Assembly: GCA_964434285.1 (NCBI GenBank)
Contig: CAYSUJ010000001.1
Location: 104,703 to 168,702 of the forward strand
Reading direction: 5' to 3'
Length of the DNA stretch: 64,000 bases
Source: an uncultured Candidatus Saccharibacteria bacterium
GTDB taxonomy: Bacteria; Patescibacteriota; Minisyncoccia; Phycocordibacterales; UBA2100
Shown: piece by piece, positions 1 through 64,000 of the stretch
Numbering within the stretch: position 1 is the first letter of the stretch
How the letters are laid out: the number at the start of each line of letters is the position of its first letter
The notes under the pieces: model-generated
Databases searched by the model: none
Seen by the model: only the letters and a program-made list of their open reading frames with translations
What the model was told of the DNA's origin: nothing
Made by a program: the position numbers and the translations under genes

Positions 1-1848
1 AAGAACCGCCTGCCATGCCGTTTGCAAATACGGAGCCACCACCGATCGTTGTGAGATATGAGGCGACATGTGGATTGGGAGCGACGATGTTCTCAACCGC
101 GCGGGCAACCGCATCAGTTTGAGACAAGGTTGATGCTTGCGGTAGCTCGATTTCTACGTAGAAGAAATCGATGTCAGAGGGAGGGAAGAGTGTCGATTTG
201 AGAAGCCCGGTTACTGGAAGCGCGATTGCAACAACAAACGAAACGCCCAGAAAGGCAAAAAATGAACGTTGGTAGAATCGACTCTCAAACAGTGTCTTCA
301 TGAGGGAGCGATACCGGTGAGCAACCTCTTCCCACAGCTCTTCGCGACGAGCGGCAAACGGACTCTCGCTGTGCTTCAAAAGTGTGAGCGCAAGAAGTGG
401 AACAAATCCGAGTGCGACTAGAATAGAGGCGAGCAAGACAGCGATGATTGTGAAGGGAATAGATTGTATGAATTCTCCGATAATTCCCGAGAGGAAAAAG
501 AGCGGCACGAAGACGGCGACGGTCGTCATGGTGCCGGCGATCAGGGGCCAGCCATAGCGTCGCACGGCGTCTTGTGCCGCAGGAAGCTTGTCCATGCCTT
601 TTTCTCGGTTGGTGTGGATTGCCTCAACAACGACGATGCCGGCGTCGATGAGAATTCCGATCGCGATTACAAGCGAGAAGAGGGAGAGGAAGTTGATCGT
701 GTTACCGCTCATCCACATGCCTACGAAAGCAATAACGAATGAAAGGGGTACTGAAAGAGCGGCGACGATAGACTCACGCCATCCGATAGCGATAAGGAGC
801 ACGACCATAATAAGGATGACCGTGTCGCGACCAGCGTGTGTGAGTTCTGAAATGCTGCGACGCACCTCTTCGCCAGCGTCATAGACAACTACCGCTGAAG
901 AGCCCGCGAGGAGACCACCCTTTAATTCCTCGACACGCTCTTTGACGCGGTCAGTCACTGTCAAAATGTTCCCGCCGGAAGCCTTATACACGTTAATAGT
1001 CATCGCATATGCGGGCTCAGATCCTGCTTCCGAGAGGCGTGACACGCTAGCCGTCCGTTCATAGCCATCAACGACTGTCGCAATGTCGCGGAGGAGGACT
1101 TCACCCGTCGCGGTTTTTATCGGAATGAGTGCTACATCTGACGCGCGTACAATCTCTCCTTTAAACTGCACAGGATACTCGATGTCATTGATTGTCACCA
1201 CGCCGGCGGGTGATGAGGCATTTGCGCCACCAAGCGCAGCCAGTACCTGTTGAATGCTCAGGCTGTGTCGCTCCAAGGAATCCGAGTCGAGCACAACCGA
1301 TATCTCTCGAGCGCGTACCCCCGCAACCTCAACGCGTGACACACCATCAAGCGACTGAAGATCGTCTTTCAGATCGTTTCCCAGTGAGTGAAGTGTTTCG
1401 GGCGCGAGATCGCTCGATACGCCGATCATAAGAACCGGTTGATTTTGGAAGTCGACTTTTGTGACCGATGGCGATTCAGCATCGCTCGGGAGATCGCGCT
1501 TCGCACCCTCAACGGCGTTGCGCAGGTCTTGAATTGCCACTTCGATGTCGGCGGATGCAATAAACTGGGCTGTGATGATGGAAGCGCCCTGAACCGAGCT
1601 TGACGTCACCTTATCGATATTCGCCACGTTGCGCACCGCCGGCTCGAGTTTGTCGGTCACGAGTCTCTCGACATCCGCCGCTGTAGCGCCGGGAAGCACG
1701 GTTGTTACGATGCCGATAGGCACGACGACTTCAGGAGACGACTCCTTCGGCATTGCGACAATCGCATAGGTGCCGGCGATGATAAGAGCGATCATCGCAA
1801 GGACCGTGAATGCTTGTCGCGTGAGAAAGAAATTCCAGAGCGGATACA
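1..1848 (-). CDS. RND efflux transporter permease (AcrB/HAE1-like), N-terminal ~615 aa only; C-terminus lies beyond the window edge
   Basis: Reverse-strand translation from ATG at 1846-1848 gives MYPLWNFFLTRQAFTVLAMIALIIAGTYAIVAMPKESSPEV..., a typical RND N-terminal TM1 followed by a periplasmic porter region. Open reading frame runs to position 1. Sits immediately downstream of a membrane-fusion protein gene. Confidence 0.75.
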
Positions 1849-1851
1849 TAG

Positions 1852-3126
1852 CTAGCGCTCGTTCACCTGCACTTTTTCGCCAGCTTTGAGGCCGCGAACA
1901 TCTTTAACAATCATTTCATCGCCACTGAGACCGGTTGCTGAGATTGCGTCTGCTGTCACAAGGCCCGTTGTTACCTCTTTGGTTTCCAAGATGCCGTCCG
2001 CATTGACCGTGAAGACAAATGCACCCGCAGGGGTGTATTTCACCGAAGAAAGCGGAAGCGCAAACGAGCGCTCTGTTGAGACACCTTCGTTTGGAACAAT
2101 GATTGCGACATCGCTGCCGGGCGTGATGATATCGCCGAGCGCTACGCTGACCGCAGATATAGTGCCAGCAAACGGAGCGCGAACTGATGTTTTTGCCACA
2201 TTGGCTCGCGCTGCCTCAAGGGCACCGAGCGCCTGCTTCACTTGTGCGTCGGCGGATGCGCTGCCCGTGCCCGAAGTATTGGTAATCGCAAGGAGAGCGG
2301 AATCAACACTCTCTTGTAAGCCCGTGATTGATGCTCGAGCGGCAGCGAGTGTTGCAGAGTCTGCGGCGCGATCTGCATCAGAATAAACATCGGTTATTTC
2401 TTGACGGGGGATTAATGCGGCGATCCGATCGATGAGAGCCCCGATTGTGACGAGGTCTCTATCGAGCTGTTCGAGGCGCGCGACACTATTTGCTTCCGTC
2501 GTCGTCTCGTTCTCCCACCTGTCGAAAATGGTCGTCTCAATCGCGCTACGAGCATCGTTTATTTCAGGTGCGGCGCCGTAGGCCTGAAGTCGGAATCCCG
2601 TCGCTCCCTGTGTGCCGCGTACATCTGAGAAATAGGTATCGATCGACGTGCGAATAGTTTCTGCTGCGTCCACTGTGACGGATGTCCAAGTGCGAACGCC
2701 GTCCTGCCGAGCGCTTATTTGGCTTGTTTCGTTGCCTCCGGAGGACGCAAGTGCGGCCTCATACACACCCTCAGCCTGAATGAGGGCTGCGCGCTGCGAG
2801 CTGTTCTCGAGTTGAGCAATAATCACTCCCTGTGTCACAACGCCTTCTTGACGCGCCTGTGTCACTTTTCCTCCTGCTTCCGCGCGAATGACATATGCGT
2901 TGCCGCTTCCCGTGGGTACGGCAATACCTCGTGAACCGGCAGAGTAGTCGGCCGCTGCGACAATGTCGACGGCACGGAGCGAGGGTGCGACGCTCTCGCT
3001 CTGGTCGTCAGATTGCAGGAAAAATACGAGAGCAATCGCGAGCGCGGCGACCACCGCCGCCACACGCATCGGATGGGATCGAATATAAACAAAAGCCCTT
3101 CTGTACGTTTCTCGAAGACTATTCAT
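1852..3126 (-). CDS. Efflux RND periplasmic adaptor / membrane fusion protein (HlyD-like)
   Basis: N-terminal signal-anchor (RVAAVVAALAIALVFFL), long Ala-rich coiled-coil middle, C-terminal beta-barrel-like segment. Stop codon lies 2 nt before the RND start (operon arrangement). Confidence 0.6.
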   Translation of the reverse strand: MNSLRETYRRAFVYIRSHPMRVAAVVAALAIALVFFLQSDDQSESVAPSLRAVDIVAAADYSAGSRGIAVPTGSGNAYVIRAEAGGKVTQARQEGVVTQGVIIAQLENSSQRAALIQAEGVYEAALASSGGNETSQISARQDGVRTWTSVTVDAAETIRTSIDTYFSDVRGTQGATGFRLQAYGAAPEINDARSAIETTIFDRWENETTTEANSVARLEQLDRDLVTIGALIDRIAALIPRQEITDVYSDADRAADSATLAAARASITGLQESVDSALLAITNTSGTGSASADAQVKQALGALEAARANVAKTSVRAPFAGTISAVSVALGDIITPGSDVAIIVPNEGVSTERSFALPLSSVKYTPAGAFVFTVNADGILETKEVTTGLVTADAISATGLSGDEMIVKDVRGLKAGEKVQVNER

Positions 3127-3212
3127 GGTCAAATAATAACACATTTCTTCTTTGTAAGCAATATTCCGTGGTCATTCATGATACTATACAAATGCAGAAG
3201 TGTGACCCAAAT

Positions 3213-3803
3213 ATGCAAAAGAAAATCTTTCTTCTCCTCGGCCACCCAGACAAAAGCGGGATGTGCGGTCGTCTCGCAGATGCTTATGAATCAGGTGCGA
3301 AAGCGGGTGGGCACGAAATTATCCGCATGAACATCGGGGAAATGAAGTTTGATCCCATCCTTTGGAAAGGGTACCGAGCTCGACAGGAACTTGAACAAGA
3401 TCTCCAGCAATTTCAAAAGCATGTGCAATGGGCAGATCATTTTGTGGTGGTCTATCCCGTGTGGTGGGTTGGCATGCCCGCGCTTCTCAAAGGTCTCTTC
3501 GATCGCGCATGGCTTCCTGGATCGGCATTTCGTTACATCAAAATGAAGAGCGGGAAGCGCACCGTCTTTTGGAATCGCCTCATGAAGGGAAAAACAGCGC
3601 GCACCATTCTCACTTCGGGCACGGCACCATGGCTTGTGCGTTTTTTGCCCGGGAACGTGAACGCGCAATTACGATGGGGAATTTTGTGGTTCGCGGGCTT
3701 TTCGGTGCGCTCGCTGTGGCTTGGACCGTCTGAAAACCGCCCTGAACCAGTGTGTTCGCATTGGTGCGAAAAAGTGTATGCACTTGGCGTGCACGGAAAG
3801 TAG
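3213..3803 (+). CDS. NAD(P)H dehydrogenase (quinone) / flavodoxin-like FMN-dependent oxidoreductase
   Basis: MQKKIFLLLGHPDKSGMCGRLADAYESGAKAGGHEIIRMNIGEMKFDPIL...WADHFVVVYPVWWVGMPALLKGLFDR matches the flavodoxin_2 / NAD(P)H:quinone oxidoreductase pattern. Confidence 0.65.
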   Translation: MQKKIFLLLGHPDKSGMCGRLADAYESGAKAGGHEIIRMNIGEMKFDPILWKGYRARQELEQDLQQFQKHVQWADHFVVVYPVWWVGMPALLKGLFDRAWLPGSAFRYIKMKSGKRTVFWNRLMKGKTARTILTSGTAPWLVRFLPGNVNAQLRWGILWFAGFSVRSLWLGPSENRPEPVCSHWCEKVYALGVHGK

Positions 3804-3950
3804 TCGCTCCTCTCACGCGCAATGCACAGACACGCGCAGCCGCATCTCGAATCGCGATTTTAGGGTTTATACTGAAACGTAGTTCGGCTATGCCGACTTT
3901 CTCCTCGGCTCTAGCCACTGATCGCTATTATAAGTATTTTTTACACGCAT

Positions 3951-4367
3951 ATGAGAAACATACTTGGCGTTTTCCTTCTTATTATTCTCGTAGGTCCGAG
4001 CGTGGCAGCAGCGCAGATCATTGCAACTCCCTATTGGTGCGGTTGGGGGTGGTCGTCAGCTCCGTGCGTAAGCTACACGCAACCATATTCCTACGGCTCG
4101 TATTACTACCCCGGGAATTATTCGTACTCATATAATTACGGCTACACAAATCCATGCTATCCGGTTTCCTATGATTCCCACGGGAACGTGGTGCAAACAA
4201 GTTGTGGCGTGAATTATCAGTATCAGTACGGTTATCAACACCATCAGTATCCGCAGTACCATTCCTATTACTCTTGGTATGACCACGATCGACACGATGA
4301 CGACCGTAACCGGCGCGACAGAGACAACGACTGGCATAGAGATCGCGACTGGGACAATTATCGCTAG
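3951..4367 (+). CDS. Secreted low-complexity Tyr/Gly-rich protein with RD-rich C-terminus
   Basis: Signal peptide MRNILGVFLLIILVGPSVAAAQ. YSYSYNYGY / QYQYGYQ repeats, 4 Cys, C-terminal DHDRHDDDRNRRDRDNDWHRDRDWDNYR. Confidence 0.45.
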   Translation: MRNILGVFLLIILVGPSVAAAQIIATPYWCGWGWSSAPCVSYTQPYSYGSYYYPGNYSYSYNYGYTNPCYPVSYDSHGNVVQTSCGVNYQYQYGYQHHQYPQYHSYYSWYDHDRHDDDRNRRDRDNDWHRDRDWDNYR

Positions 4368-4405
4368 TGCACAAGGGTATGGAAAAAGTCAAAGTTGAAA
4401 ATCAT

Positions 4406-4543
4406 ATGTTTTCCGGCGGTCTCTGGTGTGTGGGCTGGCTCTTCGCGGTCGGATATCTCCAGCTTTCGTTCTGGAAGGGCGTTCTTGCGATTATCGTGTG
4501 GCCCTACTATATCGGTGTTCATTTCAGTCCGCTCCTTGGATAG
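4406..4543 (+). CDS. Small hydrophobic peptide (45 aa), putative membrane protein
   Basis: ATG at 4406 gives MFSGGLWCVGWLFAVGYLQLSFWKGVLAIIVWPYYIGVHFSPLLG. Its stop TAG is 1 nt before the ATG of the next ORF. Below the size cut-off of the ORF track. Confidence 0.3.
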   Translation: MFSGGLWCVGWLFAVGYLQLSFWKGVLAIIVWPYYIGVHFSPLLG

Positions 4544-4544
4544 T

Positions 4545-4790
4545 ATGCAGAGAACATTCTCCGCCGAAGAGGCTCGCGTGCTTGGCGAGAACATTGGCAT
4601 CTCGTGGTCAGACATCAATCCCGAACAGTTTCGTATGGGACTCGCCGTTGAACTCGAACACGGAAAACGCGATCTTCAAACTAACGTCACCAACGACGAT
4701 CTTGTTTTGACCGCAAAAATTGCCTGGGCACATCTCAAAGAAGTGCCCGATTACTACACGAAACTGAAAGCGATTGAAGGTGAGGAGTAA
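4545..4790 (+). CDS. Hypothetical small soluble protein (81 aa)
   Basis: MQRTFSAEEARVLGENIGISWSDINPEQFRMGLAVELEHGKRDL... The longer ORF start at 4395 overlaps the hydrophobic peptide in another frame. Confidence 0.4.
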   Translation: MQRTFSAEEARVLGENIGISWSDINPEQFRMGLAVELEHGKRDLQTNVTNDDLVLTAKIAWAHLKEVPDYYTKLKAIEGEE

Positions 4791-5045
4791 TGTGCAGTCC
4801 TGCAGAAGGTCGCGTGAGAATAGCCAAAACCAATATTTTTCGGCTACTATACGCCGTTATGGGGCTCTCTATCGGAACCGCGAGTTTGCAGCCCGACACC
4901 CCCTCTATAGCCAGAGCGTAAAACGAATACCTTTTGAGTTCACGATCAAGCTACCGATGCCTCTTCGCACTGGTGTGGACTATGGCTTCCTACCGGGCAA
5001 AAATATTTCAAAAAAGGCACGCTCCGTGGATTGATTTTTCGTTAA

Positions 5046-6020
5046 TTGATGTTGTATATATATGGTATGGTTCCATTCTTTACCAAATATCGTATAGCGC
5101 TTGGTCTCATAAGTATCATCGCCGTAGGTTCGGTAGCGTTCGGCGTGTACCAATTCGTTGAAAATCAGCAGGTTGTCTCGCGACTTGCGTCGCTTGAGAG
5201 CCAGACGGCGGCGATTGCTGCAGCTTTGCAGGCTTCCGGCGCGGTCAGCGAAGAAAACAGATTGCAGCTACAGGAAATCGCCAATCGCGGTGGTGTGATT
5301 GCCCGCTCCCAAGAAGATCTGCTCACGAGCGCTGTGGAGAAAGCATCACCAGCAGTCGTATCCATCGTCATTTCCCGCGACGTCGCGCTCCTAGAGGTCC
5401 AGTACGTGAATCCCTTCGGCGACGATCCGTACTTCCGTGACGTCGGTTATCGCGTGCCCGTATTTCGGCAGGTAGGAACGAGAGCGCAACAAGTGGGCGC
5501 GGGTACAGGGTTTCTCATCCGCTCGGACGGGTATATCCTCACTAATCGTCACGTCGTTGACGACGAACAAGCGGAATACACGGCACTCCTTTCAAATGGA
5601 GAGAAGAAAACGGCGAAAGTCGTATATCGCGATGAACATAACGACATCGCGATCCTCAAGATCGACGGAAGCGGCTACTCCGCGATTCAGCTCGGTAACT
5701 CCTCAGCGCTAAAGCTTGGGCAGACTGTCGTTGCTATCGGTAACGCGCTTGGCGAATACAATAACTCCGTCTCCGTCGGCATAATCTCAGGACTTAATCG
5801 AACAATCGAAGCACAGGATGAGCGGGGTCGTGTCGAAGTGCTTGAAAACGTCATGCAAACCGACGCCGCCATTAACCGCGGCAACTCCGGCGGTCCGCTA
5901 CTCGACCTCTCTAGCAACGCAGTCGGAGTGAACGTCGCGGTCGACCGCGGTGGCAGCAACATATCATTCGCAATTCCCATCGACATCGTCAAATCGATCA
6001 TTGATCGAATACTACCGTAG
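5046..6020 (+). CDS. Trypsin-like serine protease, S1C (HtrA/DegP-like) family, membrane-anchored, no PDZ domain
   Basis: N-terminal TM helix. Catalytic triad motifs TNRHVV (His), DIAILK (Asp), GNSGGPL (Ser). Protein ends right after the protease domain. Confidence 0.8.
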   Translation: MMLYIYGMVPFFTKYRIALGLISIIAVGSVAFGVYQFVENQQVVSRLASLESQTAAIAAALQASGAVSEENRLQLQEIANRGGVIARSQEDLLTSAVEKASPAVVSIVISRDVALLEVQYVNPFGDDPYFRDVGYRVPVFRQVGTRAQQVGAGTGFLIRSDGYILTNRHVVDDEQAEYTALLSNGEKKTAKVVYRDEHNDIAILKIDGSGYSAIQLGNSSALKLGQTVVAIGNALGEYNNSVSVGIISGLNRTIEAQDERGRVEVLENVMQTDAAINRGNSGGPLLDLSSNAVGVNVAVDRGGSNISFAIPIDIVKSIIDRILP

Positions 6021-6022
6021 CT

Positions 6023-6622
6023 ATGCAACATGAGGACATTACACTTATTGAAGAAGCGAAGCGCGAACCGGCGAAGTATGAAGCGCTGTATACGAAATAC
6101 GCGGATCGCGTGTTCAATTATTTCTGGTATCGCACCGGGCACGACTGGGCGTTGTCCGAGGATTTGATGCAAGAGACATTCTTGCGCGCATTCCGGCATC
6201 TCAAAAAATTCAGGAATCGCGGGTATTCGTATCTCACGTACCTACTGAACATCGCGCACAATCTCCTTGTCGACCATTACCGCAAGCCAAAGAGCATTCC
6301 CGTCGAAGACTTGCCGACAGACGCCGTGCCGTATGAAATCACGGCGGATCTGGTGCGGAAGTCGGATGCGGAGTCGCTCTGGCGAGCCATCCAGACCCTG
6401 CCGCAACGCAACCGTGACGCGCTTCTCATGCACTATCAGGACGACAAACCGATCAAGGATATCGCTCAAATCATGAATACCTCGGAAAATTCAATAAAAC
6501 TCAACCTGTCGCGCACTCGCAAGAAGCTAGCCGAGCATCCCTATCTTAAGGACATAGGCGGCTTTGTCCAGAAGAAGCGCAAACCCACAAAGGCTCGGTT
6601 TCTCAGGAAAAAGAAAGGGTGA
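6023..6622 (+). CDS. RNA polymerase ECF-type sigma-70 family sigma factor
   Basis: Region 2 (EDLMQETFLRAFRHLKKF) and region 4 HTH (IKDIAQIMNTSENSIKLNLSRTRKKLAE). Starts 2 nt after the protease stop. Confidence 0.8.
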   Translation: MQHEDITLIEEAKREPAKYEALYTKYADRVFNYFWYRTGHDWALSEDLMQETFLRAFRHLKKFRNRGYSYLTYLLNIAHNLLVDHYRKPKSIPVEDLPTDAVPYEITADLVRKSDAESLWRAIQTLPQRNRDALLMHYQDDKPIKDIAQIMNTSENSIKLNLSRTRKKLAEHPYLKDIGGFVQKKRKPTKARFLRKKKG

Positions 6623-6639
6623 CACCTTTTGGCGTCACG

Positions 6640-6725
6640 CACGTTTAATAGAGTGTAAGCGGTCAGATGGTCTGCCGGAAGGCAGCGGTCGAACCATCGG
6701 AGAAACGACGGTGGGGCTCTTTATT
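6640..6725 (+). ncRNA. ffs: Candidate small SRP RNA (4.5S-like, ffs); ends approximate
   Basis: GCGGUCAGAUGGUCUGCCGGAAGGCAGCGGUCGAACCAUCGG resembles SRP RNA domain IV: GGUCAG 5' strand, GGAA tetraloop closed by CUGCC/GGCAG, GCAGC 3' strand. Followed by GGGGCUCUUUAUU. Confidence 0.4.
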
Positions 6726-7045
6726 GAGCGATCATGAATACAGCGATTCGTTGCGCAGAACAGTTTGCTAAGACGCTTCGGAAATTCATTCGTTCAACGT
6801 CCGATGCGGTTTAGCTTGGGACCCTCGGGTTCCCGTCTCAAAGACGTCCGAAGTGGTTAGCATCTCTTCTGCCGTATCAACAACTGAATATTGTTAGGTA
6901 ATGAAATTATCTTGAGTGCCACGCGTATGGCGCTGACCCAAGGGGGTAACCGTAACGGCATCCTTGGGTTTAACCTGCAATTCACCGCATCTTTGTAAAG
7001 TTGCAATAACAGGTCGACATTATCAACATCTAATCCGATACCACT

Positions 7046-7540
7046 ATGGTGAACATCACGAAACGAGACGATCAATCTCAGTCCGTGGCTCCTTACACGA
7101 GCCCATTCTCTCTCATCGATCGATTCTTCGACGACTCGTGGGATCCGTTCAACATGATGCTGCCTTCGATGCTCCGCAACCGCGGACTTACAAGCGTCAG
7201 CTCTATGTTTCCGAAAGTCGATGTATCGGAAACCGAGAACGAAATTAAAGTGGTCGCGAATGTTCCCGGTATCGACCCGGACAAACTGAACATCGAAGTC
7301 GGCGACGACTATCTCTCGCTCTCGGGCAAAATCGACAAGGAGACCAAGGATGAGGATAAGAAAGGCAAAGTGTATCGCTATGAACGCGAGTACGGGGAGT
7401 TCCGTCGAGAGTTTGCGCTTCCGGCTCGCGTAAAAGCCGACGCGATCAGCGCGAAGGCACGAAACGGCGTCCTCACTATCACGCTTCCGAAGTCCGACGA
7501 GGAGAAGAAGCACAAGGTGAAGGTTGAGATTGAGAAGTAG
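7046..7540 (+). CDS. Hsp20/alpha-crystallin family small heat shock protein
   Basis: PKVDVSETENEIKVVANVPGIDPDKLNIEV...FRREFALPARVKADAISAKARNGVLTITLPK. Confidence 0.85.
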   Translation: MVNITKRDDQSQSVAPYTSPFSLIDRFFDDSWDPFNMMLPSMLRNRGLTSVSSMFPKVDVSETENEIKVVANVPGIDPDKLNIEVGDDYLSLSGKIDKETKDEDKKGKVYRYEREYGEFRREFALPARVKADAISAKARNGVLTITLPKSDEEKKHKVKVEIEK

Positions 7541-7548
7541 CAATATGC

Positions 7549-7580
7549 AAGCCGCCTCCATTCGACTGGGGGCGGCTTTG
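7549..7580 (+). terminator. Rho-independent terminator after hsp20
   Basis: GCCGCCUCC-loop-GGGGGCGGC stem followed by TTT. Confidence 0.55.
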
Positions 7581-7596
7581 CGCTGTCGCAACGCGT

Positions 7597-7941
7597 ATGA
7601 ATATCGAAAATCAAAAAGTAATAACTGGCATTCTCGGACTCTTGCTCGTCGCAAGCGTCATCGGAAATGTTTTTCTGTATCAGAAGGTCCAGAAGAACGA
7701 ACCGTTCTATAGCGTTCAAAACGCGGGCACATCAACCGTAACGACCTTCGAGGGTCCCGGATTCAAGAACGAAGTGGTAACGTTCTTCGACGGCAAGCAA
7801 TACCGCACCTACGCAACCTCCACGCCCTTAAGCGATAGCGACATCAGGGCTATGCGCGAGGAAATGGAGAAGGAATTCGACCGCATGAACGAATTCTTCA
7901 GGCGACAAGACGAGTTTTTCAGCTCATTGTGGGAGTTTTAG
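7597..7941 (+). CDS. Hypothetical membrane-anchored protein (114 aa)
   Basis: N-terminal TM (ITGILGLLLVASVIGNVFLY). No recognisable domain. Confidence 0.4.
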   Translation: MNIENQKVITGILGLLLVASVIGNVFLYQKVQKNEPFYSVQNAGTSTVTTFEGPGFKNEVVTFFDGKQYRTYATSTPLSDSDIRAMREEMEKEFDRMNEFFRRQDEFFSSLWEF

Positions 7942-8005
7942 TATTCTTACCACGCGCGCTCACTCGTTGATTTTTTGCCTAAAGTAAGCCATAATTTGGC
8001 TTACA

Positions 8006-9109
8006 ATGTCAAAACTAGCGATAGGTATCGTTGGTCTTCCCAACGTGGGCAAATCCACGCTTTTTAATGCGCTCACCAAAAAGGGCGTCCTCATCGCGAA
8101 TTATCCTTTCGCCACGATCGATCCTTCAGTGGGTGTTGTCGCCGTGCCCGATGGCCGGTTGGACGCTCTCGCCAAGATGTCGAATACGCAGAAAATCGTT
8201 CCAGCCGCTGTCGAATTCGTCGATATTGCGGGTCTCGTGAAAGGCGCCTCAGAAGGGGAGGGGCTCGGAAACCAATTCCTCACCAACATACGCGAGACGG
8301 ACGCAATCGCGGAAGTTGTGCGCCTCTTTGACGATGAAGATATCCACCATGTGCATGGTGATGTGGATCCGAGCCGCGATGTGGAAGTTATCAATCTCGA
8401 ACTTGTCCTTGCTGATGAGCAGAGTGCCTCGAAGCGTCTAGAACGCGCCGAACGCGACGCAAAAGGGAATGACAAGACCATTGTGGCTGAACGCGATGTG
8501 CTCCGGAAAATTGTACCCGCACTCAAGGCAGGCAAAGCGGCACGCACTGTCGATTTGGATGAGAAGGAGAAAGAGGTCGCGAAGACGTTCCAATTCTTGA
8601 CTATGAAGCCGATTCTCTACGTACTCAACCGCAAGAGCGGAGCAATCAATATGGATGCGGAAGCGGGAGAACGCTGGAAGGCGCTTGAGAAGCATCTCGA
8701 GAGTGAAAAGGCGCAGTGGGTGTTTGTTGACGCTGGTGTCGAGCATGAGCTCTCCGATATTCAAGGTGATGAAAAAGCAGAATTTCGCCGTGAACTCGGC
8801 GTCTCCTCAGATGGTATCGACGACCTCATTCGTGGTGGGTACCGCCTACTCGATCTGATTTCATTCTTTACCACAGGTGAAAAAGAAACTCGCGCGTGGA
8901 CGATCAAGCGCGGTGCAAAAGCTCCTGAAGCAGGTGCCGCCATCCATGGTGATTTTCGTGACAAATTCATCCGCGCGCATGTCATTCAATACGATAAACT
9001 CCTCGAAGCTGGGTCATGGGCAGCGGCGCGCGAAAAGGGATGGGTACGCACGGAGGGTAAAGAATACATCGTCCAAGACGGCGACGTGATGGAATTTTTT
9101 CATTCGTGA
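8006..9109 (+). CDS. ychF: Ribosome-binding ATPase YchF (Obg-like GTPase family)
   Basis: MSKLAIGIVGLPNVGKSTLFNALT G1 motif, TGS-like C-terminus (DGDVMEFFHS). Confidence 0.9.
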   Translation: MSKLAIGIVGLPNVGKSTLFNALTKKGVLIANYPFATIDPSVGVVAVPDGRLDALAKMSNTQKIVPAAVEFVDIAGLVKGASEGEGLGNQFLTNIRETDAIAEVVRLFDDEDIHHVHGDVDPSRDVEVINLELVLADEQSASKRLERAERDAKGNDKTIVAERDVLRKIVPALKAGKAARTVDLDEKEKEVAKTFQFLTMKPILYVLNRKSGAINMDAEAGERWKALEKHLESEKAQWVFVDAGVEHELSDIQGDEKAEFRRELGVSSDGIDDLIRGGYRLLDLISFFTTGEKETRAWTIKRGAKAPEAGAAIHGDFRDKFIRAHVIQYDKLLEAGSWAAAREKGWVRTEGKEYIVQDGDVMEFFHS

Positions 9110-9167
9110 TTTCATCGTGCTATACTTCCGCGGCAGATGTAGTTGAAACAAGAGAAGGAACTTCAAG

Positions 9168-9701
9168 ATGACTGTTCTTCGTGCGCTCGTTGTTGTGCTC
9201 GCTGCTTTGTCCTTTAATTGCAGTGTGCGCTCTGCAACGTTCGCTGATGAAAAAGTCACCGTTGAGGTGAAAGCTTGCGCTCCGCAACGAGGTAACGATC
9301 CAACGATCGTGACCAAGAAGGAGGTAACAGTTGAGCAGGACTGCCACCACCCTGTGTTCTCTTCGTCGGCAAAAGTGGTCGACGAAAGATATGGCGTAGA
9401 ATTTGCCGTGCAGGGCCCCTTTGGCGTGACTGACGCTCCAAAGGCCATAGAGCCCGCGCATGAGGATAAGCCTTCGACACATATCAGCTGCACCATAGCG
9501 TATCCGAAAGCGGGCGTTGTTGCTGAGTGGATCATACCCAAAGGCAAGAGTTGTGATGAGCGGGGTCAAACGTTTCGCCTGCTCAAGCCTGAAGAGCAAC
9601 TCTGCCTTATGCCGAGCGGCAAATGCATCAAGATTATTGAGCTGAAACCCGTTGGGCAGAAGCGGGCGCAGGACCTCAAAAAAAAGCTTGCTGCTCAGTA
9701 G
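9168..9701 (+). CDS. Hypothetical secreted protein (signal peptide, 6 Cys)
   Basis: MTVLRALVVVLAALSFNCSVRSA signal peptide. No recognisable domain. Confidence 0.45.
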   Translation: MTVLRALVVVLAALSFNCSVRSATFADEKVTVEVKACAPQRGNDPTIVTKKEVTVEQDCHHPVFSSSAKVVDERYGVEFAVQGPFGVTDAPKAIEPAHEDKPSTHISCTIAYPKAGVVAEWIIPKGKSCDERGQTFRLLKPEEQLCLMPSGKCIKIIELKPVGQKRAQDLKKKLAAQ

Positions 9702-9722
9702 TTCACTGCATAGGTTACTTGT

Positions 9723-9753
9723 AAGCCGCGACGCAAAGCGTCGCGGCTTTATT
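9723..9753 (+). terminator. Rho-independent terminator
   Basis: AAGCCGCGACGC-aaa-GCGTCGCGGCTT followed by TATT. Confidence 0.6.
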
Positions 9754-9809
9754 AACTGTACACTGGGCGCAGTTGTACGCGCGCGGAGTTCGCGATAGGC
9801 TTTTGATAT

Positions 9810-10745
9810 ATGAACCTCAAAGTAACCCCCAAGGATTTCTTCCTCTGGGTGGGGGCGCTTGTCGCTCTCTATAGCTCAGTAACGGCCCTTATCACGCTTC
9901 TCTTCCAATACATTAACTACGCGTATCCTGACCCTCTCGAATACCATTATTTCGCAGAGCCATTCTCCGGCACTATGCGCTTTGCAATGGCGACGCTCAT
10001 CGTGCTCGTACCGCTTGCGCTCTATCTGATGCGACTCATTCGCAACGACATCGCAAATGATCCTACAAAGAGTGAACTCTGGATACGTCGCTGGGCACTC
10101 TTTCTCACCGTCTTTCTCGCGGGAGCCATCGTCATCGTTGACCTCATTACCCTCATCAATTATTTCTTGGGTGGCGATCTTACGACGCGCTTCGTCTTAA
10201 AGGTTCTCGTCGTGCTTCTTGTCGCCGGCGGAGCTTTTCTCCATTTTCTCGCGGATTTGCGTGGTTATTGGAGCGCGGAGCCCGCGCGAGCGCGCATGGT
10301 GGGTTGGGCAGCTGGTGCGCTCGTACTTGCATCTATCGTTGCGGGATTCTTCATCATGGGCACACCGGGTGAGGTGCGCCTCTCCCGCTTTGACGAGGAG
10401 AAAGTGAGCAACCTCCAGAACATCCAATACCAAATCGTCAACTACTACCAGCAAAAAGGCATGGTGCCGGCGCAGCTCTCTGATATCGAAGATCCATTGA
10501 GCGGGTGGGTTATGCCAAAAGATCCGCAGGGAGAAACATACCGCTATCAGAAAAAAGGAGAGCTTTCGTTCTCGCTTTGTGCCATTTTCAACAAGGAAAG
10601 CCGTATGCAAGAGTCTTCGATGCGCCCAACAAGTCCGTATGGCGAGCCAAAGCTCGATGAGAATTGGACACATGGCTCCGGCGAAGAATGCTTCGACCGC
10701 ACCATCGATCCCGATAGGTATCCATTGTTTGAGAAAATTCGTTAG
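9810..10745 (+). CDS. Hypothetical integral membrane protein: N-terminal 4-5 TM domain + C-terminal soluble domain; resembles the DUF5671-type proteins common in Patescibacteria (from memory, unverified)
   Basis: Multiple hydrophobic helices in residues 10-190. C-terminal ~110 aa hydrophilic region containing EECFDRTIDPDRYPLFEKIR. Confidence 0.45.
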   Translation: MNLKVTPKDFFLWVGALVALYSSVTALITLLFQYINYAYPDPLEYHYFAEPFSGTMRFAMATLIVLVPLALYLMRLIRNDIANDPTKSELWIRRWALFLTVFLAGAIVIVDLITLINYFLGGDLTTRFVLKVLVVLLVAGGAFLHFLADLRGYWSAEPARARMVGWAAGALVLASIVAGFFIMGTPGEVRLSRFDEEKVSNLQNIQYQIVNYYQQKGMVPAQLSDIEDPLSGWVMPKDPQGETYRYQKKGELSFSLCAIFNKESRMQESSMRPTSPYGEPKLDENWTHGSGEECFDRTIDPDRYPLFEKIR

Positions 10746-10746
10746 A

Positions 10747-10776
10747 GAAAAGCCGCTCCCTAAGGAGCGGCTTTCA
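10747..10776. terminator. Bidirectional hairpin terminator between convergent genes
   Basis: AAAAGCCGCTCC-ctaa-GGAGCGGCTTTC. Confidence 0.5.
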
Positions 10777-11007
10777 GTGTGTTCCATTTCTGGAAACCGA
10801 TATAGAGCCAGGCAACGCCAAGCGTCAGTGCGCTGATCGCACTACTCCAGAGCTGGAGCGTTCCGAACGTGGTCGCCACAACCATCACCATGAGTCCAGT
10901 GGAAACCGAGCTCAAAAGCGGCGGCTTGTCTGTCGGGTGGCGTATCGTCGGAATCAGAGCTACGAGAAAGAACCAGTTTGCGAACGCAAGCACATAATCC
11001 TGCCACA
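10760..11007 (-). CDS. Small membrane protein (82 aa, 2 TM)
   Basis: MWQDYVLAFANWFFLVALIPTIRHP...LTLGVAWLYIGFQKW. The longer ORF to 11095 would overlap the leuS start. Confidence 0.4.
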
Positions 11008-11074
11008 TGTGTTTCTCCTTCAGCTTTACGGCAGGAATATACCAGATTAGGAGTCCTCGTGCTATTCTCGTTCC

Positions 11075-13504
11075 ATGCGCGCGTACGACCACCAAAAGAT
11101 AGAGAAGAAGTGGCAGAAGGAGTGGGAGAAATCTGGTGTGTATCGCTCTGCCGAGGATGGCTCAAAGCCGAAGTCGTATGTGCTCGATATGTTTCCGTAC
11201 CCTTCAGGGGAGGGGCTTCATGTGGGGCATCCTAAAGGCTACATCGCAACTGATATCGTCTCTCGCATGGCACGTATGCAGGGAAAGAATGTGCTGCATC
11301 CTATGGGCTGGGACGCGTTCGGTCTGCCCGCAGAAAACTACGCGATCAAGAACAAAGTGCACCCACGAAAAGCAGTAGAAAAGAATGTTGCGCGTTTCAA
11401 AGAGCAACTCCAGAAGATCGGCTTAGATTACGACTGGAGTAGGGAAATAAACACGACCGATCCTGAATATTACAAATGGACGCAGTGGATTTTCTTGAAG
11501 CTCTACGAAAAAGGGCTCGCGTATCAATCATTCGAGCCGATCAACTGGTGTCCATCGTGTCAGACGGGGCTCGCAAACGAAGACCTCGACGGGAATGTGT
11601 GCGAGCGCTGTGGCACCATCGTCGAAAAACGCCCGATGCGTCAGTGGACACTCAAGATCACCGATTATGCCGAGCGACTCCTCAAAGATCTCGATCTACT
11701 CCCCGAGTGGCAAGAGCACATTAGGGAATCTCAACGAAATTGGATAGGGAAAAGCGAGGGGGCTGAGATTGATTTTCAGCTGACTGGCGGCGGAGCAGTA
11801 AAAGTTTTTACCACACGTCCTGACACGCTTTTTGGTGCGACGTACGTGGTCATTGCACCAGAACATCCTATTCTCAAAGAATTGCAGTCGCGCGTCACTA
11901 TCCTCGACGAAGTTGTCGCGTATGCAAAACAGGCTGCAGAAAAAACGGAAATAGAGCGAACCGCCGAGGGTAAAGAAAAAACCGGCGTAAAGCTTGAAGG
12001 CGTCTCCGCCATAAATCCCGCAACAAAAGAAGAGATTCCCATTTTTGTTGCCGACTACGTCCTCGCCCACCACGGCACCGGCGCCATCATGGCAGTCCCA
12101 GCGCACGACGAACGCGATTTTGCATTCGCGAGGAAATTCAATCTACCTGTTAAGGTCGTGATAGCACCCGATTTCATAATGGCCTCGGGAAGTAAATATG
12201 ATGCTTCTCACCTTGATGATGAATACACTTCTGGTACTCGCTGCTGGACGAATGACGGCTACGTTCGTGACTCTGAACATTTTACAGGGATGAAATCGGC
12301 TGAAGCCCGAAGTGCAATTACCGAGAAGTTCGGTACGAAGAAAACCACCTACAAACTACGCGACTGGGTTTTTTCCCGACAACGGTACTGGGGAGAACCA
12401 ATTCCTATTGTGCATTGCGAGAAATGCGGCGTTGTGCCGGTGCCTGAGAGCGAGCTCCCTGTAAAGTTGCCAGAAGTGGAACACTACGAGCCGACGGGGA
12501 CGGGGGAATCACCACTCGCTGCAATTGATTCATGGGTGAATACCACATGCCCCAAGTGTGGTGGTGCGGCAAAGCGCGAGACGAACACCATGCCGCAGTG
12601 GGCGGGCTCGAGCTGGTATTACCTTCGCTATATGGATCCAAAGAATGATGCGGCGCTCGTCGACTCCGCGAAAGAAAAATACTGGGCACCCGTTGATGTG
12701 TATGTGGGTGGAGCAGAACACGCAACACGTCACCTTATTTACGCGCGCTTTTGGCACAAATTCTTGCAGGACATCGGCGTGGTTTCTATGCCAGAGCCTT
12801 TCACGCGTCTGATTTCAGTGGGGCTTATTCAGGCAGAAGATGGCCGTAAGATGTCCAAGCGCTTCGGCAACGTCATCAACCCTGACGACATCGTGGAAAC
12901 CTACGGCGCTGATACGCTGCGCATCTATGAGATGTTCATGGGGCCATTTTCGGACGCGATTGCATGGAAGACGTCCTCACTCATCGGTGCGCGCCGATTC
13001 TTAGAGCGCGTGTGGCGATTGCAGGAATCGTTCGTCACCGATTTAAACGCAGAAACGGAGCGCGCACTTCATCAAACCATCAAGAAGGTGGGCGAGGATA
13101 TCCAGAATTTCAAATTCAACACGGCAATCAGCCAGATGATGATTTTTGTGAACGAAGCAGAAAAATCTGGAATCACAAAGGAACAATATCAAGCCTTCAT
13201 TACACTCCTCTCGCCCTTTGCGCCGCACATTGCGGAAGACATTTGGCACGAACTAGGGAACGAAGGTTCCGTGCATGTCGCCCCATGGCCTCAGTATGAT
13301 GATAGTAGGTTGCTTGCAAACGAAGTCACTATCGTCGTCCAAGTGAACGGCAAAGCACGTGCCACGCTCAATCTCGCACGCGATTCTGCAAAAGAAGCTG
13401 TCGAAAAAGCTGCTCAAGAAGCCGCCACAAAATGGCTTGAAGGCAAGACTCCAAGCAAAGTTATTTTCGTACCAAATCGCCTCTTGAATCTTGTAATTGC
13501 ATAA
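11075..13504 (+). CDS. leuS: Leucyl-tRNA synthetase
   Basis: HVGHPKGY (HIGH) and KMSKRFGN (KMSKS) motifs. 809 aa class I aaRS with LeuRS-like N-terminus (KIEKKWQKEWEKSGVY). Confidence 0.95.
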   Translation: MRAYDHQKIEKKWQKEWEKSGVYRSAEDGSKPKSYVLDMFPYPSGEGLHVGHPKGYIATDIVSRMARMQGKNVLHPMGWDAFGLPAENYAIKNKVHPRKAVEKNVARFKEQLQKIGLDYDWSREINTTDPEYYKWTQWIFLKLYEKGLAYQSFEPINWCPSCQTGLANEDLDGNVCERCGTIVEKRPMRQWTLKITDYAERLLKDLDLLPEWQEHIRESQRNWIGKSEGAEIDFQLTGGGAVKVFTTRPDTLFGATYVVIAPEHPILKELQSRVTILDEVVAYAKQAAEKTEIERTAEGKEKTGVKLEGVSAINPATKEEIPIFVADYVLAHHGTGAIMAVPAHDERDFAFARKFNLPVKVVIAPDFIMASGSKYDASHLDDEYTSGTRCWTNDGYVRDSEHFTGMKSAEARSAITEKFGTKKTTYKLRDWVFSRQRYWGEPIPIVHCEKCGVVPVPESELPVKLPEVEHYEPTGTGESPLAAIDSWVNTTCPKCGGAAKRETNTMPQWAGSSWYYLRYMDPKNDAALVDSAKEKYWAPVDVYVGGAEHATRHLIYARFWHKFLQDIGVVSMPEPFTRLISVGLIQAEDGRKMSKRFGNVINPDDIVETYGADTLRIYEMFMGPFSDAIAWKTSSLIGARRFLERVWRLQESFVTDLNAETERALHQTIKKVGEDIQNFKFNTAISQMMIFVNEAEKSGITKEQYQAFITLLSPFAPHIAEDIWHELGNEGSVHVAPWPQYDDSRLLANEVTIVVQVNGKARATLNLARDSAKEAVEKAAQEAATKWLEGKTPSKVIFVPNRLLNLVIA

Positions 13505-13571
13505 TTAGTGTAACGTGGCATAATATTAACTAACCCTGCGGGTTGTCTGCGGGAATGAAGGAGAAGAACTC

Positions 13572-13697
13572 ATGTTCATGGCAAAAGCGGTCGTCCTTGC
13601 ATTGGGTTTGCTCGCTACCTTAGTGATTTGGACCGAGTGGTCTCAACTCAGAGAGCCCAAGGAGACGCCGGCATCCACCATCAGTCTGGTGCGATAA
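13572..13697 (+). CDS. Small membrane peptide (41 aa)
   Basis: Strong SD (GAAGGAGAAG) 6 nt upstream of the ATG. MFMAKAVVLALGLLATLVIWTEWSQLREPKETPASTISLVR. Followed by a perfect 11-bp hairpin. Confidence 0.35.
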   Translation: MFMAKAVVLALGLLATLVIWTEWSQLREPKETPASTISLVR

Positions 13698-13710
13698 ATT
13701 TTCTCGCCCC

Positions 13711-13737
13711 AAGCGCCTGACCTCACGTCAGGCGCTT
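13711..13737 (+). terminator. Perfect 11-bp hairpin (AAGCGCCTGAC-ctcac-GTCAGGCGCTT) overlapping the last codons and stop of cysS
   Basis: Seen directly in the sequence. Lies between convergent small ORF (+) and cysS (-). Confidence 0.5.
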
Positions 13738-15176
13738 GTCTTTCTCACTACGCGAGGGCCTGTAGCGGTATCTTCAATGACATAGCCCGCCAATTCGATT
13801 TCTTTACGTGCGGCGTCGGCGTCATCCCATTTCTTTTCTTTTCGCGCTTCCTCACGCTTCATAAGAAGTTCCTGAATGTTTCCTGGAACTGCCTCTTCCG
13901 CAATGACGACACCAAATTCTGTTTCCCACAGTTTCCGCGCTTGGGTATCTTCACCTGCAAGATTAAGTCCGAGCACCTGGTCAAAGTCCACAAGACCCGC
14001 ACGCAGATTTTTTGGCGCGAGCGACGAATCTTTCGTCATCTCCCAAAGAATTGCGAGTGCGCCTGGCGTATCGAGGTCGTGTGCAATTTTTTCAGTGAAG
14101 CGGTGTTTGTAATCCTCAGGAACCGAGCCTCCTTCGGGAAGGGTGTCGACAAATCTGCGTAGTTTGAGGAATGCTGTTTGTGCAGACGTGAGCGCTTCCC
14201 AGGTAAACGAGGCAGGCTGACGATAGTGCGCGCCGAGAAGAAGATAGCGGAATGCGAGCGGGTGGAATCCTTTTTCGATAACGTCGGTGAGATAGACGAC
14301 ATTGCCCTCAGACTTTGCCATCTTTCCGCCGTCGAGCTGGAGATGCGCGCGATGCATCCAGAAGCGTGCAAACGGACGCTTCCCGCTCGCACTCTCTGAC
14401 TGCGCGATCTCGTTGTTGTGATGCACGGGGATATGCTCGATGCCGCCCGTATGGATGTCTATCTGCTCTCCGAGGAGCTCTTTGCTCATCGCCGAACATT
14501 CGATATGCCATCCTGGAAATCCTTTTCCCCAGGGCGAGTCCCACCCGATCTTCTCATCGTTCTTCCAGAGCACGAAGTCAGTCGGATTCTTCTTCTCCTC
14601 ATTCGTCGCGACACGGACGCCTTCCTTCAAAGCGTCGAGTTTAATGTTGCCCAGCGCGCCATATGCAGGGAAGCGAGAGGTATCGAAATACACGGCTTTC
14701 GCTCCGACATACGCAAAGCCTTTTTTTTGAAGCGTTTTGATCATCTCAATCTGCTCTGGCACGTACGCGGAGGCTCGTGGAAATTGTGTGCTCTCAGTGC
14801 GGATATTAAGTGTTGCGAGATCATGCAAAAAAATCGTCGCATACTTCTCAGCGAGCGTATGCATATTTTCAAGCGTGGGCGAGAGCCCCTCCTGCTTCAG
14901 CCCCTTCATCATCTTGTCGTCGCCCTCGTCCGCGTCCGATGTAAGATGGCCGAAATCGGTGATATTGATGACCTGCTTAACTGAGTAGCCTGCGTATTCA
15001 AGTGTCCGACGGAGTATGTCGGTAAAGACAAACATCGAAAGGTTGCCGATGTGTTGCACTCCATACACCGTCGGCCCGCAGTGGTACATTTTCACCTCTT
15101 GCCCCTGTAAACCAAGAGGCTCTTCTTTTTTAGAGAGCGTGTTATGGAGCACAATCTCACTTTTCATAACAGCCAT
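13728..15176 (-). CDS. cysS: Cysteinyl-tRNA synthetase
   Basis: CGPTVYGVQHIGN (HIGH) and KMAKSEGN (KMSKS) motifs. Confidence 0.93.
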   Translation of the reverse strand: MAVMKSEIVLHNTLSKKEEPLGLQGQEVKMYHCGPTVYGVQHIGNLSMFVFTDILRRTLEYAGYSVKQVINITDFGHLTSDADEGDDKMMKGLKQEGLSPTLENMHTLAEKYATIFLHDLATLNIRTESTQFPRASAYVPEQIEMIKTLQKKGFAYVGAKAVYFDTSRFPAYGALGNIKLDALKEGVRVATNEEKKNPTDFVLWKNDEKIGWDSPWGKGFPGWHIECSAMSKELLGEQIDIHTGGIEHIPVHHNNEIAQSESASGKRPFARFWMHRAHLQLDGGKMAKSEGNVVYLTDVIEKGFHPLAFRYLLLGAHYRQPASFTWEALTSAQTAFLKLRRFVDTLPEGGSVPEDYKHRFTEKIAHDLDTPGALAILWEMTKDSSLAPKNLRAGLVDFDQVLGLNLAGEDTQARKLWETEFGVVIAEEAVPGNIQELLMKREEARKEKKWDDADAARKEIELAGYVIEDTATGPRVVRKTSA

Positions 15177-15183
15177 CCTATCA

Positions 15184-15213
15184 GCTAGAAGCTAGAAGCT
15201 CAAAACTAGAAGC
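15184..15213. repeat. Short tandem repeat TAGAAGC x3 between kefB-like stop and cysS start
   Basis: gcTAGAAGCTAGAAGCtcaaaacTAGAAGCt. Confidence 0.4.
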
Positions 15214-16904
15214 TATTGCTTTGGGTGTTCGTGTCCGGCAGAGACGCGCAACATGAGGTCATCGAGATGCTCAGAGCGTAATATTTCATACTTATCGCGA
15301 TTACTCTTAAAACGAAGGACAATCTCAGCCGCGTGTTTACTGCCCAAAAAGTGGGGAAGTACGACGTAATCGACACCGCCCTCGTAGTGACCGATGGCGT
15401 CCGTCACGCGATGAGCAACGACGATAACCACAGCCTCGGGGGAGGCGGCGCGCACGGTTTGGTGGAGAAGGGAATTCACTTCTGGGTCGGGAACAGTCGA
15501 GAGCACCAGCTCGACGCGTGAGAAATCTATCGTCTCGAGGAAATCGAGATCTCCTGCGTCGCCATAAAGCGCTGGGATGCCGCGCGCCTTGAGTTCCGCG
15601 ATACGATCGGGATCGTGGTCAACGACGAGAAACGGACGATCAAACTTTTCAAGCACGTGCAGGAAATCGTGGCCAATGCGGTTGCATCCAAAAAGCACAA
15701 TCTCGCTATGCTTCACGCGCATACGCGGTTCGCGCGCGTTTGCGCGCTCAAATATTGAGAGTAGAGGCGAGATGCGTTTGTAGATGCTGTCCGAATAGAG
15801 TACGAGATACGTCGAGCCGAAAATCGTGATGAGCCCAACAAGAGTCACGAGTGAGAGATGCTCTTGTGTGAGGTGCCCGAGGGAAACGCCGAGCGCCATA
15901 AGAATGAGCGAGAATTCGCTAATTTGTGCCACCGTGAAGCCCGTCTGAAGCGAAGTCTTCTTCTTGTAGCCCATAAAGCCGAGGATCGCCATGAGAATGA
16001 GAGGATTCCCAACGAGGACGAGTGCCGAGAGGACGAGGGCCGGCACAATCAATTCGTGCAGATTACCGAGTTGTAGCTCGGCGCCAAGATAAATGAAGAA
16101 GATGACTATAAAGAAATCGCGGAGCGGTGAGAGGCGTGCGCTGATTTCTAGTCGTGCCGGGATTGCAGCAAGCGCGACGCCGGCAATGAGAGCACCGCTC
16201 TCAAGCGAAAATCCAATTTCATAAAAGAGTGCCGCAATGCCGATGCCCCAGGCGAGCGCAAAAAGGAAAAGAAATTCCGGCGATTTCGCGATGTAGGTGT
16301 TTACGCGCGGCAGAATGAAGCGTGCAACAAGAATGATTGCCGCAATAAGTACAAGGCCAAGACCGAGGAGCTTCACAATACTGACGTAAGAAGCGTCGGA
16401 TGTGAAAAGAGGGATGGCAAAAAGGAGACCGACGGCGATCAAATCCTGCACAAGCAAGAATCCGATAGCAATTTTTGCGTAGAGTGTCTCCAGGTCTCCT
16501 TTGTCCGAGATCAGCTTCATGATGATGATCGTGGAGGAAAAGGCAAGTGCTATCGCGATATACATGGATGGCAGAAGTGGTAAGCCAAGTGCTACACACA
16601 CCCAATATCCGGCGAGTGTCGTAATCACCACCTGCCCAATGCCGGTAATCAGGGAAACGCGTCCGAATTTCTTGATGATGGAAGGATCAAGATGAAGTCC
16701 GACGGTAAAGAGCAAAATGGCGACACCGATCTGTCCCAAAAGCGCCAGCGTTTCCTCAGAGTGGATGAGATTAAAGACAAACGGCCCCGCGATGAGTCCG
16801 GTCAGAATGTGTCCAATAATGAGTGGCTGGCGCAAAAGGCGCATCACGAGTGCGACCCCGGTCGCAAGCACGACCAGCACACTTAATTCAGAAAAAAGTC
16901 CCAT
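15213..16904 (-). CDS. Monovalent cation:proton antiporter-2 (Kef-type K+/H+ antiporter) with C-terminal TrkA-N/RCK domain
   Basis: About 12 TM Na+/H+ exchanger-like domain plus an RCK segment (IVLFGCNRIGHDFLHVLEKFDRPFLVVDHDPDRIAELKARGIPALYGDAGD). Start chosen at MGLFSEL. Confidence 0.8.
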   Translation of the reverse strand: MGLFSELSVLVVLATGVALVMRLLRQPLIIGHILTGLIAGPFVFNLIHSEETLALLGQIGVAILLFTVGLHLDPSIIKKFGRVSLITGIGQVVITTLAGYWVCVALGLPLLPSMYIAIALAFSSTIIIMKLISDKGDLETLYAKIAIGFLLVQDLIAVGLLFAIPLFTSDASYVSIVKLLGLGLVLIAAIILVARFILPRVNTYIAKSPEFLFLFALAWGIGIAALFYEIGFSLESGALIAGVALAAIPARLEISARLSPLRDFFIVIFFIYLGAELQLGNLHELIVPALVLSALVLVGNPLILMAILGFMGYKKKTSLQTGFTVAQISEFSLILMALGVSLGHLTQEHLSLVTLVGLITIFGSTYLVLYSDSIYKRISPLLSIFERANAREPRMRVKHSEIVLFGCNRIGHDFLHVLEKFDRPFLVVDHDPDRIAELKARGIPALYGDAGDLDFLETIDFSRVELVLSTVPDPEVNSLLHQTVRAASPEAVVIVVAHRVTDAIGHYEGGVDYVVLPHFLGSKHAAEIVLRFKSNRDKYEILRSEHLDDLMLRVSAGHEHPKQ

Positions 16905-16968
16905 GGAGTAGGGAAAGTGTAGCATGTGCGATTTGGCAGAGGTTAGCGTGGTGTGCGATACTGGCGGA

Positions 16969-18216
16969 ATGCAAGAACAGAGCAAAGCCGCGCTCATCAT
17001 TGGATCTACATTCCTATTGGGTGTCGGCTTTTGGGGCGGCTACCTCACGGCGAATCGCGCCAGCATGCCTGCGGCAATCGTGCAGGCCCTCGGAGGTGAG
17101 GCTCCGCCCGAGGGAGTTGATCTCACGCCGGTATGGCGGGCATGGCAAGTGATTGATGAGCGATTTGTTCCAGCGTCCGTGCCGCCAGTCGACGCTTCTT
17201 CAACAGCACCAGTTCCCGTCGGCACTCCCGAAGAGCGTCGTGTGTACGGCATGATTCAAGGTCTTGCCGATTCTCTTGGAGATCCCTACACGTTCTATCT
17301 GCCACCCGTGGAGCAGAAGCAATTTGAGGAAGATCTCTCGGGTAATTTTGAGGGCGTGGGCATGGAAATTGCCATTCGCGATGAAGTTTTGACCGTCGTT
17401 GCGCCACTCAAGGGAACACCCGCTGAACGCGCAGGGCTCAAACCAAACGATCGTGTGCTCAAAATCAACGACGTCGAAACGCGGGGTATGGATATCACCA
17501 CCGCCGTGAGCCGCATCCGCGGCCCGAAGGGGAGTGAGGTAACACTTCTCGTTGTGCGCGAGGGCTGGGAAGGGCCACGTGATATCAAGGTCATGCGCGA
17601 TGTCATCAATATCCCCATTCTTGAAACAGAAACGAAGGATGACGTCTTCGTGATCTCACTTCACAATTTCACTGCAAATTCGCCGATGTTGTTCCGTGAT
17701 GCGCTTCGTGCATTTGTGGAATCCGGAAAAAATAAACTCATTCTCGATTTGCGTGGAAACCCGGGCGGATATCTCGAAGCTTCTGTTGACATGGCGAGCT
17801 GGTTCTTGCCATCGGGAAAAGTGGTGGTGACTGAAGATTATGGTGGCAATCGCGACAACGTGCACCACCGCAGCCGCGGCTACAATGTCTTTAATGAGAA
17901 TCTCAAGATGGTGATTCTCGTCGACAAAGGCTCGGCCTCTGCTTCCGAGATTCTCGCGGGCGCACTTCGTCATCATGGCGTGGCAAAGCTCGTAGGAACG
18001 ACGACTTTTGGCAAAGGTTCGGTGCAAGAACTCGTGCCGATCACGGAACTCACGGGTTTGAAGATCACCGTCGCGCGTTGGCTCATGCCGGGCGGCGATC
18101 AGATTCCGCACGACGGCATCGTGCCAGACACGGAAGTGAAAGTGGAAGAAAAAGATGTTGAAGAAGGCAAAGATCGCCAAATGGAAAAAGCACTCGAATT
18201 AGTGCGAGGCATGTAG
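16969..18216 (+). CDS. ctpA: Carboxyl-terminal processing protease (peptidase S41, CtpA/Prc-like) with PDZ domain
   Basis: PDZ (GMEIAIRDEVLTVVAPLKGTPAERAGLKPNDRVLKIND) and S41 core (DLRGNPGGYL...TFGKGSVQ). Confidence 0.85.
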   Translation: MQEQSKAALIIGSTFLLGVGFWGGYLTANRASMPAAIVQALGGEAPPEGVDLTPVWRAWQVIDERFVPASVPPVDASSTAPVPVGTPEERRVYGMIQGLADSLGDPYTFYLPPVEQKQFEEDLSGNFEGVGMEIAIRDEVLTVVAPLKGTPAERAGLKPNDRVLKINDVETRGMDITTAVSRIRGPKGSEVTLLVVREGWEGPRDIKVMRDVINIPILETETKDDVFVISLHNFTANSPMLFRDALRAFVESGKNKLILDLRGNPGGYLEASVDMASWFLPSGKVVVTEDYGGNRDNVHHRSRGYNVFNENLKMVILVDKGSASASEILAGALRHHGVAKLVGTTTFGKGSVQELVPITELTGLKITVARWLMPGGDQIPHDGIVPDTEVKVEEKDVEEGKDRQMEKALELVRGM

Positions 18217-18219
18217 CGT

Positions 18220-18573
18220 ATGGGTATTGAAATTCTCGAGAAACCAGTGACGCGCACGGAGCTTGCAGATAAAGCAAGAGAGATTTTTGGTGAGATGCTA
18301 AAAGCCGTTGTCGATGTTGAACAACAAGTCATTGCTATCGGGCCTGAATTGCACGCCGATGCGCAAACATTCCTCATTGAGAAGGCCGGATCTTCCGGCA
18401 TGCACACATGGGGAATCAACCTATATCCAGGAGACGCTGGGGAGGGCTTTATCGAATATGATTCTTTGGTAAACCTCAAGCCTGCGATCGGAAACAGAAC
18501 GCGCGATGTTGAAAATCCGGAGACGCGCGAAAAGATACGCGCGATTGTACAAAAGTTTGTGACGGATTTCTGA
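18220..18573 (+). CDS. Hypothetical protein (117 aa)
   Basis: No recognised domain. Stop overlaps the start of the next ORF (TGAtATG). Confidence 0.4.
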   Translation: MGIEILEKPVTRTELADKAREIFGEMLKAVVDVEQQVIAIGPELHADAQTFLIEKAGSSGMHTWGINLYPGDAGEGFIEYDSLVNLKPAIGNRTRDVENPETREKIRAIVQKFVTDF

Positions 18574-18574
18574 T

Positions 18575-18898
18575 ATGCATCAAGAATTGGCACAGGGTCG
18601 TTGGCACACACTTTCTCTCGCCTCGCAGATGGCGCACATCGGCAGTGAGGTTTCTCGTATGGTGCGCGCACAGAACGAAGAGCGTCGCATGCAGGCGTTT
18701 ACGCGAGGGCTTGAGCTTTTCGACCTTACACTCGCGGACGTTCGCTGGAAGGGGAGGCATACAGAACTAGCGCGTGCGCGTGAGACTCTCTGCGACGGTA
18801 TGTTCGGGGGAAAAGAATATGGCACAGATATCCGTGTTTTCCAGCGTTATTTTGACCAGTTTGCACTTGCACAGAGTGCAGGCATAATAGGGAAATGA
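18575..18898 (+). CDS. Hypothetical protein (107 aa)
   Basis: No recognised domain. Overlaps rplI start by 4 nt. Confidence 0.4.
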   Translation: MHQELAQGRWHTLSLASQMAHIGSEVSRMVRAQNEERRMQAFTRGLELFDLTLADVRWKGRHTELARARETLCDGMFGGKEYGTDIRVFQRYFDQFALAQSAGIIGK

Positions 18899-19338
18899 AA
18901 GTCATTCTCCTTCGTGACGTGCCGGGCGTTGGGCAGAAGGGAAGTGTGAAAGATGTTGCGGACGGTTACGCGTTAAACATGCTATTCCCCAAGAAATTAG
19001 CAGAGGCGGCTACCGTTGAAAAACTTGCTGCTCACACAAAAGCACAGGCGGATGCAAAAGCTGCGCACGCAGCCGAAGATGCTGAGGGACGTTCACTGGC
19101 CAAACGTGTGGAGGGCATGACGATCAATCTAAACGCACCCGGCAATGAACAGGGCCACCTGTATCAAAAAGTTTCAGTGGAAGAAATTGCCGCTATGCTC
19201 GCACTCCAAGCGGGCATCCGTGTTGAGGCAAAGAATCTCCATCCCAAAATGCCTATCAAACAATCCGGCGAGTGGCCGGTTGAATTAAGCGTTGGAGGAC
19301 ACCGTGCGACGTTTGTCGTCGCGGTGGTTGTTAGTTAG
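18895..19338 (+). CDS. rplI: 50S ribosomal protein L9
   Basis: [36 protein letters not shown]. Confidence 0.9.
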
Positions 19339-19612
19339 CAGCAACTACTTCAACCTGAGAGCGAACAGACGTGCGACCATCAAAATCGCGCTTGCGCTTG
19401 GTGCTGAATTTCACGAGGCCAGCAACTCGGGCAAAAAGAGTATGATCTGAGCCGATGCCGATGTTGCGGCCAGCCATGATCTTCGTGCCGCGCTGACGCA
19501 CGATGATCTCGCCAATGCCAACCTTCGTGCCATCAGCGCGCTTCACGCCGAGGTACTTCGGATTTGAATCATTGAGGTTTTTTGCTGTTCCGCCTGCTTT
19601 TGTTGATGCCAT
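19331..19612 (-). CDS. rpmA: 50S ribosomal protein L27
   Basis: [44 protein letters not shown]. Confidence 0.9.
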
Positions 19613-19680
19613 ATGGGTAGGGTCTAGGTTTGTAGGGGATAGGGTCTCGGGATAGCCCAGAGACGCGATAGAATCCTCCT

Positions 19681-20049
19681 ATGCCAAACAGAATACAGGA
19701 ATTGTTGGGAAAGGTCAAATCTGGGTTGGGGGCCCTCCTTGAGGAGTGGGGGATTGTTCTCATCATCATTCTCGCAGCCTCAGGAAGCTTCTTTTTAGGC
19801 CGTATTTCAGCTCTAGAAGCCTCTAAGCCCCCCATAGGGGTAAGAATGGCTCCTGAGGCCTCAGAACCCCGAGGAATGCATGTTGGCGGTCTTATCGTGG
19901 CTTCCAAAACGGGGGAGGTCTATCATTACCCCTGGTGCCCAGGAGCCTCCCAGATGAAGAAGGAAAACCAGGTTTGGTTTGCCGATGAAGCTGCAGCTCG
20001 AAAGGCGGGGTACAAACCCTCCAAAAATTGCACAGGACTTGGAAACTAG
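19681..20049 (+). CDS. Membrane-anchored protein with C-terminal Ada metal-binding-like domain
   Basis: TM helix (IVLIIILAASGSFFLG). C-terminal YHYPWCPGASQMKKENQVWFADEAAARKAGYKPSKNC aligns with the Ada N-terminal Zn-binding motif (CPxx...KxENxxxFxxxxxAxxAGYRPCKxC). Confidence 0.5.
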   Translation: MPNRIQELLGKVKSGLGALLEEWGIVLIIILAASGSFFLGRISALEASKPPIGVRMAPEASEPRGMHVGGLIVASKTGEVYHYPWCPGASQMKKENQVWFADEAAARKAGYKPSKNCTGLGN

Positions 20050-20053
20050 TTTG

Positions 20054-20135
20054 TAGAACGTAGTTCGTAATACGTAGTGGAATTCAGTATGCATCGCTTT
20101 ACTACGTACTACGTTCTACGTACTATGTACTGACT
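20054..20135. repeat. Imperfect inverted repeat plus 7-nt tandem repeats ((A/T)CTACGT x4-5) ending 1 nt before the exonuclease ATG
   Basis: Left arm tagaacgtagttcgtaatacgtagt. Right arm actacgtactacgttctacgtactatgtactgactATG. Confidence 0.5.
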
Positions 20136-20735
20136 ATGCTTGTTATTGACGTTGAAGCCTCCGGGACAGAGGCACATAAGCACTCAATTGTTTCTCTGGG
20201 TGCGCTCGATTTGTTTAACCCGTCGAATCGCATCTACGAAGAATGTCGCGTGTGGGACGGGGCACACATAATGGATGAGGCGTTGAAGGTGAATGGATTC
20301 ACGAAAGAGCAGGTAACTGATCCGGGAAAGCAAAGCGAATCGGATCTTGTCCACCGATTTCTGGATTGGAGCAAGGATCTGAAAGACCGTACGCTCGCGG
20401 GGCAGAACGTTTCGTTTGATAGAGACTTTGTGAAGTATGCGTGCGAACGTGCGGGGCATACTGAATGGCCGTTTGCGTATCGCACGATCGATACACACAC
20501 GCTCTGCTGGGCGCACATGGTGAATAGAGGTATGCAACCACCAATCGATCCGAAACATCGCCGATCCTCACTCAACCTCGATGCAGTACTCAACTACTGC
20601 GGCATTCCCGAGGAGCCGGATCCGCACAATGCCCTCACTGGTGCACTCTCTCATGCAGAAGTGATCTCGCGCTTGCTCTACGGCCGCAAACTTCTCCCTG
20701 AGTTTGAGCACTACGATATACCGTGGCGCGCCTAA
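20136..20735 (+). CDS. DEDDh 3'-5' exonuclease (DnaQ/epsilon-like)
   Basis: Exo I VIDVEASG, Exo II FDRDFV, Exo III HNALTGALSHAEV. Confidence 0.7.
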   Translation: MLVIDVEASGTEAHKHSIVSLGALDLFNPSNRIYEECRVWDGAHIMDEALKVNGFTKEQVTDPGKQSESDLVHRFLDWSKDLKDRTLAGQNVSFDRDFVKYACERAGHTEWPFAYRTIDTHTLCWAHMVNRGMQPPIDPKHRRSSLNLDAVLNYCGIPEEPDPHNALTGALSHAEVISRLLYGRKLLPEFEHYDIPWRA

Positions 20736-20754
20736 ATAGAGAGGGGTATAGTGG

Positions 20755-21510
20755 TTGCATATGAACATCTTCGCCGCCCTTTTGTGGCTCTTTATTGGCG
20801 CCAGTGTTTTAGCTGCGGTTATTCGTCAGGTCAACCAATACGAGAAAGGGGTATTTTTTACTATCGGTAAATTTACGGGCATTAAGGAACCGGGGTGGAG
20901 AATCGTCATTCCGATTTTTCAATCGATGCGCAAAGTGGACATGCGCACGAAGGCGGTCGACGTTCCTGAGCAGAAAGCGATTACGAAAGACAATATCGCG
21001 GTTGGGGTGAATGCGGTAATTTATTATCGCGTCGCGGATGCTGCAAAAGCGATCCTTGAAGTCGAGGATTTTATTTACGCGATGTCCCAGCTCGCACAAA
21101 CGACGATGCGCAACGCAGTGGGCGAAGTTGAGCTTGATGAGCTTCTTTCAAGTCGCGATAAGATTTCGGAACGCATCCGCACAGTCGTCGATGTTGCGTC
21201 AGATCCGTGGGGCATCAAAGTGATGAATGTGGAGCTGAAAGATATCGCCCTTCCACAAGATATGGAGCGCACCATTGCAAAACAAGCGGAAGCCGAGCGC
21301 GAAAAGCGTGCCGTTATCATCCGTGCTGAAGGAGAAGTTGTTGCGGCGGAGAATATGGCAAAGGCAGCAGAGACTCTTGCAAACGCACCGGGTGCTCTTC
21401 ACCTCCGCACACTACAAAGCATCAATGACATATCGAGCGATCAGAGCAACACAATAGTCTTTGCAGTCCCTCTCGAAGTGCTTCGTGCGTTAGAAAAAAT
21501 TAAGAACTAA
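20755..21510 (+). CDS. SPFH/Band 7 (stomatin/prohibitin-like) membrane protein
   Basis: N-terminal TM plus SPFH core (KVDMRTKAVDVPEQKAITKDNIAVGVNAVIYYRV...) and coiled-coil tail. Confidence 0.85.
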   Translation: MHMNIFAALLWLFIGASVLAAVIRQVNQYEKGVFFTIGKFTGIKEPGWRIVIPIFQSMRKVDMRTKAVDVPEQKAITKDNIAVGVNAVIYYRVADAAKAILEVEDFIYAMSQLAQTTMRNAVGEVELDELLSSRDKISERIRTVVDVASDPWGIKVMNVELKDIALPQDMERTIAKQAEAEREKRAVIIRAEGEVVAAENMAKAAETLANAPGALHLRTLQSINDISSDQSNTIVFAVPLEVLRALEKIKN

Positions 21511-21515
21511 AAACT

Positions 21516-22025
21516 ATGATGCGCATTCTCAAATATGTGGGCATGCGCATTTCCCTTTTCAGCATGCGTTTTTTGCACGCAGCGCGCTTGGTAATTCGAA
21601 AAGTTGTGCGTGGGGGAGGTGAGAGTCACAATGTCCGCATCATGCTTCTTCGCGATGGGCGTGTCCTTCTCGTTCGACACGCTTACGCCCCTTGGGTGTG
21701 GACGCTTCCCGGAGGTACTGTAGAAAAAAATGAATCTGATGAGGATGCTGCGAAACGTGAAGCGCGAGAAGAAACCGGTTTCGAAGTAATCGCGCTTGAT
21801 GGAGAGGTTGGAATCTATAAACGCCGGATCTATGGAATGGGGGATAGGGTACGCGTGTTTTTTACCGAACACTTTGAAGGCACCATGGATCTCCTCCCTG
21901 GTCCGGAAATTTTACAGCGGGGAAGTTTTCACATGAATGATTTGCCGGAAACTATTTCGCCAAAAACAAAAAGAATCATCGAGGCCTACGGGCGCGGCGT
22001 GCGAGGGGAGGTGGGAGTGTGGTGA
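21516..22025 (+). CDS. NUDIX hydrolase
   Basis: Nudix box GGTVEKNESDEDAAKREAREETGFEV. Confidence 0.8.
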   Translation: MMRILKYVGMRISLFSMRFLHAARLVIRKVVRGGGESHNVRIMLLRDGRVLLVRHAYAPWVWTLPGGTVEKNESDEDAAKREAREETGFEVIALDGEVGIYKRRIYGMGDRVRVFFTEHFEGTMDLLPGPEILQRGSFHMNDLPETISPKTKRIIEAYGRGVRGEVGVW

Positions 22026-22044
22026 GGTTCTGTATTTTCCTTGC

Positions 22045-22190
22045 TGTGGATAAGAGAGCCCGGGTTCCCGAGAGCATCACTTCGCACAATATATCTTTTG
22101 CGAAGTATACTTAGGGCTTTCGCCCTACATATACTTACGCAAAAGATTGGCAACATTGTGCGAACCCTTGGCTCGCACAATGTTGCCCTC
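22045..22190. repeat. Cluster of three hairpins plus a consensus DnaA box in a 200-nt non-coding gap
   Basis: TGTGGATAA at 22045-22053. CTTCGCA/TGCGAAG hairpin. TAGGGC/GCCCTA hairpin flanked by 8-nt direct repeat TATACTTA. 15-bp perfect stem GGCAACATTGTGCGA/TCGCACAATGTTGCC. Confidence 0.5.
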
Positions 22191-22231
22191 GCGTAGCGAA
22201 CCTTTCTCACCTCCCACGTCTTATTTCTCAC

Positions 22232-22879
22232 TTGTATACTTCCCCCATGCTTTCCGCCGAGATTCGCTCGCTTCTGATGCCTGATGAGCGCCGCATCTTT
22301 TCCAAACTTGACTCCCCTGCCAAAATCCAAAATTTTCTGGAATCGATTCCAGTCAATTACGAGCATGGTGGCGAGACCAATTATTCACCTCGGAATGTTG
22401 TAAGACACAAAACAGCCCATTGTTTTGAAGGAGCGGTATTTGCAGCAGCCGTTTTGGCCTACCACGGCAAGAAACCGCTCCTCATGGATTTTGCGACCGC
22501 GTACAATGATGAAGATCACTGCGTCGCGCTTTTCAAAGAAAAAAATCGTTGGGGCGCGATATCTAAAACAAATCACACGGTTCTGCGCTACCGAGATCCC
22601 GTCTACGAATCGCCCCGTGAACTCGCGATGAGCTACTTTCATGAATACTTTTTGCACGACGGTCGCAAATCGCTCCGTGGTTTTTCGAAGCCGTTTGATC
22701 TATCTCGCTTCAGACCTGAGCGTTGGATAACGTCAGATAAGCCACTGGAGTGGCTTCTCACCGCAATTGCGAAAACGCACTATTATTCCATTGCGCAAGA
22801 TGTGACGCTCCGCCGTTTGCGTAACGCAACAAAGATAGAAATCAAATCACTCGATATTCTTGAGTGGCCGAAATCCTAG
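22232..22879 (+). CDS. Hypothetical protein with a possible papain/transglutaminase-like Cys-His core
   Basis: AHCFEGAVFAAAVL then DEDHCVALFKEKNRWG gives a Cys...His...Asn/Trp order like a papain-fold peptidase. Tentative. Confidence 0.3.
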   Translation: MYTSPMLSAEIRSLLMPDERRIFSKLDSPAKIQNFLESIPVNYEHGGETNYSPRNVVRHKTAHCFEGAVFAAAVLAYHGKKPLLMDFATAYNDEDHCVALFKEKNRWGAISKTNHTVLRYRDPVYESPRELAMSYFHEYFLHDGRKSLRGFSKPFDLSRFRPERWITSDKPLEWLLTAIAKTHYYSIAQDVTLRRLRNATKIEIKSLDILEWPKS

Positions 22880-24129
22880 AGATAATCAAGCGGATTCAAA
22901 TAGCCGTTTGCTGCGGAGACCGGAATAATCGCATTGTTGCAGCCTTTGCCTGAACCAAGTTTGCGGATTTGGACCGCGTCTGAAGCGAAAAGCGAAAGGT
23001 GCAGATGTGGGCCGGTTGCGTAGCCGGTAAAGCCCGAATAGCCGATGACCTGGCTCGTCTTCACAGCGTCGCCCTCCGAGACGTTTATCTCTGAGAGGTG
23101 TGCATACAGTGTTGAGAGCCCGTTTCCGTGCTTCACGAGGACCCATTTGCCATACGAGTAGCAGCCAGGTATCGCATCAGTGTTGCCTGTGCCTTGCACC
23201 GTGCCCGCGAGGGCGCTTTTGATTGGTGTTCCGATCGATGCGCCGAAATCTACACCGTTGTGCGTTCCGGAGACATAGAGACGCCCGGAATCGGCCGTAC
23301 GCCCGAACTGTTGTGTAATGCGTACATTATCCAAGGGCCAACGAAGGATCCCTTTGCCTGCCGCAGGAAGTCGCGAGGGGTCGAGTGTGTATTGCAGTTT
23401 CGATTCGAGATCGCTCATGGCAGCTTCGAAAGATGCGCGCGCCGCGCGCTTATCGGCGAGTAGCTTTTGGTAGCTGGCCTCTTCGCTTTTCGTCCGTGTG
23501 AGTAGATTTTGCTGCTCTTTCTTTTGCACTCCGAGCGATTGTTCCTCGGCAGCGAGATCTTCTTTTTGGGTGACCAAGAGCTCACGCTTCTCGTGAGCCT
23601 CGTCGCGATCTTCCGCGAGCAGATTCTTCGCCTCTTCGAGCGTATCGACATGCACGCGCATTGAATCCTGCACCGATCGTACGATTTCCGTGTCGTTCCA
23701 GAATTCACCGAGATTCCTCGAGCCGAGTACCATTTCAACAAGGCTATAGTCTTCCGACTCTTGCAGTTTGCGGATGGAACTCGCTATGGCGGCCGATTCA
23801 ATTTGTATCACCTGCTCCTTGCTGAGGATTTCTCCCGTAAGCTCTTGTATCTCGAGCTCGGTTGTTCCTATCTGACCCTGTTTCGCTCGCACTTGAGCCT
23901 GCGTCTTTTTCACCGATACATCAAGCGAGTTTACAGCCGTCTGAAGCGTCTGCTTCTTCCCGCCAATTTGCACGAGCTCAGCCTCGTAGGTAGCTATTTC
24001 CTTGTTGATGGCATCAATCTTTCCGCGTTGTTCCTCGATGCTTTTTCGCAGATCATCGGCAGATTGTGCCTTGAGAAGGACTGGGCACACGAAAAGGACG
24101 CACAATGCTGCGAGAACCGATAACCTCAT
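22876..24129 (-). CDS. M23 family metallopeptidase with N-terminal signal peptide and long coiled-coil (EnvC-like)
   Basis: C-terminal GTHNGVDFGASIGTPIKSALAGTV...GPHLHLSLF (HxxxD / HxH). Start ATG overlaps the gltX stop (ATGA). Confidence 0.8.
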   Translation of the reverse strand: MRLSVLAALCVLFVCPVLLKAQSADDLRKSIEEQRGKIDAINKEIATYEAELVQIGGKKQTLQTAVNSLDVSVKKTQAQVRAKQGQIGTTELEIQELTGEILSKEQVIQIESAAIASSIRKLQESEDYSLVEMVLGSRNLGEFWNDTEIVRSVQDSMRVHVDTLEEAKNLLAEDRDEAHEKRELLVTQKEDLAAEEQSLGVQKKEQQNLLTRTKSEEASYQKLLADKRAARASFEAAMSDLESKLQYTLDPSRLPAAGKGILRWPLDNVRITQQFGRTADSGRLYVSGTHNGVDFGASIGTPIKSALAGTVQGTGNTDAIPGCYSYGKWVLVKHGNGLSTLYAHLSEINVSEGDAVKTSQVIGYSGFTGYATGPHLHLSLFASDAVQIRKLGSGKGCNNAIIPVSAANGYLNPLDYL

Positions 24130-25463
24130 TCTTTGAGTATACCGCATGCCGTTTGTATACGAGAGAGCGTCTCTTCCTTGCCAAGCACCCCCGCGAGCGT
24201 GAAGGGATCGGGGGACTTGTCCTTCCCTGAAAGGGCGTAGCGTAGAGGCCAAAGAACTGCGCCGCGACCTACCTCTTCCGCGTAGCCCCAGAGGGCGTTT
24301 TTGACCGAATCTGCACCCCATTCTGCGAGTTTCTCGAGGCGTTCGTGGGTCTCGATGAGGTTTTTGAGGGCTGTCGCTGCATCGCTTTTCTTGTCAGGGA
24401 TGCGCGATTTATCCAATTGGGGAGCTTTAAAGTAGTAATCAAACTCCCCTGCACTCGCGAGCTCGGCGATATCACCCCAGAGCGATATACGCTCGCGAAT
24501 AATGGGCAGAAGCGCGTTCGCACGCTCCTCGCTCCAGGAGACGCGAGAAGCAAGAGATTCTTTCAGACGCCTCAATGCCTCTATATCAAAATCATGCGTA
24601 GAGAGTGTAAGGAGGTATTCTCGATTAAACCAGCGAAGTTTTTCCTCGTTGAAAATAGCACCACTCTTATGCACGCGCGAAAGATCGAAGTGATTAATAA
24701 GTTCCTCCATAGAAAAAAGCTCCCTATCCCCTTCCCCCGCGCTCCATCCGAGAAGCGCCAAGAAGTTATTCATGGCTTCCGGCAGATATCCCTTTTCTCG
24801 GTAATCTTTAACCGCCGTTTTGTGTTTACGCTTCGACATTTTTGATCTATCGGGCATGAGGATAAGGGGAATATGTCCGTAGACAGGGCGAGGCAAATTG
24901 AGTGCTTCTTGGATAAGAATCTGGCGCGGTGTATTTGAAATATGTTCTTCGCCACGGATCACATGTGTGATACCCGCTGCGCCATCATCCGCGACGACTG
25001 CAAAATGATAGAGAGGGTCGGTGACTGAGCGTGCGATAACAAAATCTTTGAGTTCGGTCGTGTCAAAAGATATGGGGCCGCGAACAGCGTCATCAAACGT
25101 GATTGTTTTGCCTGGATTCCTCAGGCGGACAACTTCGACGATGCGCCCGGAGCCGTCTTTCGCTTCCTCCTTGGACACGTACGCACGATCCGTATCAACG
25201 AGATTCTGTAAAAGCCTCGTATGCTCTGCGAGGTGTTCCGATTGCACGTATTTTTCGCTGTACTCATATCCGAGCCATGCCATTTGCGCATAAATATCCT
25301 CTTCGGATTCTTTCGTATTTCTCTCTTTATCAGTATCTTCAATGCGTAAAATGAACTGGCCACCATGCCGCTTGGCAAACAAGTAATTGAAAAGTGCGGT
25401 GCGTGCGGTACCGATATGAAAGAATCCTGTTGGCGACGGAGCTATGCGCGTGCGGATGGTCAT
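24126..25463 (-). CDS. gltX: Glutamyl-tRNA synthetase
   Basis: SPTGFFHIGTARTALFNY (HIGH) and KMSKRKHK motifs. Confidence 0.92.
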   Translation of the reverse strand: MTIRTRIAPSPTGFFHIGTARTALFNYLFAKRHGGQFILRIEDTDKERNTKESEEDIYAQMAWLGYEYSEKYVQSEHLAEHTRLLQNLVDTDRAYVSKEEAKDGSGRIVEVVRLRNPGKTITFDDAVRGPISFDTTELKDFVIARSVTDPLYHFAVVADDGAAGITHVIRGEEHISNTPRQILIQEALNLPRPVYGHIPLILMPDRSKMSKRKHKTAVKDYREKGYLPEAMNNFLALLGWSAGEGDRELFSMEELINHFDLSRVHKSGAIFNEEKLRWFNREYLLTLSTHDFDIEALRRLKESLASRVSWSEERANALLPIIRERISLWGDIAELASAGEFDYYFKAPQLDKSRIPDKKSDAATALKNLIETHERLEKLAEWGADSVKNALWGYAEEVGRGAVLWPLRYALSGKDKSPDPFTLAGVLGKEETLSRIQTACGILKE

Positions 25464-26605
25464 ACCGCAGGTTCGTGCGAAATGCCCGTCTCGAGAATAA
25501 CTTCTGCTATTTTCCTTCCGGCACCCGGACGTGCAAACGCGAGCGCGGCTTCACGCATGCGGTTTCGTGTCGGCTCGTCCGTCATAAGGCGCTCGATTTC
25601 AGCAAGTAGCAGGTGCTGCGTGAGATTTTTTTGCTCAACAACGAGAGCAGCTCCTGAGCGTGCGTATGAGTAGGCGTTCTCGGTTTGATCGTGGGAGACA
25701 TCTTCGGGAATCGGAACGAGAATGGCAGGAATTCCCCATGAAGAAATTTCAAAAATCGTACCGCTCCCAGCGCGCGCAAGGACGAGTGAAGAAATGCCCG
25801 CAGACATCTTGAGGGCAAGCGCGTTCAGTAGACCAAATACGCGGTAACGCTCAGCGTGCACGCTGTCTTTCAGTATCACACCGGACAAGCCTGTAATGTC
25901 ATTGAGATTTGCACTACCAGCTTGATGGACAATGTTGTAGTTGCTTACGAGCGCTGGCAGCGCATCCATGAGCACGTTATTGATCGTTTGCGCACCTTGG
26001 GATCCGCCGAGAATGAGAATGGTGGGAACCGCCGGATCCAATTTCAGGAACTCATGACCACCCTCTGGAGATGGGTGTTCGATCTCGGTCCGAATAGGAT
26101 GACCTGTGCGCGCAATTTTCTTACGTGTTTTCTCTGGAAATGCATTCGCTGCATCAGGATGAGCAACCGCAATCCACTTAGCGAAGCTCGATGCCCAGAG
26201 AGAAACCCTCCCCGGCGTTGCGTCTGCGTCGTAAATAATGACGGGGATGCCAAGAAGGCGTGCCGCAGCAAGTGTGGGAAATGCCGCGTACCCTCCGGTT
26301 GAAAAAATAACATCCGGAAAAAGTGAAAAAAGTTTAAAAAAACTTTTCATGACTCCCGACCAGGCACGAAGCATGTTTAATGGGCTTGGGACGCGAGAGT
26401 CCCGGGGCACTTTCCCTGCCGACGCCTTGATGTATTCAATGTCGTGTTCAGCAAGTGCGCGAGGATCAAACGGCTCAGGACCAATGTAAAAGTATTGCGG
26501 CTCGATGAGGCGGCGCTCCGTGCATATTTCTTCAATAGCCTGCACAACGGCAATGAGCGGATAGAAATGTCCGCCTGTTCCGCCCCCTGTGAGTACTACC
26601 TTCAT
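25460..26605 (-). CDS. murG: UDP-GlcNAc:undecaprenyl-PP-MurNAc-pentapeptide GlcNAc transferase
   Basis: MKVVLTGGGTGGHFYPLIAV... glycosyltransferase family 28. Confidence 0.9.
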   Translation of the reverse strand: MKVVLTGGGTGGHFYPLIAVVQAIEEICTERRLIEPQYFYIGPEPFDPRALAEHDIEYIKASAGKVPRDSRVPSPLNMLRAWSGVMKSFFKLFSLFPDVIFSTGGYAAFPTLAAARLLGIPVIIYDADATPGRVSLWASSFAKWIAVAHPDAANAFPEKTRKKIARTGHPIRTEIEHPSPEGGHEFLKLDPAVPTILILGGSQGAQTINNVLMDALPALVSNYNIVHQAGSANLNDITGLSGVILKDSVHAERYRVFGLLNALALKMSAGISSLVLARAGSGTIFEISSWGIPAILVPIPEDVSHDQTENAYSYARSGAALVVEQKNLTQHLLLAEIERLMTDEPTRNRMREAALAFARPGAGRKIAEVILETGISHEPAV

Positions 26606-26639
26606 GTCGAGATATTGTAGCCTTGTAAGACCGTAAGTG

Positions 26640-27755
26640 CTAGGCGCTTTTGCGCACGTGGCGAGAGATGTTTAAAAGTAACCCGGCAGACGCAAGTGAG
26701 ACGAGCATGGCGCTTCCGCCCTGGCTGATAAAAGTCAGCGGAATTCCCGTGAGCGGCATGAGGCCAAGCATGGCGGCAATATTGATAAAGGCTTCGCCAA
26801 CGAGATATGTGGAAATGCCCACCGCGAGAAGTGCCCCGAAAAGATCTGGTGAGCGGGCGGCGATGCTATAGCCGCGCACGGCAAAAAGGAGGAATAGTGC
26901 CACAACAAACACGGCGCCCACAAAACCAAGCTCTTCCGCAATAACCGCAAAAATCGAGTCACCCATCGGCTCGGGAAGATACGTAAACTTCTGCAGGCTT
27001 TGTCCGAGTCCCACGCCTGTCGCCCCCCCTGCCCCGATCGCAATGAGGGATTGCTTTACTTGAAAGAGATCCCCGCGCTCGTCTTGTTGGTGAGGAAAAA
27101 GAAAGGTCTCAATGCGTTGATATACATACGCATAGCGTGGGGTGAAGGAAAGAATAACGAGTGTTGTTACACCAAGAAGCGCAAGAAGAGCAATGTAGCG
27201 AAAACGAAGACCCGCCGCGATCGCGACGGAAAAAATCGAAAAGATGACAATGCCGAGCGTGCCGAAGTCAGGCTGCATCGCGAGCAAGAGCCCCGGAGCG
27301 GCGATGAGGGCAAGAAACGCTGCAACACCCTTCCAGTCCTGAGCGTCGTCGCGCAGAAGTGCAAATACGCTTGCGGCCATGATAACGCCGGCAAGCTTCA
27401 AAAATTCTGAGGGCTGAACGGTAGTAATGCCGAGATCAAGCCAGCGCCGTCCTCCTCCATGCTCGAATCCAAGGCCGGGCACAAAAACGAGCGCTGTGCC
27501 GATGAGGCCGAGAGCATAAATGTACGGCGCATAGGTGCGCCAGATTTTATAATCGACAAAGTACATCACTAGTGCCCCGACGAGCCCGAGGCCAACCCCG
27601 AGCGCGAGGTGGCTAAACATGACCGATGAAATGTGCGAGCCGCCGCGAGCAAGAAGTCCAACTGCGGCCGACGAAAACATGAGAGCTCCACCTAAGACGA
27701 GGGCGCCGAGGAGTCCGATCAAAATAGCGTCTGCCCTACCAAGAGAGAGTCGCAT
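26640..27755 (-). CDS. ftsW: SEDS family peptidoglycan polymerase FtsW/RodA
   Basis: 10-TM SEDS fold. Conserved C-terminal LTGIPLTFISQGGSAMLVSLASAGLLLNISR. ATG chosen at 27753-27755 (MRLSLGRADAILIGL). The ORF-track start uses an upstream GTG. Confidence 0.85.
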   Translation of the reverse strand: MRLSLGRADAILIGLLGALVLGGALMFSSAAVGLLARGGSHISSVMFSHLALGVGLGLVGALVMYFVDYKIWRTYAPYIYALGLIGTALVFVPGLGFEHGGGRRWLDLGITTVQPSEFLKLAGVIMAASVFALLRDDAQDWKGVAAFLALIAAPGLLLAMQPDFGTLGIVIFSIFSVAIAAGLRFRYIALLALLGVTTLVILSFTPRYAYVYQRIETFLFPHQQDERGDLFQVKQSLIAIGAGGATGVGLGQSLQKFTYLPEPMGDSIFAVIAEELGFVGAVFVVALFLLFAVRGYSIAARSPDLFGALLAVGISTYLVGEAFINIAAMLGLMPLTGIPLTFISQGGSAMLVSLASAGLLLNISRHVRKSA

Positions 27756-27869
27756 ACCCCTACACCAATACAGACATCGCACCTACGCTGCGAGTCCGTA
27801 TATTACTTTGTAATGAGGCTCTTTCACGTGCTGTTTGAAAGCAGTGTGTGTATTGGTGTAGGGGCATAC
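27753..27869 (-). promoter_or_regulatory. 16-bp perfect inverted repeat (CCCCTACACCAATACA / TGTATTGGTGTAGGGG) bracketing the mraY-ftsW intergenic region
   Basis: Left arm 27757-27772 sits 1 nt from the ftsW start codon (27753-27755) and contains its GGGG/GGUG SD. Right arm 27849-27864 abuts the mraY stop (27869-27871). Confidence 0.6.
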
Positions 27870-28912
27870 TATTTTCCCGAAAGCGCGATGATAACGCCGA
27901 GGAATGCAAAGACGATTGCCAAGACCCAGTAACGCATAACCACTTTTTCAGGAGTCCACCCGATCGCCTCAAAATGATGGTGGAGGGGTGCAATACGGAA
28001 GAGTTTTCTCCCGAACCAATACTTCCAAAACATCTGCAGTATGTCGGAAGCAACGGTGATCACGAGAAGGAATCCGATGATGGGAAGTACAGCGACGCCG
28101 ATGCCGCCGCCGAGCTCATCCGTCATAAATGCAATAGTGGGTATCGCGAGCGTGAGCGCCATAGAACCCGTATCTGACATATAAAAGCGCGCGGGCGGGA
28201 TATTGAACCAAAGAAACGCGAGGAGGCCACCGCAAAGGGCGGCGCAAAATGCGGCGAGGTCAATCTGGTTCTGTGAAAATGCGATGATTGCGTAGGAAGC
28301 AAATATGGCGAGAAAGACTCCTCCAGAAAGGCCGTCGAGACCGTCAATGACGCCGCTTGCATAGAGTGCGAGCGAGGTGAGAATGAAGAACGGCACGATG
28401 AGAAATCCGATCTGAAGTAAGCCGTCGAATGGAAGTTGCACTGCAGTGACATCAAGCTTGTCGTAGAACCACCAGCCAATGAGGAATGAGAGGATGATAA
28501 CGATGAGGAGGCGGTAACGTAGCTTCAACCCCTCTCCTCCTGGTCGAATGACGAAAAGGTCATCAAGAAAACCCGCAAGTGCACCCACGAGAAGTGCTGA
28601 AAACGGCACCCAAGTCTGGCTGCGACTCAAGAAATCAAATGCCTCGAGACTCGGAAGAATAGTAAAAATTGCGGCGGTAAGAGCGACGCTGCCCCAAATG
28701 ATGATCCCACCAAACCGAGGCGTGTTTACCTCCCGCGTCTCGTGAAGCCGGTTGAATTCGCTTGCGTGTGTGCCGTCATAAGCCGTTTTGCCCGCCTTTT
28801 TCTTCCATGCTTTGAGAGAGTAGAGGTAATGCGTGAGAATCGGCGTCATCGCGATGCCAAGCACGAAGGCGAGGCCTGCAGGAAAAAGCACCCGTATAAC
28901 GTCGGGAAGCAT
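27869..28912 (-). CDS. mraY: Phospho-N-acetylmuramoyl-pentapeptide transferase
   Basis: MLPDVIRVLFPAGLAFVLGIAMTPILTHYLY... 10-TM MraY fold. Confidence 0.9.
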   Translation of the reverse strand: MLPDVIRVLFPAGLAFVLGIAMTPILTHYLYSLKAWKKKAGKTAYDGTHASEFNRLHETREVNTPRFGGIIIWGSVALTAAIFTILPSLEAFDFLSRSQTWVPFSALLVGALAGFLDDLFVIRPGGEGLKLRYRLLIVIILSFLIGWWFYDKLDVTAVQLPFDGLLQIGFLIVPFFILTSLALYASGVIDGLDGLSGGVFLAIFASYAIIAFSQNQIDLAAFCAALCGGLLAFLWFNIPPARFYMSDTGSMALTLAIPTIAFMTDELGGGIGVAVLPIIGFLLVITVASDILQMFWKYWFGRKLFRIAPLHHHFEAIGWTPEKVVMRYWVLAIVFAFLGVIIALSGK

Positions 28913-28916
28913 GGAG

Positions 28917-29960
28917 TTATTCTACCACTGCAGGGGTAGTCTGTTCGAAGGTCTTCAGGGTCGCATTCACCAGTGTTTTTACGTCCGTAAATCGTCCCTC
29001 TTGTGTTGAACCGAGCACGACGACGACAATCGGGTGACCCTCGGTGACATCGAAAGCAACCGCAAGATTTCCTCCGGCGAGATCGGTGAATCCGGTCTTG
29101 CTGACGAAGAGTCGTGGTATCTCAGTTAGTGCAATGTTCGTATTGAGGACTTCTCGTTTCGGCATATTTACCGGACCAAGCACGGCCTCTCCACGCGCAG
29201 TGCCTGCAAAAAGATCGCGCTTTGTGCGGAGGATGTAGGCAAACAACGTGCCGATGTCGCGCGCAGAGCCATACGCACCTGCTTGCGTGGTGCTTTCATC
29301 AAGACCAGTAGGATTGAGGAAAAAGGTCGAGTTCATTCCGAGCTCGCGCGTGAGTGTGTTCATGTGGCGCAGCGTCGCCTGACCACCTTCAGCGGAAGGA
29401 TATCGCTCTTTCAAGCGTGGCTCTGCCGCTTCACGAAGCGCCTCAGCAGCAACGTTGGATGACGTGATGAGCATGAAATCTATCAATTCGCGGACTCGCC
29501 AGGTTTCGCCGACGGTGAGGCCCCCTTCTCCCCTCTCAACGGCCTCGCGAGAAATGGTCACCATGTCGTCCATGGAGAGGGCGTCTGAGACCGCGAGCGC
29601 GAGCATGACTTTGGTGACGGATGCGAGCGGGAGCTGCGCGTCGGGGTCGCGTGTGTAAAGCGCTTTATCAGTAGATGCGTCGAAAACATACGCGCTTTTC
29701 GAACCAAGGGAGAGATTCGCAAAGTGGGATACATCGAGTGGGGCCTGAACCGCGGCCACCTGCGCAGGTGCGTCCGTTTTAAGGAGTGCGGGAAGGGTCG
29801 CCGAAATAAGGGCCATGCCGCCAAAGATACTGAGCCCGAGGAGCGTTGCCCCAAGAGCCACGCGCGGCAAAAGCATGCGCTCAGGTGGCGCAGCAAGAAG
29901 TGGTGTTGAGGTTTCTACCTCAAGCGGCAATGGCTGACTCTGGTTCTCCTGATCCGGCAT
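28917..29960 (-). CDS. Serine-type D-Ala-D-Ala carboxypeptidase (PBP5/6-like, peptidase S11 family), membrane-anchored
   Basis: SVTKVM (SxxK), ITSSNVAAE (SxN) and SKTGFT (KTG) motifs. An alternative start at M29 (29876) would avoid overlap with scpB. Confidence 0.75.
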   Translation of the reverse strand: MPDQENQSQPLPLEVETSTPLLAAPPERMLLPRVALGATLLGLSIFGGMALISATLPALLKTDAPAQVAAVQAPLDVSHFANLSLGSKSAYVFDASTDKALYTRDPDAQLPLASVTKVMLALAVSDALSMDDMVTISREAVERGEGGLTVGETWRVRELIDFMLITSSNVAAEALREAAEPRLKERYPSAEGGQATLRHMNTLTRELGMNSTFFLNPTGLDESTTQAGAYGSARDIGTLFAYILRTKRDLFAGTARGEAVLGPVNMPKREVLNTNIALTEIPRLFVSKTGFTDLAGGNLAVAFDVTEGHPIVVVVLGSTQEGRFTDVKTLVNATLKTFEQTTPAVVE

Positions 29961-30492
29961 GGTGTTGCTGTTGCTTAAAGGCTTTCAGTTCGGCAGAGAT
30001 TATACCATATTCGGGCAGATTTTCGCGCGCCGTAACCCCCAAAAAAGCCATGAGTTCGGCAGTGGGGCGATAGATGAATTCACGGCCGTCTTCAGGGTTT
30101 CCGCTTCTCTCCACGAGGCCGCGGGAGAGCAGGCTGCGCAATGTGGAACTTGAATTAACGCCGCGGATGTAATCGATCTCTGCGCGCGTTGCAGGGCCTT
30201 CATACAAGAGGACGCCGATAATCTCGAGACCGGCCTCGCCAATGTTTCGCTCTTCTTCCTCTTTAAGCATGGCGAGGACAGGTTTTTGCGCATTCGGAGC
30301 GATGCCGAGCGAGGCTTCTGTATCAGAACGGACGAGCGTGAGTGCACCATGTGCAAGACGAGATTCGATGAATGGGAGCGCAGCCTTCACTTCGCCCTCA
30401 CTCTTTCCTGTCGCGCGTGCTAGGCGTGCAAACGTCATACTACCTCCTTCGGCGAAAAGTAACGCCTCTATTTCCCGAGAAAGTTCATCCAT
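29920..30492 (-). CDS. scpB: Segregation and condensation protein B
   Basis: MDELSREIEALLFAEGGSMTFARLARATGKSEGEVKAAL winged-helix ScpB pattern. Confidence 0.8.
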   Translation of the reverse strand: MDELSREIEALLFAEGGSMTFARLARATGKSEGEVKAALPFIESRLAHGALTLVRSDTEASLGIAPNAQKPVLAMLKEEEERNIGEAGLEIIGVLLYEGPATRAEIDYIRGVNSSSTLRSLLSRGLVERSGNPEDGREFIYRPTAELMAFLGVTARENLPEYGIISAELKAFKQQQHHAGSGEPESAIAA

Positions 30493-31228
30493 AGCGAGGA
30501 GCACCGGTGTCGTCGGATTCCACGATGATATCACCGAAAAGGCGGTCTTGGGTTACCGAAACAGAGCTGTGGCGCACGAGCTCAAGAATGGCAAGAAAGT
30601 GAACGATCATGTCTCCACGGGATGCTCCGCGGGAGAGTTCGCTCCAACGGGTGCGAGCGCTCTGAAGTCGAGTCTTGAGGTTTGTGATGACATCTTCGAG
30701 CGCAAGCACGGGTGCAACGACAGCTTCACTGAGTCGTGTTGTTGTTGGAAGTGTTGCCACAATGCGACCTACGGCTTTTGCAATGCGTTCGATAGACGAT
30801 TCGCCAGGAGCAAACGACGCTCGCGACACGCCGAGCGCTTTGGCGACGTCGGGGGCGCGTCGGTCCAGCACTATCGGTGCCCTCCCCCACTCTTTCCTGA
30901 GCAATTTTCCTGCTTTGCGGATAATAGCGAGGCGTTGCAGTCGACGCTCAAGTTCCTCAATGGAATGCTCTTCTTCGTCAGAGAGCTCGACGGTCGGCAA
31001 AAGCGCGCGGGATTTGATGAGAAGCAGGGTGGAGGCGACAAGAATAAACTGAGATGTTTCAGAAAGCGGAAGCTCTGGCAGACTTTCTACATACGCCAGA
31101 TAACCGTCACACACTTCTGCGAGTGACACATTGGACACAGCGAGCTTGCGCTTCTCGATGAGATCAAGAAGTGTGTCGAGAGGACCGGCGAAATGCTCGC
31201 TCTCGAAAGTAAAACCACTCTCGGTCAT
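30485..31228 (-). CDS. scpA: Segregation and condensation protein A
   Basis: FESEHFAGPLDTLLDLIEKRKLAVSNVSLAEVCDGYLAYV kleisin N-terminus. Confidence 0.8.
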   Translation of the reverse strand: MTESGFTFESEHFAGPLDTLLDLIEKRKLAVSNVSLAEVCDGYLAYVESLPELPLSETSQFILVASTLLLIKSRALLPTVELSDEEEHSIEELERRLQRLAIIRKAGKLLRKEWGRAPIVLDRRAPDVAKALGVSRASFAPGESSIERIAKAVGRIVATLPTTTRLSEAVVAPVLALEDVITNLKTRLQSARTRWSELSRGASRGDMIVHFLAILELVRHSSVSVTQDRLFGDIIVESDDTGAPRYG

Positions 31229-32553
31229 TCCGACAGTCTACCATCAATGCGCGTCATATCGCGCGGGAATGCTGTCGATTCTTTGATGTTCGCGAGCTCA
31301 AGCATGCGCCCCGTGAAGCGCTCAAGTCCGGTCGAGCAGCCGCCGTGCGGCGGGATGCCATATTTGAATGTCTGGAGGTAGTACGAGAATTTTTCCGGAT
31401 CCATACCACGCTCCTTTATGCGCGCGATGAGTGAATCGTAGTCATGAATACGCTGTGCTCCGCTGTTTATCTCCAAGCCACGGAAAAGGAGGTCAAAACC
31501 ACGTGAGAGCGGTGCCTCTGAAGGTTCTTCATAGGTGTAAAATGCGCGTTTCGCTGTAGGAAAACGGGTGATGAATACGAAATCGGAACCGAACTGTTTC
31601 TTTGCATATTCGCAGATCTGCCGCTCGTCTTCAGGAGACATATCGTTCCTATCTTCAATCGTACGGTTGAATTCTTTCGCGACGATGTCTTGCGCCTCTT
31701 GAAGTGTAAAAATTGGAAATTCTGCCGGTGCGAGCGGGACGCTTGTAGCGAACGCCGTAAAGATATCTGCATGTCTCTCCCCTACCGCCTTCACGACATC
31801 TTGAATGGTTGTCTGAAGTTCTTTCATCACCTCTCGCTCATCTCGTATGAACCCCATCTCGAAGTCCATCTGTGTTATTTCTGAAATATGGCGAGTGGTA
31901 GCACTTTTCTCTGCACGAAATACTTTCGCAATGGTAAACGCTCGCTCAAACGCACCCGTCATTATCTGTTTATAGAATTGGGGTGAAGTCGCAAGATATG
32001 CGGTTTGTTCTTTGAAATATTCGAGCTTAAATACCGCGGCACCGCCTTCGGCGTCGCCACCGACGATAGCCGGAGCGATGAACTCGGTGAATCCGCGACG
32101 TTTCAAAGAATTGCGGTATTCATCGAGTATGGCCGACTGCATCATGAATATCTGACGAGTGCGTTCGCTCTTGAGGGTGAGGGGCAGGTTGTCGAGATGT
32201 GTGTCGAGATTGAGCTCAACACCAAGCTCAAACGGGAGCGTGTGCGCCGCGTTGAGTATTTCAATAGTCTCGATCTGCAACTCAATGTCGCCGTTTTGTT
32301 TGCTAGCAACGACGTTCTTTTCGGGGCGTGCGTTCACGATACCAGTCAAAGCAACAGCACTTTCTACGTTCGTCTCTTTCGCGATCCCGATAGCTTCCGA
32401 CTTTGGAAGCACAACCCCTTGGATGGTTCCTGAACGGTCACGAATATCAAAAAAGACCATCTTCCCCTGGTCACGGCGCACCGATACCCAGCCGTTCACA
32501 AGCACGGTTTCCCGCGTTTTAGCCTTAAGTTCTCCGATGAGCGTTCGTTCCAT
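31225..32553 (-). CDS. aspS: Aspartyl-tRNA synthetase, archaeal/eukaryal-type short form (class IIb), possibly non-discriminating
   Basis: QSPQ-type flipping loop (ATSPQFYKQ), motif 2 FRAEKSATTRHISE, motif 3 GGCSTGLERF, C-terminal FPRD. 442 aa. Confidence 0.75.
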   Translation of the reverse strand: MERTLIGELKAKTRETVLVNGWVSVRRDQGKMVFFDIRDRSGTIQGVVLPKSEAIGIAKETNVESAVALTGIVNARPEKNVVASKQNGDIELQIETIEILNAAHTLPFELGVELNLDTHLDNLPLTLKSERTRQIFMMQSAILDEYRNSLKRRGFTEFIAPAIVGGDAEGGAAVFKLEYFKEQTAYLATSPQFYKQIMTGAFERAFTIAKVFRAEKSATTRHISEITQMDFEMGFIRDEREVMKELQTTIQDVVKAVGERHADIFTAFATSVPLAPAEFPIFTLQEAQDIVAKEFNRTIEDRNDMSPEDERQICEYAKKQFGSDFVFITRFPTAKRAFYTYEEPSEAPLSRGFDLLFRGLEINSGAQRIHDYDSLIARIKERGMDPEKFSYYLQTFKYGIPPHGGCSTGLERFTGRMLELANIKESTAFPRDMTRIDGRLSE

Positions 32554-32555
32554 AC

Positions 32556-33548
32556 TTAGAGTGAGACCCCTACCCTAGCACGAACCTCCTTCATTTTGGA
32601 AGCAGCTCTTTCGCGTGCTTTTGCCGAGCCCTCATCGAGTACCTTTTTCACCTCGGCGTCCGTAATGGCATTGCGCTTCTCACGCATGGGCGCGATGAGT
32701 GATTCCAAATCTTCCACGAGTGTATCCTTGAGTGCCTTATACTTGCCCTTCTGGGCTTCGTAGAGCGGCGCGAGTTCCGCTTCGCTCTTAAGAAGCTTGT
32801 GAATGGCATACACGTGTTCGGGTTTATCCCCCGAGGAATCTGTGACAATGCTCATAACTGCCTTTGAGATTTCGTCCTTCGAGCCGAAGAGCGGGATGGT
32901 ATTGCCGTAGCTTTTCGACATCTTTTTGCCGTCGGTTCCCGGCACAATTGCCACTGATTTCTGAATGCGCTCTTTTGGCTCTTTCAGAGTCTCGCCATAT
33001 GCCTTGTTAAACTTCGCCGCCGCTTCGCGTGCGTATTCGAGGTGTTGACGCTGGTCTTCACCCACCGGCACAACATCGGTGTCGTAGAGCAAAATATCTG
33101 CCGCCATAAGCATGGGGTAATTGAAAAGCCCTGCAGTTGCCTCTATTCCCTTCGCCACCTTGTCTTTGTAGGCATGGCCCAGCTCGAGGAATGAGACCGA
33201 AACGAGACACTCGAGAATCCAAGCGAGCTCGGTATGCTCCTGCACTTGCGACTGCTGGAAGATGATTGCTTTGGAGGGGTCGACGCCAATAGCGAGGTAG
33301 TCGCGCACGACATTCTTGATGTTCTCGCGAAGCTCGTCGCCATTTCGAAGCGAAGTGAGCGCGTGGTAATCGACAACCATCAAGTAGCTCTCATAGTCGG
33401 CATACATTTCAGCAAACGGCTTCAGTGCACCGAAGTAGTTTCCGATATGTAGCGCGCCAGATGGCTGGAGACCTGTCAACAATCGCTGCACCCCGTTAGA
33501 AATAGGGCGCGGACTTTCGGATGTATCTTGAACATCGTTTGCGCTCAT
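32556..33548 (-). CDS. trpS: Tryptophanyl-tRNA synthetase
   Basis: TGLQPSGALHIGNYFGA (HIGH) and KKMSKSYGN (KMSKS) motifs. Confidence 0.92.
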   Translation of the reverse strand: MSANDVQDTSESPRPISNGVQRLLTGLQPSGALHIGNYFGALKPFAEMYADYESYLMVVDYHALTSLRNGDELRENIKNVVRDYLAIGVDPSKAIIFQQSQVQEHTELAWILECLVSVSFLELGHAYKDKVAKGIEATAGLFNYPMLMAADILLYDTDVVPVGEDQRQHLEYAREAAAKFNKAYGETLKEPKERIQKSVAIVPGTDGKKMSKSYGNTIPLFGSKDEISKAVMSIVTDSSGDKPEHVYAIHKLLKSEAELAPLYEAQKGKYKALKDTLVEDLESLIAPMREKRNAITDAEVKKVLDEGSAKARERAASKMKEVRARVGVSL

Positions 33549-33565
33549 ACGTTGTTTGTGTTGGA

Positions 33566-33611
33566 AAGCAAAAATGTGTTATGCGTCCGTTATTTCTAAC
33601 GGGGTGCATAA
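33566..33611 (-). terminator. Interrupted hairpin plus U-tract downstream of rlmB
   Basis: Minus strand: UUAUGC-acc-CCGUUA-gaaa-UAACGG-ac-GCAUAA then CACAUUUUUGC. Confidence 0.45.
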
Positions 33612-33643
33612 GCGCGATTGTAGCAGAAAAAACGGCTTGATGC

Positions 33644-34381
33644 CTAGGCATTGAGTGCCTGCGGGTGTTGTGCAGACCATGCTGCGAGTGCAACGCCGGC
33701 GGAAACGGATGCGTTTAAAGATTCTGCTCGTGGGTGCATGGAGATACGAAGCAAGATGTCACAGTGTTCACGAGTTTTTACGCGGAGTCCCTCCCCTTCG
33801 CTTCCAATTACAAATACGGCGGGTGTATCAAACTTCTCTTTCGAAAGTTCGTGATCCCCTTCGGCCGCGAGGCCGTACGACCAGAAATGTCGCTTCTTTA
33901 GATCGAGGATGGTTTGGTTTTCATTCCCAATAGCGACGAGTGGCACACTGAATACGGTGCCGGCCGACGCTTTTGCAACGACGCCGGTGACGCCAGCTTG
34001 ATTAAAGGTGGGAATGAGAACCCCGCTTGCACCGAAAGCCGCCGCAGAACGAATGATTGCGCCGACATTGTAGGGGTCCGTTATTTCGTTCAGAAGCACG
34101 AGTGCAGTATCCGGTGACGGCTCGAGCGAATCCATAAAAGCGACGTAGTCAACGAGGAGCTTGTCGAGAGACACTTTCGCGACAACACCTTGATGTACGA
34201 CTCCCTGCAGATCGCGCATGAATTGGTTCTTGGGCAGTTGTTCGGCGTGGACCCCTTTCTGTGTGGCAATCGGGCGGAACTGAGCCTCCGCTGACTGAGC
34301 CAGGTAGAGCGTATCAATACGTTCAGGAGCCCTTTCTAGAAGAGCCTCCACCGCATGAGTGCCATAAATATAATCGCGCAT
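33644..34381 (-). CDS. rlmB: SpoU/TrmH-family rRNA 2'-O-methyltransferase (RlmB-like)
   Basis: MRDYIYGTHAVEALLERAPERIDTLY N-terminus. SPOUT C-terminal motifs (GVLIPTFNQAGV, SLNASVSAGVALAAW). Confidence 0.8.
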   Translation of the reverse strand: MRDYIYGTHAVEALLERAPERIDTLYLAQSAEAQFRPIATQKGVHAEQLPKNQFMRDLQGVVHQGVVAKVSLDKLLVDYVAFMDSLEPSPDTALVLLNEITDPYNVGAIIRSAAAFGASGVLIPTFNQAGVTGVVAKASAGTVFSVPLVAIGNENQTILDLKKRHFWSYGLAAEGDHELSKEKFDTPAVFVIGSEGEGLRVKTREHCDILLRISMHPRAESLNASVSAGVALAAWSAQHPQALNA

Positions 34382-34446
34382 GCCGCAGTATACCCCCACA
34401 CCTTTCTGAAAAGAATGGTGGGGGGTATACGTAGGATTGGGAGACT

Positions 34447-36054
34447 TCAAAGCGGAAGCTCCACGACGAATTCAGAACCTTCACCTTGCCCCTTTGACTG
34501 TGCCCGAATAGTGCCCTGATGCGCCTCGGCGATCTGCTTGGCAATAAAAAGCCCATACCCTGTTGAATCAATATTCACTTTCGTCGATTCCTTACCGTGG
34601 CCGCCTTCCGTGAAGAGGCGTTGCATGTCTTCTTTGGTGATGCCGACGCCCGTGTCTTTCACCGAGAAACGTAGATGGTTGTCGGAGCGCGAAAGCGCGA
34701 CACGAATCTCGCCGTTTGGTGTGTAGTGAAGCGCGTTGTCTATCAGATTACGAACCACGTGGCGGCGAAGCTTCGCTTCGTCGCCCTCCATCATGTATGA
34801 ACCTGAGGCTGCCGAGAAAGAGAGGGCTATTTTTTTTGCCTCGGCTGCGGGAGTGAGGTCTTGCACCACCTGCTCCACCGACTTCCTGAAATCAAACGGT
34901 GCTTTCGTATAACTCACGGTACCCTTCCGCAGATTCGAAGCGTCGAGGATATCAGCGACCATGTCGACTCCTTTTCGAGCATCAATCACTGCATTATTTG
35001 CCATATGCTGCAATTCTGGCGTGATAGCACCATAATCACCTTGCGCAATCCCAGCGAACGCCGCCTGCCCCTTGGTGAGATATCCCTTCACTTCATGACT
35101 GATGAAGCGAAGGAGTCCTTCCTGCTGTTTGTTGATGTTTTCAAGGGCTTCTTCTTGGACTTCGATCTGTACACGCATCCGCATTTCTCTTTGAGAATTC
35201 GAATATAGAAGACCTCCGAGCGCCAGGACAACTCCAAAACTCATTGCTGCAAGGAAAAATTCTGTCAAATCGCCTACAAAAAAGAATTGTGTTCCGGCTA
35301 GAATTAAGAAAATGTAAAACAACAGCCGCGCTCTTGCATTTCCAATTTTGATCACATCATAGCTTGATATTGCAACAGTCAGGAAAAGCACGAAGACAGG
35401 AAGCGTAAAGAGGGAGTAAAGAGTCACTTCAAAAACCCCGGTCAGAGTCGAGTATCTCTCAGCTCCAGCAAATACGGCCATAAACATTAGAACAACTGTT
35501 GTTATGAGCACTAATCGCTTCGTCTCAGGTGAAGACAGGCCAGTCCGGAGGTATCTTTTGATTGCTAGGGCCAAAATGGCAACGCCAACCATCAGTTCTA
35601 TTGCAAGCTTGTATAGAGCAAGAAACTCATTACCTACCATCTCACATTGCGCGAGATCCATTTGATACACCGCATTACCCGTTATCGTCAAAGCAAAGGG
35701 CACGACGAGCGCTACAAGTGCAAAATAACTATAGATGCGTGGCATGATATTTGGATACGCCACACTCATGACGAATAGTCCGGCGAGTAGAATAAAGACG
35801 ATGTTTACCAGGTCAAGTGGCGCCCACGTTGCGGCGACGAGGCGGTGGTCGTGCGAGGTCCAGTTTGCTAGATCAAGGAGTAGCCAGAGTGAAAATGTTA
35901 CGGTAAATGCGAAAAAAGCACGTGTTTTAGTTTGACGATCCCCCATAAAAAAAGCGAAAACACCTAAAATGAGGACGGCGAGTGCAGGGATAAGATGTGC
36001 GTAAAGCGCGAGGGTTGCAAGAGGGATATTTCCGAGGCAAGCATTAATTTCCAT
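34447..36054 (-). CDS. Sensor histidine kinase with N-terminal ~7-TM sensor domain (orphan; no response regulator in window)
   Basis: HisKA H-box FISHEVKGYL. HATPase_c N, G1 and G2 boxes (DNALHYTPNGE...DTGVGI...GYGLFIAKQI). Confidence 0.8.
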   Translation of the reverse strand: MEINACLGNIPLATLALYAHLIPALAVLILGVFAFFMGDRQTKTRAFFAFTVTFSLWLLLDLANWTSHDHRLVAATWAPLDLVNIVFILLAGLFVMSVAYPNIMPRIYSYFALVALVVPFALTITGNAVYQMDLAQCEMVGNEFLALYKLAIELMVGVAILALAIKRYLRTGLSSPETKRLVLITTVVLMFMAVFAGAERYSTLTGVFEVTLYSLFTLPVFVLFLTVAISSYDVIKIGNARARLLFYIFLILAGTQFFFVGDLTEFFLAAMSFGVVLALGGLLYSNSQREMRMRVQIEVQEEALENINKQQEGLLRFISHEVKGYLTKGQAAFAGIAQGDYGAITPELQHMANNAVIDARKGVDMVADILDASNLRKGTVSYTKAPFDFRKSVEQVVQDLTPAAEAKKIALSFSAASGSYMMEGDEAKLRRHVVRNLIDNALHYTPNGEIRVALSRSDNHLRFSVKDTGVGITKEDMQRLFTEGGHGKESTKVNIDSTGYGLFIAKQIAEAHQGTIRAQSKGQGEGSEFVVELPL

Positions 36055-36388
36055 ACGTTGTGCAGGTATATGTGTCCTGAGATTGACACGAAATTTCTAC
36101 GCAGGCGAAAGAATCTGGACAATAGTGGTTGCAACTGTCACCCGTACACTGAAAGGCGTATGCGGGCACTTCATAGGCCGTGAAGAAGGATTGCTCATCT
36201 GAATCACAATCATCACATTCTTGAAAACAGACGCGTATATCAGGATCACACGACGCTCGAACGATTACTGGATAGTTCCCCATAAAGTAATACTTTGCGA
36301 AGGCCGCAATCAGCGCGCATCCCACACAAAATAGTAAGGCTAGTTGCGTAATCGTGGCGAGACTCGAACTCGTGCCACTAAAATTCAT
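36044..36388 (-). CDS. Membrane-anchored Cys-rich small protein (13 Cys in ~80 aa ectodomain)
   Basis: TM anchor LALLFCVGCALIAAF then CDPDIRVCFQECDDCDSDE...CTGDSCNHYCPDSFACVEISC. Its 3' end overlaps the HK start by 11 nt. Confidence 0.45.
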   Translation of the reverse strand: MNFSGTSSSLATITQLALLFCVGCALIAAFAKYYFMGNYPVIVRASCDPDIRVCFQECDDCDSDEQSFFTAYEVPAYAFQCTGDSCNHYCPDSFACVEISCQSQDTYTCTTYGN

Positions 36389-37215
36389 GCGCTTAGTATA
36401 TCAGCTCCCTGGGGGTGTCGTACTGTGTCTATCGTATGGGACGGGATTGCCTCAAGAATTGAGCTGGGGTAGCTATTCCAAAAGACTTCGCTCTCGCCAT
36501 TTTCGGGTACAAGGCGGGCGATCAGAGGTTTCTCGCCAAAAACTTCTGTCACAAATTTGTAAGCTGGTCGAACCACATCCTCATAAAATGAAATCTCTTC
36601 ATGATTCTTCATTGAATAATCCTCAAAATAGACCCCGTGCACTAGAAAGAGCGCCAGGAAGCGCTTATAGAGTGCCAGTGGATCTCTCCGCCCATTTCGA
36701 TTAATCCACTCAGCATCGTCATATAGGGAAACGCTTCGCCGCACCGTGCTCTCTAGAATTCTGTGGTGAAAAGAGACGAGAGACTCGCCCCAATACGTTT
36801 GCATATCTCCAAATGAGCGTCCTTGCATCGTATTTATATCGACAATGCTTTTATATTCATACTGCTCGTGAAGTGTGCCTGCCTTATTCGTTATCCTTTT
36901 ATGGATGGGTAGTTTGCATAATGCCTTTTTTACGACGTTCTGTGGAATGAATATGTCCTGTAGGTCTTCCGTCAACACAACGGGGAGACTAAGGGGTTCT
37001 GAAAGGCTTACAAATCGCAGCGTCTCAAAATTTGCCGATACTATGTACCTCGTAGCGCACATAAACAAACCTTGCCGCGCATACGTAGGTATATCGTTGC
37101 CTAAATACTCTTCAACCCTCCTCCTCAAGTCGTGATTATGAGCTCGTTTTCTAAGCTGCTCGACGGCTTGGAGGGGTGCGAGAACAATATCAGTTGTTGT
37201 GTTCATTGGAGTCAC
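36385..37215 (-). CDS. Hypothetical protein (276 aa), no recognised domain
   Basis: Intact 276-aa ORF. 4-nt overlap with the downstream Cys-rich protein gene. Confidence 0.45.
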   Translation of the reverse strand: MTPMNTTTDIVLAPLQAVEQLRKRAHNHDLRRRVEEYLGNDIPTYARQGLFMCATRYIVSANFETLRFVSLSEPLSLPVVLTEDLQDIFIPQNVVKKALCKLPIHKRITNKAGTLHEQYEYKSIVDINTMQGRSFGDMQTYWGESLVSFHHRILESTVRRSVSLYDDAEWINRNGRRDPLALYKRFLALFLVHGVYFEDYSMKNHEEISFYEDVVRPAYKFVTEVFGEKPLIARLVPENGESEVFWNSYPSSILEAIPSHTIDTVRHPQGADILSA

Positions 37216-37233
37216 ACATTTTTTCGTGTCAAA

Positions 37234-37725
37234 CTATCCCCGAGCGAACGCGAGGCCGAGGAATGCGCCAAGTAGCCAGAAGAGACGGTAAGGTTCTGCA
37301 AAAAGGCCTGTAAACGGCTCTCCGAGCGACCATAGCGCATTGAGGGAGGGAGTGTGTACCCACGTCAAAATAAGGACCGAGGAAACGGCCGTTGCGGCAA
37401 GAAGAGACTGGATAGGTTCTCCTCTTCCGCTCTCGAAATGTTCGAGTCCCATGCGTCGCATGAGCATGTAAATAATCACGAATAGCGCCACGAATAGGAC
37501 AATTGGACCACGACCCTGCGCGATAAATGCCTGATCCTTAATGAATGCCGTTATTGGGATGAGGGTAGAGAGAAATGCTGCAAATGGGAGCGCGACCGCA
37601 AGAGCGGTCGCGCGAGCGGTGCCGCTTCGGAGAGAGTCGAGGACAATGATTACGAAAAATCCGCCAAGGATAAACCAATGTATTGGAAATGAATTTAACA
37701 GACCCTGTGCGGCAGAAAAATCCAT
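37234..37725 (-). CDS. Hypothetical integral membrane protein (~164 aa, 4-5 TM)
   Basis: Start chosen at MDFSAAQ. The longer ORF would overlap the dnaJ 3' end. Confidence 0.4.
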   Translation of the reverse strand: MDFSAAQGLLNSFPIHWFILGGFFVIIVLDSLRSGTARATALAVALPFAAFLSTLIPITAFIKDQAFIAQGRGPIVLFVALFVIIYMLMRRMGLEHFESGRGEPIQSLLAATAVSSVLILTWVHTPSLNALWSLGEPFTGLFAEPYRLFWLLGAFLGLAFARG

Positions 37726-37744
37726 CGCCCAAGTATACACCGCT

Positions 37745-38812
37745 CTAGAGACCTTCTTTTTGCAGGGTTTCAATTGCTGCTTTAGCAGCACGCGAGAGCT
37801 TCTTCGGAAATTCAATGTCAACGCGCACTAATAGATCGCCTCGATTTCCTCTACCATACGGCACGCCCTTGCCGCGCAAGCGGATGAGTTCACCATGAGT
37901 GACACCGGCGGGAATATCGATTTTGGTATCTCCCTCCAATGTGTTGAGGTTGTGCTCACCTCCGAGCAATGCCTCAGTTAGCTTAACCGAAAGTGCTGTT
38001 ACCAGATTGTTGCCCTCGCGCGCGAATAAGCGGTCTGGTTTTACGTGTACTTTCACATAAAGATCACCCGCAGGAGCGCCTGTCGCAGCTTCACCGCGTC
38101 CCGGCATCCGAATCATTTCGCCGTTTTCCATGCCCGCGGGTATAACCACGTGCACTTCTTCTTGCCGCTTAAGAACTCCTTCACCGCGACATACACTACA
38201 GTGTTCCTTGGGTACGTCCCCTCTTCCTTTGCAGGTCGGACAAGTGCGCGTTGAGGTGAAGGTGCCGAAGAATGTGCTCCGGGCCTCCTTCATGCTTCCC
38301 TTCCCCGCACACGCGCCACACTGCGTCATGCCTGCACCTTTCTTCGCGCCCGTACCTTCGCAGGTTTCGCATGCGCCGAGCTTCGTGATGAGCACCCGAC
38401 GCTCTGAACCGAATATTGCATCCTTGAAGGGGAGTTCGACGTCTATAGAAATGTCACGCCCTCTACGAGCGCGAGACTGGCCCCCGTTGAACACATCGCC
38501 AAAAATATCGCCAAGGTCAAATTCGAACGCCTGACCATTCTGAAAACCTTGAAAACCAGAAAAATCAAAGCCACCGAAGCCTTGCCCGAATGGGTTACCA
38601 CCGCCTGCTTGATACTGGCCAAATTGATCGTATTGCGCGCGCTTCTGTTTGTCGGAGAGCACCGCATACGCCTCGCTCACCTCCTTAAACTTCGCCTCGT
38701 CTCCCCCCTTCTTGTCGGGATGATACTTGTGCGCAAGAGAGCGGAACGCTTTCTTTATTTCGTCTTCACTTGCACTTTTTGCAACGCCGAGAATGGAATA
38801 GTAATCCTTCAT
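37745..38812 (-). CDS. dnaJ: Molecular chaperone DnaJ
   Basis: J-domain with HPD (KYHPDKKGG), G/F-rich linker, four CxxCxGxG zinc-finger repeats. Confidence 0.95.
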
Positions 38813-38861
38813 GAGAGGTCATTATAGTCACCCGCACGTGCAGAGCAAGCCTGCGTGAACC

Positions 38862-40709
38862 CTAAGAGTTTTGAGTACCTTCTTCGGGCGGTTTCTGCTC
38901 AGAGGTTGATTGTTTCTGCATCGCTTCTCCGATAGCACTCATCGCACTTGAGACCGCCTCTGAAGCTGAACTGATAGTAGTAACATCTGTTCCAGTGCGC
39001 GCATTTTTGAGTGCATCGATTTTTTCCTGCACATTCTTGCGGATATCCTCACTCACTTTCTCTCCATGGTCTTTGAGGGCCTTTTCGGCTGCATAGACCG
39101 TATGGTCCGCAGCATTTTGTGCCTCGATAAGTTCGCGCTTCTGTTTGTCGCTCTCGGCGTTAGCCTCTGCTTCTGCGCGCATCTTTTCAATATCAGTGTC
39201 AGTAAGCCCTGAACGCTGCTCAATGCGTATGGACTGCTCTTTTCCGCTCGTCTTATCTTTTGCTTTCACCGAGAGGATTCCGTTCGCATCGATGTCGAAG
39301 GTAACCTCAACCTGCGGTGTACCGCGCGGAGCCGGTGGAATGCCATCGAGATTAAACTTTCCGAGCGATTTATTATCCGCAGCCATCGGGCGTTCACCCT
39401 GTACCACATGGATCTCTACCGACGGCTGATTGTCTGCGGCGGTGGAAAATACTTGAGATTTTGAGGTTGGAATTGTGGTATTCCGCTCGATAAGCTTGGT
39501 TGCAACGCCGCCCAAAGTCTCAATCCCGAGTGAAAGTGGAATGACGTCAAGAAGAAGCACGTCTTTCACATCGCCTTGGAGGATTCCTCCCTGAATTGCA
39601 GCACCGAGTGCTACAACTTCGTCCGGATTTACGCTCATGTTTGGCTTCTTGCCAAAGAATTTCTCCACAGCGCCCTGGATAGCAGGCATACGTGTCTGAC
39701 CACCGACAAGAATCACTTCGTTGATATCGCCGACTTTGAAGGGAGATGCCTCCATTGCGCGCTTGGTGATTTCCATTGCACGCGTGACAAACTCTTCAGT
39801 GAGCTCTTCGAGCTTCGCCCGCGAGAGTTTCAGGAGAAGGTGACGTGGGCCTGAAGCATCAGACGTGATGAAAGGAATGTTGATTTCTGTTTCCACTGCG
39901 CTTGAGAGTTCAATCTTTGCCTTTTCTGCGGCTTCATCGAGACGTTGGCGCGCGAGAGGATCCTTACGGACGTCGATACCGCTCTCTTTCAAGAATTCCT
40001 CGGCGATCCAATTGATGATCTTCTGGTCAAGATCCTTGCCCCCGAGGTGCGCGTCGCCGTCTGTTGAGCGGACCTCAATCACATCGTCCCCCACCTCAAG
40101 AACAGAAACGTCGAAGGTACCGCCGCCGAAGTCGAACACTGCGATTTTCTCGTTTTTCTTCTTATTAAATCCGTAGGCAAGCGCTGCTGCTGTCGGCTCG
40201 TTGATAATGCGCTTCACTTCAAGACCCGCGATCTTTCCCGCGTCTTTAGTCGCGGCGCGTTGTGCGTCGTTGAAATATGCTGGCACGGTGATAACCGCCT
40301 CAGTGATGGTTTCGCCCAAGCGCGCTTCCGCATCTCGTTTCAGTTTCTGGAGGATCATCGCGGAAATCTCCTCAGGAGAGTGCCATGAATCTCCCATCTG
40401 CACCTCGATACCGCCGTTCTGCGATTTACGCATTTCAAAAGGCACTGCAGCCTTGTCTTTCTGGACATTGGCCTCATCGAACGTGTGACCAATGAAGCGC
40501 TTTATCTGATAAATCGTGTTCTTGGGGTTCGTGACCGCCTGGCGCTTAGCGAGGAGACCGACGGAGCGTTCGTTGGTTTTAGAGAGTGCGACGATAGAAG
40601 GAGTGGTGCGTGCGCCTTCTGCGTTCTCAAGGATGACGGGTTCACCGCCTTGCACCACAGCCATGGCCGAATTAGTAGTTCCGAGATCAATTCCGAGTAT
40701 TTTTGCCAT
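38862..40709 (-). CDS. dnaK: Molecular chaperone DnaK (Hsp70)
   Basis: [18 protein letters not shown]..., [10 protein letters not shown]. The ORF-track N-terminal extension is translation of the upstream REP palindrome. Confidence 0.95.
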
Positions 40710-40761
40710 ACTTTTCCATTTTACGAGTAATTTTTTGCTAATTATATTCCCGTCTTTGATT

Positions 40762-40784
40762 TTGGCAAGGTCTGACCTTGCCAA
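40762..40784. repeat. REP-like perfect palindrome TTGGCAAGGTCtGACCTTGCCAA (copy 1)
   Basis: 23-nt palindrome immediately downstream of the RAYT stop and ~50 nt upstream of the dnaK start. Confidence 0.7.
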
Positions 40785-40793
40785 ACCGCTATC

Positions 40794-41504
40794 TCACCCC
40801 AGCCAAAGCTCTTTAGAGAGCTTTTTTTCAAGACTACCCTCCGCAACTTCCTGCGCAAACTCTCGAAATCCCTGACGATCACCAAAAATTTCTCGAAGAA
40901 GATCGCTATCAAGGAGTCCGGAGGCCCGCGCACCTGTGTACGAGCCAAGACTTGAAAAAGGATCTTGAAGTGCCCAGTCAAACGCATTATCAAACTCATT
41001 CATCGCCTTACGATAACCACCTGGGTATCGTTCCAGCGGGTTCTTGACTTGAATATACGCCGCAAGATATTCAAGATATTCATCTGAATCCACGGTGCGC
41101 GATCGATATGCGCCCTGAAAGATGGTGCCGCGCTCATTGTATTTCGTATTGAAGTACATAGACATGCTTGTGCAAAGTTTTTGCATAAATTTGCTGACAC
41201 CCCCTTCGCGAGTCTCTTGCACCAGCAGATGAAAATGGTTATCCATAAGGCAATACGCAAGTATGGCGGTATAAGGCTTTTGTTCCCCCCAAGAATCCGG
41301 GCGCTTAAAACCCTCTCTTATATGCTGGGGGGTAATATCTCGGTCCCAATGTTGAGGAGCGTTTTCGTCGTTCAGATAACGTAAGAGACGTAGAAAGCGC
41401 CATTTATCGGATTCATCACGAACGATGTTCATACCTCGCGCACCGCGCTTAACGATGTGTACATATGAACCCACGGTAAATGGCTCCTTCCTCATTTGAC
41501 GCAT
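40794..41504 (-). CDS. REP-associated tyrosine transposase (RAYT; IS200/IS605-like Y1 HUH transposase)
   Basis: HUH motif YCLMDNHFHLLVQE. Catalytic Tyr region EYLAAYIQVKNPLE. Perfect SD AAGGAG 6 nt upstream of the ATG at 41502-41504. Flanked by inverted copies of the same palindrome. Confidence 0.75.
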   Translation of the reverse strand: MRQMRKEPFTVGSYVHIVKRGARGMNIVRDESDKWRFLRLLRYLNDENAPQHWDRDITPQHIREGFKRPDSWGEQKPYTAILAYCLMDNHFHLLVQETREGGVSKFMQKLCTSMSMYFNTKYNERGTIFQGAYRSRTVDSDEYLEYLAAYIQVKNPLERYPGGYRKAMNEFDNAFDWALQDPFSSLGSYTGARASGLLDSDLLREIFGDRQGFREFAQEVAEGSLEKKLSKELWLG

Positions 41505-41523
41505 ATTATCTCCTTTCATGTGC

Positions 41524-41546
41524 TTGGCAAGGTCAGACCTTGCCAA
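41524..41546. repeat. REP-like perfect palindrome TTGGCAAGGTCaGACCTTGCCAA (copy 2)
   Basis: Same palindrome as copy 1 in inverted orientation. Confidence 0.7.
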
Positions 41547-41550
41547 AACG

Positions 41551-41627
41551 ATCGACCAGATCGACCAGACCAGACCAAATCAGATGGACCGAACCAACTG
41601 CAACTTGATCAACCGGATCGACCAAAA
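41551..41627. repeat. Degenerate A/C-rich tandem repeats built on GACCA/GATCGACCA
   Basis: atcGACCAGatcGACCAGaccaGACCAaatcagatgGACCgaaccaa...ggatcGACCAaaac, between REP copy 2 and the grpE stop. Confidence 0.45.
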
Positions 41628-42158
41628 CTACGCACCAACGACGACTTGTGCTGGGCGGAGTATGCGGTTACCCGAGCAATATCCGCGGCGGATGATACGT
41701 ACGATCACGCCCGCCTCCCCTTCTGCTTCTTGTATAGCCTCGTGAATGTTCGCATCAAACACCTCTCCGCTTTTGCCGAATGCTGAAATGCCGTGAGATT
41801 CGAGGACTGAGAGGAGTTGTGCATGAATGCCCTCCACTCCAGAACGCCACACTGGGTCAACCGTGCCCCAAGCTTCTCCCTGCATTGCCATATCAAAACT
41901 GTCGAGCGCAGGGATGAGTTCTTCTACGAACGATTCCTTACCAAATGCGCGCGCGCGAATAAGCGCATCAGTCAATTCTTTTTTCGCGTTCACTGTGTCA
42001 GCTTTACAGCGCTGCCAGCCATCCAAGTATTCATCTCGTTCTCTTTTAATCACCGAGAGTTCGTCGCGAAGTTTCGAAAGTTTTGCTTTTGCAGAGCCAA
42101 TATCCCCGAATTCATCTTCGGGTTCGAAATCGAATTCCACATCGGGGACGGCACACAT
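41628..42158 (-). CDS. grpE: Nucleotide exchange factor GrpE
   Basis: Coiled-coil N-terminus (LSKLRDELSVIKRERDEYLDGWQRCKAD). C-terminal GrpE beta-domain (GEVFDANIHEAIQEAEGEAGVIVRIIRRGY). Confidence 0.85.
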   Translation of the reverse strand: MCAVPDVEFDFEPEDEFGDIGSAKAKLSKLRDELSVIKRERDEYLDGWQRCKADTVNAKKELTDALIRARAFGKESFVEELIPALDSFDMAMQGEAWGTVDPVWRSGVEGIHAQLLSVLESHGISAFGKSGEVFDANIHEAIQEAEGEAGVIVRIIRRGYCSGNRILRPAQVVVGA

Positions 42159-42177
42159 ACGGAGCGAGTATAGCACT

Positions 42178-42211
42178 AAAACAAAAACCCCCGAAAGGGG
42201 GTCTTGTTTTT
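42178..42211 (-). terminator. Rho-independent terminator after rpsI
   Basis: Minus strand: AAAACAAGACCCCC-uuuc-GGGGGUUUUUGUUUU. Confidence 0.6.
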
Positions 42212-42602
42212 AGCGCTTGCTCCACTGGGGTGCGCGACGTGCCGCTTTGAGGCCGAACTTCTTGCGCTCTTTTGCGCGCGGATCGCGCTTCAAGTAGCCT
42301 TGGACCTTTAAATCCTTGCGGTAGGCGGATTCCATCTCAATAAGTGCGCGAGAAATCCCATGACGAACCGCTTCAGCTTGTGCCTTAAGTCCACCACCCT
42401 TCACAATTGCGGTAACCGTATATGCGCCGCCAATCGTCTTGAACGGAGCGTGGATAGTTTCGTTCATGATGGAGACGGGGAAGTAGTCGGATGCATTACG
42501 ATCATTCACGGTGATCGAGGTAGATTTTGCGGTTGCAAGACGAACGCGTGCGGATGCGGTTTTGCGGCGACCAACTGCCTCGATGTATTTCTTTTCTGCC
42601 AT
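42210..42602 (-). CDS. rpsI: 30S ribosomal protein S9
   Basis: ...[19 protein letters not shown]...[25 protein letters not shown]. Confidence 0.92.
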
Positions 42603-42608
42603 ATAAAT

Positions 42609-42962
42609 TTATTCGGTTATGGAAAGACGTTTTAAGCGGCCAACTTTCATCGTGTTACGTGGAAGCATGCGCTCAACTGCCTTGCGAACAGCAGCACCCT
42701 TACCTTTTCCGCCGATAAGCGAGCCCAACGATTCTACTTTCAAGCCACCTGGGTGACCAGAATACTTGGTGTAGGTCTTCTGGAGGCGCTTCTTCTCGGT
42801 GGTGCGGATTTTACCGGCATTCGTAACAGATACGGTTACCTGAGAAGGAATGTGCGGCGTGTAATCAGCAAAGGTCTTGCCCATCAGTGCTTTTGCCGCT
42901 TCCGCAGCAACGCGGCCGATAGTCATACCTGATGCGTCGATAGTGTAGTTCTTCTGGGTCAT
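42609..42962 (-). CDS. rplM: 50S ribosomal protein L13
   Basis: MTQKNYTIDASGMTIGRVAAEAAKALMGK. Start chosen at the internal Met matching the L13 N-terminus. Confidence 0.88.
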   Translation of the reverse strand: MTQKNYTIDASGMTIGRVAAEAAKALMGKTFADYTPHIPSQVTVSVTNAGKIRTTEKKRLQKTYTKYSGHPGGLKVESLGSLIGGKGKGAAVRKAVERMLPRNTMKVGRLKRLSITE

Positions 42963-42966
42963 AGAA

Positions 42967-43320
42967 TTAAGAAACAAACTCGATGCGTGCCATTTCGGCA
43001 ACACGTTTACCAATGCGGCCAAGCTTTACGATGCGTGTGTACCCACCGGCGCGCGCAGCATAGCGCGGCGCGAGGGTATCATGCAACTTCTTCACCGCCT
43101 CTGGAGAACGGAGGCGTGTGGAAACGGTGCGACGTGATGCAACGGTGTTTGCCTTGCTTGCAGTGACGAGACGTTCGACAAACGGACGAATCTCCTTCGC
43201 TTTGGCGATAGTTGTGGTGATGCCTTCTTCAAGCACCAATGAGCGCGCAAGGGAGCGGATGAGTGCCTCTCGTCCTGCTTTATCCCTATTGAATGTGCGT
43301 CGTTTTTTGTGGTGCTGCAT
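42967..43320 (-). CDS. rplQ: 50S ribosomal protein L17
   Basis: MQHHKKRRTFNRDKAGREALIRSLARSLV. Confidence 0.9.
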   Translation of the reverse strand: MQHHKKRRTFNRDKAGREALIRSLARSLVLEEGITTTIAKAKEIRPFVERLVTASKANTVASRRTVSTRLRSPEAVKKLHDTLAPRYAARAGGYTRIVKLGRIGKRVAEMARIEFVS

Positions 43321-43328
43321 AGGCGTGT

Positions 43329-44291
43329 TTACTGGGAACGGAGTGTAAGGCCCATATTAGAGAGTCCACGCTTGATATCCTGCAAGCCCTTTTGGCCGAG
43401 ACCCTCGATAGCAAGCAGATCATCTTCACGCTTTCGAACGAGACCGCCCACTGTGCGAATCGAGGCGTTATCAAGCGCCTGCTCGACGCGCGGTGGGAGA
43501 TTGAGTTCGGTGATACGAATTTTAAGTGTTTCTGCATCAGTTGCCTTCTCGTCACGACGAGCAGGTGCCTCCTCCTGCACTTCCTCCTCCACAACCTCTT
43601 CTTCCTTAAAGCCCACGACAGCGCGGAGTTGGTGGATCATGGTTTCGATCGATTTCTCAAGTGCCTCGCGCGGCGTCATCGTGCCGTCAGTTTCGATGAC
43701 AAGGCGGAGGCGGTTGAAATCGGTGCGATCGCCAACACGCATATTTTCGACTTCGTAGTTCACGCGGCGGATCGGGCTGAAGATGGCGTCAAGTGCGATC
43801 GTGCCAATATCAACGCGCTCTTTCTGATGCACCTCCTTTGGTACGTAACCGAGACCGCGCTCAACATTAACCTCCATCTCGAGCGTCGTCTTTCCAGTGA
43901 TCTCTGCAATCGGCTGCTCCGGATTCAGAATTTCAACCTGGCCGGGAAGCTTAAAATCTGCAGCCGTGACAGTTGCGGGACCCTTGACGGAGAGTGTAAG
44001 CGTCTGCGGCTCATCAGTTGAAAGCTTGAGACGCATGCGACGTACTTGAAGAAGAAGTGTGACCACATCCTCCTTCACACCCTCGATGGTTGAAAATTCA
44101 TGAGCTACACCAGGAATCTTGACTGATGTGATTGCAGCGCCAGGTAGTGAGGAAAGAATGATGCGACGAAGTGAATTGCCAAGCGTGTAGCCGTAACCCG
44201 GGTACAAGCCGTCAATCTCATAAGTGCCACTGCGATCCTCTTCAGAAACAACGCGGGGCTTTGAAGGAAGTGCGATGTGATAATCGAGCAT
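43329..44291 (-). CDS. rpoA: DNA-directed RNA polymerase subunit alpha
   Basis: N-terminal dimerisation domain (EIDGLYPGYGYTLGNSLRRIILSSLPGAAI) and C-terminal alphaCTD. Confidence 0.92.
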   Translation of the reverse strand: MLDYHIALPSKPRVVSEEDRSGTYEIDGLYPGYGYTLGNSLRRIILSSLPGAAITSVKIPGVAHEFSTIEGVKEDVVTLLLQVRRMRLKLSTDEPQTLTLSVKGPATVTAADFKLPGQVEILNPEQPIAEITGKTTLEMEVNVERGLGYVPKEVHQKERVDIGTIALDAIFSPIRRVNYEVENMRVGDRTDFNRLRLVIETDGTMTPREALEKSIETMIHQLRAVVGFKEEEVVEEEVQEEAPARRDEKATDAETLKIRITELNLPPRVEQALDNASIRTVGGLVRKREDDLLAIEGLGQKGLQDIKRGLSNMGLTLRSQ

Positions 44292-44335
44292 ATAAAAATG
44301 GGCGACCTAGTAAAGCGCTTAGAAATAATATACCA

Positions 44336-44944
44336 CTATCTGCTATAGAACTCAAATACCGCCGGATAGTCGAGGGGGATTTCTGAAGCGACGTACGTCG
44401 GCTCCCCTTCGACCTTGGCGATCATCATCGGGAAATCGACATCGAGCCACTTTGCAACAGGAATAGTGCCGTCCGGCTCTCCCATGTGCCCGAAAAGAGG
44501 GCTCGTGCGAGAACCTTCGCGAACAGTTATGGTGTCACCCTTTTTTACTGCGTACGACGGGATCGTCACGCGAGTGCCATTCACCATAAGGTGGCCGTGG
44601 GAAACCATCTGACGGGCAGCGCGACGTGTTTTAGCGAAACCAGCGCGATATGCAGCGTTATCCAGGCGCATTTCAAGTGCTTTGTGCAAACTCTCCGGCG
44701 GCTGCGCTGTTTCAAACGCTTCTGCAGCGTAGTTTGAGAGCTGACGCTCCCCGAGGCCATAGGTAAAGCGAACTTTCTGCTTCTCCAAAAGCTGGCGGCC
44801 GAAATCGGAGCGCGAACCGCCGCGACCGCGCTTTTTCATGCCTGCACGAGCTTCAGAGAGTGCAAACTTTTGTGATTGGGTCTTTTCGAAAATAGCGGCA
44901 CCAAGGCGCTTTGCAATTTTATATTTGGATTTGATTTGCAACAT
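44336..44944 (-). CDS. rpsD: 30S ribosomal protein S4
   Basis: MLQIKSKYKIAKRLG... S4 domain (GHLMVNGTRVTIPSYAVKKGD). Confidence 0.92.
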   Translation of the reverse strand: MLQIKSKYKIAKRLGAAIFEKTQSQKFALSEARAGMKKRGRGGSRSDFGRQLLEKQKVRFTYGLGERQLSNYAAEAFETAQPPESLHKALEMRLDNAAYRAGFAKTRRAARQMVSHGHLMVNGTRVTIPSYAVKKGDTITVREGSRTSPLFGHMGEPDGTIPVAKWLDVDFPMMIAKVEGEPTYVASEIPLDYPAVFEFYSR

Positions 44945-44952
44945 ACAGAAAA

Positions 44953-45387
44953 TTAAATGCGACGAGCTTTGCGAGGACGAGGGCCATTGTGCGGAACGGG
45001 TGTGTCGTCCGCAATGCGACTCACCTCAATTCCCTTCCCTACGAATCCGCGAAGTGCGGATTCACGTCCGGCACCAACCCCACGAATAACGACATCAACC
45101 TCTTTTACACCCATAAGAACCGCCTTGTCTCCAATGAGCTCCCCAACTTTAGCCGCAGCGAAGGGTGTTCCCTTCTTTGCCCCACTGAATCCTAGTGCAC
45201 CCGAAGATGACCATGCAGCTGCATTACCCTCCTTATCGGTGAGAAGGACCTGGGTGTTGTTATAGGTAGCGTGAATATGGAGCGTCCCCGCGAGAAGCGA
45301 GCGCTTTGAGGTGCGCGCGAGCGAGCGTGACTTGAGTCCTTGATCAACACTCCCTCCTGATTTACGAATGATTCGTTTCTTTCCCAT
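44953..45387 (-). CDS. rpsK: 30S ribosomal protein S11
   Basis: ...LHIHATYNNTQVLLTDKEGNAAAWSSSG...PVPHNGPRPRKARRI. Confidence 0.92.
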   Translation of the reverse strand: MGKKRIIRKSGGSVDQGLKSRSLARTSKRSLLAGTLHIHATYNNTQVLLTDKEGNAAAWSSSGALGFSGAKKGTPFAAAKVGELIGDKAVLMGVKEVDVVIRGVGAGRESALRGFVGKGIEVSRIADDTPVPHNGPRPRKARRI

Positions 45388-45393
45388 AGTGGT

Positions 45394-45777
45394 TTATGTT
45401 TTCTCCAGCTTACGACGGCCGGATGTCATTGTTTTGCGGACGTTGCCGCGGACAGTGCGTGAATTAGTTTTAGATGTCTGGCCTCGAACCGGAAGTTTCT
45501 TCATGTGACGAACTCCTCGATATGCCTTGATGTCTTTCAGGCGGCGGATGTTCGCAGAAATCGTGCGACGAAGCTCCCCCTCTACCGTGAAAGCCTCGAG
45601 AGCTTCGCGGAGAGCGGCTTCATCCTTTGCAGAAAGTGCCTCTGCCGTTGCGCCATGGTCAATACCTAGCTTCGTCAAGGTCTCTTTCGCGCGTGGGCGA
45701 CCGACGCCATAAATAGCAGTCAGAGCGACCTCAAGGCGCTTTTTTTCTGGAATAGTGATACCGGCGATACGAAGCAT
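45394..45777 (-). CDS. rpsM: 30S ribosomal protein S13
   Basis: MLRIAGITIPEKKRLEVALTAIYGVG. Confidence 0.9.
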   Translation of the reverse strand: MLRIAGITIPEKKRLEVALTAIYGVGRPRAKETLTKLGIDHGATAEALSAKDEAALREALEAFTVEGELRRTISANIRRLKDIKAYRGVRHMKKLPVRGQTSKTNSRTVRGNVRKTMTSGRRKLEKT

Positions 45778-45781
45778 AAAA

Positions 45782-45895
45782 TTATCCTTGGCGTTGTTTA
45801 TGACGCGGATTCTCACAGATAACCCACAAAGCACCGCGCCTTCGCACGTGCTTGCACTTCAAGCAAATCTTTTTTACAGAAGCCTTTACTTTCAT
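45782..45895 (-). CDS. rpmJ: 50S ribosomal protein L36
   Basis: Hand-translated: [37 protein letters not shown] (37 aa). Absent from the ORF track (too short). Confidence 0.85.
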
Positions 45896-45917
45896 GGTTA
45901 GTCGTTCAGATACGCTA

Positions 45918-46124
45918 CTAGAAGCGTCGCGTGATGCGAGCTCGCCCGCCATAGGGATCAAGTTGGAGAGAAACTTTATCTCCGACTAGCACCTTGATAC
46001 GATGCAAGCGCATCTTGCCTGCAAGATACGCGAGCTGAGTATCACCCGACGGGAGTTTGACCCGGAACAGCGTATTAGGAAGCGCCTCCTCGACGACTCC
46101 TTCAACGATTTCAGGTTCCCCCAT
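45918..46124 (-). CDS. infA: Translation initiation factor IF-1
   Basis: ...[33 protein letters not shown]. Confidence 0.9.
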
Positions 46125-46168
46125 ATCTGCGCTTCGTATATTATCAGTCCTAACTGCTTACGTCAATA

Positions 46169-47482
46169 TCAGAAAGGTTTCGGCGGGTTTTCGACCAAGA
46201 CAGTGATATCGGAGGGGTTTGAGGGAAATGTTGAGCGCCAAAATGGGACGAGCAGAGCATGCGCCTCTTCTACAGAAGGGTAGGCGCCCACTATTGCCTG
46301 AAATGCACTCTCATCCTTTGCAGCAAGCGCAGTTGCTAGCCCTAATGAATCAATTTGCCAAACAAGCTGTGCGACTCCAGAGAGCGAGAAAGAGATTGAC
46401 TCTACACCGTAAGACTCAAACGTGCTATTCGATGTTAGAGATGCACTTGCTGAATCAGAAAAGAAAATTGTAATGTCATTATTCTCGGCACTTGCACTCA
46501 CTGCTTCACCGACCGCTTTTGCGAATAAAGCACTTTTAAAGACGGGTATGCGAACACGTACTCGCTCGCCCACTCTCACCCCTCCCGATTCCTTTTGTGG
46601 CAAAAGATCCTCATACGATAGCTTGGCAAGATCAGTAAAAAGGGTCGCACCTTCCGGTGCTTCAATGGCACGAACTTTTTCCCCCAAGCGAGCGCGCACT
46701 TCCGTCCGAGCAGCTTCGAGGGAAGCCCGTGGCACAGAAGGACGCTCTCCGGAAAAGCCTCCAGTGAATTTATCCTGCGACGTAGCATACACTCCAGCAA
46801 ACATATCGGGCGTCCCCTTAAGGCCGGGCAAGGTCATTTTTGCGTATGGACCGACATTGTAATCAGATCCAGCTTGATCGGCGAAAATTTCAGCCTGTAT
46901 ACTCCCGGGCGTGACGCCAATTTTTCCAGGCACTTCTATAGAATTCTGAATGCGAAAGATTTTCCCGTCTGGCGACTCAAATCGGGTATTCTTTATGAGT
47001 CGAATGGAATCTTCGGAATAGGCGTTAAATACAGTGATGGTACCCTTTGCCAGCTCCTCAGAAAATTCGACGCCACTTGCTGGGACTACAACGGTTTCTT
47101 CAAAAGTTTCTTCGATAAGGCTGTATGTAAGTCCTGTCGTCGTACCAGCAGGAAATGCCGTAAAAGAAGTAGAAGCGTCAAATGGAACAGTTTGCGTGTG
47201 AGGCACGATCGTAACCTTTGTCTCAGGTATAAAAAGCATGGCCACCAAGCTTCCAAGAACAAACAGTGAAATCAACGCAGTGATCCACACACGACCGGGC
47301 CGCTTCCTACTCGTCCCCGTATCTGATACGGGTGGTCGAACGGGGTTTGGGCGCGCCATTCTGACTCGAGCCTCTGAAGGTTCAATGTGACGAATTGAGC
47401 GCTCAGGAGGTATACGCGGCTCTTCGCCACTGCGTGTGTCTATATCATGCCTATACGTCTTCATAGTGTCAGTGTACATCAC
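46169..47482 (-). CDS. Hypothetical bitopic membrane protein (Pro/Arg-rich cytoplasmic N-tail, one TM, ~350-aa extracytoplasmic domain)
   Basis: TM: VWITALISLFVLGSLVAMLFI. No recognised domain. Confidence 0.45.
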   Translation of the reverse strand: MMYTDTMKTYRHDIDTRSGEEPRIPPERSIRHIEPSEARVRMARPNPVRPPVSDTGTSRKRPGRVWITALISLFVLGSLVAMLFIPETKVTIVPHTQTVPFDASTSFTAFPAGTTTGLTYSLIEETFEETVVVPASGVEFSEELAKGTITVFNAYSEDSIRLIKNTRFESPDGKIFRIQNSIEVPGKIGVTPGSIQAEIFADQAGSDYNVGPYAKMTLPGLKGTPDMFAGVYATSQDKFTGGFSGERPSVPRASLEAARTEVRARLGEKVRAIEAPEGATLFTDLAKLSYEDLLPQKESGGVRVGERVRVRIPVFKSALFAKAVGEAVSASAENNDITIFFSDSASASLTSNSTFESYGVESISFSLSGVAQLVWQIDSLGLATALAAKDESAFQAIVGAYPSVEEAHALLVPFWRSTFPSNPSDITVLVENPPKPF

Positions 47483-47490
47483 ATTTCCAC

Positions 47491-48591
47491 CTATTCCTCA
47501 AACATATTCACAGCCGCGGCAGTCGTCGCAATCATTGCATCTCTCACAGTACCCGCCTCAAATGAAGCGAGACTATCGATATCTGTCTGCTGCATAGTTT
47601 GTACTGAGAAGGGTTGCGTCGTTGTCGTAAACTGCGAAAAATCAATTCGCGAGAAAAAGTGTGATAGCCAAGGCGTGACTTCAGTTGGGGCAAAAAGCAA
47701 CATGTCATTCGGGAGGCGCCGAGTACTCGCAAGCGTTGCAAACATGTCTCCGAATGAACGGACGAGCTCGGGTTCTGCTCGTGCAACTACATCTTTCATC
47801 GCACTGCATGTCTCTGAGGAACAAAAATCCGACTCCGCCATCCTGAAGAGCGAAAGTGTTTCTTCTGGAAGTCCGTGCGGTGCGACACGCTTGAGGATAG
47901 TAGCAACTCCATCAATTGACGTTCCATATTGCGTCTCTGTTTCGTGACGAATAACCATACATTCGCTCATACCTCGAATCGAAAGAACAACAAAGCGATT
48001 GAGATGCGGCATGCGCTCGTGGGCGACGGTCAAGAAAATACGAGCACCCGTATGAAATTGGACTCGACGACCGGGAAAATAGCTCCCAATTGAGTGCTCG
48101 GAAGCGGTGCGGAAAAGCTGCAGGACACTGCCTCCAAATACTATGGTTTCGAGTGTACATGCGCGCTTTCCGAGAGGACGTTCGGTTGGATAGCCATTTA
48201 GAAATACGCGGACAACGCCTGCCTCTGCGTCCTTTTCTTGAAGTTTTTCGAGTGCCGAGCGCGCAACCTCATCAATGAGCGCTTTGGTGATCGTTCGTTC
48301 CTTTTCAAACATCACGCTCCCCGAAGCGGTTCCAAAGCGACTCCATGGTTCATGAACGACAACATGAATACTTTCGGGTGCAAAGCGGTTGGCGGTATCC
48401 TTGAGAAGGGTATCGATGGTACTTACTACGGCTATTCTTATTTGTTCATCACTCCGCTCTTCAAGGGGCAGCAATGCTCGTTTCGCATAAAGGATGTGCG
48501 GTTTATCTTTGACTGCGCGCGCATAGCAAACGGTGGCGCCATCGCTTGCAGCGCTAACAATACACACCACCTTTCCCTTGGGGTGGAACAT
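47491..48591 (-). CDS. Hypothetical protein (366 aa)
   Basis: No confident domain. Located between alaS and the infA/ribosomal block. Confidence 0.4.
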   Translation of the reverse strand: MFHPKGKVVCIVSAASDGATVCYARAVKDKPHILYAKRALLPLEERSDEQIRIAVVSTIDTLLKDTANRFAPESIHVVVHEPWSRFGTASGSVMFEKERTITKALIDEVARSALEKLQEKDAEAGVVRVFLNGYPTERPLGKRACTLETIVFGGSVLQLFRTASEHSIGSYFPGRRVQFHTGARIFLTVAHERMPHLNRFVVLSIRGMSECMVIRHETETQYGTSIDGVATILKRVAPHGLPEETLSLFRMAESDFCSSETCSAMKDVVARAEPELVRSFGDMFATLASTRRLPNDMLLFAPTEVTPWLSHFFSRIDFSQFTTTTQPFSVQTMQQTDIDSLASFEAGTVRDAMIATTAAAVNMFEE

Positions 48592-48610
48592 TCATGTAAG
48601 TATACCCTAC

Positions 48611-50533
48611 CTACACAAGCACACCCTTGATCCTGCGGATACCGGCTGCAACGGCTTCTTCTTTCTTAATCTTAAATACACCCCCTTTCTCGATTTCTTC
48701 AGTGTTGGTGACATGGGGGCCGCCGCAGAATTCAATTGAGAATGCATGAGAGAACTGCGGATCTGCTTCTGTCGCGCCGACAGGACCAAGTGAGTAGACA
48801 GAGACAACATCCGGATACTTCGCGCCAAATTCATGCTGCGCGTTCAGTTGTTCTGCTTCTTCTTTCGGCATCGTTGAACGAATCATCGGCAAATGCTCTT
48901 TGATGCGTTCGTTCACAATGCGCTCCACTTCTTTTTTCTGCTCGTCGGTCATCTTCTCCGGATGCGAGAAATCGATACGCAGGCGCTCGCCGGTGATATT
49001 CGACCCACGCTGCTTTACATGATCGCCGAGAACGATCTGGAGCGCTCTGAGGAGGAGGTGGTGCGTCGTGTGAAGGCGTGTTGTTGCTTCTGAAGTGTCG
49101 GCGAGTCCTCCCTTAAACTTCTGTTCGGCACCGGAGCGAGAGAGATCCGAGTGCTTCTGCATGAGCGCCTTGAAACCAGCCTCGTCGACCGAAATTCCGC
49201 GCTCAGCGGCAAGTTCCTGCGTCATCTCGAATGGAAACCCGTAGGTGGTAAACAGTGTATACGCCTGCTCGGGAGAGATGCTGTCTGAAGACATTTTTTC
49301 GAACTCTTTCATTCCCTGCGCGAGCGTCCTCGCAAATTGTTTTTCCTCCTCCCAAATGGCATCTGTCACTGTTGTATACATCGCTTCTGTGCCAAGTTCG
49401 GGATAGTGAGATGCATATTTCTCCATGTATATGATCGCGGAGCGCACGAGCATGCTGTCTTCTTTATCTTTGTCTTCAAGACCAAGCTTCATAACATGCT
49501 GAGAAGCGCGGCGGAGGAGCCGACGGAGCACATATCCCTGCTCGGTGTTTGAGGGGCGCACGCCGTCTGAGATCATGAATACCGCTGCGCGGACATGATC
49601 GGCGACTACGCGGAACGACTTTTGGTAGCGGCTGTCGGTGTAAAGTTTCCCAGAAAACTTTTCAAGGAGACCTATTGCGTCCGCAAAGACGTCAGTCATG
49701 AACACGTCGGCGTTATGGTTGGCGGCAGCAGCGATGCGCTCAAGGCCACCGCCAAAGTCGACGTTCTTCTCCGGGAGAAAACCGAAGGTGCCATCTGCCT
49801 GTTTTATGTACTGCATGAATACCGAATTGCCGATTTCCATAAAGCGGCCACAATCGCAGTTCGGATGGCAGTTATCGCCGAATTTCGGGTCGTGCTCGCT
49901 ACCAAAGTCGTAGAAGATCTCTGAATCCGGGCCGCCTGGCTCACCCTCGGGCATGTTGGCTGGCACGCCTGCCCTGCTCCACCAATTCTTTTTTGCATCG
50001 TAATAGAAAATGCGGCCACCTCGCATGCCGAAGCGCGCGCCGTCTGCTTCAGAACCCATCATGACGTCGTTTGCCTCGATTCCCTTTTCTGCGAAAAGCT
50101 TTTTCCAGATGTGGGCTGATTCGGTGTCTTTCGGCAGATTGTTTTGCTCGTCACCCGCAAAAGTCGTCACGTAGAGCCTCTGTGGATCGATCCCGATTTC
50201 GTCGACAAGAAAAGAGAAGAAGAAGGGGAGCTGTTCTTCTTTAAAGTAATCACCCAAGGACCAATTGCCGAGCATTTCGAAGAACGTGGTGTGGCGATTA
50301 TCGCCGACCTCATCGATATCTTCCGCACGAAATGATTTTTGCGAATCAGCGAGCCGCTTCCCCTCCGGATGATCTTTGCCGAGGAGATATGGCACCAATG
50401 GCTGCATACCACTCCCGGTGAAAAGCGTTGTCGGATCGTTTTGCGGTACGAGCGAAGCGGAGGGGATGATGGTATGGCCATGGTCTTTGAAATAGCCGAG
50501 GTAAGCCGAGCGGATGTCTGCGAGCGTTTTCAT
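48611..50533 (-). CDS. alaS: Alanyl-tRNA synthetase, short form (catalytic + tRNA-binding + editing domains; lacks C-Ala domain)
   Basis: N-terminal AlaRS catalytic core (FFEMLGNWSLGDYFKEE). Editing-domain HxxxH...CGGxH motifs (TTHHLLLRALQ...CGGPHV). 640 aa versus ~870 typical. Confidence 0.88.
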   Translation of the reverse strand: MKTLADIRSAYLGYFKDHGHTIIPSASLVPQNDPTTLFTGSGMQPLVPYLLGKDHPEGKRLADSQKSFRAEDIDEVGDNRHTTFFEMLGNWSLGDYFKEEQLPFFFSFLVDEIGIDPQRLYVTTFAGDEQNNLPKDTESAHIWKKLFAEKGIEANDVMMGSEADGARFGMRGGRIFYYDAKKNWWSRAGVPANMPEGEPGGPDSEIFYDFGSEHDPKFGDNCHPNCDCGRFMEIGNSVFMQYIKQADGTFGFLPEKNVDFGGGLERIAAAANHNADVFMTDVFADAIGLLEKFSGKLYTDSRYQKSFRVVADHVRAAVFMISDGVRPSNTEQGYVLRRLLRRASQHVMKLGLEDKDKEDSMLVRSAIIYMEKYASHYPELGTEAMYTTVTDAIWEEEKQFARTLAQGMKEFEKMSSDSISPEQAYTLFTTYGFPFEMTQELAAERGISVDEAGFKALMQKHSDLSRSGAEQKFKGGLADTSEATTRLHTTHHLLLRALQIVLGDHVKQRGSNITGERLRIDFSHPEKMTDEQKKEVERIVNERIKEHLPMIRSTMPKEEAEQLNAQHEFGAKYPDVVSVYSLGPVGATEADPQFSHAFSIEFCGGPHVTNTEEIEKGGVFKIKKEEAVAAGIRRIKGVLV

Positions 50534-50543
50534 TGCACAGATA

Positions 50544-52613
50544 CTAGCGCTTTTCCTTCATTGTTTCCAGCAAGAACGCGTAATCAAACGCGCGCTGTTT
50601 TATCCACTCGTAGCGGCCGCTTTTCCCGAAGTGACCGCCATCGGTTTCTACTTTGAAAAGGAGTGGGTTTGTGTCAGTTTTCTTTTCGCGAAGGCGAGCG
50701 ACCCATTTCGCCGCTTCCCAGAATGGTGTGCGGATGTCGTGCATGGATGCGCGAACGAGTGTGGGAGGATACGCGACTGCGCGTACATTTTCGTAGGGCG
50801 ATTGCTTGAAAATGTAGTTAAACTGCTTTGGAACGCGCGGATCGCCGATCTCGTCGTAGTGGAGACGGGTGCCACCGAGCGATTCGTCGAGAAGCGAGGT
50901 GATGAGATCTGCTGCAGGAACGTAGACGACCGCCGTACCGAAGAGTTCTGGATTCTTATTCAACACCTGTCCCATGAGCATGCCGCCAGCGGAGCCGCCG
51001 GTAATCGCGAGACGCTCGCGCGTCGTGTACTCATCTTTCACGAGCTTTTTTGCGACGGCAATAAAGTCGTCGGAAGTGCGATGTTTTGTGAGAAGATGTG
51101 CCGCTTTGTGCCAATGCCAACCCATTTCACCTCCGCCTCGTGGATGCGCGACAGCAATAATCCACCCGCGCTCAAGGAGTGAGAGGCGCGCGACGGAGAA
51201 ATGCGGATCGTTCGTGATGCCATAAGAGCCGTAGGCCTCGAGAAGCAGAGGAGCCTTCTTTTTTACATTCTTTTTGTAGGCAAGGACGACCGGAATACGC
51301 ACGCCGTCACTTTTCACCCAGATGCGCTTCGAGGCGTACGCGGTCTTGTGAAAATACGGCACTTCCTGGCGTTTGCGCACGGTGAAGGTTTTCTTTTCGA
51401 CATCATAATCAAACGCAGTTTTGGGCGTGATAAATGAGTCGTAGGTTATACGGATAAAAGGCGATTCGTATTCAATGTCGCCCCAAAGCGCGATAGTGTG
51501 ACCGTCTTCCGGGAAAACTACTTTCTCGCGCTCTCCCTCTGGCGATGAAATATAAATCTCCTCAGAGCCATCCTCGCGGATAGTGAGCACGAGAAAATCC
51601 TTGAACGGCGCAAAGCCGACAATAGATCGCTTTAATGTGTGCGAGAGCCAGGTTTTCCAATGCTTCTTCTCGGGCTTCGCGACGGGCGTGCGCATGATTT
51701 TGAAGTTCACCGCGCGCTCATTGGTGGCGATGTAGAAATAGTCACCATGATGCTCGACGGAGTAGCGCACTTTCGGCGCGCGCTTCGCGATAAGATGTGG
51801 CACCTCAAGCGGTGCATCTGCTTTCAGGAAGCGAACTTCGCTCGTCGTGTAGTTGCCTGCGCCGATGAAAATGTATTCCTTGCTGCGGCTTTTGCCCAAG
51901 CCGACGTACCACTGTAGATTCTCTTCTTCGAAGATGAGTGTGTCTTGCTCGCAGGAACCGAGCAGGTGGCGAAAAACTTTTCGTGGTGGGTGCGGGTGTT
52001 CTTCCTGAGTGTAAAAAAGATACGCACCATCAGCCGACCACTCAACATCTCCGACTGATTCGATGCTGTCGGGCAACAGTTCTCCGGTCGCGAGATTTAT
52101 TATGAAAAGCGTGTGATCTTCGGCCCCCTTCGTGTCTATCGTGTAGGCAAGAAGCGTATGGTCGGGAGAAACCGCACTTGCCCCGAGTGAAAAATAATCA
52201 GAATCTTTTGCGAGGACGTTCTCATCAAGAATGATCTCCTCTTTTCCGCGCTCTCCACGTTTGCGACAGTGAATCGCATACTCCTTCCCTTTTTTTGTGC
52301 GACTGTAGTAAAAATATGGACCATCTTTCACAGGGACCGACATATCATTCTCCTTTACCCGAGCACGAATTTCTTTGTAGAGCTTCGCTTGGAGGCGCTT
52401 CGCGCCGGAAAGTGCCTTGTCGGCGTACTCATTTTCCGTCTTTAGATATGAGAGAACATCTGGATCTTTTGCATCCTGGAGCCACCGGTATTCATCCGTC
52501 CACTTCTTTCCATGCAGTGAAAAAACCTGCGGTTTTACCGCAGGACGAGGGGCCGAAAGTGCGCGGTTCCCTTGCATCGGAGGTACTGTACCCCTCCTCG
52601 CCAGATTTGACAA
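50544..52613 (-). CDS. Prolyl oligopeptidase family serine peptidase (S9A; oligopeptidase B-like)
   Basis: N-terminal beta-propeller plus C-terminal alpha/beta hydrolase with GGSAGG nucleophile motif. Confidence 0.85.
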   Translation of the reverse strand: MSNLARRGTVPPMQGNRALSAPRPAVKPQVFSLHGKKWTDEYRWLQDAKDPDVLSYLKTENEYADKALSGAKRLQAKLYKEIRARVKENDMSVPVKDGPYFYYSRTKKGKEYAIHCRKRGERGKEEIILDENVLAKDSDYFSLGASAVSPDHTLLAYTIDTKGAEDHTLFIINLATGELLPDSIESVGDVEWSADGAYLFYTQEEHPHPPRKVFRHLLGSCEQDTLIFEEENLQWYVGLGKSRSKEYIFIGAGNYTTSEVRFLKADAPLEVPHLIAKRAPKVRYSVEHHGDYFYIATNERAVNFKIMRTPVAKPEKKHWKTWLSHTLKRSIVGFAPFKDFLVLTIREDGSEEIYISSPEGEREKVVFPEDGHTIALWGDIEYESPFIRITYDSFITPKTAFDYDVEKKTFTVRKRQEVPYFHKTAYASKRIWVKSDGVRIPVVLAYKKNVKKKAPLLLEAYGSYGITNDPHFSVARLSLLERGWIIAVAHPRGGGEMGWHWHKAAHLLTKHRTSDDFIAVAKKLVKDEYTTRERLAITGGSAGGMLMGQVLNKNPELFGTAVVYVPAADLITSLLDESLGGTRLHYDEIGDPRVPKQFNYIFKQSPYENVRAVAYPPTLVRASMHDIRTPFWEAAKWVARLREKKTDTNPLLFKVETDGGHFGKSGRYEWIKQRAFDYAFLLETMKEKR

Positions 52614-52629
52614 AACACCGATTTATTGG

Positions 52630-52887
52630 CTATTTAAGCGCGCCTTCTTTTTTCAAGAGTGCGCGTTTTTTGGGTTCCCCACCGCGATTGTAGGAGCCGA
52701 GCGAACCATCCGAGCGCACGACGCGATGACACGGAATGTCTTGTGAATAATTTGAACGCATCACCGCGCCTACGGCACGCGCCGCTTTTGCATTCCCTGC
52801 CCTACGTGCAACTTCGGCGTAGGTCATCGTTTTCCCTGTTGGGATTTTTCTCACAACATCGCGCACCCTGTCCGCAAAGGATTTCAT
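52630..52887 (-). CDS. Methylated-DNA-protein-cysteine methyltransferase DNA-binding domain protein (MGMT/Ogt C-terminal domain only, 85 aa)
   Basis: IPCHRVV active-site motif and HTH (MTYAEVARRAGNAKAARAVG). Confidence 0.75.
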   Translation of the reverse strand: MKSFADRVRDVVRKIPTGKTMTYAEVARRAGNAKAARAVGAVMRSNYSQDIPCHRVVRSDGSLGSYNRGGEPKKRALLKKEGALK

Positions 52888-53678
52888 AAACCCAACGTCC
52901 CTTGCCCCTTCTTTGCACCCGGCATAAAGGCCTGCATTTTTTTACCGACCATTTCGCGGTAGGTGCAGTAGTCGCAATCAGCAGCAGGTTTCGGAAGCGC
53001 TTCGCTATCAAGGCACTCTTTGATCTTCAAAAGTGTAGGCTCAACCCATGAGTCACTGCCTTTGTGCGGCACGATCGTGATTTCAAATTCGAGCACGCCG
53101 TCGAAGGCTTTTTTGTCTTTTCCAGCGTTTGCATACACGAAATAGCCAGTGTCTGAAACTCTAAAACCGTTACGACGGAACAGCCACTGATACACCTCCA
53201 TCTGCCGCTTGTAGCCATCATGCCAATCTTTGTCTAAAACTTCGATCTTTTCATCTTTACTCGTTGATTTGTAGTCGACGATATACAGTTCACCCCGGGG
53301 TGTGACCCACGCATCATCGATAGCGCCGGAGACGGTAAAGCCGGTCTCGGGATGTTTGTAGTCGATGCCCTTAAAGTTCTCTCGCCACACATCCATGCGC
53401 TCGTGTTGAAATGGCACCGCATCTATCCCATATTGCTCCATCAGAGGATGTGCGGTTTTGTCGGCGCGATGGATGTCGAACTCTTTTTTGAGGAGTGCAT
53501 CGACAGCGCTATTGAGTGCAAATGGGAACCCAGGTGGGCGGGCGGTGCCGAGCTTATTATCAATGTAAAAACAGCGCGGGCATTCAGTGAAGAGATCGAT
53601 TTTTGATCGGGAAAGGCGCCAGCGGGGCCCGCCATAATTCCAGTCCGGCTTGCGATCCGGTTTGTAGTATTCGCTCAT
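52884..53678 (-). CDS. PD-(D/E)xK nuclease superfamily protein, Cas4/RecB-nuclease-like with 4 Cys
   Basis: N-terminal CPRCFY, central ELYIVDYKS (D...DYK), QMEVYQWL (QxxxY), C-terminal CDYCTY. 4-nt overlap with the MGMT-like gene. Confidence 0.6.
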   Translation of the reverse strand: MSEYYKPDRKPDWNYGGPRWRLSRSKIDLFTECPRCFYIDNKLGTARPPGFPFALNSAVDALLKKEFDIHRADKTAHPLMEQYGIDAVPFQHERMDVWRENFKGIDYKHPETGFTVSGAIDDAWVTPRGELYIVDYKSTSKDEKIEVLDKDWHDGYKRQMEVYQWLFRRNGFRVSDTGYFVYANAGKDKKAFDGVLEFEITIVPHKGSDSWVEPTLLKIKECLDSEALPKPAADCDYCTYREMVGKKMQAFMPGAKKGQGTLGL

Positions 53679-53690
53679 CGCGAGATTATA

Positions 53691-54146
53691 TCATTCGTCC
53701 TCCACGTGTCCGTGATACCAATGTTTGAACGCGTGCTCGATATACCAGAGCCCGAAAAAGATGAGGAGCGTAAGCGCCGCTGCAAAAATCGCGAGTGAAT
53801 ACATGCCGGTTGCTACAAGGACACCGAGCGCAGCGGAGACCCAGAGACCGGCGGCGGTCGTGATGCCATGAACGGAACTTCCCTGCACAAACATGAGTCC
53901 GGCACCAATAAAACCAACACCTTGCACTATCGCGGACATGACGCGCGTCGGGTCGAAATTCACATAGCCGAGGTAGTGCCCGCCGACAGTGATACCTGCG
54001 AGTGTGAAAAGACATGAACCGAGCGACACAAGCGCAAAAGTTCGCATTCCCGCCGACTGCTTTGCGACAAGCGCACGCTCAGTACCAACAACGAGCCCAA
54101 GCAGTGCCGAAAGAAACAGTTGGCCGAACATGACGACTTCGTTCAT
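53691..54146 (-). CDS. MgtC/SapB family membrane protein
   Basis: LVVGTERALVAKQSAGMRTFALVSLGSCLF matches the MgtC signature. Confidence 0.75.
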   Translation of the reverse strand: MNEVVMFGQLFLSALLGLVVGTERALVAKQSAGMRTFALVSLGSCLFTLAGITVGGHYLGYVNFDPTRVMSAIVQGVGFIGAGLMFVQGSSVHGITTAAGLWVSAALGVLVATGMYSLAIFAAALTLLIFFGLWYIEHAFKHWYHGHVEDE

Positions 54147-54171
54147 AGCATGAGTATACGGGCTCTTTGAG

Positions 54172-55083
54172 CTAGACGCGTGAATGAATCGCACGAGGTG
54201 TGAATTGCGATGCGACAGCCTCTGGAGAACACAAATATCGCGCCTCTTCTAGAATGGCAGGAATACGAGCAGGCTTGACCCCATACTCTTCGAGCACGTG
54301 TTTGGCCTGAACACTTTTGCAAAGAACGATATTGTTCTCCAAGAGTTGGCGCTTCTCCCCTTCGTGCAGCGTGGTGAGGGCAGTGAGCGGATGCACGCGC
54401 GCTTCTTCTATCATCTCGCGCAGACCGCGTCGTGTTGGATAATCCCAGCCCAACAGTGTCAAATTGGAGCATCTCGCGTAGCGGATCGCATTTCGAGTGA
54501 ACCTCGTATTGGTGACGAGCCACCCCTCGTCGACGCGTGCCGATAACTCCGGTGCTCGGGCAAGGTCTTCAAAGCGCGCTTTCACATAGAGAGCGTCCTT
54601 AATATCCGTCTTCCCTCCCGCCTCATTGTGAAATTTAGCTTCAATGCCGATTCGGCGACCACTTTTTTCAGCAAGCACATCGACCTCATGCGGCGCACAG
54701 CGACCCGTCATGGCGACACCCGTCTGTGCCCTCCACCCGTGCGCACGCAATACTTCCGCGAGGAATTGTTCAAAAGGAAAACCCGATGGTCCCAGCGCGA
54801 AGAGAGCACGCTTAATGGAATATCGCGCAGCGACGGCTGGAGTACCCTCATCCCTTAAATATTCAAACGCATGCGCATAGATGTCTTCGGTGCGCATGCC
54901 CTCGCGAAGCTCTTTTTTTATACGCGCAGCAATGTGTTCTCGCGCAGCTGCGGAAGCACCCGCGTGTGCAAGCGATGCGTCGAGTTTGTGTGGGTCAAAC
55001 GGCTCACGCTCTCCGTCTGCTTTTGTTATAAGAACATGTGACACAAGTGTAGTATAACGCGCTCGCGTAGCTCCACGACACAA
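54172..55083 (-). CDS. ATP-cone domain fused to Mrr-like restriction-endonuclease (PD-(D/E)xK) domain
   Basis: ATP-cone: VLITKADGEREPFDPHKLDASLA. Nuclease: FEQFLAEVLRAHGW...PHEVDVLAE...IGIEAKFHN (D...E-x-K). Confidence 0.55.
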   Translation of the reverse strand: MCRGATRARYTTLVSHVLITKADGEREPFDPHKLDASLAHAGASAAAREHIAARIKKELREGMRTEDIYAHAFEYLRDEGTPAVAARYSIKRALFALGPSGFPFEQFLAEVLRAHGWRAQTGVAMTGRCAPHEVDVLAEKSGRRIGIEAKFHNEAGGKTDIKDALYVKARFEDLARAPELSARVDEGWLVTNTRFTRNAIRYARCSNLTLLGWDYPTRRGLREMIEEARVHPLTALTTLHEGEKRQLLENNIVLCKSVQAKHVLEEYGVKPARIPAILEEARYLCSPEAVASQFTPRAIHSRV

Positions 55084-55092
55084 ACCTGTGAG

Positions 55093-56106
55093 TTACGCAA
55101 TGATTCCCCCGCCGACGAGCGTATCGCCATCATAGAGAACGAGTGACTGTCCACGTGGTGCGAGATGAGGTTCTTCAAATATGACATGGTTGCCTTCTAC
55201 GTGACACGGGACGGGCGTTTCTCGATAGCGTGCTTGTGCAGTAAGCGACTTTATGGATGTGTCGAGAATCCAATTCATATCGCGAAGGCTCACCTCGCGC
55301 ACGAATGCTGGCTCGATCGATGGAGCGACGGTAATGGTATTGTGCGCAGCATCGACGGCGATGACATACAATGGCGTGCGTTCGGCAGATGCGTTGGAGA
55401 CTCTGAATCCATGCCGTTTTCCGAGCGTGTAGAGGGCGGCGCCTTCGTGCTCTCCAATTTCGTCTCCCGACTGATTAAGTACGCGACCTTTCTCGAGCGG
55501 GAGGTATCGCGCAAGGAATTCATCCATCGAAACTTCACCAACAAAACAGAGTCCTTGGCTGTCGTGCTTCTGTGCGACAGGAAGCGAAAAGCGTTCTGCA
55601 AACGCACGCACTTCGGGCTTCGTGTATCCCCCGACAGGAAACAAGGTTTTCTTTAGGTCAATCTTTGTCAGCTGCCACAAAAAATAACTCTGGTCCTTGT
55701 TGGTATCCTTCCCGCGCATAAGGTGAACGCCATCAGTCTGGGCATAGTGACCCGTTGCGATCATGTTCGCCCCATTTGCGTGCGCCCACTCCTTGAACGC
55801 GCCAAACTTGATGTGGCGATTGCAGAGCACATCTGGGTTCGGCGTAACTCCACGTGCATAATTCTGGACAAGATCGTCGATCACCGCTTTTTTATACTCC
55901 TCAGATAGATCAATCTCTTTGAATGGAATTCGGAGGTGTGCGCACACACGCATCGCGTCCAACCGCTCTCGTTGCCATGGACACTCAATAAATTCCGGTC
56001 GCCAGATCTTGATGAATGCTCCAACGACACTGTGGCCGGCTTCTTTGAGCAACGCGGCTGAGACGGCAGAGTCGACGCCGCCGGAGAGACCTACATAAGT
56101 CGTCAT
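55093..56106 (-). CDS. mnmA: tRNA-specific 2-thiouridylase
   Basis: MTTYVGLSGGVDSAVSAALLKEAGHSVVGAFIKIW PP-loop. Confidence 0.92.
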   Translation of the reverse strand: MTTYVGLSGGVDSAVSAALLKEAGHSVVGAFIKIWRPEFIECPWQRERLDAMRVCAHLRIPFKEIDLSEEYKKAVIDDLVQNYARGVTPNPDVLCNRHIKFGAFKEWAHANGANMIATGHYAQTDGVHLMRGKDTNKDQSYFLWQLTKIDLKKTLFPVGGYTKPEVRAFAERFSLPVAQKHDSQGLCFVGEVSMDEFLARYLPLEKGRVLNQSGDEIGEHEGAALYTLGKRHGFRVSNASAERTPLYVIAVDAAHNTITVAPSIEPAFVREVSLRDMNWILDTSIKSLTAQARYRETPVPCHVEGNHVIFEEPHLAPRGQSLVLYDGDTLVGGGIIA

Positions 56107-56189
56107 ACGCGTTATAGTCGTTCTAATCGTTCAAACCGTCAAATCGGACACGTTGCGAATGTCTTCAGCATATACAACGATTAAGCGTT

Positions 56190-57227
56190 TTACGTCCCTA
56201 AGTACAATGCTTTCTTCCGCAGATGCTCTTCGTAGGTCTTTGAATAATGCGTCGTGTAATTCCTGTCTGCGAGGTAAAAAAGGTACCCCTCGTCGATCGG
56301 ATTTACAGCAGCCCTGAGGGCTTCGAGCGAGGGCGAGCCGATTGCTCCAGGTGGTAACCCCTTGTGCGCATACGTATTGTACGGGTCATCTTTGTTAACC
56401 AGATCAGCAGTCTTTAAATCAAACGTCGTCCGTCCAATGGAGTACAAAAAAGCTGCATCAACCTGAAGCGGCATGCCTTTATCGAGGCGACGCCATAACA
56501 CACCCGCAATGCGACGACGGTCTTCATAATCAAACGCCTCCTTTTCAAGGATTGACGCCATTATGACGATGTCAGTAAGTGATTGCTCAGACTTTTCTAT
56601 ATCGCCCGCGAGTGACGCGATAGTAGAATCAAAATTTTGCCGCAAGGCATCAAATACAACTGTTTCGTTGGCGTTTGGCAAGAAAAAATACGTGTCGGGG
56701 AAAAGGAAACCTTCGTGCGGTTGAGCAAGCGCTATGAATGCATCTGCGTCAAACCGCTCAAGTTGGACGTCGAAGATTTTTGCCATTTCTTTCGTCGTTG
56801 CACCTTCGGCGATTCTGATACGCACGGGCTCGAGACCAAACGCGCCTGTCGTGATTGCTCGCGCAACCGCGAAAAGATCTTTTGGTTCTTTGAAGATGTA
56901 GTCTCCGGCGCGCACGCCCCTGTCGGCCCCGAGAAGCGTTGTAGCAAGAGAAAAGGCGATACCATCACGCACCACGCCCTGCTCTTTTAAAAGCTCTCCT
57001 ATTTCGCGCGCAGAAGCGCCCTCAGGAACGGCGATCAACTTCCCTGTTGGAAAATAGTTCGGAGGCGCTATGTAAAACGTGTAGAGCGCAAGCGCTGATG
57101 CTCCGAGAAAACCAACGACAAACAACGACCGGCGGTTGGCGTGCTCACGCCAGTCGGTTGTCATGCGCTCCACAAAACGCACGCCGAACGCCTGTAATTT
57201 TTCGAGTGTCTTGAGAAGAGGTTGCAT
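56190..57227 (-). CDS. mltG: Endolytic murein transglycosylase MltG (YceG-like)
   Basis: N-terminal TM plus YceG domain (LQVDAAFLYSIGRTTFDLKTADLVNKDDPYNTYAHKGLPPGAIGSPS). Confidence 0.85.
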   Translation of the reverse strand: MQPLLKTLEKLQAFGVRFVERMTTDWREHANRRSLFVVGFLGASALALYTFYIAPPNYFPTGKLIAVPEGASAREIGELLKEQGVVRDGIAFSLATTLLGADRGVRAGDYIFKEPKDLFAVARAITTGAFGLEPVRIRIAEGATTKEMAKIFDVQLERFDADAFIALAQPHEGFLFPDTYFFLPNANETVVFDALRQNFDSTIASLAGDIEKSEQSLTDIVIMASILEKEAFDYEDRRRIAGVLWRRLDKGMPLQVDAAFLYSIGRTTFDLKTADLVNKDDPYNTYAHKGLPPGAIGSPSLEALRAAVNPIDEGYLFYLADRNYTTHYSKTYEEHLRKKALYLGT

Positions 57228-57230
57228 AGA

Positions 57231-58697
57231 TTAGAGCGGAAGGTTCGGCGGCGGTTCGGCTTTTGATGATGGAATGCGCTGGAGACCCGGTGTTTGCACG
57301 GTGCGCGATGGTGGGTGCCAAAGTGTTGCGAGTGTTTCCACACTCGTGGTGTTCCACCACGCCTTCCAGGGTGCGTGAAAAACTTGCCGACGACGATACG
57401 CATCGAGATACCTATGTGTCTCATGCTCTTCACGAGTGCCGCGGAAGTCTTGCCAGGGCCAGTCAAAATCGTTGTGCGCGTGTTTGGGGCGAATATACAC
57501 CTGCCAGATCGGGTTACCATACGGACGCCAGATCCAACGAATCGCACTGTATTCTCCACCACGTTTTTTACCACGCGGAGCCAAATAAATCATACGCATG
57601 CCGTAATCGAACGGCAACTTGCTCATGTGCCGCTCCATACCGCGAATAAGCTCGCTCTGTCGCCACGTCGGGCGTGGGAACCCAACCGCATCTTCATCCT
57701 CTTTATCACCCTCCAACTTCTCCAATTTAGTAGATGCACGCCTGATCTTTTCAACTTCCGCCGCTATCGTTTCTGCCCATTTATCTTTGCTGAAATGCCC
57801 CCGTATCACAATCTGAATCCATGCCTGCTCGTCTGGGTTAAGAGCGCTGAGCACTTCTAAAACTGACGAGAGCGGCTCAACCTTTAACTCCTCTTTCGGA
57901 TCCTTGTCTAATTCAAAATCGACATAGGTTTTTATTGGGTAGGCATTGATGCTATCGCTATGGTAGCTGACCTTATAGCCTTCAGGGGCGTAATCGCCGA
58001 CAAATGCCTCGTGTTCGTGATGATCGTAATGAAAACGTATCGAGTAATCTTCCACTTCTACAATCTCCACCTCTGGATACTGCGCATACATGTTGCTCTC
58101 GATCACGTTTTTCAGAATGTCTCTACTCGACCAAATATAAAAATGTATCTGGCCGCCAAACGATGCTATTTCAAAAGAAAAATAGGGCAAGACACCGCCG
58201 CCCCAATACTGATCAATGGGCGTCGTTGTACTCATGCGGATCCACAGATTCGTAAACACAAGCTCCATCGCGCGGGGTGATTTCGTGATCTCTTGCGGCA
58301 TTTTCACTTCGAGCAATACAGGACGCGTGCGAGTGAAGATGAAGTTGGATTGCACATACCATATCCACGACATCCAAAAGCCGTATGCGAGTCCGACTGG
58401 TCCCGCAATCGGGAAGACCATGACAAGCCAACCAAACAGCAATTGTGGGAATTCGGGGAGGAGCGCCGTCGCCGCAAGAGGAAGAGGAAGAAAAAGTGCG
58501 CAGAGAAAAGTTCCTCGCGAAATACCATGACTACCTGCCCATTCAACCCATTCGTGTAGGGAGAGCCATTTCTGAATAAATCCGTGTTCGCCGTGTCCAT
58601 GACCACCATGCCCACCAGAGATAAAGTCGTCTATAGCATGCGCTGTTTTATCGAACAGCGAATCAAGCAGCGATCCCTTTGGCGCTTCTTCACTCAT
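57231..58697 (-). CDS. Hypothetical membrane protein (488 aa) with His-rich N-terminus (GGHGGHGHGEHG) and Trp-rich C-terminal domain
   Basis: 2-3 predicted TM helices (residues ~60-110). No recognised domain. Confidence 0.45.
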   Translation of the reverse strand: MSEEAPKGSLLDSLFDKTAHAIDDFISGGHGGHGHGEHGFIQKWLSLHEWVEWAGSHGISRGTFLCALFLPLPLAATALLPEFPQLLFGWLVMVFPIAGPVGLAYGFWMSWIWYVQSNFIFTRTRPVLLEVKMPQEITKSPRAMELVFTNLWIRMSTTTPIDQYWGGGVLPYFSFEIASFGGQIHFYIWSSRDILKNVIESNMYAQYPEVEIVEVEDYSIRFHYDHHEHEAFVGDYAPEGYKVSYHSDSINAYPIKTYVDFELDKDPKEELKVEPLSSVLEVLSALNPDEQAWIQIVIRGHFSKDKWAETIAAEVEKIRRASTKLEKLEGDKEDEDAVGFPRPTWRQSELIRGMERHMSKLPFDYGMRMIYLAPRGKKRGGEYSAIRWIWRPYGNPIWQVYIRPKHAHNDFDWPWQDFRGTREEHETHRYLDAYRRRQVFHAPWKAWWNTTSVETLATLWHPPSRTVQTPGLQRIPSSKAEPPPNLPL

Positions 58698-58726
58698 TCA
58701 TGCCATTGTAACACTACAAAAACAAG

Positions 58727-58751
58727 AGAGGCCGCCCTTTGGGCGGCCTCT
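58727..58751 (-). terminator. Hairpin terminator downstream of the sigma-70 region-4 domain gene
   Basis: AGAGGCCGCCC-ttt-GGGCGGCCTCT. U-rich tract on the minus strand (CUUGUUUUUGU). Confidence 0.5.
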
Positions 58752-58771
58752 GCTTTAAGATGTATTATCAC

Positions 58772-59812
58772 TTACCGAGCAAGCGTGTAGCGACCATCCT
58801 GTGTGCGCTTGAAATCACTATGCTGGAGATTCACGACAATCGTTGCATCTTTCACGTAGCGCTCGCGCTTTACACGGTCAATGATTTCCTCACGAGAGAG
58901 TGCGCCGTCGCGAGAAAGCACTCCCTTAATGACCTCACGCACGACGCCAGGCGCATATCCCCATTCCTGCAAGGCGTAGAGGCCGCGACCAACGAGAATA
59001 AAGCGACCATCCTTAATGAGTTCGTTGTGCGTTGTAGCGGGGTGCGCACTTTTCTTGAAGAGATCACGAATTCCCTTTGCCACCTCCGTGAAGTGCATCG
59101 GTGAGCCATGACGCTTGAGGGTCAGATACGCGAAATCACGTGTATTCTTGATGCGCACATGTGGCGATTCCAGGCGCCCCCATTCGCCAAGCGGGTTTCT
59201 TCCGAGGCGCTTAGAAATTTGAAGGTAGCGGAGCATGGTCTCTGCCTCGCGAATCTTCACACCCGCTTCTTTCAAATGCTTAGCGAAGAGGTCGAGAAAT
59301 TCATCCTCCGGAAGAAGTGCTGATGCGTCCACCGCGTCGTAGAGTTCCTGCAGTGCCGTTTCCACAGATTCGGCCAGTGCCTGATCGACAAACCAGCGAC
59401 GACGGAAATCCGGCGTTTCGCGCTTGTCGGTAAAATGATGCCCGACGGTGAGAAGGAACAGTACATGATTGCGCTCCGTGTCGCTTTTCGGAAGCTCCGA
59501 GAGAATGGTGTGTTCGGCAAGAATACCGCCGAGAGCGGCAATCGTCTGCTTTATTTCCTCAAGAGTGCGTGCATGCTCAGTGTAGGCATCAGAATCACGG
59601 ACGGCTGAAAGACCGCTCCCCTCGATCTGACGGATGCGCTCGCGGGTGATGCCGTATTCTTTGCCGATGGATTCGAGGGTTTTTCCCTCGCCACCTTGCA
59701 AGCCGAAGCGATCAACCAGAACCTTCCGGACGCGGTCGGGGAGGCCTCCGATAAGTTCCTTAGTGACGGATTTTGGTTGAAGCGATTGCATGGTCAAAAT
59801 TGACTTGGACAC
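58772..59812 (-). CDS. Sigma-70 region 4-like HTH domain protein fused to a ~270-aa uncharacterised C-terminal domain
   Basis: GKTLESIGKEYGITRERIRQIEGSGLSAVR closely matches RpoD region 4.2. No sigma regions 1-3. Confidence 0.5.
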   Translation of the reverse strand: MSKSILTMQSLQPKSVTKELIGGLPDRVRKVLVDRFGLQGGEGKTLESIGKEYGITRERIRQIEGSGLSAVRDSDAYTEHARTLEEIKQTIAALGGILAEHTILSELPKSDTERNHVLFLLTVGHHFTDKRETPDFRRRWFVDQALAESVETALQELYDAVDASALLPEDEFLDLFAKHLKEAGVKIREAETMLRYLQISKRLGRNPLGEWGRLESPHVRIKNTRDFAYLTLKRHGSPMHFTEVAKGIRDLFKKSAHPATTHNELIKDGRFILVGRGLYALQEWGYAPGVVREVIKGVLSRDGALSREEIIDRVKRERYVKDATIVVNLQHSDFKRTQDGRYTLAR

Positions 59813-59952
59813 CTTTGTATGATGTACCTTATATCAAGCGTATGCAGACCTGTCAACTGGTTCCCTTATCCCCATTCATATCACAGGCAACCCCCAAAAG
59901 CGAGGCTACGACGGTATGCGCGCCTCCCCGGCACTAATGCTAGAATCCTTCG

Positions 59953-61338
59953 ATGACTCAGGTTCGCATCCCTCCGCAAGACATTGAAACCGAGCGCGCG
60001 CTCCTTGGCTCGCTCCTCATCAATCAAAGCGCCATCTACGAAGTAGCAGACGTCGTGCATATCGATTCATTTTATGCGGGCAAACATCGCACCGTGTATG
60101 ACGCGATGGTGAGTCTCTATGGCAAAGGTGATCCTATCGACGTCGTCACGGTCGCAAGCAAGCTCGACGAGCGTAAGCAGCTGCAAGAAATCGGAGGACG
60201 TGCATACCTTTCGGAACTCGCGGGGGCGGCAGCTTCCCCCGGCTCGGCGCGTCACTACGCCGAAGTCGTGCAATCTAAATTTGTGCTCCGCTCTCTTCTC
60301 GACGCCGCCGCAAAAATCGGCGAGCTGGGCTTCCAGGAAGACCGCGAGGTAGAGCATGTCCTCGATGAGGCGCAGCAGGCCATTTTTGCCGTCACGAACG
60401 CCCCGATGCTCCAAAAATTCACCGCGATCAAAGAGGAGCTCTCCGAGGCATGGGAACGGCTTGAAAGCCTCCAGAAGCACACGGGTGCAATGCGCGGAGT
60501 CCCCACAGGCTTCCCCGCGCTCGATACTATGCTTTCTGGTTTCCAAAAATCAGACCTGATTATTCTTGCGGCACGACCATCTATTGGAAAGACAACGCTC
60601 GCACTCGATATTGCGCGCCAAAGCGCAACCAAATACAAAACACCTGTAGGTTTTTTCTCTCTTGAAATGAGTTCACAACAACTGGTAGACCGTATGCTTG
60701 CGGCACAGGCAGGGGTTAATTCGTGGCGACTGCGCACGGGAAAGATTTCCAAGGACGACGAGTTCGAACGTTTGCAAGATGGCATGGCGGAATTGAGTGA
60801 AGCGCCGATTTTTATTGACGATAAATCCTCGAGCACAGTACTCGCGATGCGTTCCGTCGCACGTCGCATGAAGATGGAAAAAGGACTCGGGCTCATCGTT
60901 ATTGACTACCTCCAGCTCATTATTCCCTCAACACAGGGAGCGAACGTATCCACTGTTCAGCAGGTAACCGAAATCTCTCGCGCACTCAAGGGTATGGCGC
61001 GCGAACTCGACGTGCCGGTCTTGGCGCTCTCCCAGCTCTCGCGTGCAGTTGAACAACGCGGCGGCCGCCCTCGCCTTTCTGATCTTCGCGATTCCGGGTC
61101 GATTGAACAAGATGCCGACGTAGTTATGTTTATCCACCGCGAGGACATGTCGGGAAGCCGTACGGAGGGAGAGCGCACCAATGTGGCAGAAATTCTCATT
61201 GAGAAACACCGTAATGGTCCTGTAGGGAAGGTAGATCTTCTTTTTGATGACCAAACTACCACCTTCAAAAGCGTAGAAAAAGCTGATTTCGGCGATTTCA
61301 CGCCAGAAGCAACCGTGGGTGACGAACAGCCGTTCTAG
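59953..61338 (+). CDS. dnaB: Replicative DNA helicase DnaB
   Basis: N-terminal ERALLGSLLIN. Walker A ILAARPSIGKTTLALD. RecA-like core. Confidence 0.93.
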   Translation: MTQVRIPPQDIETERALLGSLLINQSAIYEVADVVHIDSFYAGKHRTVYDAMVSLYGKGDPIDVVTVASKLDERKQLQEIGGRAYLSELAGAAASPGSARHYAEVVQSKFVLRSLLDAAAKIGELGFQEDREVEHVLDEAQQAIFAVTNAPMLQKFTAIKEELSEAWERLESLQKHTGAMRGVPTGFPALDTMLSGFQKSDLIILAARPSIGKTTLALDIARQSATKYKTPVGFFSLEMSSQQLVDRMLAAQAGVNSWRLRTGKISKDDEFERLQDGMAELSEAPIFIDDKSSSTVLAMRSVARRMKMEKGLGLIVIDYLQLIIPSTQGANVSTVQQVTEISRALKGMARELDVPVLALSQLSRAVEQRGGRPRLSDLRDSGSIEQDADVVMFIHREDMSGSRTEGERTNVAEILIEKHRNGPVGKVDLLFDDQTTTFKSVEKADFGDFTPEATVGDEQPF

Positions 61339-61350
61339 TATACTGAGCCC

Positions 61351-61953
61351 GTGGATCCTATTGAGAAGTTAACGGCTATTTTCCAGAAATTCCCCGGTAT
61401 CGGGCCGCGGCAAGCGGGACGCTTTGTGCACTTTCTTCTCCGTTCCTCACCCGCGCTTCGCCGCGAGCTTTCCAGCCTCATTTCTGAGCTCGGAAGCGAC
61501 GTTCATCAGTGCCCGCTTTGCCTTCGGTATCACACCGGGAAGAAAGGCACCTGCACCATATGCGGAGACTCTGGGCGTGACGCTTCACTCCTCGCCATCG
61601 TCGCGTCAGACGCCGACCTTGCGGCCCTCGAGCGTTCACACACCTATCACGGCCACTATTTTGTCCTCGGCGGACTTCTCTTACTCTCATCGGAACGGGT
61701 AAATGGGCTACACGTGAAAGAATTGCTCACCTCGCTGCCGAAACGCATCGAGAACGGACTCAAAGAAGTCATCCTCGCCTTTCCCGCAAACCCCGAGGGC
61801 GACGCAACGGCAATCCGCGTTCGCGAAGAATTGGCAGGTCTCGGAAATCCCTCACTCCGCATTTCCATGCTTGGCCGCGGCCTTTCAACGGGAAGCGAAC
61901 TGGAGTATGCAGACCCCGAGACAATCAAAAACGCCCTCGAGGGGCGTCATTGA
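61351..61953 (+). CDS. recR: Recombination protein RecR
   Basis: HhH N-terminus, C4 zinc finger (CPLCLRYHTGKKGTCTIC), Toprim domain. Confidence 0.9.
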   Translation: MDPIEKLTAIFQKFPGIGPRQAGRFVHFLLRSSPALRRELSSLISELGSDVHQCPLCLRYHTGKKGTCTICGDSGRDASLLAIVASDADLAALERSHTYHGHYFVLGGLLLLSSERVNGLHVKELLTSLPKRIENGLKEVILAFPANPEGDATAIRVREELAGLGNPSLRISMLGRGLSTGSELEYADPETIKNALEGRH

Positions 61954-61956
61954 TAT

Positions 61957-62265
61957 TTAGAGCGAGGTGATCTTCACTTTCGTGAAGGGCTGTCGGTGAC
62001 CCTTCTTTTTGTAGTAACGGGACTTCTGGCGGTACTTCATGACCACTTTCTTGTCTGCAAGGCCTTCACCAATGACCTCTCCGGTGACTTTTGCTCCTGA
62101 CACATGTGGCGAACCGACCTTTGTTGCTTTTCCGTCATCGGTAAGAAGGACAGTATCAAAAACCACCTTTTCACCCTTGCCGGCTGCGAGCTTCTCAACA
62201 GTGACAACATCCCCCTCCTTTACGAGGTACTGCTTGCCGCCGGTTGCGATAATTGCGAGATTCAT
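61957..62265 (-). CDS. rplU: 50S ribosomal protein L21
   Basis: MNLAIIATGGKQYLVKEGDVVTVEKL. Confidence 0.9.
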   Translation of the reverse strand: MNLAIIATGGKQYLVKEGDVVTVEKLAAGKGEKVVFDTVLLTDDGKATKVGSPHVSGAKVTGEVIGEGLADKKVVMKYRQKSRYYKKKGHRQPFTKVKITSL

Positions 62266-62284
62266 GCGCGAGACTATACACGGA

Positions 62285-63325
62285 TTACTCCTCTTCGGCA
62301 AGTGCGGGCTTCTCTAGAGAGAGCGGCTCAACGCCCGCCTTCGTGCCCGCTATCCGATAGACATCCTTGTCCACCTTGGCCAACTCTTTGTAGCCATTAT
62401 TGTAGTGCGAGATAGTTGTCCCGAGCGAAGCGCCAATTTTCCCATAGAATTCATGTGTTTTTGTGATGTGTTTGACCAACTCCCCGACCCGCTTCTGAAT
62501 CTCCTCGGCGCGCTTCTCAATTTCGAGCGCCTTCAGACCCTGGAGAACGGTCTGGAGGTAGGCCAAGAACGACGTTGGCGATACGATGATGACTTTATAC
62601 TTTGACGCTGCGCGTTGAATGAGATTCTCATCATCTCCGCCGCCAACCTGATTTGTGAGCAAGTCATAGTAGATTCCCTCGCTCGGAATAAACATGAAAG
62701 CAAAATCCATCGTACCCTCTTCTGGGCGAATATATTTTGCTGTTTCCTGGATACGCAATTTGAGATCGTTCACAAAGGTCTTTTCAAGCGCCGTGCGCTC
62801 CGACGAGCCCTGTGGCGCGCTCACAAAACGGTTGTAGTTCTCAAGAGAAAATTTGGAATCCACGGGGACGAGCCGCTCATTCACAAACACAGCAGCGTCC
62901 ACAATTTCTCCATTCTTAAAGGGATACTGGATCTTGTACATCCCGGGCGGGAGTACATTTTTTAGCACCGTTTCCAAGTAATATTCTCCCAAGACACCAC
63001 GCTGTTTCGGGTTCTTAAGGATGTCTTGTAAGGACTGCAACTGCTCGGCAAACGTTTGCGTCTGCCGCCCAATCTCCTTCACCGAGGTGATCTCCTGCGT
63101 GATTTCCTTTATGAGTTTTGAGGATTCTCCGAGCTGTGCCCGCACCGTCTCGTGCATTTCTTTCGTTGACGCATGCATGCGCGTATCAAGCGAGCGTTCC
63201 AGTTTTTCCATTTGGTTTTGCAGGAGCATCAAGCCTTGCGTGTCATCCTTTGATTGCGAACGGAAAAAAAGTGCGGCCAAAAGCGCAAGAATGACGACAA
63301 GTAATGCTACGACAACCCACTCCAT
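62285..63325 (-). CDS. rmuC: DNA recombination protein RmuC
   Basis: N-terminal TM, long coiled coil, RmuC domain (ERLVPVDSKFSLENYNRF). Confidence 0.8.
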   Translation of the reverse strand: MEWVVVALLVVILALLAALFFRSQSKDDTQGLMLLQNQMEKLERSLDTRMHASTKEMHETVRAQLGESSKLIKEITQEITSVKEIGRQTQTFAEQLQSLQDILKNPKQRGVLGEYYLETVLKNVLPPGMYKIQYPFKNGEIVDAAVFVNERLVPVDSKFSLENYNRFVSAPQGSSERTALEKTFVNDLKLRIQETAKYIRPEEGTMDFAFMFIPSEGIYYDLLTNQVGGGDDENLIQRAASKYKVIIVSPTSFLAYLQTVLQGLKALEIEKRAEEIQKRVGELVKHITKTHEFYGKIGASLGTTISHYNNGYKELAKVDKDVYRIAGTKAGVEPLSLEKPALAEEE

Positions 63326-63353
63326 CTTTACATTGTATCGCGTGTATACAGCA

Positions 63354-63382
63354 TTGACACATGTCAACCGCGCAGGTAGCAT
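63354..63382 (+). promoter_or_regulatory. Sigma-70-like promoter TTGACA-N17-TAGCAT; the -35 is part of the near-palindrome TTGACAcaTGTCAA
   Basis: Direct sequence match to -35/-10 consensus with 17-nt spacer. Faces the + strand, in the divergent region after the rmuC start. Confidence 0.3.
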
Positions 63383-63444
63383 TTGCGCAGGTTCGTTTCC
63401 GGCGCCTCCCCCGTCGCCGGTGGCTCGGGAATACTCCCCAGCCT

Positions 63445-63490
63445 AAGAGGTCGTGCGCACCGCCCCCCCCAGCGCACGACCTCTTTTATT
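63445..63490 (+). terminator. Strong hairpin (AAGAGGTCGTGCGC-13 nt C-rich loop-GCGCACGACCTCTT) plus TTTTATTT, 29 nt upstream of the yqeY start
   Basis: 14-bp perfect stem then T-run on the + strand. No upstream + strand CDS, so it is an orphan sRNA terminator or a leader attenuator. Confidence 0.5.
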
Positions 63491-63518
63491 TGCGCACAAT
63501 TCAGTTACACTTCTCGAT

Positions 63519-63968
63519 ATGCTACTCGAAACCATAAAAAGCAACATGAAAGAGGCTATGCGTGCGAAGGACGATGTGCGCCTGCAAACACTGCGCGGCG
63601 CGCTCGCTGCATTCACGAATGAACTTGTCGCAAAAGGTAAAAAGCCGACCGATGAACTCACCGAGACTGATATACAAACCGTGCTAAAGCGTCTGGCCAA
63701 GCAACGCAAAGATTCTATCGAACAATTCACCAAAGGCGGACGCACGGAGCTCGCTGATAAGGAAGCGAAAGAGCTTGTCATTCTCGAAGCATACTTACCT
63801 CAAATGGCTAGTCGCGAGGAAATACTCAAAATTGCTGAGGCAAAGAAACTAGAAACAGGCGCTGACGCAGCCGGCAAAGGTAAACTTATGGGCATGGTAA
63901 TGAAAGAGCTTGGAGGAAATGCCGACGGCAGTCTCGTTAAAGAAGTCGTGGAATCGCTTTTTGCGTAA
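63519..63968 (+). CDS. yqeY: GatB/YqeY domain protein
   Basis: MLLETIKSNMKEAMRAKDDVRLQTLRGALAAFTNELVAKGK matches the YqeY family. Confidence 0.85.
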   Translation: MLLETIKSNMKEAMRAKDDVRLQTLRGALAAFTNELVAKGKKPTDELTETDIQTVLKRLAKQRKDSIEQFTKGGRTELADKEAKELVILEAYLPQMASREEILKIAEAKKLETGADAAGKGKLMGMVMKELGGNADGSLVKEVVESLFA

Positions 63969-64000
63969 TCGTTTTCTAATCAATAGCTTGTGAACACTGG

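Follow-up and report, generated by a model that had tools for sequence, protein, structure and literature searches.

A probable MITE-like insertion on the start codon of ftsW in a Patescibacteria-like genome

The inverted repeat between mraY and ftsW

The window, by which we mean the whole 64-kb stretch of DNA that was analysed, carries on its minus strand an mraY-like gene (27869..28912, stop codon TAG at 27871-27869) followed by ftsW (26640..27755). The mraY-like product matches Pfam GT4 and finds its best NCBIfam match in mraY, at a score under the cutoff of that model. ftsW encodes a SEDS protein of 371 aa belonging to the FtsW/RodA/SpoVE family. Its start codon is the ATG at 27755-27753. 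Every orthologue has the identical start, and an independent gene call also placed it there. The start codon adjoins the repeat arm described below, as had been assumed from the sequence.

A perfect inverted repeat of 16 bp frames the entire region between the two genes. One arm reads CCCCTACACCAATACA at 27757..27772 and the other, TGTATTGGTGTAGGGG at 27849..27864, is its exact reverse complement (16/16 positions, both given on the plus strand), just as first reported from the sequence alone. The latter is the upstream arm on the mRNA. It had been placed immediately behind the mraY stop codon; it is indeed near the stop, but 4 nt (UAUG) intervene. Allowing up to 3 mismatches, CCCCTACACCAATACA occurs at just these two places in the 64 kb, so that the window holds one copy of the exact arms, and none of 100 dinucleotide shuffles contained two or more matches to the 16-mer. 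The inverted repeat is non-random.

The sequence-only reading had further proposed that the arms pair on the mRNA and occlude translation initiation of ftsW. In silico this holds: the minus-strand RNA of 27740-27880 folds into a strong stem with the ftsW start buried in it. The folding energy is -57.2 kcal/mol (z = -6.4), reached by none of 200 shuffles. The 16-bp duplex alone accounts for -28.2 kcal/mol, close to the earlier estimate of -25 kcal/mol, and a 21-bp stem including the G.U pairs of the flanking GUAUGC for -36.3 kcal/mol. A Shine-Dalgarno-like GGUG is present in the downstream arm about 7 nt from the ftsW AUG, as claimed before. Across the start region (-14..+5) the mean unpaired probability is 0.014, compared with 0.38 in a relative that lacks the repeat (L003). 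The small hairpin predicted inside the loop exists as well, but in the minimum free energy structure its form is CACUGCU-UUCAAAC-AGCA(C)GUG and not exactly GCUG-UUUGAAA-CAGC.

For known RNA families, Rfam 15 at permissive thresholds returned in this region only sub-threshold look-alikes of miRNA hairpins (the best scoring 24.9 bits, where the cutoff is 100). A promoter scan of the region gave no promoter-like site. In the terminator scan the arms form no terminator-like site either, the sole listing being a weak internal minus-strand hairpin at 27793-27777. An intrinsic terminator, which requires a GC-rich stem and a U tract, was ruled out: behind the stem of the paired arms the sequence reads UAUGCGACUCUC.

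Empty sites in relatives and a second element at trpS

We compared the junction with six orthologous loci from three related lineages (L003-L008), whose FtsW proteins are 98, 93 and 88% identical to that of the window (about 90-78% nucleotide identity). In 6/6 loci the mraY stop codon is separated from the ftsW ATG by 1 nt (…AAAATAGTATGCGAC…) and the repeat is absent. In the nearest relatives at the nucleotide level, GGGAAAATAGTATGCGACTC corresponds to the window sequence minus 112 nt exactly. Alignment A1 of the window against L003-L008 accordingly shows a clean 112-nt gap, and BLAST HSPs against the relatives end at 27757/27864. The additional 112 nt consist of a 108-nt element (27757..27864, hereafter element 1) and a second copy of TATG. 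TATG flanks both ends of element 1, where the relatives read ...AATAGTATGCGAC... without interruption. The copy adjoining ftsW (27753..27756, minus strand) contains the ftsW ATG, and the copy adjoining the mraY stop (27865..27868, minus strand) contains ATG 27867-27865, the displaced context of the ancestral start. Folding predicts three hairpins in the interior of element 1. No transposase-size ORF is present in it, its sole ORF being a 35-codon read-through frame, and since ARAGORN detected no tRNA anywhere in the window, it carries no recognisable tRNA.

At the sequence level, these alignments show insertion into TATG at the ancestral junction of mraY stop, 1 nt and ftsW ATG, with duplication of four bases. 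Judged by the same comparison, the insertion took place in the window's lineage only. We put the probability at roughly 85% that the inverted repeat represents the ends of a 108-nt non-autonomous MITE (miniature inverted-repeat transposable element) inserted into the TATG overlapping the ftsW start. What separates the two genes is the insertion itself, hence a repeat that spans the whole distance between them. The suggestion of an evolved post-transcriptional control device within a dcw-like operon did not survive the comparison: the relatives lack the repeat entirely, an outcome named beforehand as refuting it, and the locus bears the signatures of an insertion instead. Compensatory changes, which had been named as a check, cannot occur because no orthologous copies exist.

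A sister element of 114 nt (element 2, 33491..33604) is located 5.6 kb from element 1, on the start codon of trpS. It has terminal repeats of 14 nt (CCCCGTTAGAAATA/TATTTCTAACGGGG) with CCCC...GGGG ends and is flanked by a TGCA duplication (33487-33490 and 33605-33608). Element 2 is likewise absent from the relatives; alignment A2 reveals the empty site in L003 and L008. The two elements share the same architecture and differ in their arm cores.

This set of features agrees well with prokaryotic MITEs, among which a 'type II' conserved only in the terminal inverted repeats has been described (PMC10969869). Like these, the elements are shorter than 500 bp, have terminal repeats within the range of 4-30 bp and no transposase gene, are flanked by direct repeats (as young copies are), lie in intergenic positions and are predicted to form very stable stem-loops on transcripts (PMC10969869). 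Element 1 matches in length, lack of a transposase gene, terminal repeats, duplication and empty site. They differ in having no known parent insertion sequence. Literature searches on MITEs and on Patescibacteria/CPR yielded no description of the ends 5'-CCCCTACACCA... or 5'-CCCCGTTAGAAA..., nor of MITEs in this host.

Element 1 also resembles the Correia elements. These are confined to Neisseria and are characterized by a TA duplication, repeats of about 26 bp, a conserved interior, promoters and an IHF site. Their size of roughly 100-150 bp, long terminal repeats, location beside genes and co-transcription are comparable to element 1. In Correia elements (CREE/NEMIS) the paired ends form an mRNA duplex that alters expression, with RNase III cleavage at the repeats (PMC10969869). 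Membership was ruled out by the 4-bp duplication, the different repeats, the Patescibacteria-like host and the lack of a promoter-like site.

Reading frames across the elements

Since the duplication contains an ATG, ftsW keeps an intact start codon right after element 1. The displaced old start opens a frame of 35 codons (uORF1, 27760..27867, minus strand, MPLHQYTHCFQTARERASLQSNIRTRSVGAMSVLV). Beginning at the duplicated ATG, this frame spans the element and closes at TAG 27762-27760, which lies within the downstream arm, 4 nt short of the ftsW ATG. At trpS the situation is the same: uORF2 (33496..33609, minus strand, 37 codons) leads from the ancestral trpS ATG at 33609-33607 to TAA 33498-33496, which lies in the downstream arm 4 nt before GTG 33491-33489. 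This GTG is composed of the last G of element 2 and the TG of the TGCA duplication. It is taken as the present start of trpS, with an ATG inside the element (33548) as the other candidate. Both frames thus lead from the old start across the element and end 4 nt ahead of the start taken to be in use now. Against a null model with shuffled interior and random frame, this spacing has P of about 0.09 and 0.08, jointly 0.007.

Both layouts suggest that expression survives by translational coupling, which we infer from reading frames and folding alone. In bacterial operons and RNA phages, such coupling proceeds by hairpin melting or by termination and reinitiation. Here too the downstream start would be locked in a stem, with an upstream stop within a few nucleotides of it; the difference would be an origin in a single step, when a transposon inserted and duplicated the start codon together with its target.

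The proposed course of events is as follows. A transposase acting in trans, probably of the DDE type because the duplicated 4-mers differ among copies, would have made a 4-bp staggered cut. The end of the element supplies the GGUG/GGGG purine stretch upstream of the ftsW start, and on the mRNA its paired ends would bury that start. Ribosomes that finish mraY, or that start again 1 nt later at the displaced old start, could translate uORF1 and thereby melt the stem; termination at the UAG 4 nt before the ftsW AUG would allow re-initiation there. It speaks against this step that a ribosome modelled at the mraY stop raises the accessibility of the ftsW start to just 0.20. Coupling of this kind is the most likely means by which ftsW, a SEDS gene presumed to be essential, could continue to be expressed. 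The locus may be seen as a natural example of a streamlined, gene-dense genome tolerating mobile DNA where a cell-division gene begins: the ATG is kept thanks to the duplication, rescue by ribosome coupling would fit the reading frames and the same pattern recurs at trpS. Literature searches on coupling of MITEs to start codons and on the Correia/RNase III precedent found nothing on this element family or on such coupling.

Related ends and alternative explanations

Other metagenomic contigs contain further elements that share these ends and are flanked by 4-bp duplications. Repeats starting exactly with CCCC(T/C)ACACCA are flanked by direct repeats of TATA in L024 and L027 and of TCAA and CAAG in L020; the targets in L024 and L027, GTATAC, resemble GTATGC in the window. 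Among repeat pairs headed by CCCC, 9/33 have identical flanking 4-mers, compared with 1/104 for twelve control heads. The second arm type (CCCCGTTAGAAA), accompanied by the duplications TGAA, TAAA and CTTA, was found in loci that had been fetched solely via the first type. Both end types occur together in three lineages, and the L020 contig contains three copies of type 1 and one of type 2. These copies have only the ends in common with the window elements, their interiors being unrelated. In ordinary sequence about 1.8e-4 of 11-mers are already matched by their exact reverse complement at a distance of 62-92 nt. Because of this background a share of the 19 metagenome matches, and possibly the single match from the genome collection, may be unrelated repeats, and after the measurement we abandoned the treatment of all 19 as one family. 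The groups that may be unrelated are L010, L011, L015, L018, L021 and L022, in which the repeats extend outward, and the group flanking RayT genes (L014, L019, L023, L025).

Neither the window nor the 36 loci yielded an autonomous element or transposase partner with matching ends. An rve-type IS in L020 was rejected as a partner, having the wrong ends (TGT...ACA) and a duplication of roughly 7 bp. CC ends and 4-5-bp duplications are known from IS1380-type elements. A scan of viral contigs for the paired ends gave no match, and a resemblance of CCCCTAC-A-CCA to tRNA 3' ends found no support.

Among the alternatives, mobilisation by an HUH (Y1) transposase fares best, though we regard it as improbable. 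The inverted repeat would then be a REPIN-like or IS200/IS605-type hairpin element, moved for example by the Y1_Tnp/RayT-like protein that the window encodes (40794-41504), and the flanking TATG would be a target tetranucleotide and a cleavage site borne by the element, with no true duplication. As in REP/REPIN-RAYT systems, the repeats are short and form hairpins, and the arms of element 1 contain GTAG, a hallmark of REP sequences. Four arms with TGGTGTAGGGG lie around a RayT-family gene in L019/L028, and in L027 a RayT-like gene lies 170 nt from its element. However, the RayT-like genes of the window and of L027 are bracketed by palindromes of their own (TTGGCAAGGTC-N-GACCTTGCCAA, which flanks the window gene, and CCATAGGCAATTCCTATGG), unrelated to the arms. 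No such motif accompanies the RayT homologues that are 45-48% identical to the L019 protein, and chance overlap may account for the L019-type match. Y1 transposases of the IS200/IS605 type insert without duplication, whereas the class to which the window elements belong has genuine 4-bp duplications that vary by copy (CATA, TATA, TCAA, CAAG, TGCA, TGAA, TAAA), as a staggered cut produces. On these grounds REP/RAYT was rejected as the mobiliser.

Still less probable is a cis-regulatory RNA hairpin that evolved to gate translation of ftsW, with temperature, a protein, an sRNA or an RNase opening it. The strong stem sequesters both the GGUG and the AUG, as such a device would. Yet the repeat is missing in every relative examined, even where FtsW is 98% identical. 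A target-site duplication flanks it, the unrelated gene trpS carries an element built in the same way and Rfam holds no match. The perfect 16/16 arms, too, are more easily reconciled with a young insertion than with an RNA structure that has been maintained. We conclude that element 1 is an insertion of an ordinary, selfish kind of DNA. It may affect translation of ftsW, but any such effect is a by-product of the insertion rather than a conserved regulatory switch; secondary domestication following insertion is possible. Replacing a dedicated FtsW riboregulator by a transposon insertion avoids a mis-annotated regulatory RNA.

Least of all do we credit an ancestral element precisely lost in the relatives, or an assembly artefact: a single strain carries the element, the only other assembly with it (L001) sharing 16.8 kb with the window at 100% identity and hence not being independent, but loss would have to be precise and independent in three successively more distant lineages with a clean 1-nt junction, the 4-bp duplication is the footprint of a gain, and an artefact would neither create a duplication, nor recur with different arms at trpS, nor match elements in unrelated metagenomes.

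Returning to the MITE-like insertion, a wider reading is conceivable, although we hold it to be rather unlikely as a whole. The two window elements would belong to an undescribed superfamily of 29-114 nt with CCCC...GGGG ends in Patescibacteria-like genomes. Its members would land on or within a few bases of the start codons of essential genes and survive as the element ends provide a stop 4 nt upstream of a usable start, a re-coupling cassette. Others would hold an intact tRNA gene between their arms and would themselves interrupt a degenerate tRNA gene with that same identity, which would be tRNA-Arg(CCT) for the L002 group and probably tRNA-Thr for L009. Descriptions of small mobile elements in bacteria of the candidate phyla radiation are scarce, and the end motifs could be used for a census.

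An insertion at the mraY-ftsW junction

The sequence-only reading had described a 16-bp inverted repeat between the mraY-like glycosyltransferase-4 gene (27869–28912, minus strand) and the FtsW/RodA-family gene ftsW (26640–27755, minus strand; murG follows in minus-strand gene order), and had interpreted it as a hairpin for post-transcriptional control that occludes the ftsW ribosome binding site and start. The two 16-mers are indeed present at both ends of the stretch 27757–27864 and are perfect reverse complements. With up to 3 mismatches the 16-mer occurs at only two sites in the 64-kb window, and two or more matches were found in 0 of 100 shuffles. Outside the arms the plus strand reads ...CATA|CCCC...GGGG|CATA... 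(TATG on the mRNA strand). When the 108-nt element and one TATG are removed, the predicted junction, AAAATAGTATGCGACTC, consists of the mraY stop, one base and the ftsW ATG.

Orthologous loci of relatives were found via FtsW (L003 and L004 with 98% FtsW identity, L005–L007 with 93%, L008 with 88%). All six have one base between the end of mraY and the ftsW ATG, the nucleotide sequence of L003 and L004 matches the empty-site prediction base for base (alignment A1), and 27757 and 27864 are the points where BLAST alignments of relatives against the window are interrupted. Because of this empty site and the CATA on both sides, sequence comparison identifies the inverted repeat as the terminal inverted repeats of an insertion (element 1) with a 4-bp target-site duplication. 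Element 1 is present in one other assembly, L001, but as this is 100% identical to the window across 16,776 nt it does not count as independent evidence. Since the nearest empty-site relatives share only about 88–90% nucleotide identity with the window, the insertion post-dates a roughly species-level split; the perfect arms and the perfect duplication argue for a young age. The ftsW start at ATG 27755 was chosen by an independent gene call and is the aligned start position in all orthologues; an in-frame GTG at 27782 falls within the inserted DNA.

The minus-strand RNA of 27740–27880 folds with –57.2 kcal/mol (z = –6.4) and paired arms, a stability reached by 0 of 200 shuffles. The duplex energy is –28.2 kcal/mol for the 16 bp alone and –36.3 kcal/mol if G.U pairing of the flanking GUAUGC extends it to 21 bp. 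In equilibrium folding the mean unpaired probability of the ftsW start region (–14 to +5) is 0.014 vs 0.38 in L003. The physical part of the earlier interpretation therefore stands in silico, the predicted stem pairing the ftsW start region, whereas the regulatory part is not supported, as the repeat belongs to an insertion absent in relatives. Scans detected no promoter-like site in the element region and no terminator-like site built by the arms, listing one weak internal minus-strand hairpin (27793–27777); element 1 had no match in Rfam.

A sister insertion at trpS and possible translational coupling

Element 2, of 114 nt (33491–33604), ends in 14-nt repeats, CCCCGTTAGAAATA/TATTTCTAACGGGG, and is flanked by a duplicated TGCA (unit 33487–33608; alignment A2); the stretch is missing from L003 and L008 in the same set of alignments. 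It occupies the trpS start codon (the gene matches TIGR00233 with 275 bits, above cutoff): the ancestral A-TGCA-GCG has become ...GGGG-TGCA-GCG, and the last G of element 2 forms a GTG in the old frame. The gene caller starts at an in-frame ATG inside the element (33548; 330 aa vs 311 aa in L003), which would give the product a 19-residue N-terminal extension (MSANDVQDTSESPRPISNG). The two elements differ in arm core and interior, but both have CCCC/GGGG termini, a (C/A)AATA on the inner side of the arm, a similar size and a flanking 4-bp duplication. When the window was screened for perfect inverted repeats, no third element built in this way turned up.

The displaced old ftsW start, ATG 27867, is still located 1 nt past the mraY stop and retains its ancestral upstream context. 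It opens an uORF of 35 codons through element 1, ending with TAG (27762–27760) 4 nt before the ftsW ATG. Element 2 is arranged likewise: starting at the former trpS ATG, a uORF of 37 codons reaches its TAA (33498–33496) 4 nt before GTG 33491. With shuffled interiors and a random frame, the chance probability of such a layout is about 0.09 for one element and 0.08 for the other, or about 0.007 for both together. Considering the paired start region and the position of both uORF stops, we infer that expression of ftsW and trpS may be maintained by translational coupling: the ribosome would melt the stem, followed by termination-reinitiation, and only insertions permitting coupling would have persisted in the two genes. 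In a crude model that places a ribosome at the mraY stop, accessibility of the ftsW start rises only to 0.20.

By structural definition element 1 is a prokaryotic MITE of the type whose copies share terminal repeats alone (PMC10969869). Its effects come closest to those of Correia elements, which act in mRNAs through their paired ends (PMC10969869), although element 1 lies outside that family. The MITE and Patescibacteria/CPR literature, incompletely covered, yielded no description of such elements in Patescibacteria/CPR. Start-codon targeting with built-in re-coupling, or tRNA-carrying copies, would raise their importance if general.

Related elements and candidate transposases

Scans for paired ends retrieved one locus (L002) from the genome collection and 19 from metagenomes; the viral scan for both ends gave no match. 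Interiors of the matches are mutually unrelated. In ordinary sequence about 1.8e-4 of 11-mers have a perfect reverse-complement partner 62–92 nt off, so that tens of unrelated pairs are to be expected from a scan on the terabase scale, and the match count proves nothing. True copies are discriminated by register and flanks. The repeat starts exactly at CCCC in L024, L027, L020 (three copies), L009 and L016, and 4-bp direct repeats flank it in L024 (TATA), L027 (TATA) and L020 (TCAA and CAAG); the GTATAC targets of L024 and L027 closely resemble GTATGC of the window. A census of repeat pairs found the same 4-mer on both sides in 9 of 33 pairs headed by CCCC and in 1 of 104 pairs headed by one of twelve control 4-nt sequences. 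The element 2 type of arm (CCCCGTTAGAAA/CCCCGTTACAAG), flanked by TGAA, TAAA and CTTA duplications, was found in L013/L017 and L020, loci retrieved via ends of the element 1 type only; by our own arithmetic, chance would place this 11-mer about 0.05 times in some 110 kb. The CCCC register, the excess of identical 4-bp flanks and this co-occurrence together indicate that the element class is real, with both kinds of end occurring side by side in at least three lineages.

Minimal versions of both types, two arms and a short loop of 29–62 nt in total, occur in L020 (1304–1333, 2854–2915, 3730–3760) and L013 (9379–9407), each with a 4-bp duplication (CTTA, TCAA, CAAG, TGAA); they are unusually small for mobile elements. 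Tandem arrays in L011 (60–310) and L022 (4180–4312), with periods of about 49 and 46 nt and a longer unit that includes TGGTGTAGGGG followed by a small hairpin, are REP-like and probably unrelated to element 1.

Our best inference is that a DDE transposase moves element 1 in trans; no candidate was seen in the window or the fetched loci. An attractive candidate of another kind was a RayT/Y1 transposase, as a RayT-like Y1 (IS200-like) gene is encoded in the window between grpE and dnaK (40794–41504, minus strand), another adjoins the element copy of L027, and in L019/L028 a RayT gene lies amid motif-bearing arms. However, the window gene is bracketed by two copies of a perfect palindrome of its own, TTGGCAAGGTC-N-GACCTTGCCAA (40762–40784, 41524–41546), found nowhere else in the window and unrelated to the element arms; L027 has the same layout with another palindrome, and RayT homologues at 45–48% identity lack the motif. 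Moreover, the duplicated 4-mers vary among copies, the outcome of staggered cuts, which Y1 enzymes (IS200/IS605) are not known to yield. Both the L019/L028 group and the groups whose repeats extend outwards may match by chance and were not used as evidence. At L019 4549–5405 (equal to L028 9897–10753) the RayT-family gene (NF047646, E = 1e-16, below cutoff) has four repeat units headed by TGGTGTAGGGG around it; such units are absent elsewhere in 20 kb of flanks. An rve-type IS in L020 was rejected as partner, its ends being TGT...ACA and not CCCC...GGGG.

tRNA-bearing units and short hairpins

L002 181–400 (same locus in L012, L013, L017 and L026) carries an intact tRNA-Arg(CCT) (Rfam, 52 bits) exactly between CCCCTACACCAAT and ATTGGTGTAGGGG. 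Joined directly, minus a 20–25-nt D-loop insert, the flanks of the unit give a second tRNA-Arg(CCT) by ARAGORN. As read from the sequence, the intact gene lies within the T-loop of another, degenerate tRNA gene that has the same identity, and no duplication is present. L009 2167–2324 contains a tRNA-Thr(TGT) (Rfam, 69 bits) between CCCC-type arms (TCCCCCACCTTCT/AGAAGGTGGGGGA); as far as the contig extends, the sequence outside the arms looks like the two parts, 5’ and 3’, of a diverged tRNA-Thr.

The window also has perfect short hairpins at 22149–22187 and 63445–63485 (39 nt with 15-bp arms and 41 nt with 14-bp arms), which may be terminators; a homologous hairpin is located at 15578–15617 in L003.

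Follow-up and report, generated by a model that had tools for sequence, protein, structure and literature searches.

A candidate three-gene sensory module of a nine-helix histidine kinase, a Cys-rich anchored protein, and an enzyme-like protein in CPR bacteria

The 64-kb window (i.e., the whole stretch of DNA analyzed here) encodes a membrane-sensor histidine kinase (HK) preceded by the genes for a Cys-rich anchored protein (CYS) and an enzyme-like protein (U276). These three genes, in the order U276, CYS, and HK, are the core of a module. Sequence comparisons indicate that the module is conserved in Paceibacterota/Kaiserbacteria-type CPR bacteria, where it appears as a recurrent sensory unit of one large CPR lineage. 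Our preferred reading, held with evenly balanced confidence, is that the three genes form a signaling module in which CYS serves as a stoichiometric extracellular co-sensor of the kinase and U276 as its membrane-proximal cytoplasmic partner.

Four consecutive open reading frames (ORFs), all on the minus strand, occupy positions 34447 to 37725 (Table 1), as an earlier reading made from the letters alone (the sequence-only reading) had described. The sizes given there for U276 (276 aa) and CYS (114 aa) were confirmed, and that of the membrane protein was corrected from 164 to 163 aa. The length of U276 is counted from a GTG start; an alternative ATG at 37206 would give 273 aa, as in P0001. The end of CYS and the start of HK share 11 nt (ATGGAAATTAA), and the end of U276 and the start of CYS share 4 nt, while a gap of 18 to 27 nt lies between the membrane protein and U276. 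Therefore, the overlaps of 4 to 11 nt that had been claimed throughout hold for two junctions, not for all. The HK, CYS, and U276 ORFs are conserved genes and not chance ORFs.

Table 1. Coordinates of the genes, domains, and key residues of the module and its neighbor
Feature	Position	Strand	Description and basis
HK	34447..36054	-	Sensor histidine kinase, 535 aa; ORF; nine-helix membrane sensor plus HATPase_c core and putative DHp
HK membrane sensor domain (aa 1-295)	35170..36054	-	Nine predicted TM helices, N-terminus outside, short loops, beta-hairpin in TM4-TM5 loop; hydropathy, AF2 model, charge
HK Cys6 codon	36037..36039	-	Predicted extracellular N-terminal tail; Cys before TM1 in 45/45 distinct kinase-bearing sensors, often MIC-
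HK Cys137 codon	35644..35646	-	Predicted extracellular TM4-TM5 loop, predicted beta-hairpin 129-141; Cys in 45/45 kinase-bearing sensors
HK His320 codon	35095..35097	-	Predicted phospho-acceptor, H-box FISHEVKGYL; invariant in alignment A4, 14 relatives
CYS	36044..36388	-	Bitopic protein, 114 aa; ORF; N-terminal anchor aa 13-31 plus Cys-rich ectodomain
CYS ectodomain (aa 32-114)	36047..36295	-	10 Cys, pattern C-D-P-x4-C-F-x2/3-C ... C-x4-C-x3-C-x5-C-x4-C; alignments A2 and A5
U276	36385..37215	-	Soluble enzyme-like alpha/beta protein, 276 aa from GTG start; ORF
Membrane protein	37234..37725	-	163 aa, four hydrophobic segments; ORF; module neighbor, not member

The membrane protein had been counted as part of the kinase unit, an assignment that did not survive comparison. 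Its homologs were found directly after dnaJ only (in the window and in L001, L002, L004, and L005) and at no other module locus, and L005 has an opposite-strand gene between this protein and U276 with the rest of the module. It thus goes with dnaJ, outside the kinase module. The unit had also been placed upstream of dnaJ/dnaK; in the direction of transcription, it lies downstream of dnaK-dnaJ. The module sits beside dnaK/dnaJ solely in a Kaiserbacteria-like clade and is found at other locations in other lineages.

Relatives of CYS were present at 73 metagenome loci. In 29 of the 31 close relatives, CYS is followed immediately by the start of the HK sensor gene, and one further close relative has a SET gene between the two. 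At the CYS-HK junctions of 33 distinct systems, overlaps of 4 nt (18 systems) or 11 nt (2 systems) accounted for 20 of the 33; the rest were gaps of 2 to 9 nt and one of 30 nt, and one value of -70 was a start-call artifact. The coupling of CYS to this kinase family, which the sequence-only reading had proposed, is therefore real and widely conserved. For U276, a word search returned 8 matches and an exhaustive HMMER search returned 787 representative clusters (i.e., a family of ~790 clusters at 50% identity). The same type of kinase was located downstream on the same strand in all 20 U276 relatives with enough flanking sequence (15/15, plus L090 to L094), in agreement with the placement of U276 in one unit with the kinase; in L011, the kinase lies 6.9 kb downstream of U276. 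CYS is absent or replaced in about a third of the U276-seeded module loci: L005, L008, L009, and L093 are without it, and L007, L012, and L014 carry a short non-Cys anchored ORF in its place. Shuffled orders were also observed, namely U276-HK-RR-CYS (L058), CYS-U276-SET-HK (L078), and EamA-CYS-HK (many loci). The literature accessible here has almost nothing on signal transduction in CPR bacteria, and a full-text search gave no description of a U276-CYS-HK module.

CYS has a single TM segment and 12 Cys residues, 2 in the membrane anchor and 10 in the 83-residue ectodomain. The earlier description of a 114-aa, TM-anchored, Cys-rich protein stands; its count of 13 Cys in ~80 extracytoplasmic residues does not. 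The ORF is conserved, with eight Cys invariant among relatives of 20 to 75% identity, and it has a conserved juxtamembrane stretch (...YYRF..DY.V...). No match was found in Pfam, NCBIfam, or PDB sequences. Across the family, the flanks of the anchor carry a net charge of +1.4 on the N-terminal side and -0.97 on the C-terminal side, and the Cys-rich domain is predicted at family level to be extracytoplasmic (N-in/C-out). The spacing of the Cys differs among relatives (C-x2-C or C-x4-C, with insertions), which fits disulfides, but the domain may bind metal instead. Many CPR bacteria inhabit anoxic waters. Redox or metal sensing, as the sequence-only reading had proposed, is plausible. More distant CYS-family proteins (180 to 341 aa) mostly occur without a kinase.

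HK is a membrane-sensor histidine kinase, as had been noted, with nine predicted helices in place of the ~7 that had been assigned: hydropathy gave nine hydrophobic segments, and the AF2 model gave nine long helices (pLDDT 78; pTM 0.78). With 14 K and R inside and 2 outside, the charge distribution agrees with a topology in which the N-terminus faces out. The outward loops are at most 18 residues long, and HK itself therefore shows little sensing surface. The signature of the sensor family is an extracellular Cys pair (Table 1) and a YYSHIP motif. Residues 293 to 535 align with many HK families over the kinase core, and residues 425 to 535 match HATPase_c (Pfam PF02518; 2e-25). The 14 relatives share, without exception, the N, G1, and G2 box residues N436, N440, D467, G469, G471, G499, and G501. 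Judged by these ATP-binding boxes, the HATPase_c match, and the invariant H320, the kinase core appears intact. The Pfam HisKA model did not match the window HK even at an E value of ≤1; it matched 2 of the 14 relatives (3.9e-17), with a canonical SHQLRSPLT motif.

The AF2 model of U276 (pLDDT 81; pTM 0.80) had no significant fold match in the PDB, nor did the sequence match a PDB entry. Among 66 members of the family, there was no Pfam match, and NCBIfam and PADLOC gave none. His150 is invariant, and the alignments contain further invariant residues of an enzyme-like kind. We place U276 at the membrane because two relatives carry it fused to an N-terminal multi-TM domain.

A receiver domain was not found in any frame of the 64-kb window, which bears out the earlier statement that no response regulator (RR) is encoded nearby; HK may be an orphan kinase, as that reading had proposed. 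Elsewhere, HK is followed by a single REC gene in L030/L033 and L058 and by a REC-REC gene in L093; L007 has an OmpR-type RR two genes upstream of U276, and in most other module loci no receiver gene lies within 5 to 10 kb. Module loci of relatives additionally encode an EamA transporter, AdoMet decarboxylase, a small receiver protein, or proteins with SET or GNAT domains. The sequence-only reading had overlooked the links to EamA, SET, and AdoMet decarboxylase, as well as the Cys pair of HK.

In the preferred reading, HK would be the receptor kinase, with a membrane bundle of nine helices (a 7TM-like core plus a helical hairpin), its N-terminus out, almost no exposed loops, and a putative extracellular Cys pair, one member in the N-terminal tail and the other in the TM4-TM5 hairpin. 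CYS would be a type-II anchored protein with a probably disulfide-rich, 10-Cys ectodomain of ~80 residues, and translational coupling would keep CYS and HK in fixed proportion. CYS may dock on HK through its anchor and the conserved juxtamembrane stretch and may form the extracellular sensing surface of the kinase, for oxidants, metals, or another ligand; sensing by CYS would then alter autophosphorylation at His320. U276 would act as a cytoplasmic, membrane-proximal, enzyme-like partner of HK with a chemistry tied to SAM-using enzymes. The phosphate would pass from HK to a receiver protein encoded elsewhere in the genome; a receiver gene lies close to the kinase in four relatives. The model builds on the observed gene content, conservation, linkage, predicted topology, and Cys signatures, and from these we infer that CYS and HK interact physically, what kind of signal is sensed, and how U276 and the RR take part. 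U276 and CYS are families without a Pfam, NCBIfam, or PDB relative, and the HK sensor is barely linked to HisKA_7TM; at minimum, these are three families that merit curated models. If either this co-sensor model or the small-molecule model considered below is true, the module would provide a first handle on how CPR organisms sense their surroundings.

Several other explanations bear on the same data. The adjacency could reflect no more than the compact, co-directional gene order of CPR genomes, with CYS and U276 independent beside a housekeeping kinase. CPR genes are tightly packed and often overlap, our promoter and terminator scan found no separate unit for the module, and dnaK-to-ScpA synteny is conserved as a whole in the window's clade. 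However, the trio or pairs of its genes recur in many unrelated contexts, in shuffled orders and at 20 to 45% identity, and fusions are also found; chance neighborhood is highly improbable. We also see very little chance that the Cys-rich domain lies in the cytoplasm and coordinates zinc or an iron-sulfur cluster, as a ZAS-/anti-sigma-like or Fe-S redox module on the cytoplasmic side of the kinase. Eight invariant Cys could bind metal clusters, and the window CYS has no K/R before its anchor and two after it, but the charge bias of the family favors N-in/C-out (44 versus 15 sequences; typical N-terminus, MDKKSK), and varying Cys spacing with insertions is what disulfide-rich domains typically show and does not resemble metal knuckles. 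Alternatively, HK may be a thiol-switch kinase that senses oxidants directly via Cys6 and Cys137, in which case CYS would be a substrate or redox buffer, or else a surface protein unrelated to the kinase. Both Cys are predicted to lie outside; the pair is present in all 45 kinase-bearing sensors, missing from 7 kinase-less paralogs (in which the Cys137 position is G, A, or V), and retained at loci without CYS. Yet a structural disulfide would equally be expected to give an invariant pair, and since the pair is kept with or without CYS, its role may be structural only. That CYS and HK are strictly coupled in one large clade suggests, moreover, that CYS matters to the kinase, and we judge direct sensing by the pair to be quite unlikely.

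The recurrent EamA, AdoMet_dc, and SET neighbors point to small-molecule chemistry, which the co-sensor model leaves unexplained. In an autoinducer- or polyamine-type circuit, U276, assisted in relatives by AdoMet decarboxylase, SET, GNAT, or LPG_synthase_C-like enzymes, would make or modify a SAM- or polyamine-derived compound, EamA would move it across the membrane, HK would bind it inside the helical bundle, and CYS would be accessory; the window would hold a reduced version without transporter or decarboxylase. EamA immediately precedes CYS in 19 of 62 loci, and most module loci contain it. AdoMet_dc occurs in 13 loci (with AdoMetDC-U276-EamA-CYS-HK contiguous in L039), LPG_synthase_C-like genes in 12, and saccharopine-dehydrogenase-family (homospermidine-synthase-like) genes in 4. 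Relatives of U276 are fused to SET or GNAT domains, one GNAT::U276 fusion lies near an AdoMetDC-spermidine synthase fusion (one gene apart), and the invariant residues of U276 are enzyme-like. Against this, the 64-kb window contains no EamA, AdoMet_dc, or SET, U276 has no significant fold match, the associations are of neighborhood only and each in a minority of loci, and such a circuit does not explain the tight translational coupling of CYS and HK or the conserved extracellular Cys. We regard it as rather unlikely. A broader scheme, which strikes us as unlikely and speculative, would be a CPR-specific cell-surface signaling system, so far unrecognized, in which U276, with SAM decarboxylase/SET/GNAT, makes or modifies a SAM/polyamine-derived compound, EamA moves it across the membrane, and the nine-helix kinase and a disulfide-rich co-receptor detect it; such a circuit would serve episymbiotic ultra-small bacteria for host sensing or in a manner akin to quorum sensing, and its three core families would be new.

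A precedent for ligand binding within such a bundle is LuxN, which has nine predicted TM helices and a ligand site between helices 4 and 7; CqsS detects the product of the synthase CqsA, a SAM user (PMC5007282). HK resembles these receptors of Vibrio quorum sensing, LuxN (with LuxM) and CqsS (with CqsA), in architecture only, as a polytopic helical-bundle sensor with no separate extracellular domain; there is no detectable sequence relationship, and the matches to LuxQ (NCBIfam) and other models are confined to the catalytic core. Both Vibrio receptors are hybrid kinases that include a receiver domain, whereas HK ends with HATPase_c at residue 535 and has no receiver. The Vibrio systems, in turn, are not known to have a Cys-rich partner or a conserved extracellular Cys pair. 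U276, adjacent to the kinase, looks enzyme-like, but a recognized synthase domain was not found in it, and no LuxM-, LuxI-, or CqsA-type synthase profile matched.

With CYS as an extracellular co-sensor, as we prefer, other accessory proteins of kinases invite comparison. MgrB modulates PhoQ, its activity depends on the periplasmic redox state via two periplasmic Cys, and mgrB is a member of the PhoQ/PhoP regulon (PMC8404706). The likeness is that of a single-pass membrane protein with conserved extracytoplasmic Cys beside a sensor kinase, which in CYS is a prediction only. MgrB, an enterobacterial protein, has 47 aa and 2 Cys, in contrast to the 114 aa and folded 10-Cys ectodomain of CYS, and its gene belongs to the regulon of its kinase, whereas that of CYS overlaps the kinase gene; no sequence similarity between the two was found (Pfam, NCBIfam, and PDB sequences). 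PhoQ combines two TM helices with a periplasmic domain, for which HK, with its nine helices, has no counterpart. WalK has YycH and YycI as accessory membrane proteins (PMC7355866). The CYS gene precedes the kinase gene, whereas the YycH and YycI genes follow that of WalK, and WalR adjoins WalK, whereas no RR adjoins the window HK. YycH and YycI are N-terminally anchored, carry extracytoplasmic domains, and are not known to be rich in Cys; WalK, an essential kinase of Bacillota, combines two TM helices with PAS and HAMP domains. CYS has no Pfam match at all and therefore no match to a YycH or YycI domain. Intramembrane-sensing kinases of the BceS-BceAB and LiaS-LiaF types have minimal extracellular loops, and they depend on a co-encoded membrane partner to perceive the stimulus. 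Their two TM helices and their partners (ABC transporters or LiaF-type proteins) contrast with the nine helices of HK and its putative partner, a probably disulfide-rich bitopic protein.

The HisKA_7TM architecture (PF16927) resembles HK in joining a polytopic membrane sensor to the kinase core without an intervening domain, with seven helices versus the nine predicted in HK. The Pfam model matched the sensor of 1 of the 14 relatives, weakly (6.4e-4), and did not match the window HK or the other 13. Foldseek recovered generic 7TM bundles only (TM, 0.4 to 0.5; E ≥ 0.02). The kinase-less paralogs of the HK sensor end after helix 8.

Three genes encoding, in order, an enzyme-like protein (U276), a Cys-rich anchored protein (CYS), and a sensor histidine kinase (HK) form a module, as judged from their content, conservation, and linkage and from the Cys signatures and predicted topology of the products. 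This combination, with its nine-helix kinase, recurs across the ultra-small CPR bacteria. The sequence-only reading had described a unit of four overlapping genes. The overlaps of the CYS stop with the HK start (11 nt) and of the U276 stop with the CYS start (4 nt) were confirmed, but the fourth gene, coding for a membrane protein (MEM), is separated from U276 by a gap of 18 to 27 nt. Given that MEM homologues were observed solely right after dnaJ and that an opposite-strand gene lies between MEM and U276 in one related metagenome locus (L005), MEM was rejected as a module member and placed outside it. Along the direction of transcription, the unit is downstream of dnaK and dnaJ, not directly upstream of them as had been stated. 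A promoter and terminator scan performed no better on the real sequence than on shuffled sequence, and operon boundaries thus cannot be set by such a scan. The window has a G+C content of ~52%, which, like its order of genes, is in keeping with a CPR genome of the Kaiserbacteria-like type. Relatives of the locus were found in MAGs named Candidatus Kaiserbacteria or Candidatus Paceibacterota, some being labelled Saccharibacteria, and one related 3-kb contig carries a Burkholderiaceae bin label.

Table. Features of the module, its surroundings, and related loci (window coordinates unless a locus, L, is named; P, U276-family protein)
Feature	Position or identifier	Strand	Remark
grpE	41628-42176	minus	ORF and family scan
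Y1/REP-type (REP-associated tyrosine) transposase	40794-41546	minus	between grpE and dnaK
dnaK	38862-40784	minus	
dnaJ	37745-38812	minus	
MEM	37234-37725	minus	163 aa
U276	36385-37215	minus	276 aa
CYS	36044-36388	minus	114 aa, Cys-rich, anchored
HK	34447-36054	minus	535 aa
RlmB, TrpRS, AspRS, ScpA		minus	after HK
MEM after dnaJ in relatives	L002 6607-7098; L004 3961-4452; L005 7825-8316		as in the window
U276 with C-terminal SET	P0070, P0091, P0102, P0132		fusion
U276 with N-terminal GNAT	P0069, P0107, P0128		fusion
U276 with N-terminal multi-TM	L093 348-1796; L094 665-2158		fusion
Non-Cys anchored ORFs	L007 10821-11024; L012 10704-10952; L014 10789-10941		L007, strongly acidic tail
Polyamine-related or LPG_synthase_C-like genes	L039 2670-7021; L030 2614-7547; L090 18-8468; L012 7362-8783; L049/L051/L053		

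CYS contains 12 Cys residues instead of the 13 counted previously; ten belong to the ectodomain and the remaining two to the anchor. A word-indexed search with the single sequence detected only 3 near-identical proteins, and scanning metagenomes with CYS sequences as seeds yielded 73 loci. The ORF is conserved in relatives, as homologues with 20 to 75% identity retained the N-terminal anchor and eight invariant Cys. Among the close-subfamily CYS genes with at least 300 nt of downstream sequence (n = 31), the HK sensor gene was directly downstream in 29, and one more had a SET gene interposed. The junctions of 33 distinct systems comprised 4-nt overlaps (18 systems), 11-nt overlaps (2 systems), and, in nearly all others, gaps of 2 to 9 nt. 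The Cys-rich protein co-occurs with this HK family, with 4- or 11-nt overlaps in 20 of the 33 systems. The core idea of the sequence-only reading, in which the kinase is coupled to a co-sensor rich in Cys, still stands. The flank charge of the CYS family (N, +1.4; C, -0.97) favoured a Cys-rich domain outside the cell in 44 versus 15 sequences; on the basis of this family-wide bias, the domain is predicted to be extracytoplasmic, as previously proposed. Cys spacing differs among relatives, a pattern more in keeping with a fold rich in disulfides than with metal knuckles.

CYS was absent from L005, L008, L009, and L093, and a short anchored ORF without Cys occupied its position in L007 (a very acidic version), L012, and L014. 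The distant members of the family (180 to 341 aa) were mostly without a kinase. One kinase clade, in which the extracellular tail at the N-terminus is extended (...C.DS.P...LDPSIAP...), either lacks CYS or has such a short Cys-free anchored ORF instead.

HK has a clear HATPase_c domain, and its ATPase core was all that PADLOC matched. Neither H320 nor the ATP-binding residues vary among relatives. The H-box (FISHEVKGYL) diverges enough to miss Pfam HisKA, which two relatives with a canonical H-box matched. An exact-sequence look-up found no record of HK. The sensor, previously described as 7TM, has nine hydrophobic segments, and its AF2 model (pLDDT, 78; pTM, 0.78) consists of nine long helices with a beta-hairpin in the TM4-TM5 loop. 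The distribution of K+R (14 inside versus 2 outside) supports an N-terminus-out topology, and the outward loops are no longer than 18 residues, so that the kinase exposes little surface. A word-indexed search with the sensor alignment returned at least 20 homologues. Only 1 of 14 HK relatives reached the HisKA_7TM model (E = 6.4e-4), and Foldseek with the sensor model returned generic GPCR-type/7TM bundles only. The most distinctive feature of HK is a Cys pair predicted to be extracellular, i.e., Cys6 in the N-terminal tail (often MIC- in relatives) and Cys137 in the TM4-TM5 hairpin. Both residues were kept in all 45 distinct kinase-bearing sensors and were missing in all 7 kinase-less eight-helix paralogs. 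These paralogs comprise six tandem sensor-domain-only copies (~278 aa) behind a CYS-family gene in L086 (5001-10386) and one sensor-only copy in L089; the HK membrane domain thus occurs as a protein on its own as well, in amplified form.

A word-indexed search detected 8 homologues of U276, and an exhaustive profile search identified 787 representative clusters at E<=1e-3, 288 of them at E<=1e-30; cluster look-up gave merely the name "hypothetical protein, Candidatus Paceibacterota." Within the family, H150 is invariant and ~18 further positions are nearly invariant, which gives the protein an enzyme-like appearance. The AF2 model (pLDDT, 81; pTM, 0.80) has an alpha/beta fold. Foldseek found nothing at E<=1e-3 with this model, and the best matches, HUP-class nucleotide-binding enzymes such as pantothenate synthetase (TM, 0.3 to 0.37), are a weak lead. 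U276, CYS, and MEM were without match in Pfam, NCBIfam, and PADLOC. Of 66 diverse U276 members, none could be assigned to a Pfam model, with scattered single matches only at E<=0.5, and comparison of 10 long CYS-family proteins with Pfam produced nothing useful. Searches of solved-structure sequences in the PDB revealed no acceptable relative of U276 (profiles A1 and A3) or of CYS (profile A5); the most that these profiles gave was ITPK1 (E, ~0.06 over 40 residues), which was rejected as a chance match. All 15 U276 loci with enough flank, and also the more distant loci L090 to L094, had a kinase bearing the HK type of membrane sensor downstream on the same strand, which upholds the earlier grouping of U276 with the kinase; in L011, the distance was 6.9 kb. 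The fusions of U276 to SET, GNAT, and multi-TM segments suggest a membrane-proximal enzyme acting alongside methyl- or acyl-transferases.

Most module loci contain an EamA transporter gene, and in 19 of 62 loci it immediately precedes CYS; the window has none, and a 55%-identical relative (L002) has one between U276 and CYS. SET-domain genes lay between CYS or U276 and HK in several loci. Genes for AdoMet decarboxylase (AdoMetDC; 13 loci), LPG_synthase_C-like proteins (12 loci), and saccharopine-dehydrogenase-family (homospermidine-synthase-like) proteins (4 loci) were also detected in relatives. L039 carries AdoMetDC-U276-EamA-CYS-HK without interruption, and a GNAT::U276 fusion is one gene from an AdoMetDC-spermidine synthase fusion. 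The polyamine-related and the LPG_synthase_C-like genes repeatedly adjoin the module or CYS-family genes, and none occurs in the window. Consistent with the earlier statement that no response regulator is encoded nearby, four receiver-domain queries had no hit in any of the six reading frames of the 64-kb window (lowest E, 0.16). Among relatives, HK was followed by a single-REC gene in L030/L033 and L058 and by a REC-REC gene in L093, and L007 has an OmpR-type response regulator two genes upstream of U276.

We give an even chance to the best-supported reading, in which a receptor kinase whose own exposed loops are minimal would use the cotranslated, disulfide-rich CYS as its extracellular sensing surface, with U276 as a membrane-proximal partner on the cytoplasmic side and signal output via a receiver whose gene lies elsewhere. 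Sensor kinases accompanied by an accessory membrane protein are already known as a kind. MgrB-PhoQ (PMC8404706) and YycH/YycI-WalK (PMC7355866) follow a logic similar to that proposed for CYS-HK but are not homologous to it; MgrB activity depends on the periplasmic redox state through two Cys (PMC8404706). What is new is the variant, in which a nine-helix sensor carrying two invariant extracellular Cys is combined with the 10-Cys co-receptor family and the ~790-cluster enzyme-like family. Neither partner family matched any protein-family model, and our literature search found no description of the U276-CYS-HK module.

The main rival, which we consider rather unlikely, is a small-molecule circuit: a compound would be produced by U276 together with SAM or polyamine enzymes, transported over the membrane by EamA, and recognised by the helical bundle. 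Its precedents are LuxN, predicted to have nine helices and to place its ligand between helices 4 and 7, and CqsS, whose partner synthase CqsA uses SAM (PMC5007282). A direct thiol switch on the Cys pair of HK itself is less probable still. We attach very little credence to mere synteny without a functional unit and just as little to a cytoplasmic, metal-binding CYS domain, which the family-wide charge bias and the variable Cys spacing oppose and which was largely rejected.

MEM has four hydrophobic segments, consistently follows dnaJ in Kaiserbacteria-like genomes, and may be a chaperone-associated membrane protein. On the other side of the module, the longest RlmB ORF (33644-34450) has a TTG start and a 4-nt overlap with the HK stop. 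Because RlmB relatives are called at 244 to 246 aa, an internal ATG near 34381 is probably the true start, leaving a ~65-nt gap after HK. The transposase ORF is flanked by two perfectly complementary 25-nt repeats (40760-40784 and 41524-41548); each folds as a hairpin, TTGGCAAGGTCWGACCTTGCCAA, and the repeats thus look like REP elements. The copy upstream of dnaK holds the best promoter-like site of the region (TTGCCA, 16 nt, TATAAT; 11/12 match), in a scan that was overall at the shuffled level. Short 9-nt tandem repeats, GATCGACCA and variants, form two clusters at 41550-41633, between grpE and the transposase gene.

Follow-up and report, generated by a model that had tools for sequence, protein, structure and literature searches.

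A palindrome-flanked Y1/HUH transposase-like gene between grpE and dnaK in Patescibacteria

A gene for a Y1/HUH transposase-like protein, bracketed by two perfect palindromes, lies between grpE and dnaK in a 64-kb stretch of DNA (the window) from an uncultured Candidatus Saccharibacteria bacterium. On sequence comparison with related loci, we consider it probable that gene and palindromes form a cassette of the REPtron/TIRtron type, which is gained or exchanged as a unit and leaves dnaK with a rebuilt promoter. The usual view of RAYT-type Y1 enzymes is that they are domesticated single-copy genes passed on vertically, and that whole REPtrons are immobile. The related cassette described here keeps a single copy and one address, yet it is evidently gained, lost and swapped among close genomes, and it is this behaviour, gain and exchange at one address, that is new. 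Its construction likely leaves the essential downstream gene with a promoter. The locus would, if this is confirmed, offer a tractable case for target choice by Y1/HUH enzymes, for the persistence of mobile elements in extremely small CPR genomes that they do not harm, and for the control of dnaK in bacteria where no CIRCE/HrcA operator can be recognised. With it the RAYT/TIRYT world would reach the Patescibacteria, with a distinct catalytic motif, Y-x4-NP.

Organization of the grpE-dnaK locus

All genes of the locus (grpE, the Y1 ORF, dnaK and dnaJ) are on the minus strand, and the coordinates bear out the original prediction of an HUH-type gene between grpE and dnaK on the same strand. Listed in the direction of the genes, the parts of the locus are:

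41628-42158, minus strand: grpE (176 aa, ATG at 42158; Pfam GrpE, 114 bits)
41549-41627, minus strand: spacer from the grpE stop to the 5' palindrome, with short tandem repeats GACCA / GATCGACCA
41524-41548: 5' (Y1-proximal) palindrome, in gene orientation TTTTGGCAAGGTCTGACCTTGCCAA; a perfect 23-nt palindrome spans 41524-41546
41503-41530, minus strand: putative promoter P1 of the Y1 gene (consensus scan 9/12)
40794-41504, minus strand: Y1/HUH transposase-like gene (stop 40794-40796; Pfam Y1_Tnp, 43.5 bits)
40760-40785: 3' (dnaK-proximal) palindrome, in gene orientation TTTGGCAAGGTCAGACCTTGCCAAA; a perfect 25-nt palindrome spans 40761-40785
40741-40768, minus strand: putative dnaK promoter P2 (11/12 consensus positions)
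38862-40712, minus strand: dnaK (Pfam HSP70, 814 bits), the right host flank
37745-38812, minus strand: dnaJ

The left host flank of the cassette is grpE, whose longest ORF starts with a GTG at 42176; the gene call in L001 is the 176-aa form. The Y1 ORF encodes 236 aa from ATG 41504, or 233 aa from ATG 41495, the start used by homologs. The predicted Y1 gene is therefore present, with a length one to four residues away from the 237 aa first claimed for it, and the peptide YCLMDNHFHLLVQE was found in its product as expected. The ORF is single-copy in the window. GC content is 46-47% in the cassette versus 50-54% in the flanks. The tandem-repeat spacer at 41549-41627 has no counterpart in the other cassettes (L085, L092, L002-L019). 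Searches of the window with Rfam at gathering thresholds and a tRNA scan returned nothing. The predicted lack of a CIRCE/HrcA operator held up: CIRCE (TTAGCACTC-N9-GAGTGCTAA), known from upstream of dnaK/groE, had no match at up to 3 mismatches in the 64 kb, and the palindrome, with its 1-nt centre, differs from it.

The Y1 protein and its place among known systems

Judged by its sequence and predicted structure, the protein is an intact HUH/Y1 transposase-type enzyme, in agreement with the original prediction. It scores 43.5 bits against Pfam Y1_Tnp (PF01797), above the cutoff of 23 and with residues 82-154 covered, and thus passes the profile search proposed as a check. In the numbering of alignment A1 the HUH motif is N91-H92-F93-H94 and the catalytic tyrosine is Y152, within YIQVKNP; H92, H94, Y152, K156 and N157 do not vary among 31 homologs (47-76% identity). 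In the alignment with ISDra2 TnpA, Y152 falls on the catalytic Y132 and NHFH on the DHVH motif. Searching the PDB by sequence yields weak ISDra2 matches (E about 0.4), of use for residue alignment alone. The AF2 model (pLDDT 92) carries an extra helical C-terminal region of about 80 aa, and Foldseek places 4ER8 (TnpA_REP with a REP hairpin, E = 2e-5) as the best solved fold, followed by IS608/ISDra2 TnpA; the top 23 PDB matches are all TnpA_REP, IS608, ISDra2 or IS200 transposases. No Pfam match at E <= 0.01 indicates an HTH or DnaA_C-like domain. The reading frame is unbroken, and every cassette examined keeps the catalytic residues; dS is saturated for every pair and gave no estimate of purifying selection by dN/dS.

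The more specific assignment to the RAYT/TnpA_REP type is not supported in its canonical form. The protein reaches 33.9 bits against NCBIfam REP_Tyr_transpos (NF047646), below the equivalog cutoff of 80, its Tyr motif Y-I-Q-V-K-N-P (Y-x4-NP, present in 31/31 aligned homologs) is one residue longer than the class 2 definition Y-x-x-x-N-P, and a GTAG tag is missing. The enzyme is no canonical RAYT; its motifs resemble those of the 'TIRYT'/subclass 2.1 group. Within the cassette reading that we hold to be probable, the enzyme would be an active-looking single-strand DNA nuclease-ligase, RAYT-like and closest to this group.

The REPtron of E. coli (TnpA_REP, RAYT subclass 2.2, with flanking REP/BIME sequences; 4ER8; PMC3333891, PMC3479197, PMC8266576) has the same HUH/Y1 fold and is the best structural match. 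The likeness extends to one gene between cognate palindromes, to palindrome and enzyme that appear to co-evolve, and to relatives with dispersed copies or doublets. The cassette differs from it in having about 14% sequence identity to TnpA_REP, a RAYT score below the cutoff, and Y-x4-NP in place of Y-x3-NP. Its palindromes are perfect around a 1-nt centre, they have no 5' GTAG tag, and no repeat family occurs in the 64 kb; in 10 syntenic loci neither the GT[AG]G tetranucleotide expected at the 5' foot of a RAYT hairpin nor any other conserved tag of four nucleotides or cleavage motif was found next to the hairpins. Nor is the predominantly vertical inheritance of RAYTs over short evolutionary distances seen here: the nearest relatives lack the gene, Y1 identity shows no correlation with host identity, and the cassette apparently moves whole, which REPtrons are said not to do by transposition (PMC6006769).

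The TIRtrons and their TIRYT enzymes (subclass 2.1, Bertels group 1; PMC3733652, PMC6006769, PMC5581495) are closer in motif. They share a length of about 235 aa, a C-terminal tail with Ser-Ser (PFSS here), the motifs NH[YF]H and FQ(G), and flanking terminal inverted repeats that may be self-complementary. The alignment of homologs shows NHFH, (L/I)FQG and a near-invariant PFSS, and the window protein has 233-236 aa (about 238 aa is reported for TIRYTs), a comparison made at the level of motifs; the terminal inverted repeat has 25-nt arms that are 100% complementary. TIRYT genes often occur in genomes without a REP family, and among the RAYT groups other than IS200 it is group 1 that most resembles insertion sequences (PMC3733652, PMC6006769, PMC5581495). 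Differences are that the reported TIR consensus GGGGWSAS is absent from the palindrome, that the HTH/DnaA_C-like domain has no Pfam match, and that Quentin et al. found no REP-like hairpins in subclass 2.1, whereas hairpins are the rule in the cassette family. Patescibacteria/CPR lie outside those surveys, and the likeness to the subclass is one of motifs.

With IS200/IS605 elements (IS200, IS608 and ISDra2 TnpA) the cassette shares fold, catalytic residues, an element size of about 0.7-0.9 kb, a subterminal hairpin at either end and a patchy presence among relatives. A precedent for choosing a site exists in IS608 and ISDra2, which insert beside a particular short target. Against this, the Tyr motif is of the NP type and not Y-x3-Q, no tnpB adjoins the gene, the element is single-copy in the window without near-identical copies, and it holds one address across many genomes where these elements hold many sites per genome.

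Cognate palindromes

The 64 kb contain exactly two occurrences of the palindrome TTGGCAAGGTCWGACCTTGCCAA, one with centre T (40762-40784) and one with centre A (41524-41546), which establishes the two bracketing perfect 23-nt palindromes of the original prediction by exact coordinates. That only two copies exist in the window was also correct: no further copy was found at up to 3 mismatches (0 expected, from 100 shuffles) or up to 5. The label 'REP' is, by the same result, inappropriate in the window, since the palindrome is not repetitive there and both copies are at the gene. The two copies together give a perfect 25-nt inverted repeat (40760-40784 with 41524-41548) and the dnaK-proximal one ends 49 nt short of the dnaK ATG. 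As single-stranded DNA the 5' copy is predicted to fold at -10.6 kcal/mol (z = -3.5) and the 3' copy at -11.6 kcal/mol (z = -5.9). Wherever another syntenic locus includes the 5' flank, it has a palindrome at the corresponding place. The orientation of the centre base of the two copies is inconsistent among loci, and so we give no mechanistic weight to their being 'inverted'. A reading of the hairpins as intrinsic terminators, which the original prediction had allowed, was rejected, as neither copy is followed by a T-tract.

Comparison across approximately 80 homologous loci, mostly from CPR/Paceibacteria, supports the palindromes as cognate hairpins of the Y1 enzyme. Most have the palindrome-gene-palindrome layout, with one palindrome about 25 nt upstream and the other 0-20 nt downstream, and palindromes reach 2.83 per kb in the gene flanks versus 0.116 per kb elsewhere in the same loci, a 25-fold enrichment; the flanking layout first suggested recurs across the family. 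The hairpin apex GTCWGAC is conserved. The lower stem covaries, with 11/11 pairs changed on both sides, in palindromes that had been preselected as palindromic. Palindrome type tracks Y1 similarity, as in the window locus and L085, L002 and L019, L092 and L003, and L004 and L007, and one genome (L004 and L026) has two Y1 paralogs, each with its own palindrome. Y1 homologs also adjoin unrelated genes (pilin/pilC, GAPDH, ndk, L25), where the same kind of palindrome is found. Since the palindrome travels with the Y1 gene and varies with Y1 type, it is part of the cassette and not of heat-shock control. The original prediction had argued that a palindrome unique to this spot would more likely be an operator than a REP; that logic is invalid for the same reason. 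Some relatives (L011, L006, L008, L009, L038, L063; L084) have dispersed copies and doublets of their own palindrome.

Probable exchange at the grpE-dnaK spacer and a putative dnaK promoter

Eleven further genomes or contigs have a cassette in the grpE-dnaK spacer, including L085, L087, L088, L092, the P0022 contig and L002/3/4/7/19, and the grpE-Y1-dnaK synteny reaches hosts as distant as 81% DnaK identity. Among the nearest relatives (DnaK 93-96% identical), the spacer of L097, L095 and L089 is empty of the cassette; grpE and dnaK are adjacent there, so that relative to them the unit is an insertion, and the synteny comparison originally proposed came out in its favour. In L093/94 and L098 a GNAT gene occupies the same spacer. 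By blastn the match to L097, the nearest relative, extends on the grpE side to exactly 41629 (41635 for L095) and resumes at 40710. The GrpE C-terminus and the DnaK N-terminus stay host-like up to the gene edges, and co-transfer of flanking gene ends with the cassette was rejected for this reason.

The phylogenies of cassette and host are decoupled, as shown by identities between sequences. In three genomes of the close clade the cassettes are only 54-62% identical to one another at the Y1 gene, with a different palindrome in each, although DnaK is 91-94% identical there; the window locus and L085 have Y1 proteins 75% identical at a DnaK identity of 81%. The Mantel correlation of Y1 with host is r = -0.18, versus rho = 0.69 for GrpE with DnaK. 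No near-identical copies, excision junctions or target-site signatures were seen as marks of mobility, with one copy in the 64 kb. We regard it as a probable account of these comparisons, taken as one with the enzyme and promoter parts of the cassette reading, that gain, loss or exchange affects the cassette as a whole and strongly favours the grpE-dnaK address, unlike the inheritance of a housekeeping gene, and that the cassette replaces the whole spacer, including the native dnaK promoter and leader. At the resolution used, homologous recombination within the approximately 20-nt conserved ends of grpE and dnaK is a possible route of exchange. The spacer may also be a permissive hot spot, which a GNAT gene occupies too, with selection rather than targeting giving the recurrence.

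Cassette-free relatives have a conserved TTGACA-N19-TATAAT promoter before dnaK and no palindrome (empty-site sequence in L095/L097: CTGAACTTGACAAGCACA...TATAAT). In the window, putative promoter P2 combines a -35 TTGCCA (40763-40768), which is the 3' arm of the palindrome, with a 16-nt spacer and a -10 TATAAT (40741-40746). The same geometry is found in 10/10 grpE-dnaK cassettes, in which a -10 (at least 5/6 positions) lies 16-17 nt from the TTGCNN of the dnaK-proximal palindrome (TTGCCA/TTGCAC), at a per-locus chance of 1.4-5%. These promoter calls are consensus matches alone. The original prediction of a regulatory element or operator about 50 nt upstream of dnaK thus takes a more definite form, in which the palindrome probably provides the putative -35 element. 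At other insertion sites there is no enrichment of a -10 after the downstream hairpin, which suggests that the -10 is host-derived rather than cassette-borne. From this geometry it is likely that insertion rebuilds the dnaK promoter. Promoter P1 is similarly composed, of a -35 TTGCCA (41525-41530) in the palindrome 3' arm, a 16-nt spacer and a -10 TAATAT (41503-41508), and ATG 41495 starts 7 nt after this -10, which suggests a leaderless Y1 mRNA. A -10 followed by the ATG is similarly arranged in many family members; P1 geometry is not conserved across the family.

Outward -35 hexamers at the ends of insertion sequences can drive a neighbouring gene. As in such promoter-supplying elements, a terminal repeat of the cassette would give a -35 and join a resident -10 to drive its neighbour. 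The cassette differs from them in that the arrangement is fixed, in 10/10 independent or diverged cassettes and before one essential chaperone gene, and in that a native -35 is replaced and no silent gene activated. REPs too have been proposed as promoters (PMC3733652).

We propose that the cassette is a compact, self-contained unit of REPtron/TIRtron type, whose Y1 enzyme would recognise its own 23-25-nt palindrome as a hairpin on single-stranded DNA; binding and cleavage of the hairpin are inferred by analogy with TnpA_REP and IS608/ISDra2 TnpA. In many Paceibacteria this spacer is occupied by cassettes that differ in Y1 and palindrome type. Upstream, the palindrome's 3' arm with its -10 would drive the Y1 gene, probably without a leader, and the arm of the downstream palindrome with the TATAAT 16 nt on would rebuild the dnaK promoter, so that a compact genome could tolerate the insertion. 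The model predicts that both promoters are active; how integration comes to recur at one site is likewise inferred. A stronger version, in which a RAYT-like cassette moves between genomes as a unit, homes to one chromosomal site, the dnaK -35 region, and swaps the native -35 for a hairpin arm, is possible but doubtful. If true, dnaK expression would hang on a hairpin- or cruciform-forming sequence that the Y1 enzyme recognises, which could couple chaperone expression to supercoiling, temperature or the amount of ssDNA in CPR without CIRCE, and site-specific mobility would then have been shown for a REPtron/TIRtron for the first time.

The gene could instead be a domesticated RAYT of the classical kind, a host gene present once and inherited vertically, which maintains a genome-wide REP/REPIN population, its grpE-dnaK site being an old accident passed on by descent. 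The single copy in the window, the intact catalytic residues across the family, the synteny at 81% DnaK identity and the dispersed copies with REPIN-like doublets in L011, L006, L008, L009, L038, L063 and L084 would suit such a gene, and RAYTs are described as mostly vertically inherited (PMC5581495). We consider it unlikely, given that allowing 5 mismatches brings out no dispersed copy in the 64 kb, that the nearest relatives do not have the gene, that the score lies below the NCBIfam RAYT cutoff, and that Y1 identities within a genus-level clade (54-62%) are lower than that to a distant host (75%; Mantel r = -0.18). It is harder still to accept an insertion sequence of IS200 type that is dying as neutral junk in a permissive spacer, which we judge highly improbable. 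Hairpins at both ends of a single tnpA-like gene of about 0.8 kb, presence/absence among relatives, and a GNAT gene showing that the slot tolerates insertions all fit such a relic, but the ORF is intact with catalytic residues invariant in every cassette examined, multi-copy or near-identical copies are absent from the window, the Tyr motif is of the NP type and not the Y-x3-Q of IS200, and promoter geometry is conserved in 10/10 cassettes.

Two further explanations concern the palindromes. As double-stranded operators they would let the Y1 protein or another dimeric regulator repress the Y1 and dnaK promoters, standing in for HrcA/CIRCE. Both overlap -35 hexamers, the dnaK-proximal geometry is conserved in 10/10 cassettes, CIRCE is missing from the window, and the helical C-terminal region of about 80 aa recalls the HTH-like tails reported for subclass 2.1 (PMC6006769). 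We find this distinctly unlikely as the primary function, because the palindrome flanks Y1 homologs at pilin/pilC, GAPDH, ndk and L25, cassette-free relatives use a plain TTGACA/TATAAT dnaK promoter without it, no HTH domain is detected by Pfam, and the lower stem varies freely if pairing is kept, which suits a hairpin better than fixed contacts; operator action may nevertheless come with the cassette as a side effect. Acting in RNA, the hairpins would be REP-like 3'-end stabilisers or attenuators that divide one grpE-Y1-dnaK transcript. They form stable stem-loops on either strand directly after the grpE and Y1 coding regions, and REPs are known to stabilise upstream mRNA (PMC3733652), but neither is followed by a T/U tract, the terminator scan lists neither, and the fixed 16-17 nt distance to the -10 and the link to the Y1 gene are left unexplained. 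A role in RNA is very unlikely as the explanation of the locus and is compatible with the cassette reading that we prefer.

Among IMG/VR viral contigs there was no relative and no sign of a phage vehicle. A metagenome scan for the exact palindrome recovered a further cassette, that of L085, and four hairpins standing alone in unrelated surroundings.

Organisation of the grpE-dnaK locus

On the minus strand, which carries all of the relevant genes, the order is rpoA, rplQ, rplM, rpsI, grpE, Y1 ORF, dnaK and dnaJ. The original prediction of an ORF for a HUH/Y1 transposase-like protein (Y1) and two palindromes between grpE and dnaK is borne out by coordinates and sequence, although the ORF length that it gave was slightly off the 236 or 233 aa found here.

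Features of the locus
41628-42158, minus strand: grpE, from ATG 42158 (longest ORF from GTG 42176)
41524-41546: palindrome, upstream copy
41525-41530 and 41503-41508, minus strand: P1, putative Y1 promoter (TTGCCA, 16 nt, TAATAT; 9/12 consensus positions)
stop 40794, start ATG 41504 (236 aa) or ATG 41495 (233 aa, MRKEPF...), minus strand: Y1 ORF
40762-40784: palindrome, downstream copy
40763-40768 and 40741-40746, minus strand: P2, putative promoter upstream of dnaK (TTGCCA, 16 nt, TATAAT; 11/12 consensus positions)
38862-40712, minus strand: dnaK
37745-38812, minus strand: dnaJ

The Y1 start common to homologs is ATG 41495. For grpE, ATG 42158 (176 aa) is probably the start rather than GTG 42176, because it agrees with the gene call and has a promoter-like TATACT 8 nt upstream, and the grpE mRNA is possibly leaderless or near-leaderless. 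Upstream of the TATACT lie the rpsI terminator hairpin and its T-run (42184-42205), an arrangement also present in the relative L089. G+C content is 46-47% over approximately 40600-41400 (most of the cassette and some of dnaK), compared with 50-54% in the flanks. The 78-nt spacer from the grpE stop to the upstream palindrome (41549-41627) contains short tandem repeats, GACCA (period 5) and GATCGACCA-like (period 9), which have no counterpart elsewhere in the 64-kb window or in the other cassettes.

The palindrome TTGGCAAGGTCWGACCTTGCCAA is present at exactly two sites in the 64-kb window, the copies forming a perfect 25-nt inverted repeat, and no further copies were found there at up to 3 mismatches (0 expected by chance) or up to 5. 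Each copy folds on either strand into a stem of 10-11 bp with a 3-nt loop; with no T-tract after it, neither copy is an intrinsic terminator. The window has three further palindromes centred on a single nucleotide (9736, 13724 and 58739; e.g. AAGCCGCGACGCAAAGCGTCGCGGCTT), which are GC-rich, terminator-like and unrelated to that of the cassette.

The Y1 family and its cognate palindromes

The Y1 protein matches the Pfam Y1_Tnp profile (43.5 bits, cutoff 23), as predicted, and its AlphaFold model is confident (pLDDT 92). Among solved structures the closest is 4ER8 (E = 2e-5), a complex of E. coli TnpA_REP with a REP hairpin, followed by the IS608, ISDra2 and IS200 transposases, and catalytic Y132 of ISDra2 TnpA aligns with Y152. 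The HUH histidines (N91-H92-F93-H94), Y152, K156 and N157 are invariant in 31 aligned homologs of 47-76% identity. The search found 891 homologs, nearly all of which are either unnamed or belong to Kaiserbacteria, Taylorbacteria or Paceibacterota (CPR/Patescibacteria).

Flanking palindromes were inspected at 80 genome loci encoding Y1 homologs, in most of which one palindrome precedes the start codon by about 25 nt and its match lies 0-20 nt past the stop. Palindromes centred on 1 nt with 10/11 pairs or more have a density of 2.83 per kb in the flanks of the Y1 genes and 0.116 per kb in the remainder of the same loci. The apex, (A/G)GTC-W-GAC(T/C), is widely conserved; the lower stem varies by lineage yet remains complementary, with both sides changed in 11/11 pairs among sequences pre-selected as palindromes. 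Palindrome type tracks Y1 similarity (window/L085, L002/L019, L092/L003, L004/L007), and a single Kaiserbacteria genome (MFLL01, RIFCSPHIGHO2_02_FULL_55_25; loci L004 and L026) encodes two Y1 paralogs, each with a different palindrome, one at grpE-dnaK and the second elsewhere; a REPIN-like doublet follows the second. Such doublets and extra palindrome copies away from the gene are found in other genomes (L011, L006, L008, L009, L038, L063, L084). The gene and palindrome also lie beside unrelated neighbours, namely pilin/pilC, GAPDH, ndk and L25. Judged by these patterns, the Y1 family behaves as RAYT/REP or TIRYT/TIR systems do.

The downstream copy had been proposed as a possible operator, terminator or RNA stabiliser; a role as intrinsic terminator falls with the missing T-tract, and a heat-shock operator that merely happens to be located here is rejected because the palindrome accompanies the Y1 gene to unrelated neighbourhoods.

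Several individual loci merit description. In L011 (1030-5724) the cognate palindrome is dispersed, 10.6 kb containing three doublets and one single copy, and in L084, a 5.4-kb contig without a Y1 gene, the window-type palindrome occurs twice (873 and 4476), 3.6 kb apart. A second recurrent address lies between type IV pilin-like and PilC/GspF-like genes in L005, L006 and L020 (around 3900-6900 in each), the palindrome of L020 being unlike that of the other two. In L087 (3925-3975) the left arm is partly duplicated upstream (cgtacgTTGTGCAAGTCAtacgTTGTGCAAGTCAGACTTGCACAAC), which suggests slippage or abortive copying at the hairpin.

Occupied and empty spacers

The order grpE, Y1, dnaK recurs in L085, L087, L088, L092, the contig of P0022, L002, L003, L004, L007 and L019. 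The closest relatives, found by GrpE search, form a genus-level clade (DnaK 91-96%, S9 88-98% and L17 94-97% identical), in which synteny shows grpE directly adjoining dnaK in L097, L095 and L089. At the nucleotide level, the window and L097 are homologous as far as 41629 and again from 40710 (with L095, homology similarly extends to 41635), so that the difference is the entire intergenic region. In all cassette-free genomes found in the clade, a 75-nt promoter and leader is highly conserved: cTTGACAAGCAC...GGTGTATAATCACGCACGAAAAAGATTACAAG...ATG. A GNAT acetyltransferase gene (177 aa) fills the slot in L093 (3016-3549), L094 (2094-2627) and L098 (4036-4569), and this position appears to be an insertion hot spot. 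The GNAT gene follows grpE, whose stop it overlaps in L093 and L094, and precedes the conserved dnaK promoter.

Three genomes of the clade carry the cassette (window, L088, L092); pairwise identity among their Y1 proteins is only 54-62%, and each has a palindrome of its own. L085, by contrast, is a distant host (DnaK 81%, GrpE 55%), yet its Y1 shares 75% identity with that of the window and its 23-mer palindrome is the same. Among the ten cassettes, Y1 identity shows no correlation with DnaK identity (Mantel r = -0.18), whereas GrpE identity correlates well with it (rho = 0.69). Every Y1 ORF is intact; with dS saturated, no dN/dS value was obtained. We conclude that acquisition, loss or exchange inside the grpE-dnaK spacer involves the whole cassette at once, and this repeated occupation, uncoupled from phylogeny, is new. 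The GrpE C-terminus and DnaK N-terminus of the window resemble its own clade, not L085, up to the gene edges; exchange by recombination within the last or first ~20 nt of conserved grpE/dnaK is possible, as is recurrence through selection for a permissive spot.

Promoter geometry and relation to known systems

On the strand of the genes, a consensus scan lists P1 and P2 as the two sigma-70-like sites, the start of each falling within a palindrome's 3' arm. P1 ends 7 nt upstream of ATG 41495, suggesting that the Y1 mRNA is leaderless; a -10 and then an ATG follow the upstream hairpin in many family members, with variable geometry. All ten grpE-dnaK cassettes with DNA have a hairpin-borne TTGCCA or TTGCAC, 16-17 nt, and a -10 hexamer with at least 5/6 matches (TATAAT in six, TAAAAT in two, TACAAT and TATACT in one each), a -10 geometry with a chance of 1.4-5% per locus; the intervening sequences differ. 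Since no -10 follows the downstream hairpin at other insertion sites of the family, the -10 is suggested to be dnaK's own, with the hairpin arm replacing the native -35. This conserved use of a hairpin arm as a putative dnaK -35 is also new.

The right half of the upstream palindrome and its flank in the window (CTGACCTTGCCAAGCACA) match the empty site of L095 (CTGAACTTGACAAGCACA) at 16/18 positions, and in L088 a host-like heptamer, GCACACT, sits 13 nt further from the hairpin. The target could mimic a half-hairpin, the "native" promoter could descend from an older cassette, or the matches could be partly chance. The dnaK leader also carries an inverted repeat of ATTAC...GTAAT type, imperfect in the window (40718-40733), perfect in L019 (5769-5784; AAATTACACGTAATTT) and GATTAC...GTAATC in cassette-free relatives (L095, around 3140-3190), which could be a separate dnaK regulatory element, either operator or RNA structure.

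Functionally, a Y1 enzyme flanked by its cognate hairpins looks like a REPtron or TIRtron, and the original interpretation is supported in part. Canonical RAYT membership is not supported: the protein fails the curated REP_Tyr_transpos equivalog cutoff (33.9 bits, cutoff 80), its Tyr motif differs, and the cassette has no GTAG tag, no associated family of repeats within 64 kb and no vertical inheritance. The Tyr motif is Y-x4-NP, whereas class 2 of Quentin et al. (PMC6006769) has Y-x3-NP. At the motif level only, Y1 resembles TIRYT/subclass 2.1/Bertels group 1 (PMC6006769) in NHFH, FQG, a length of ~235 aa and a C-terminal tail with conserved Ser-Ser (PFSS), but the cassette lacks the reported TIR motif and has hairpins which that subclass was said to lack. 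From IS200/IS605 it differs in Tyr motif, copy number and single address. A CPR Y1 family with the Y-x4-NP motif is new, and our literature search found no paper tying RAYT or Y1 enzymes to CPR bacteria. Homologs of 29-36% identity lie on contigs binned as Crocinitomicaceae and Gammaproteobacteria (L057, L045, L058, L059, L079); either the family extends beyond CPR or these contigs are mis-binned. Some of them, e.g. L057 and L079, keep the hairpin-gene-hairpin layout.
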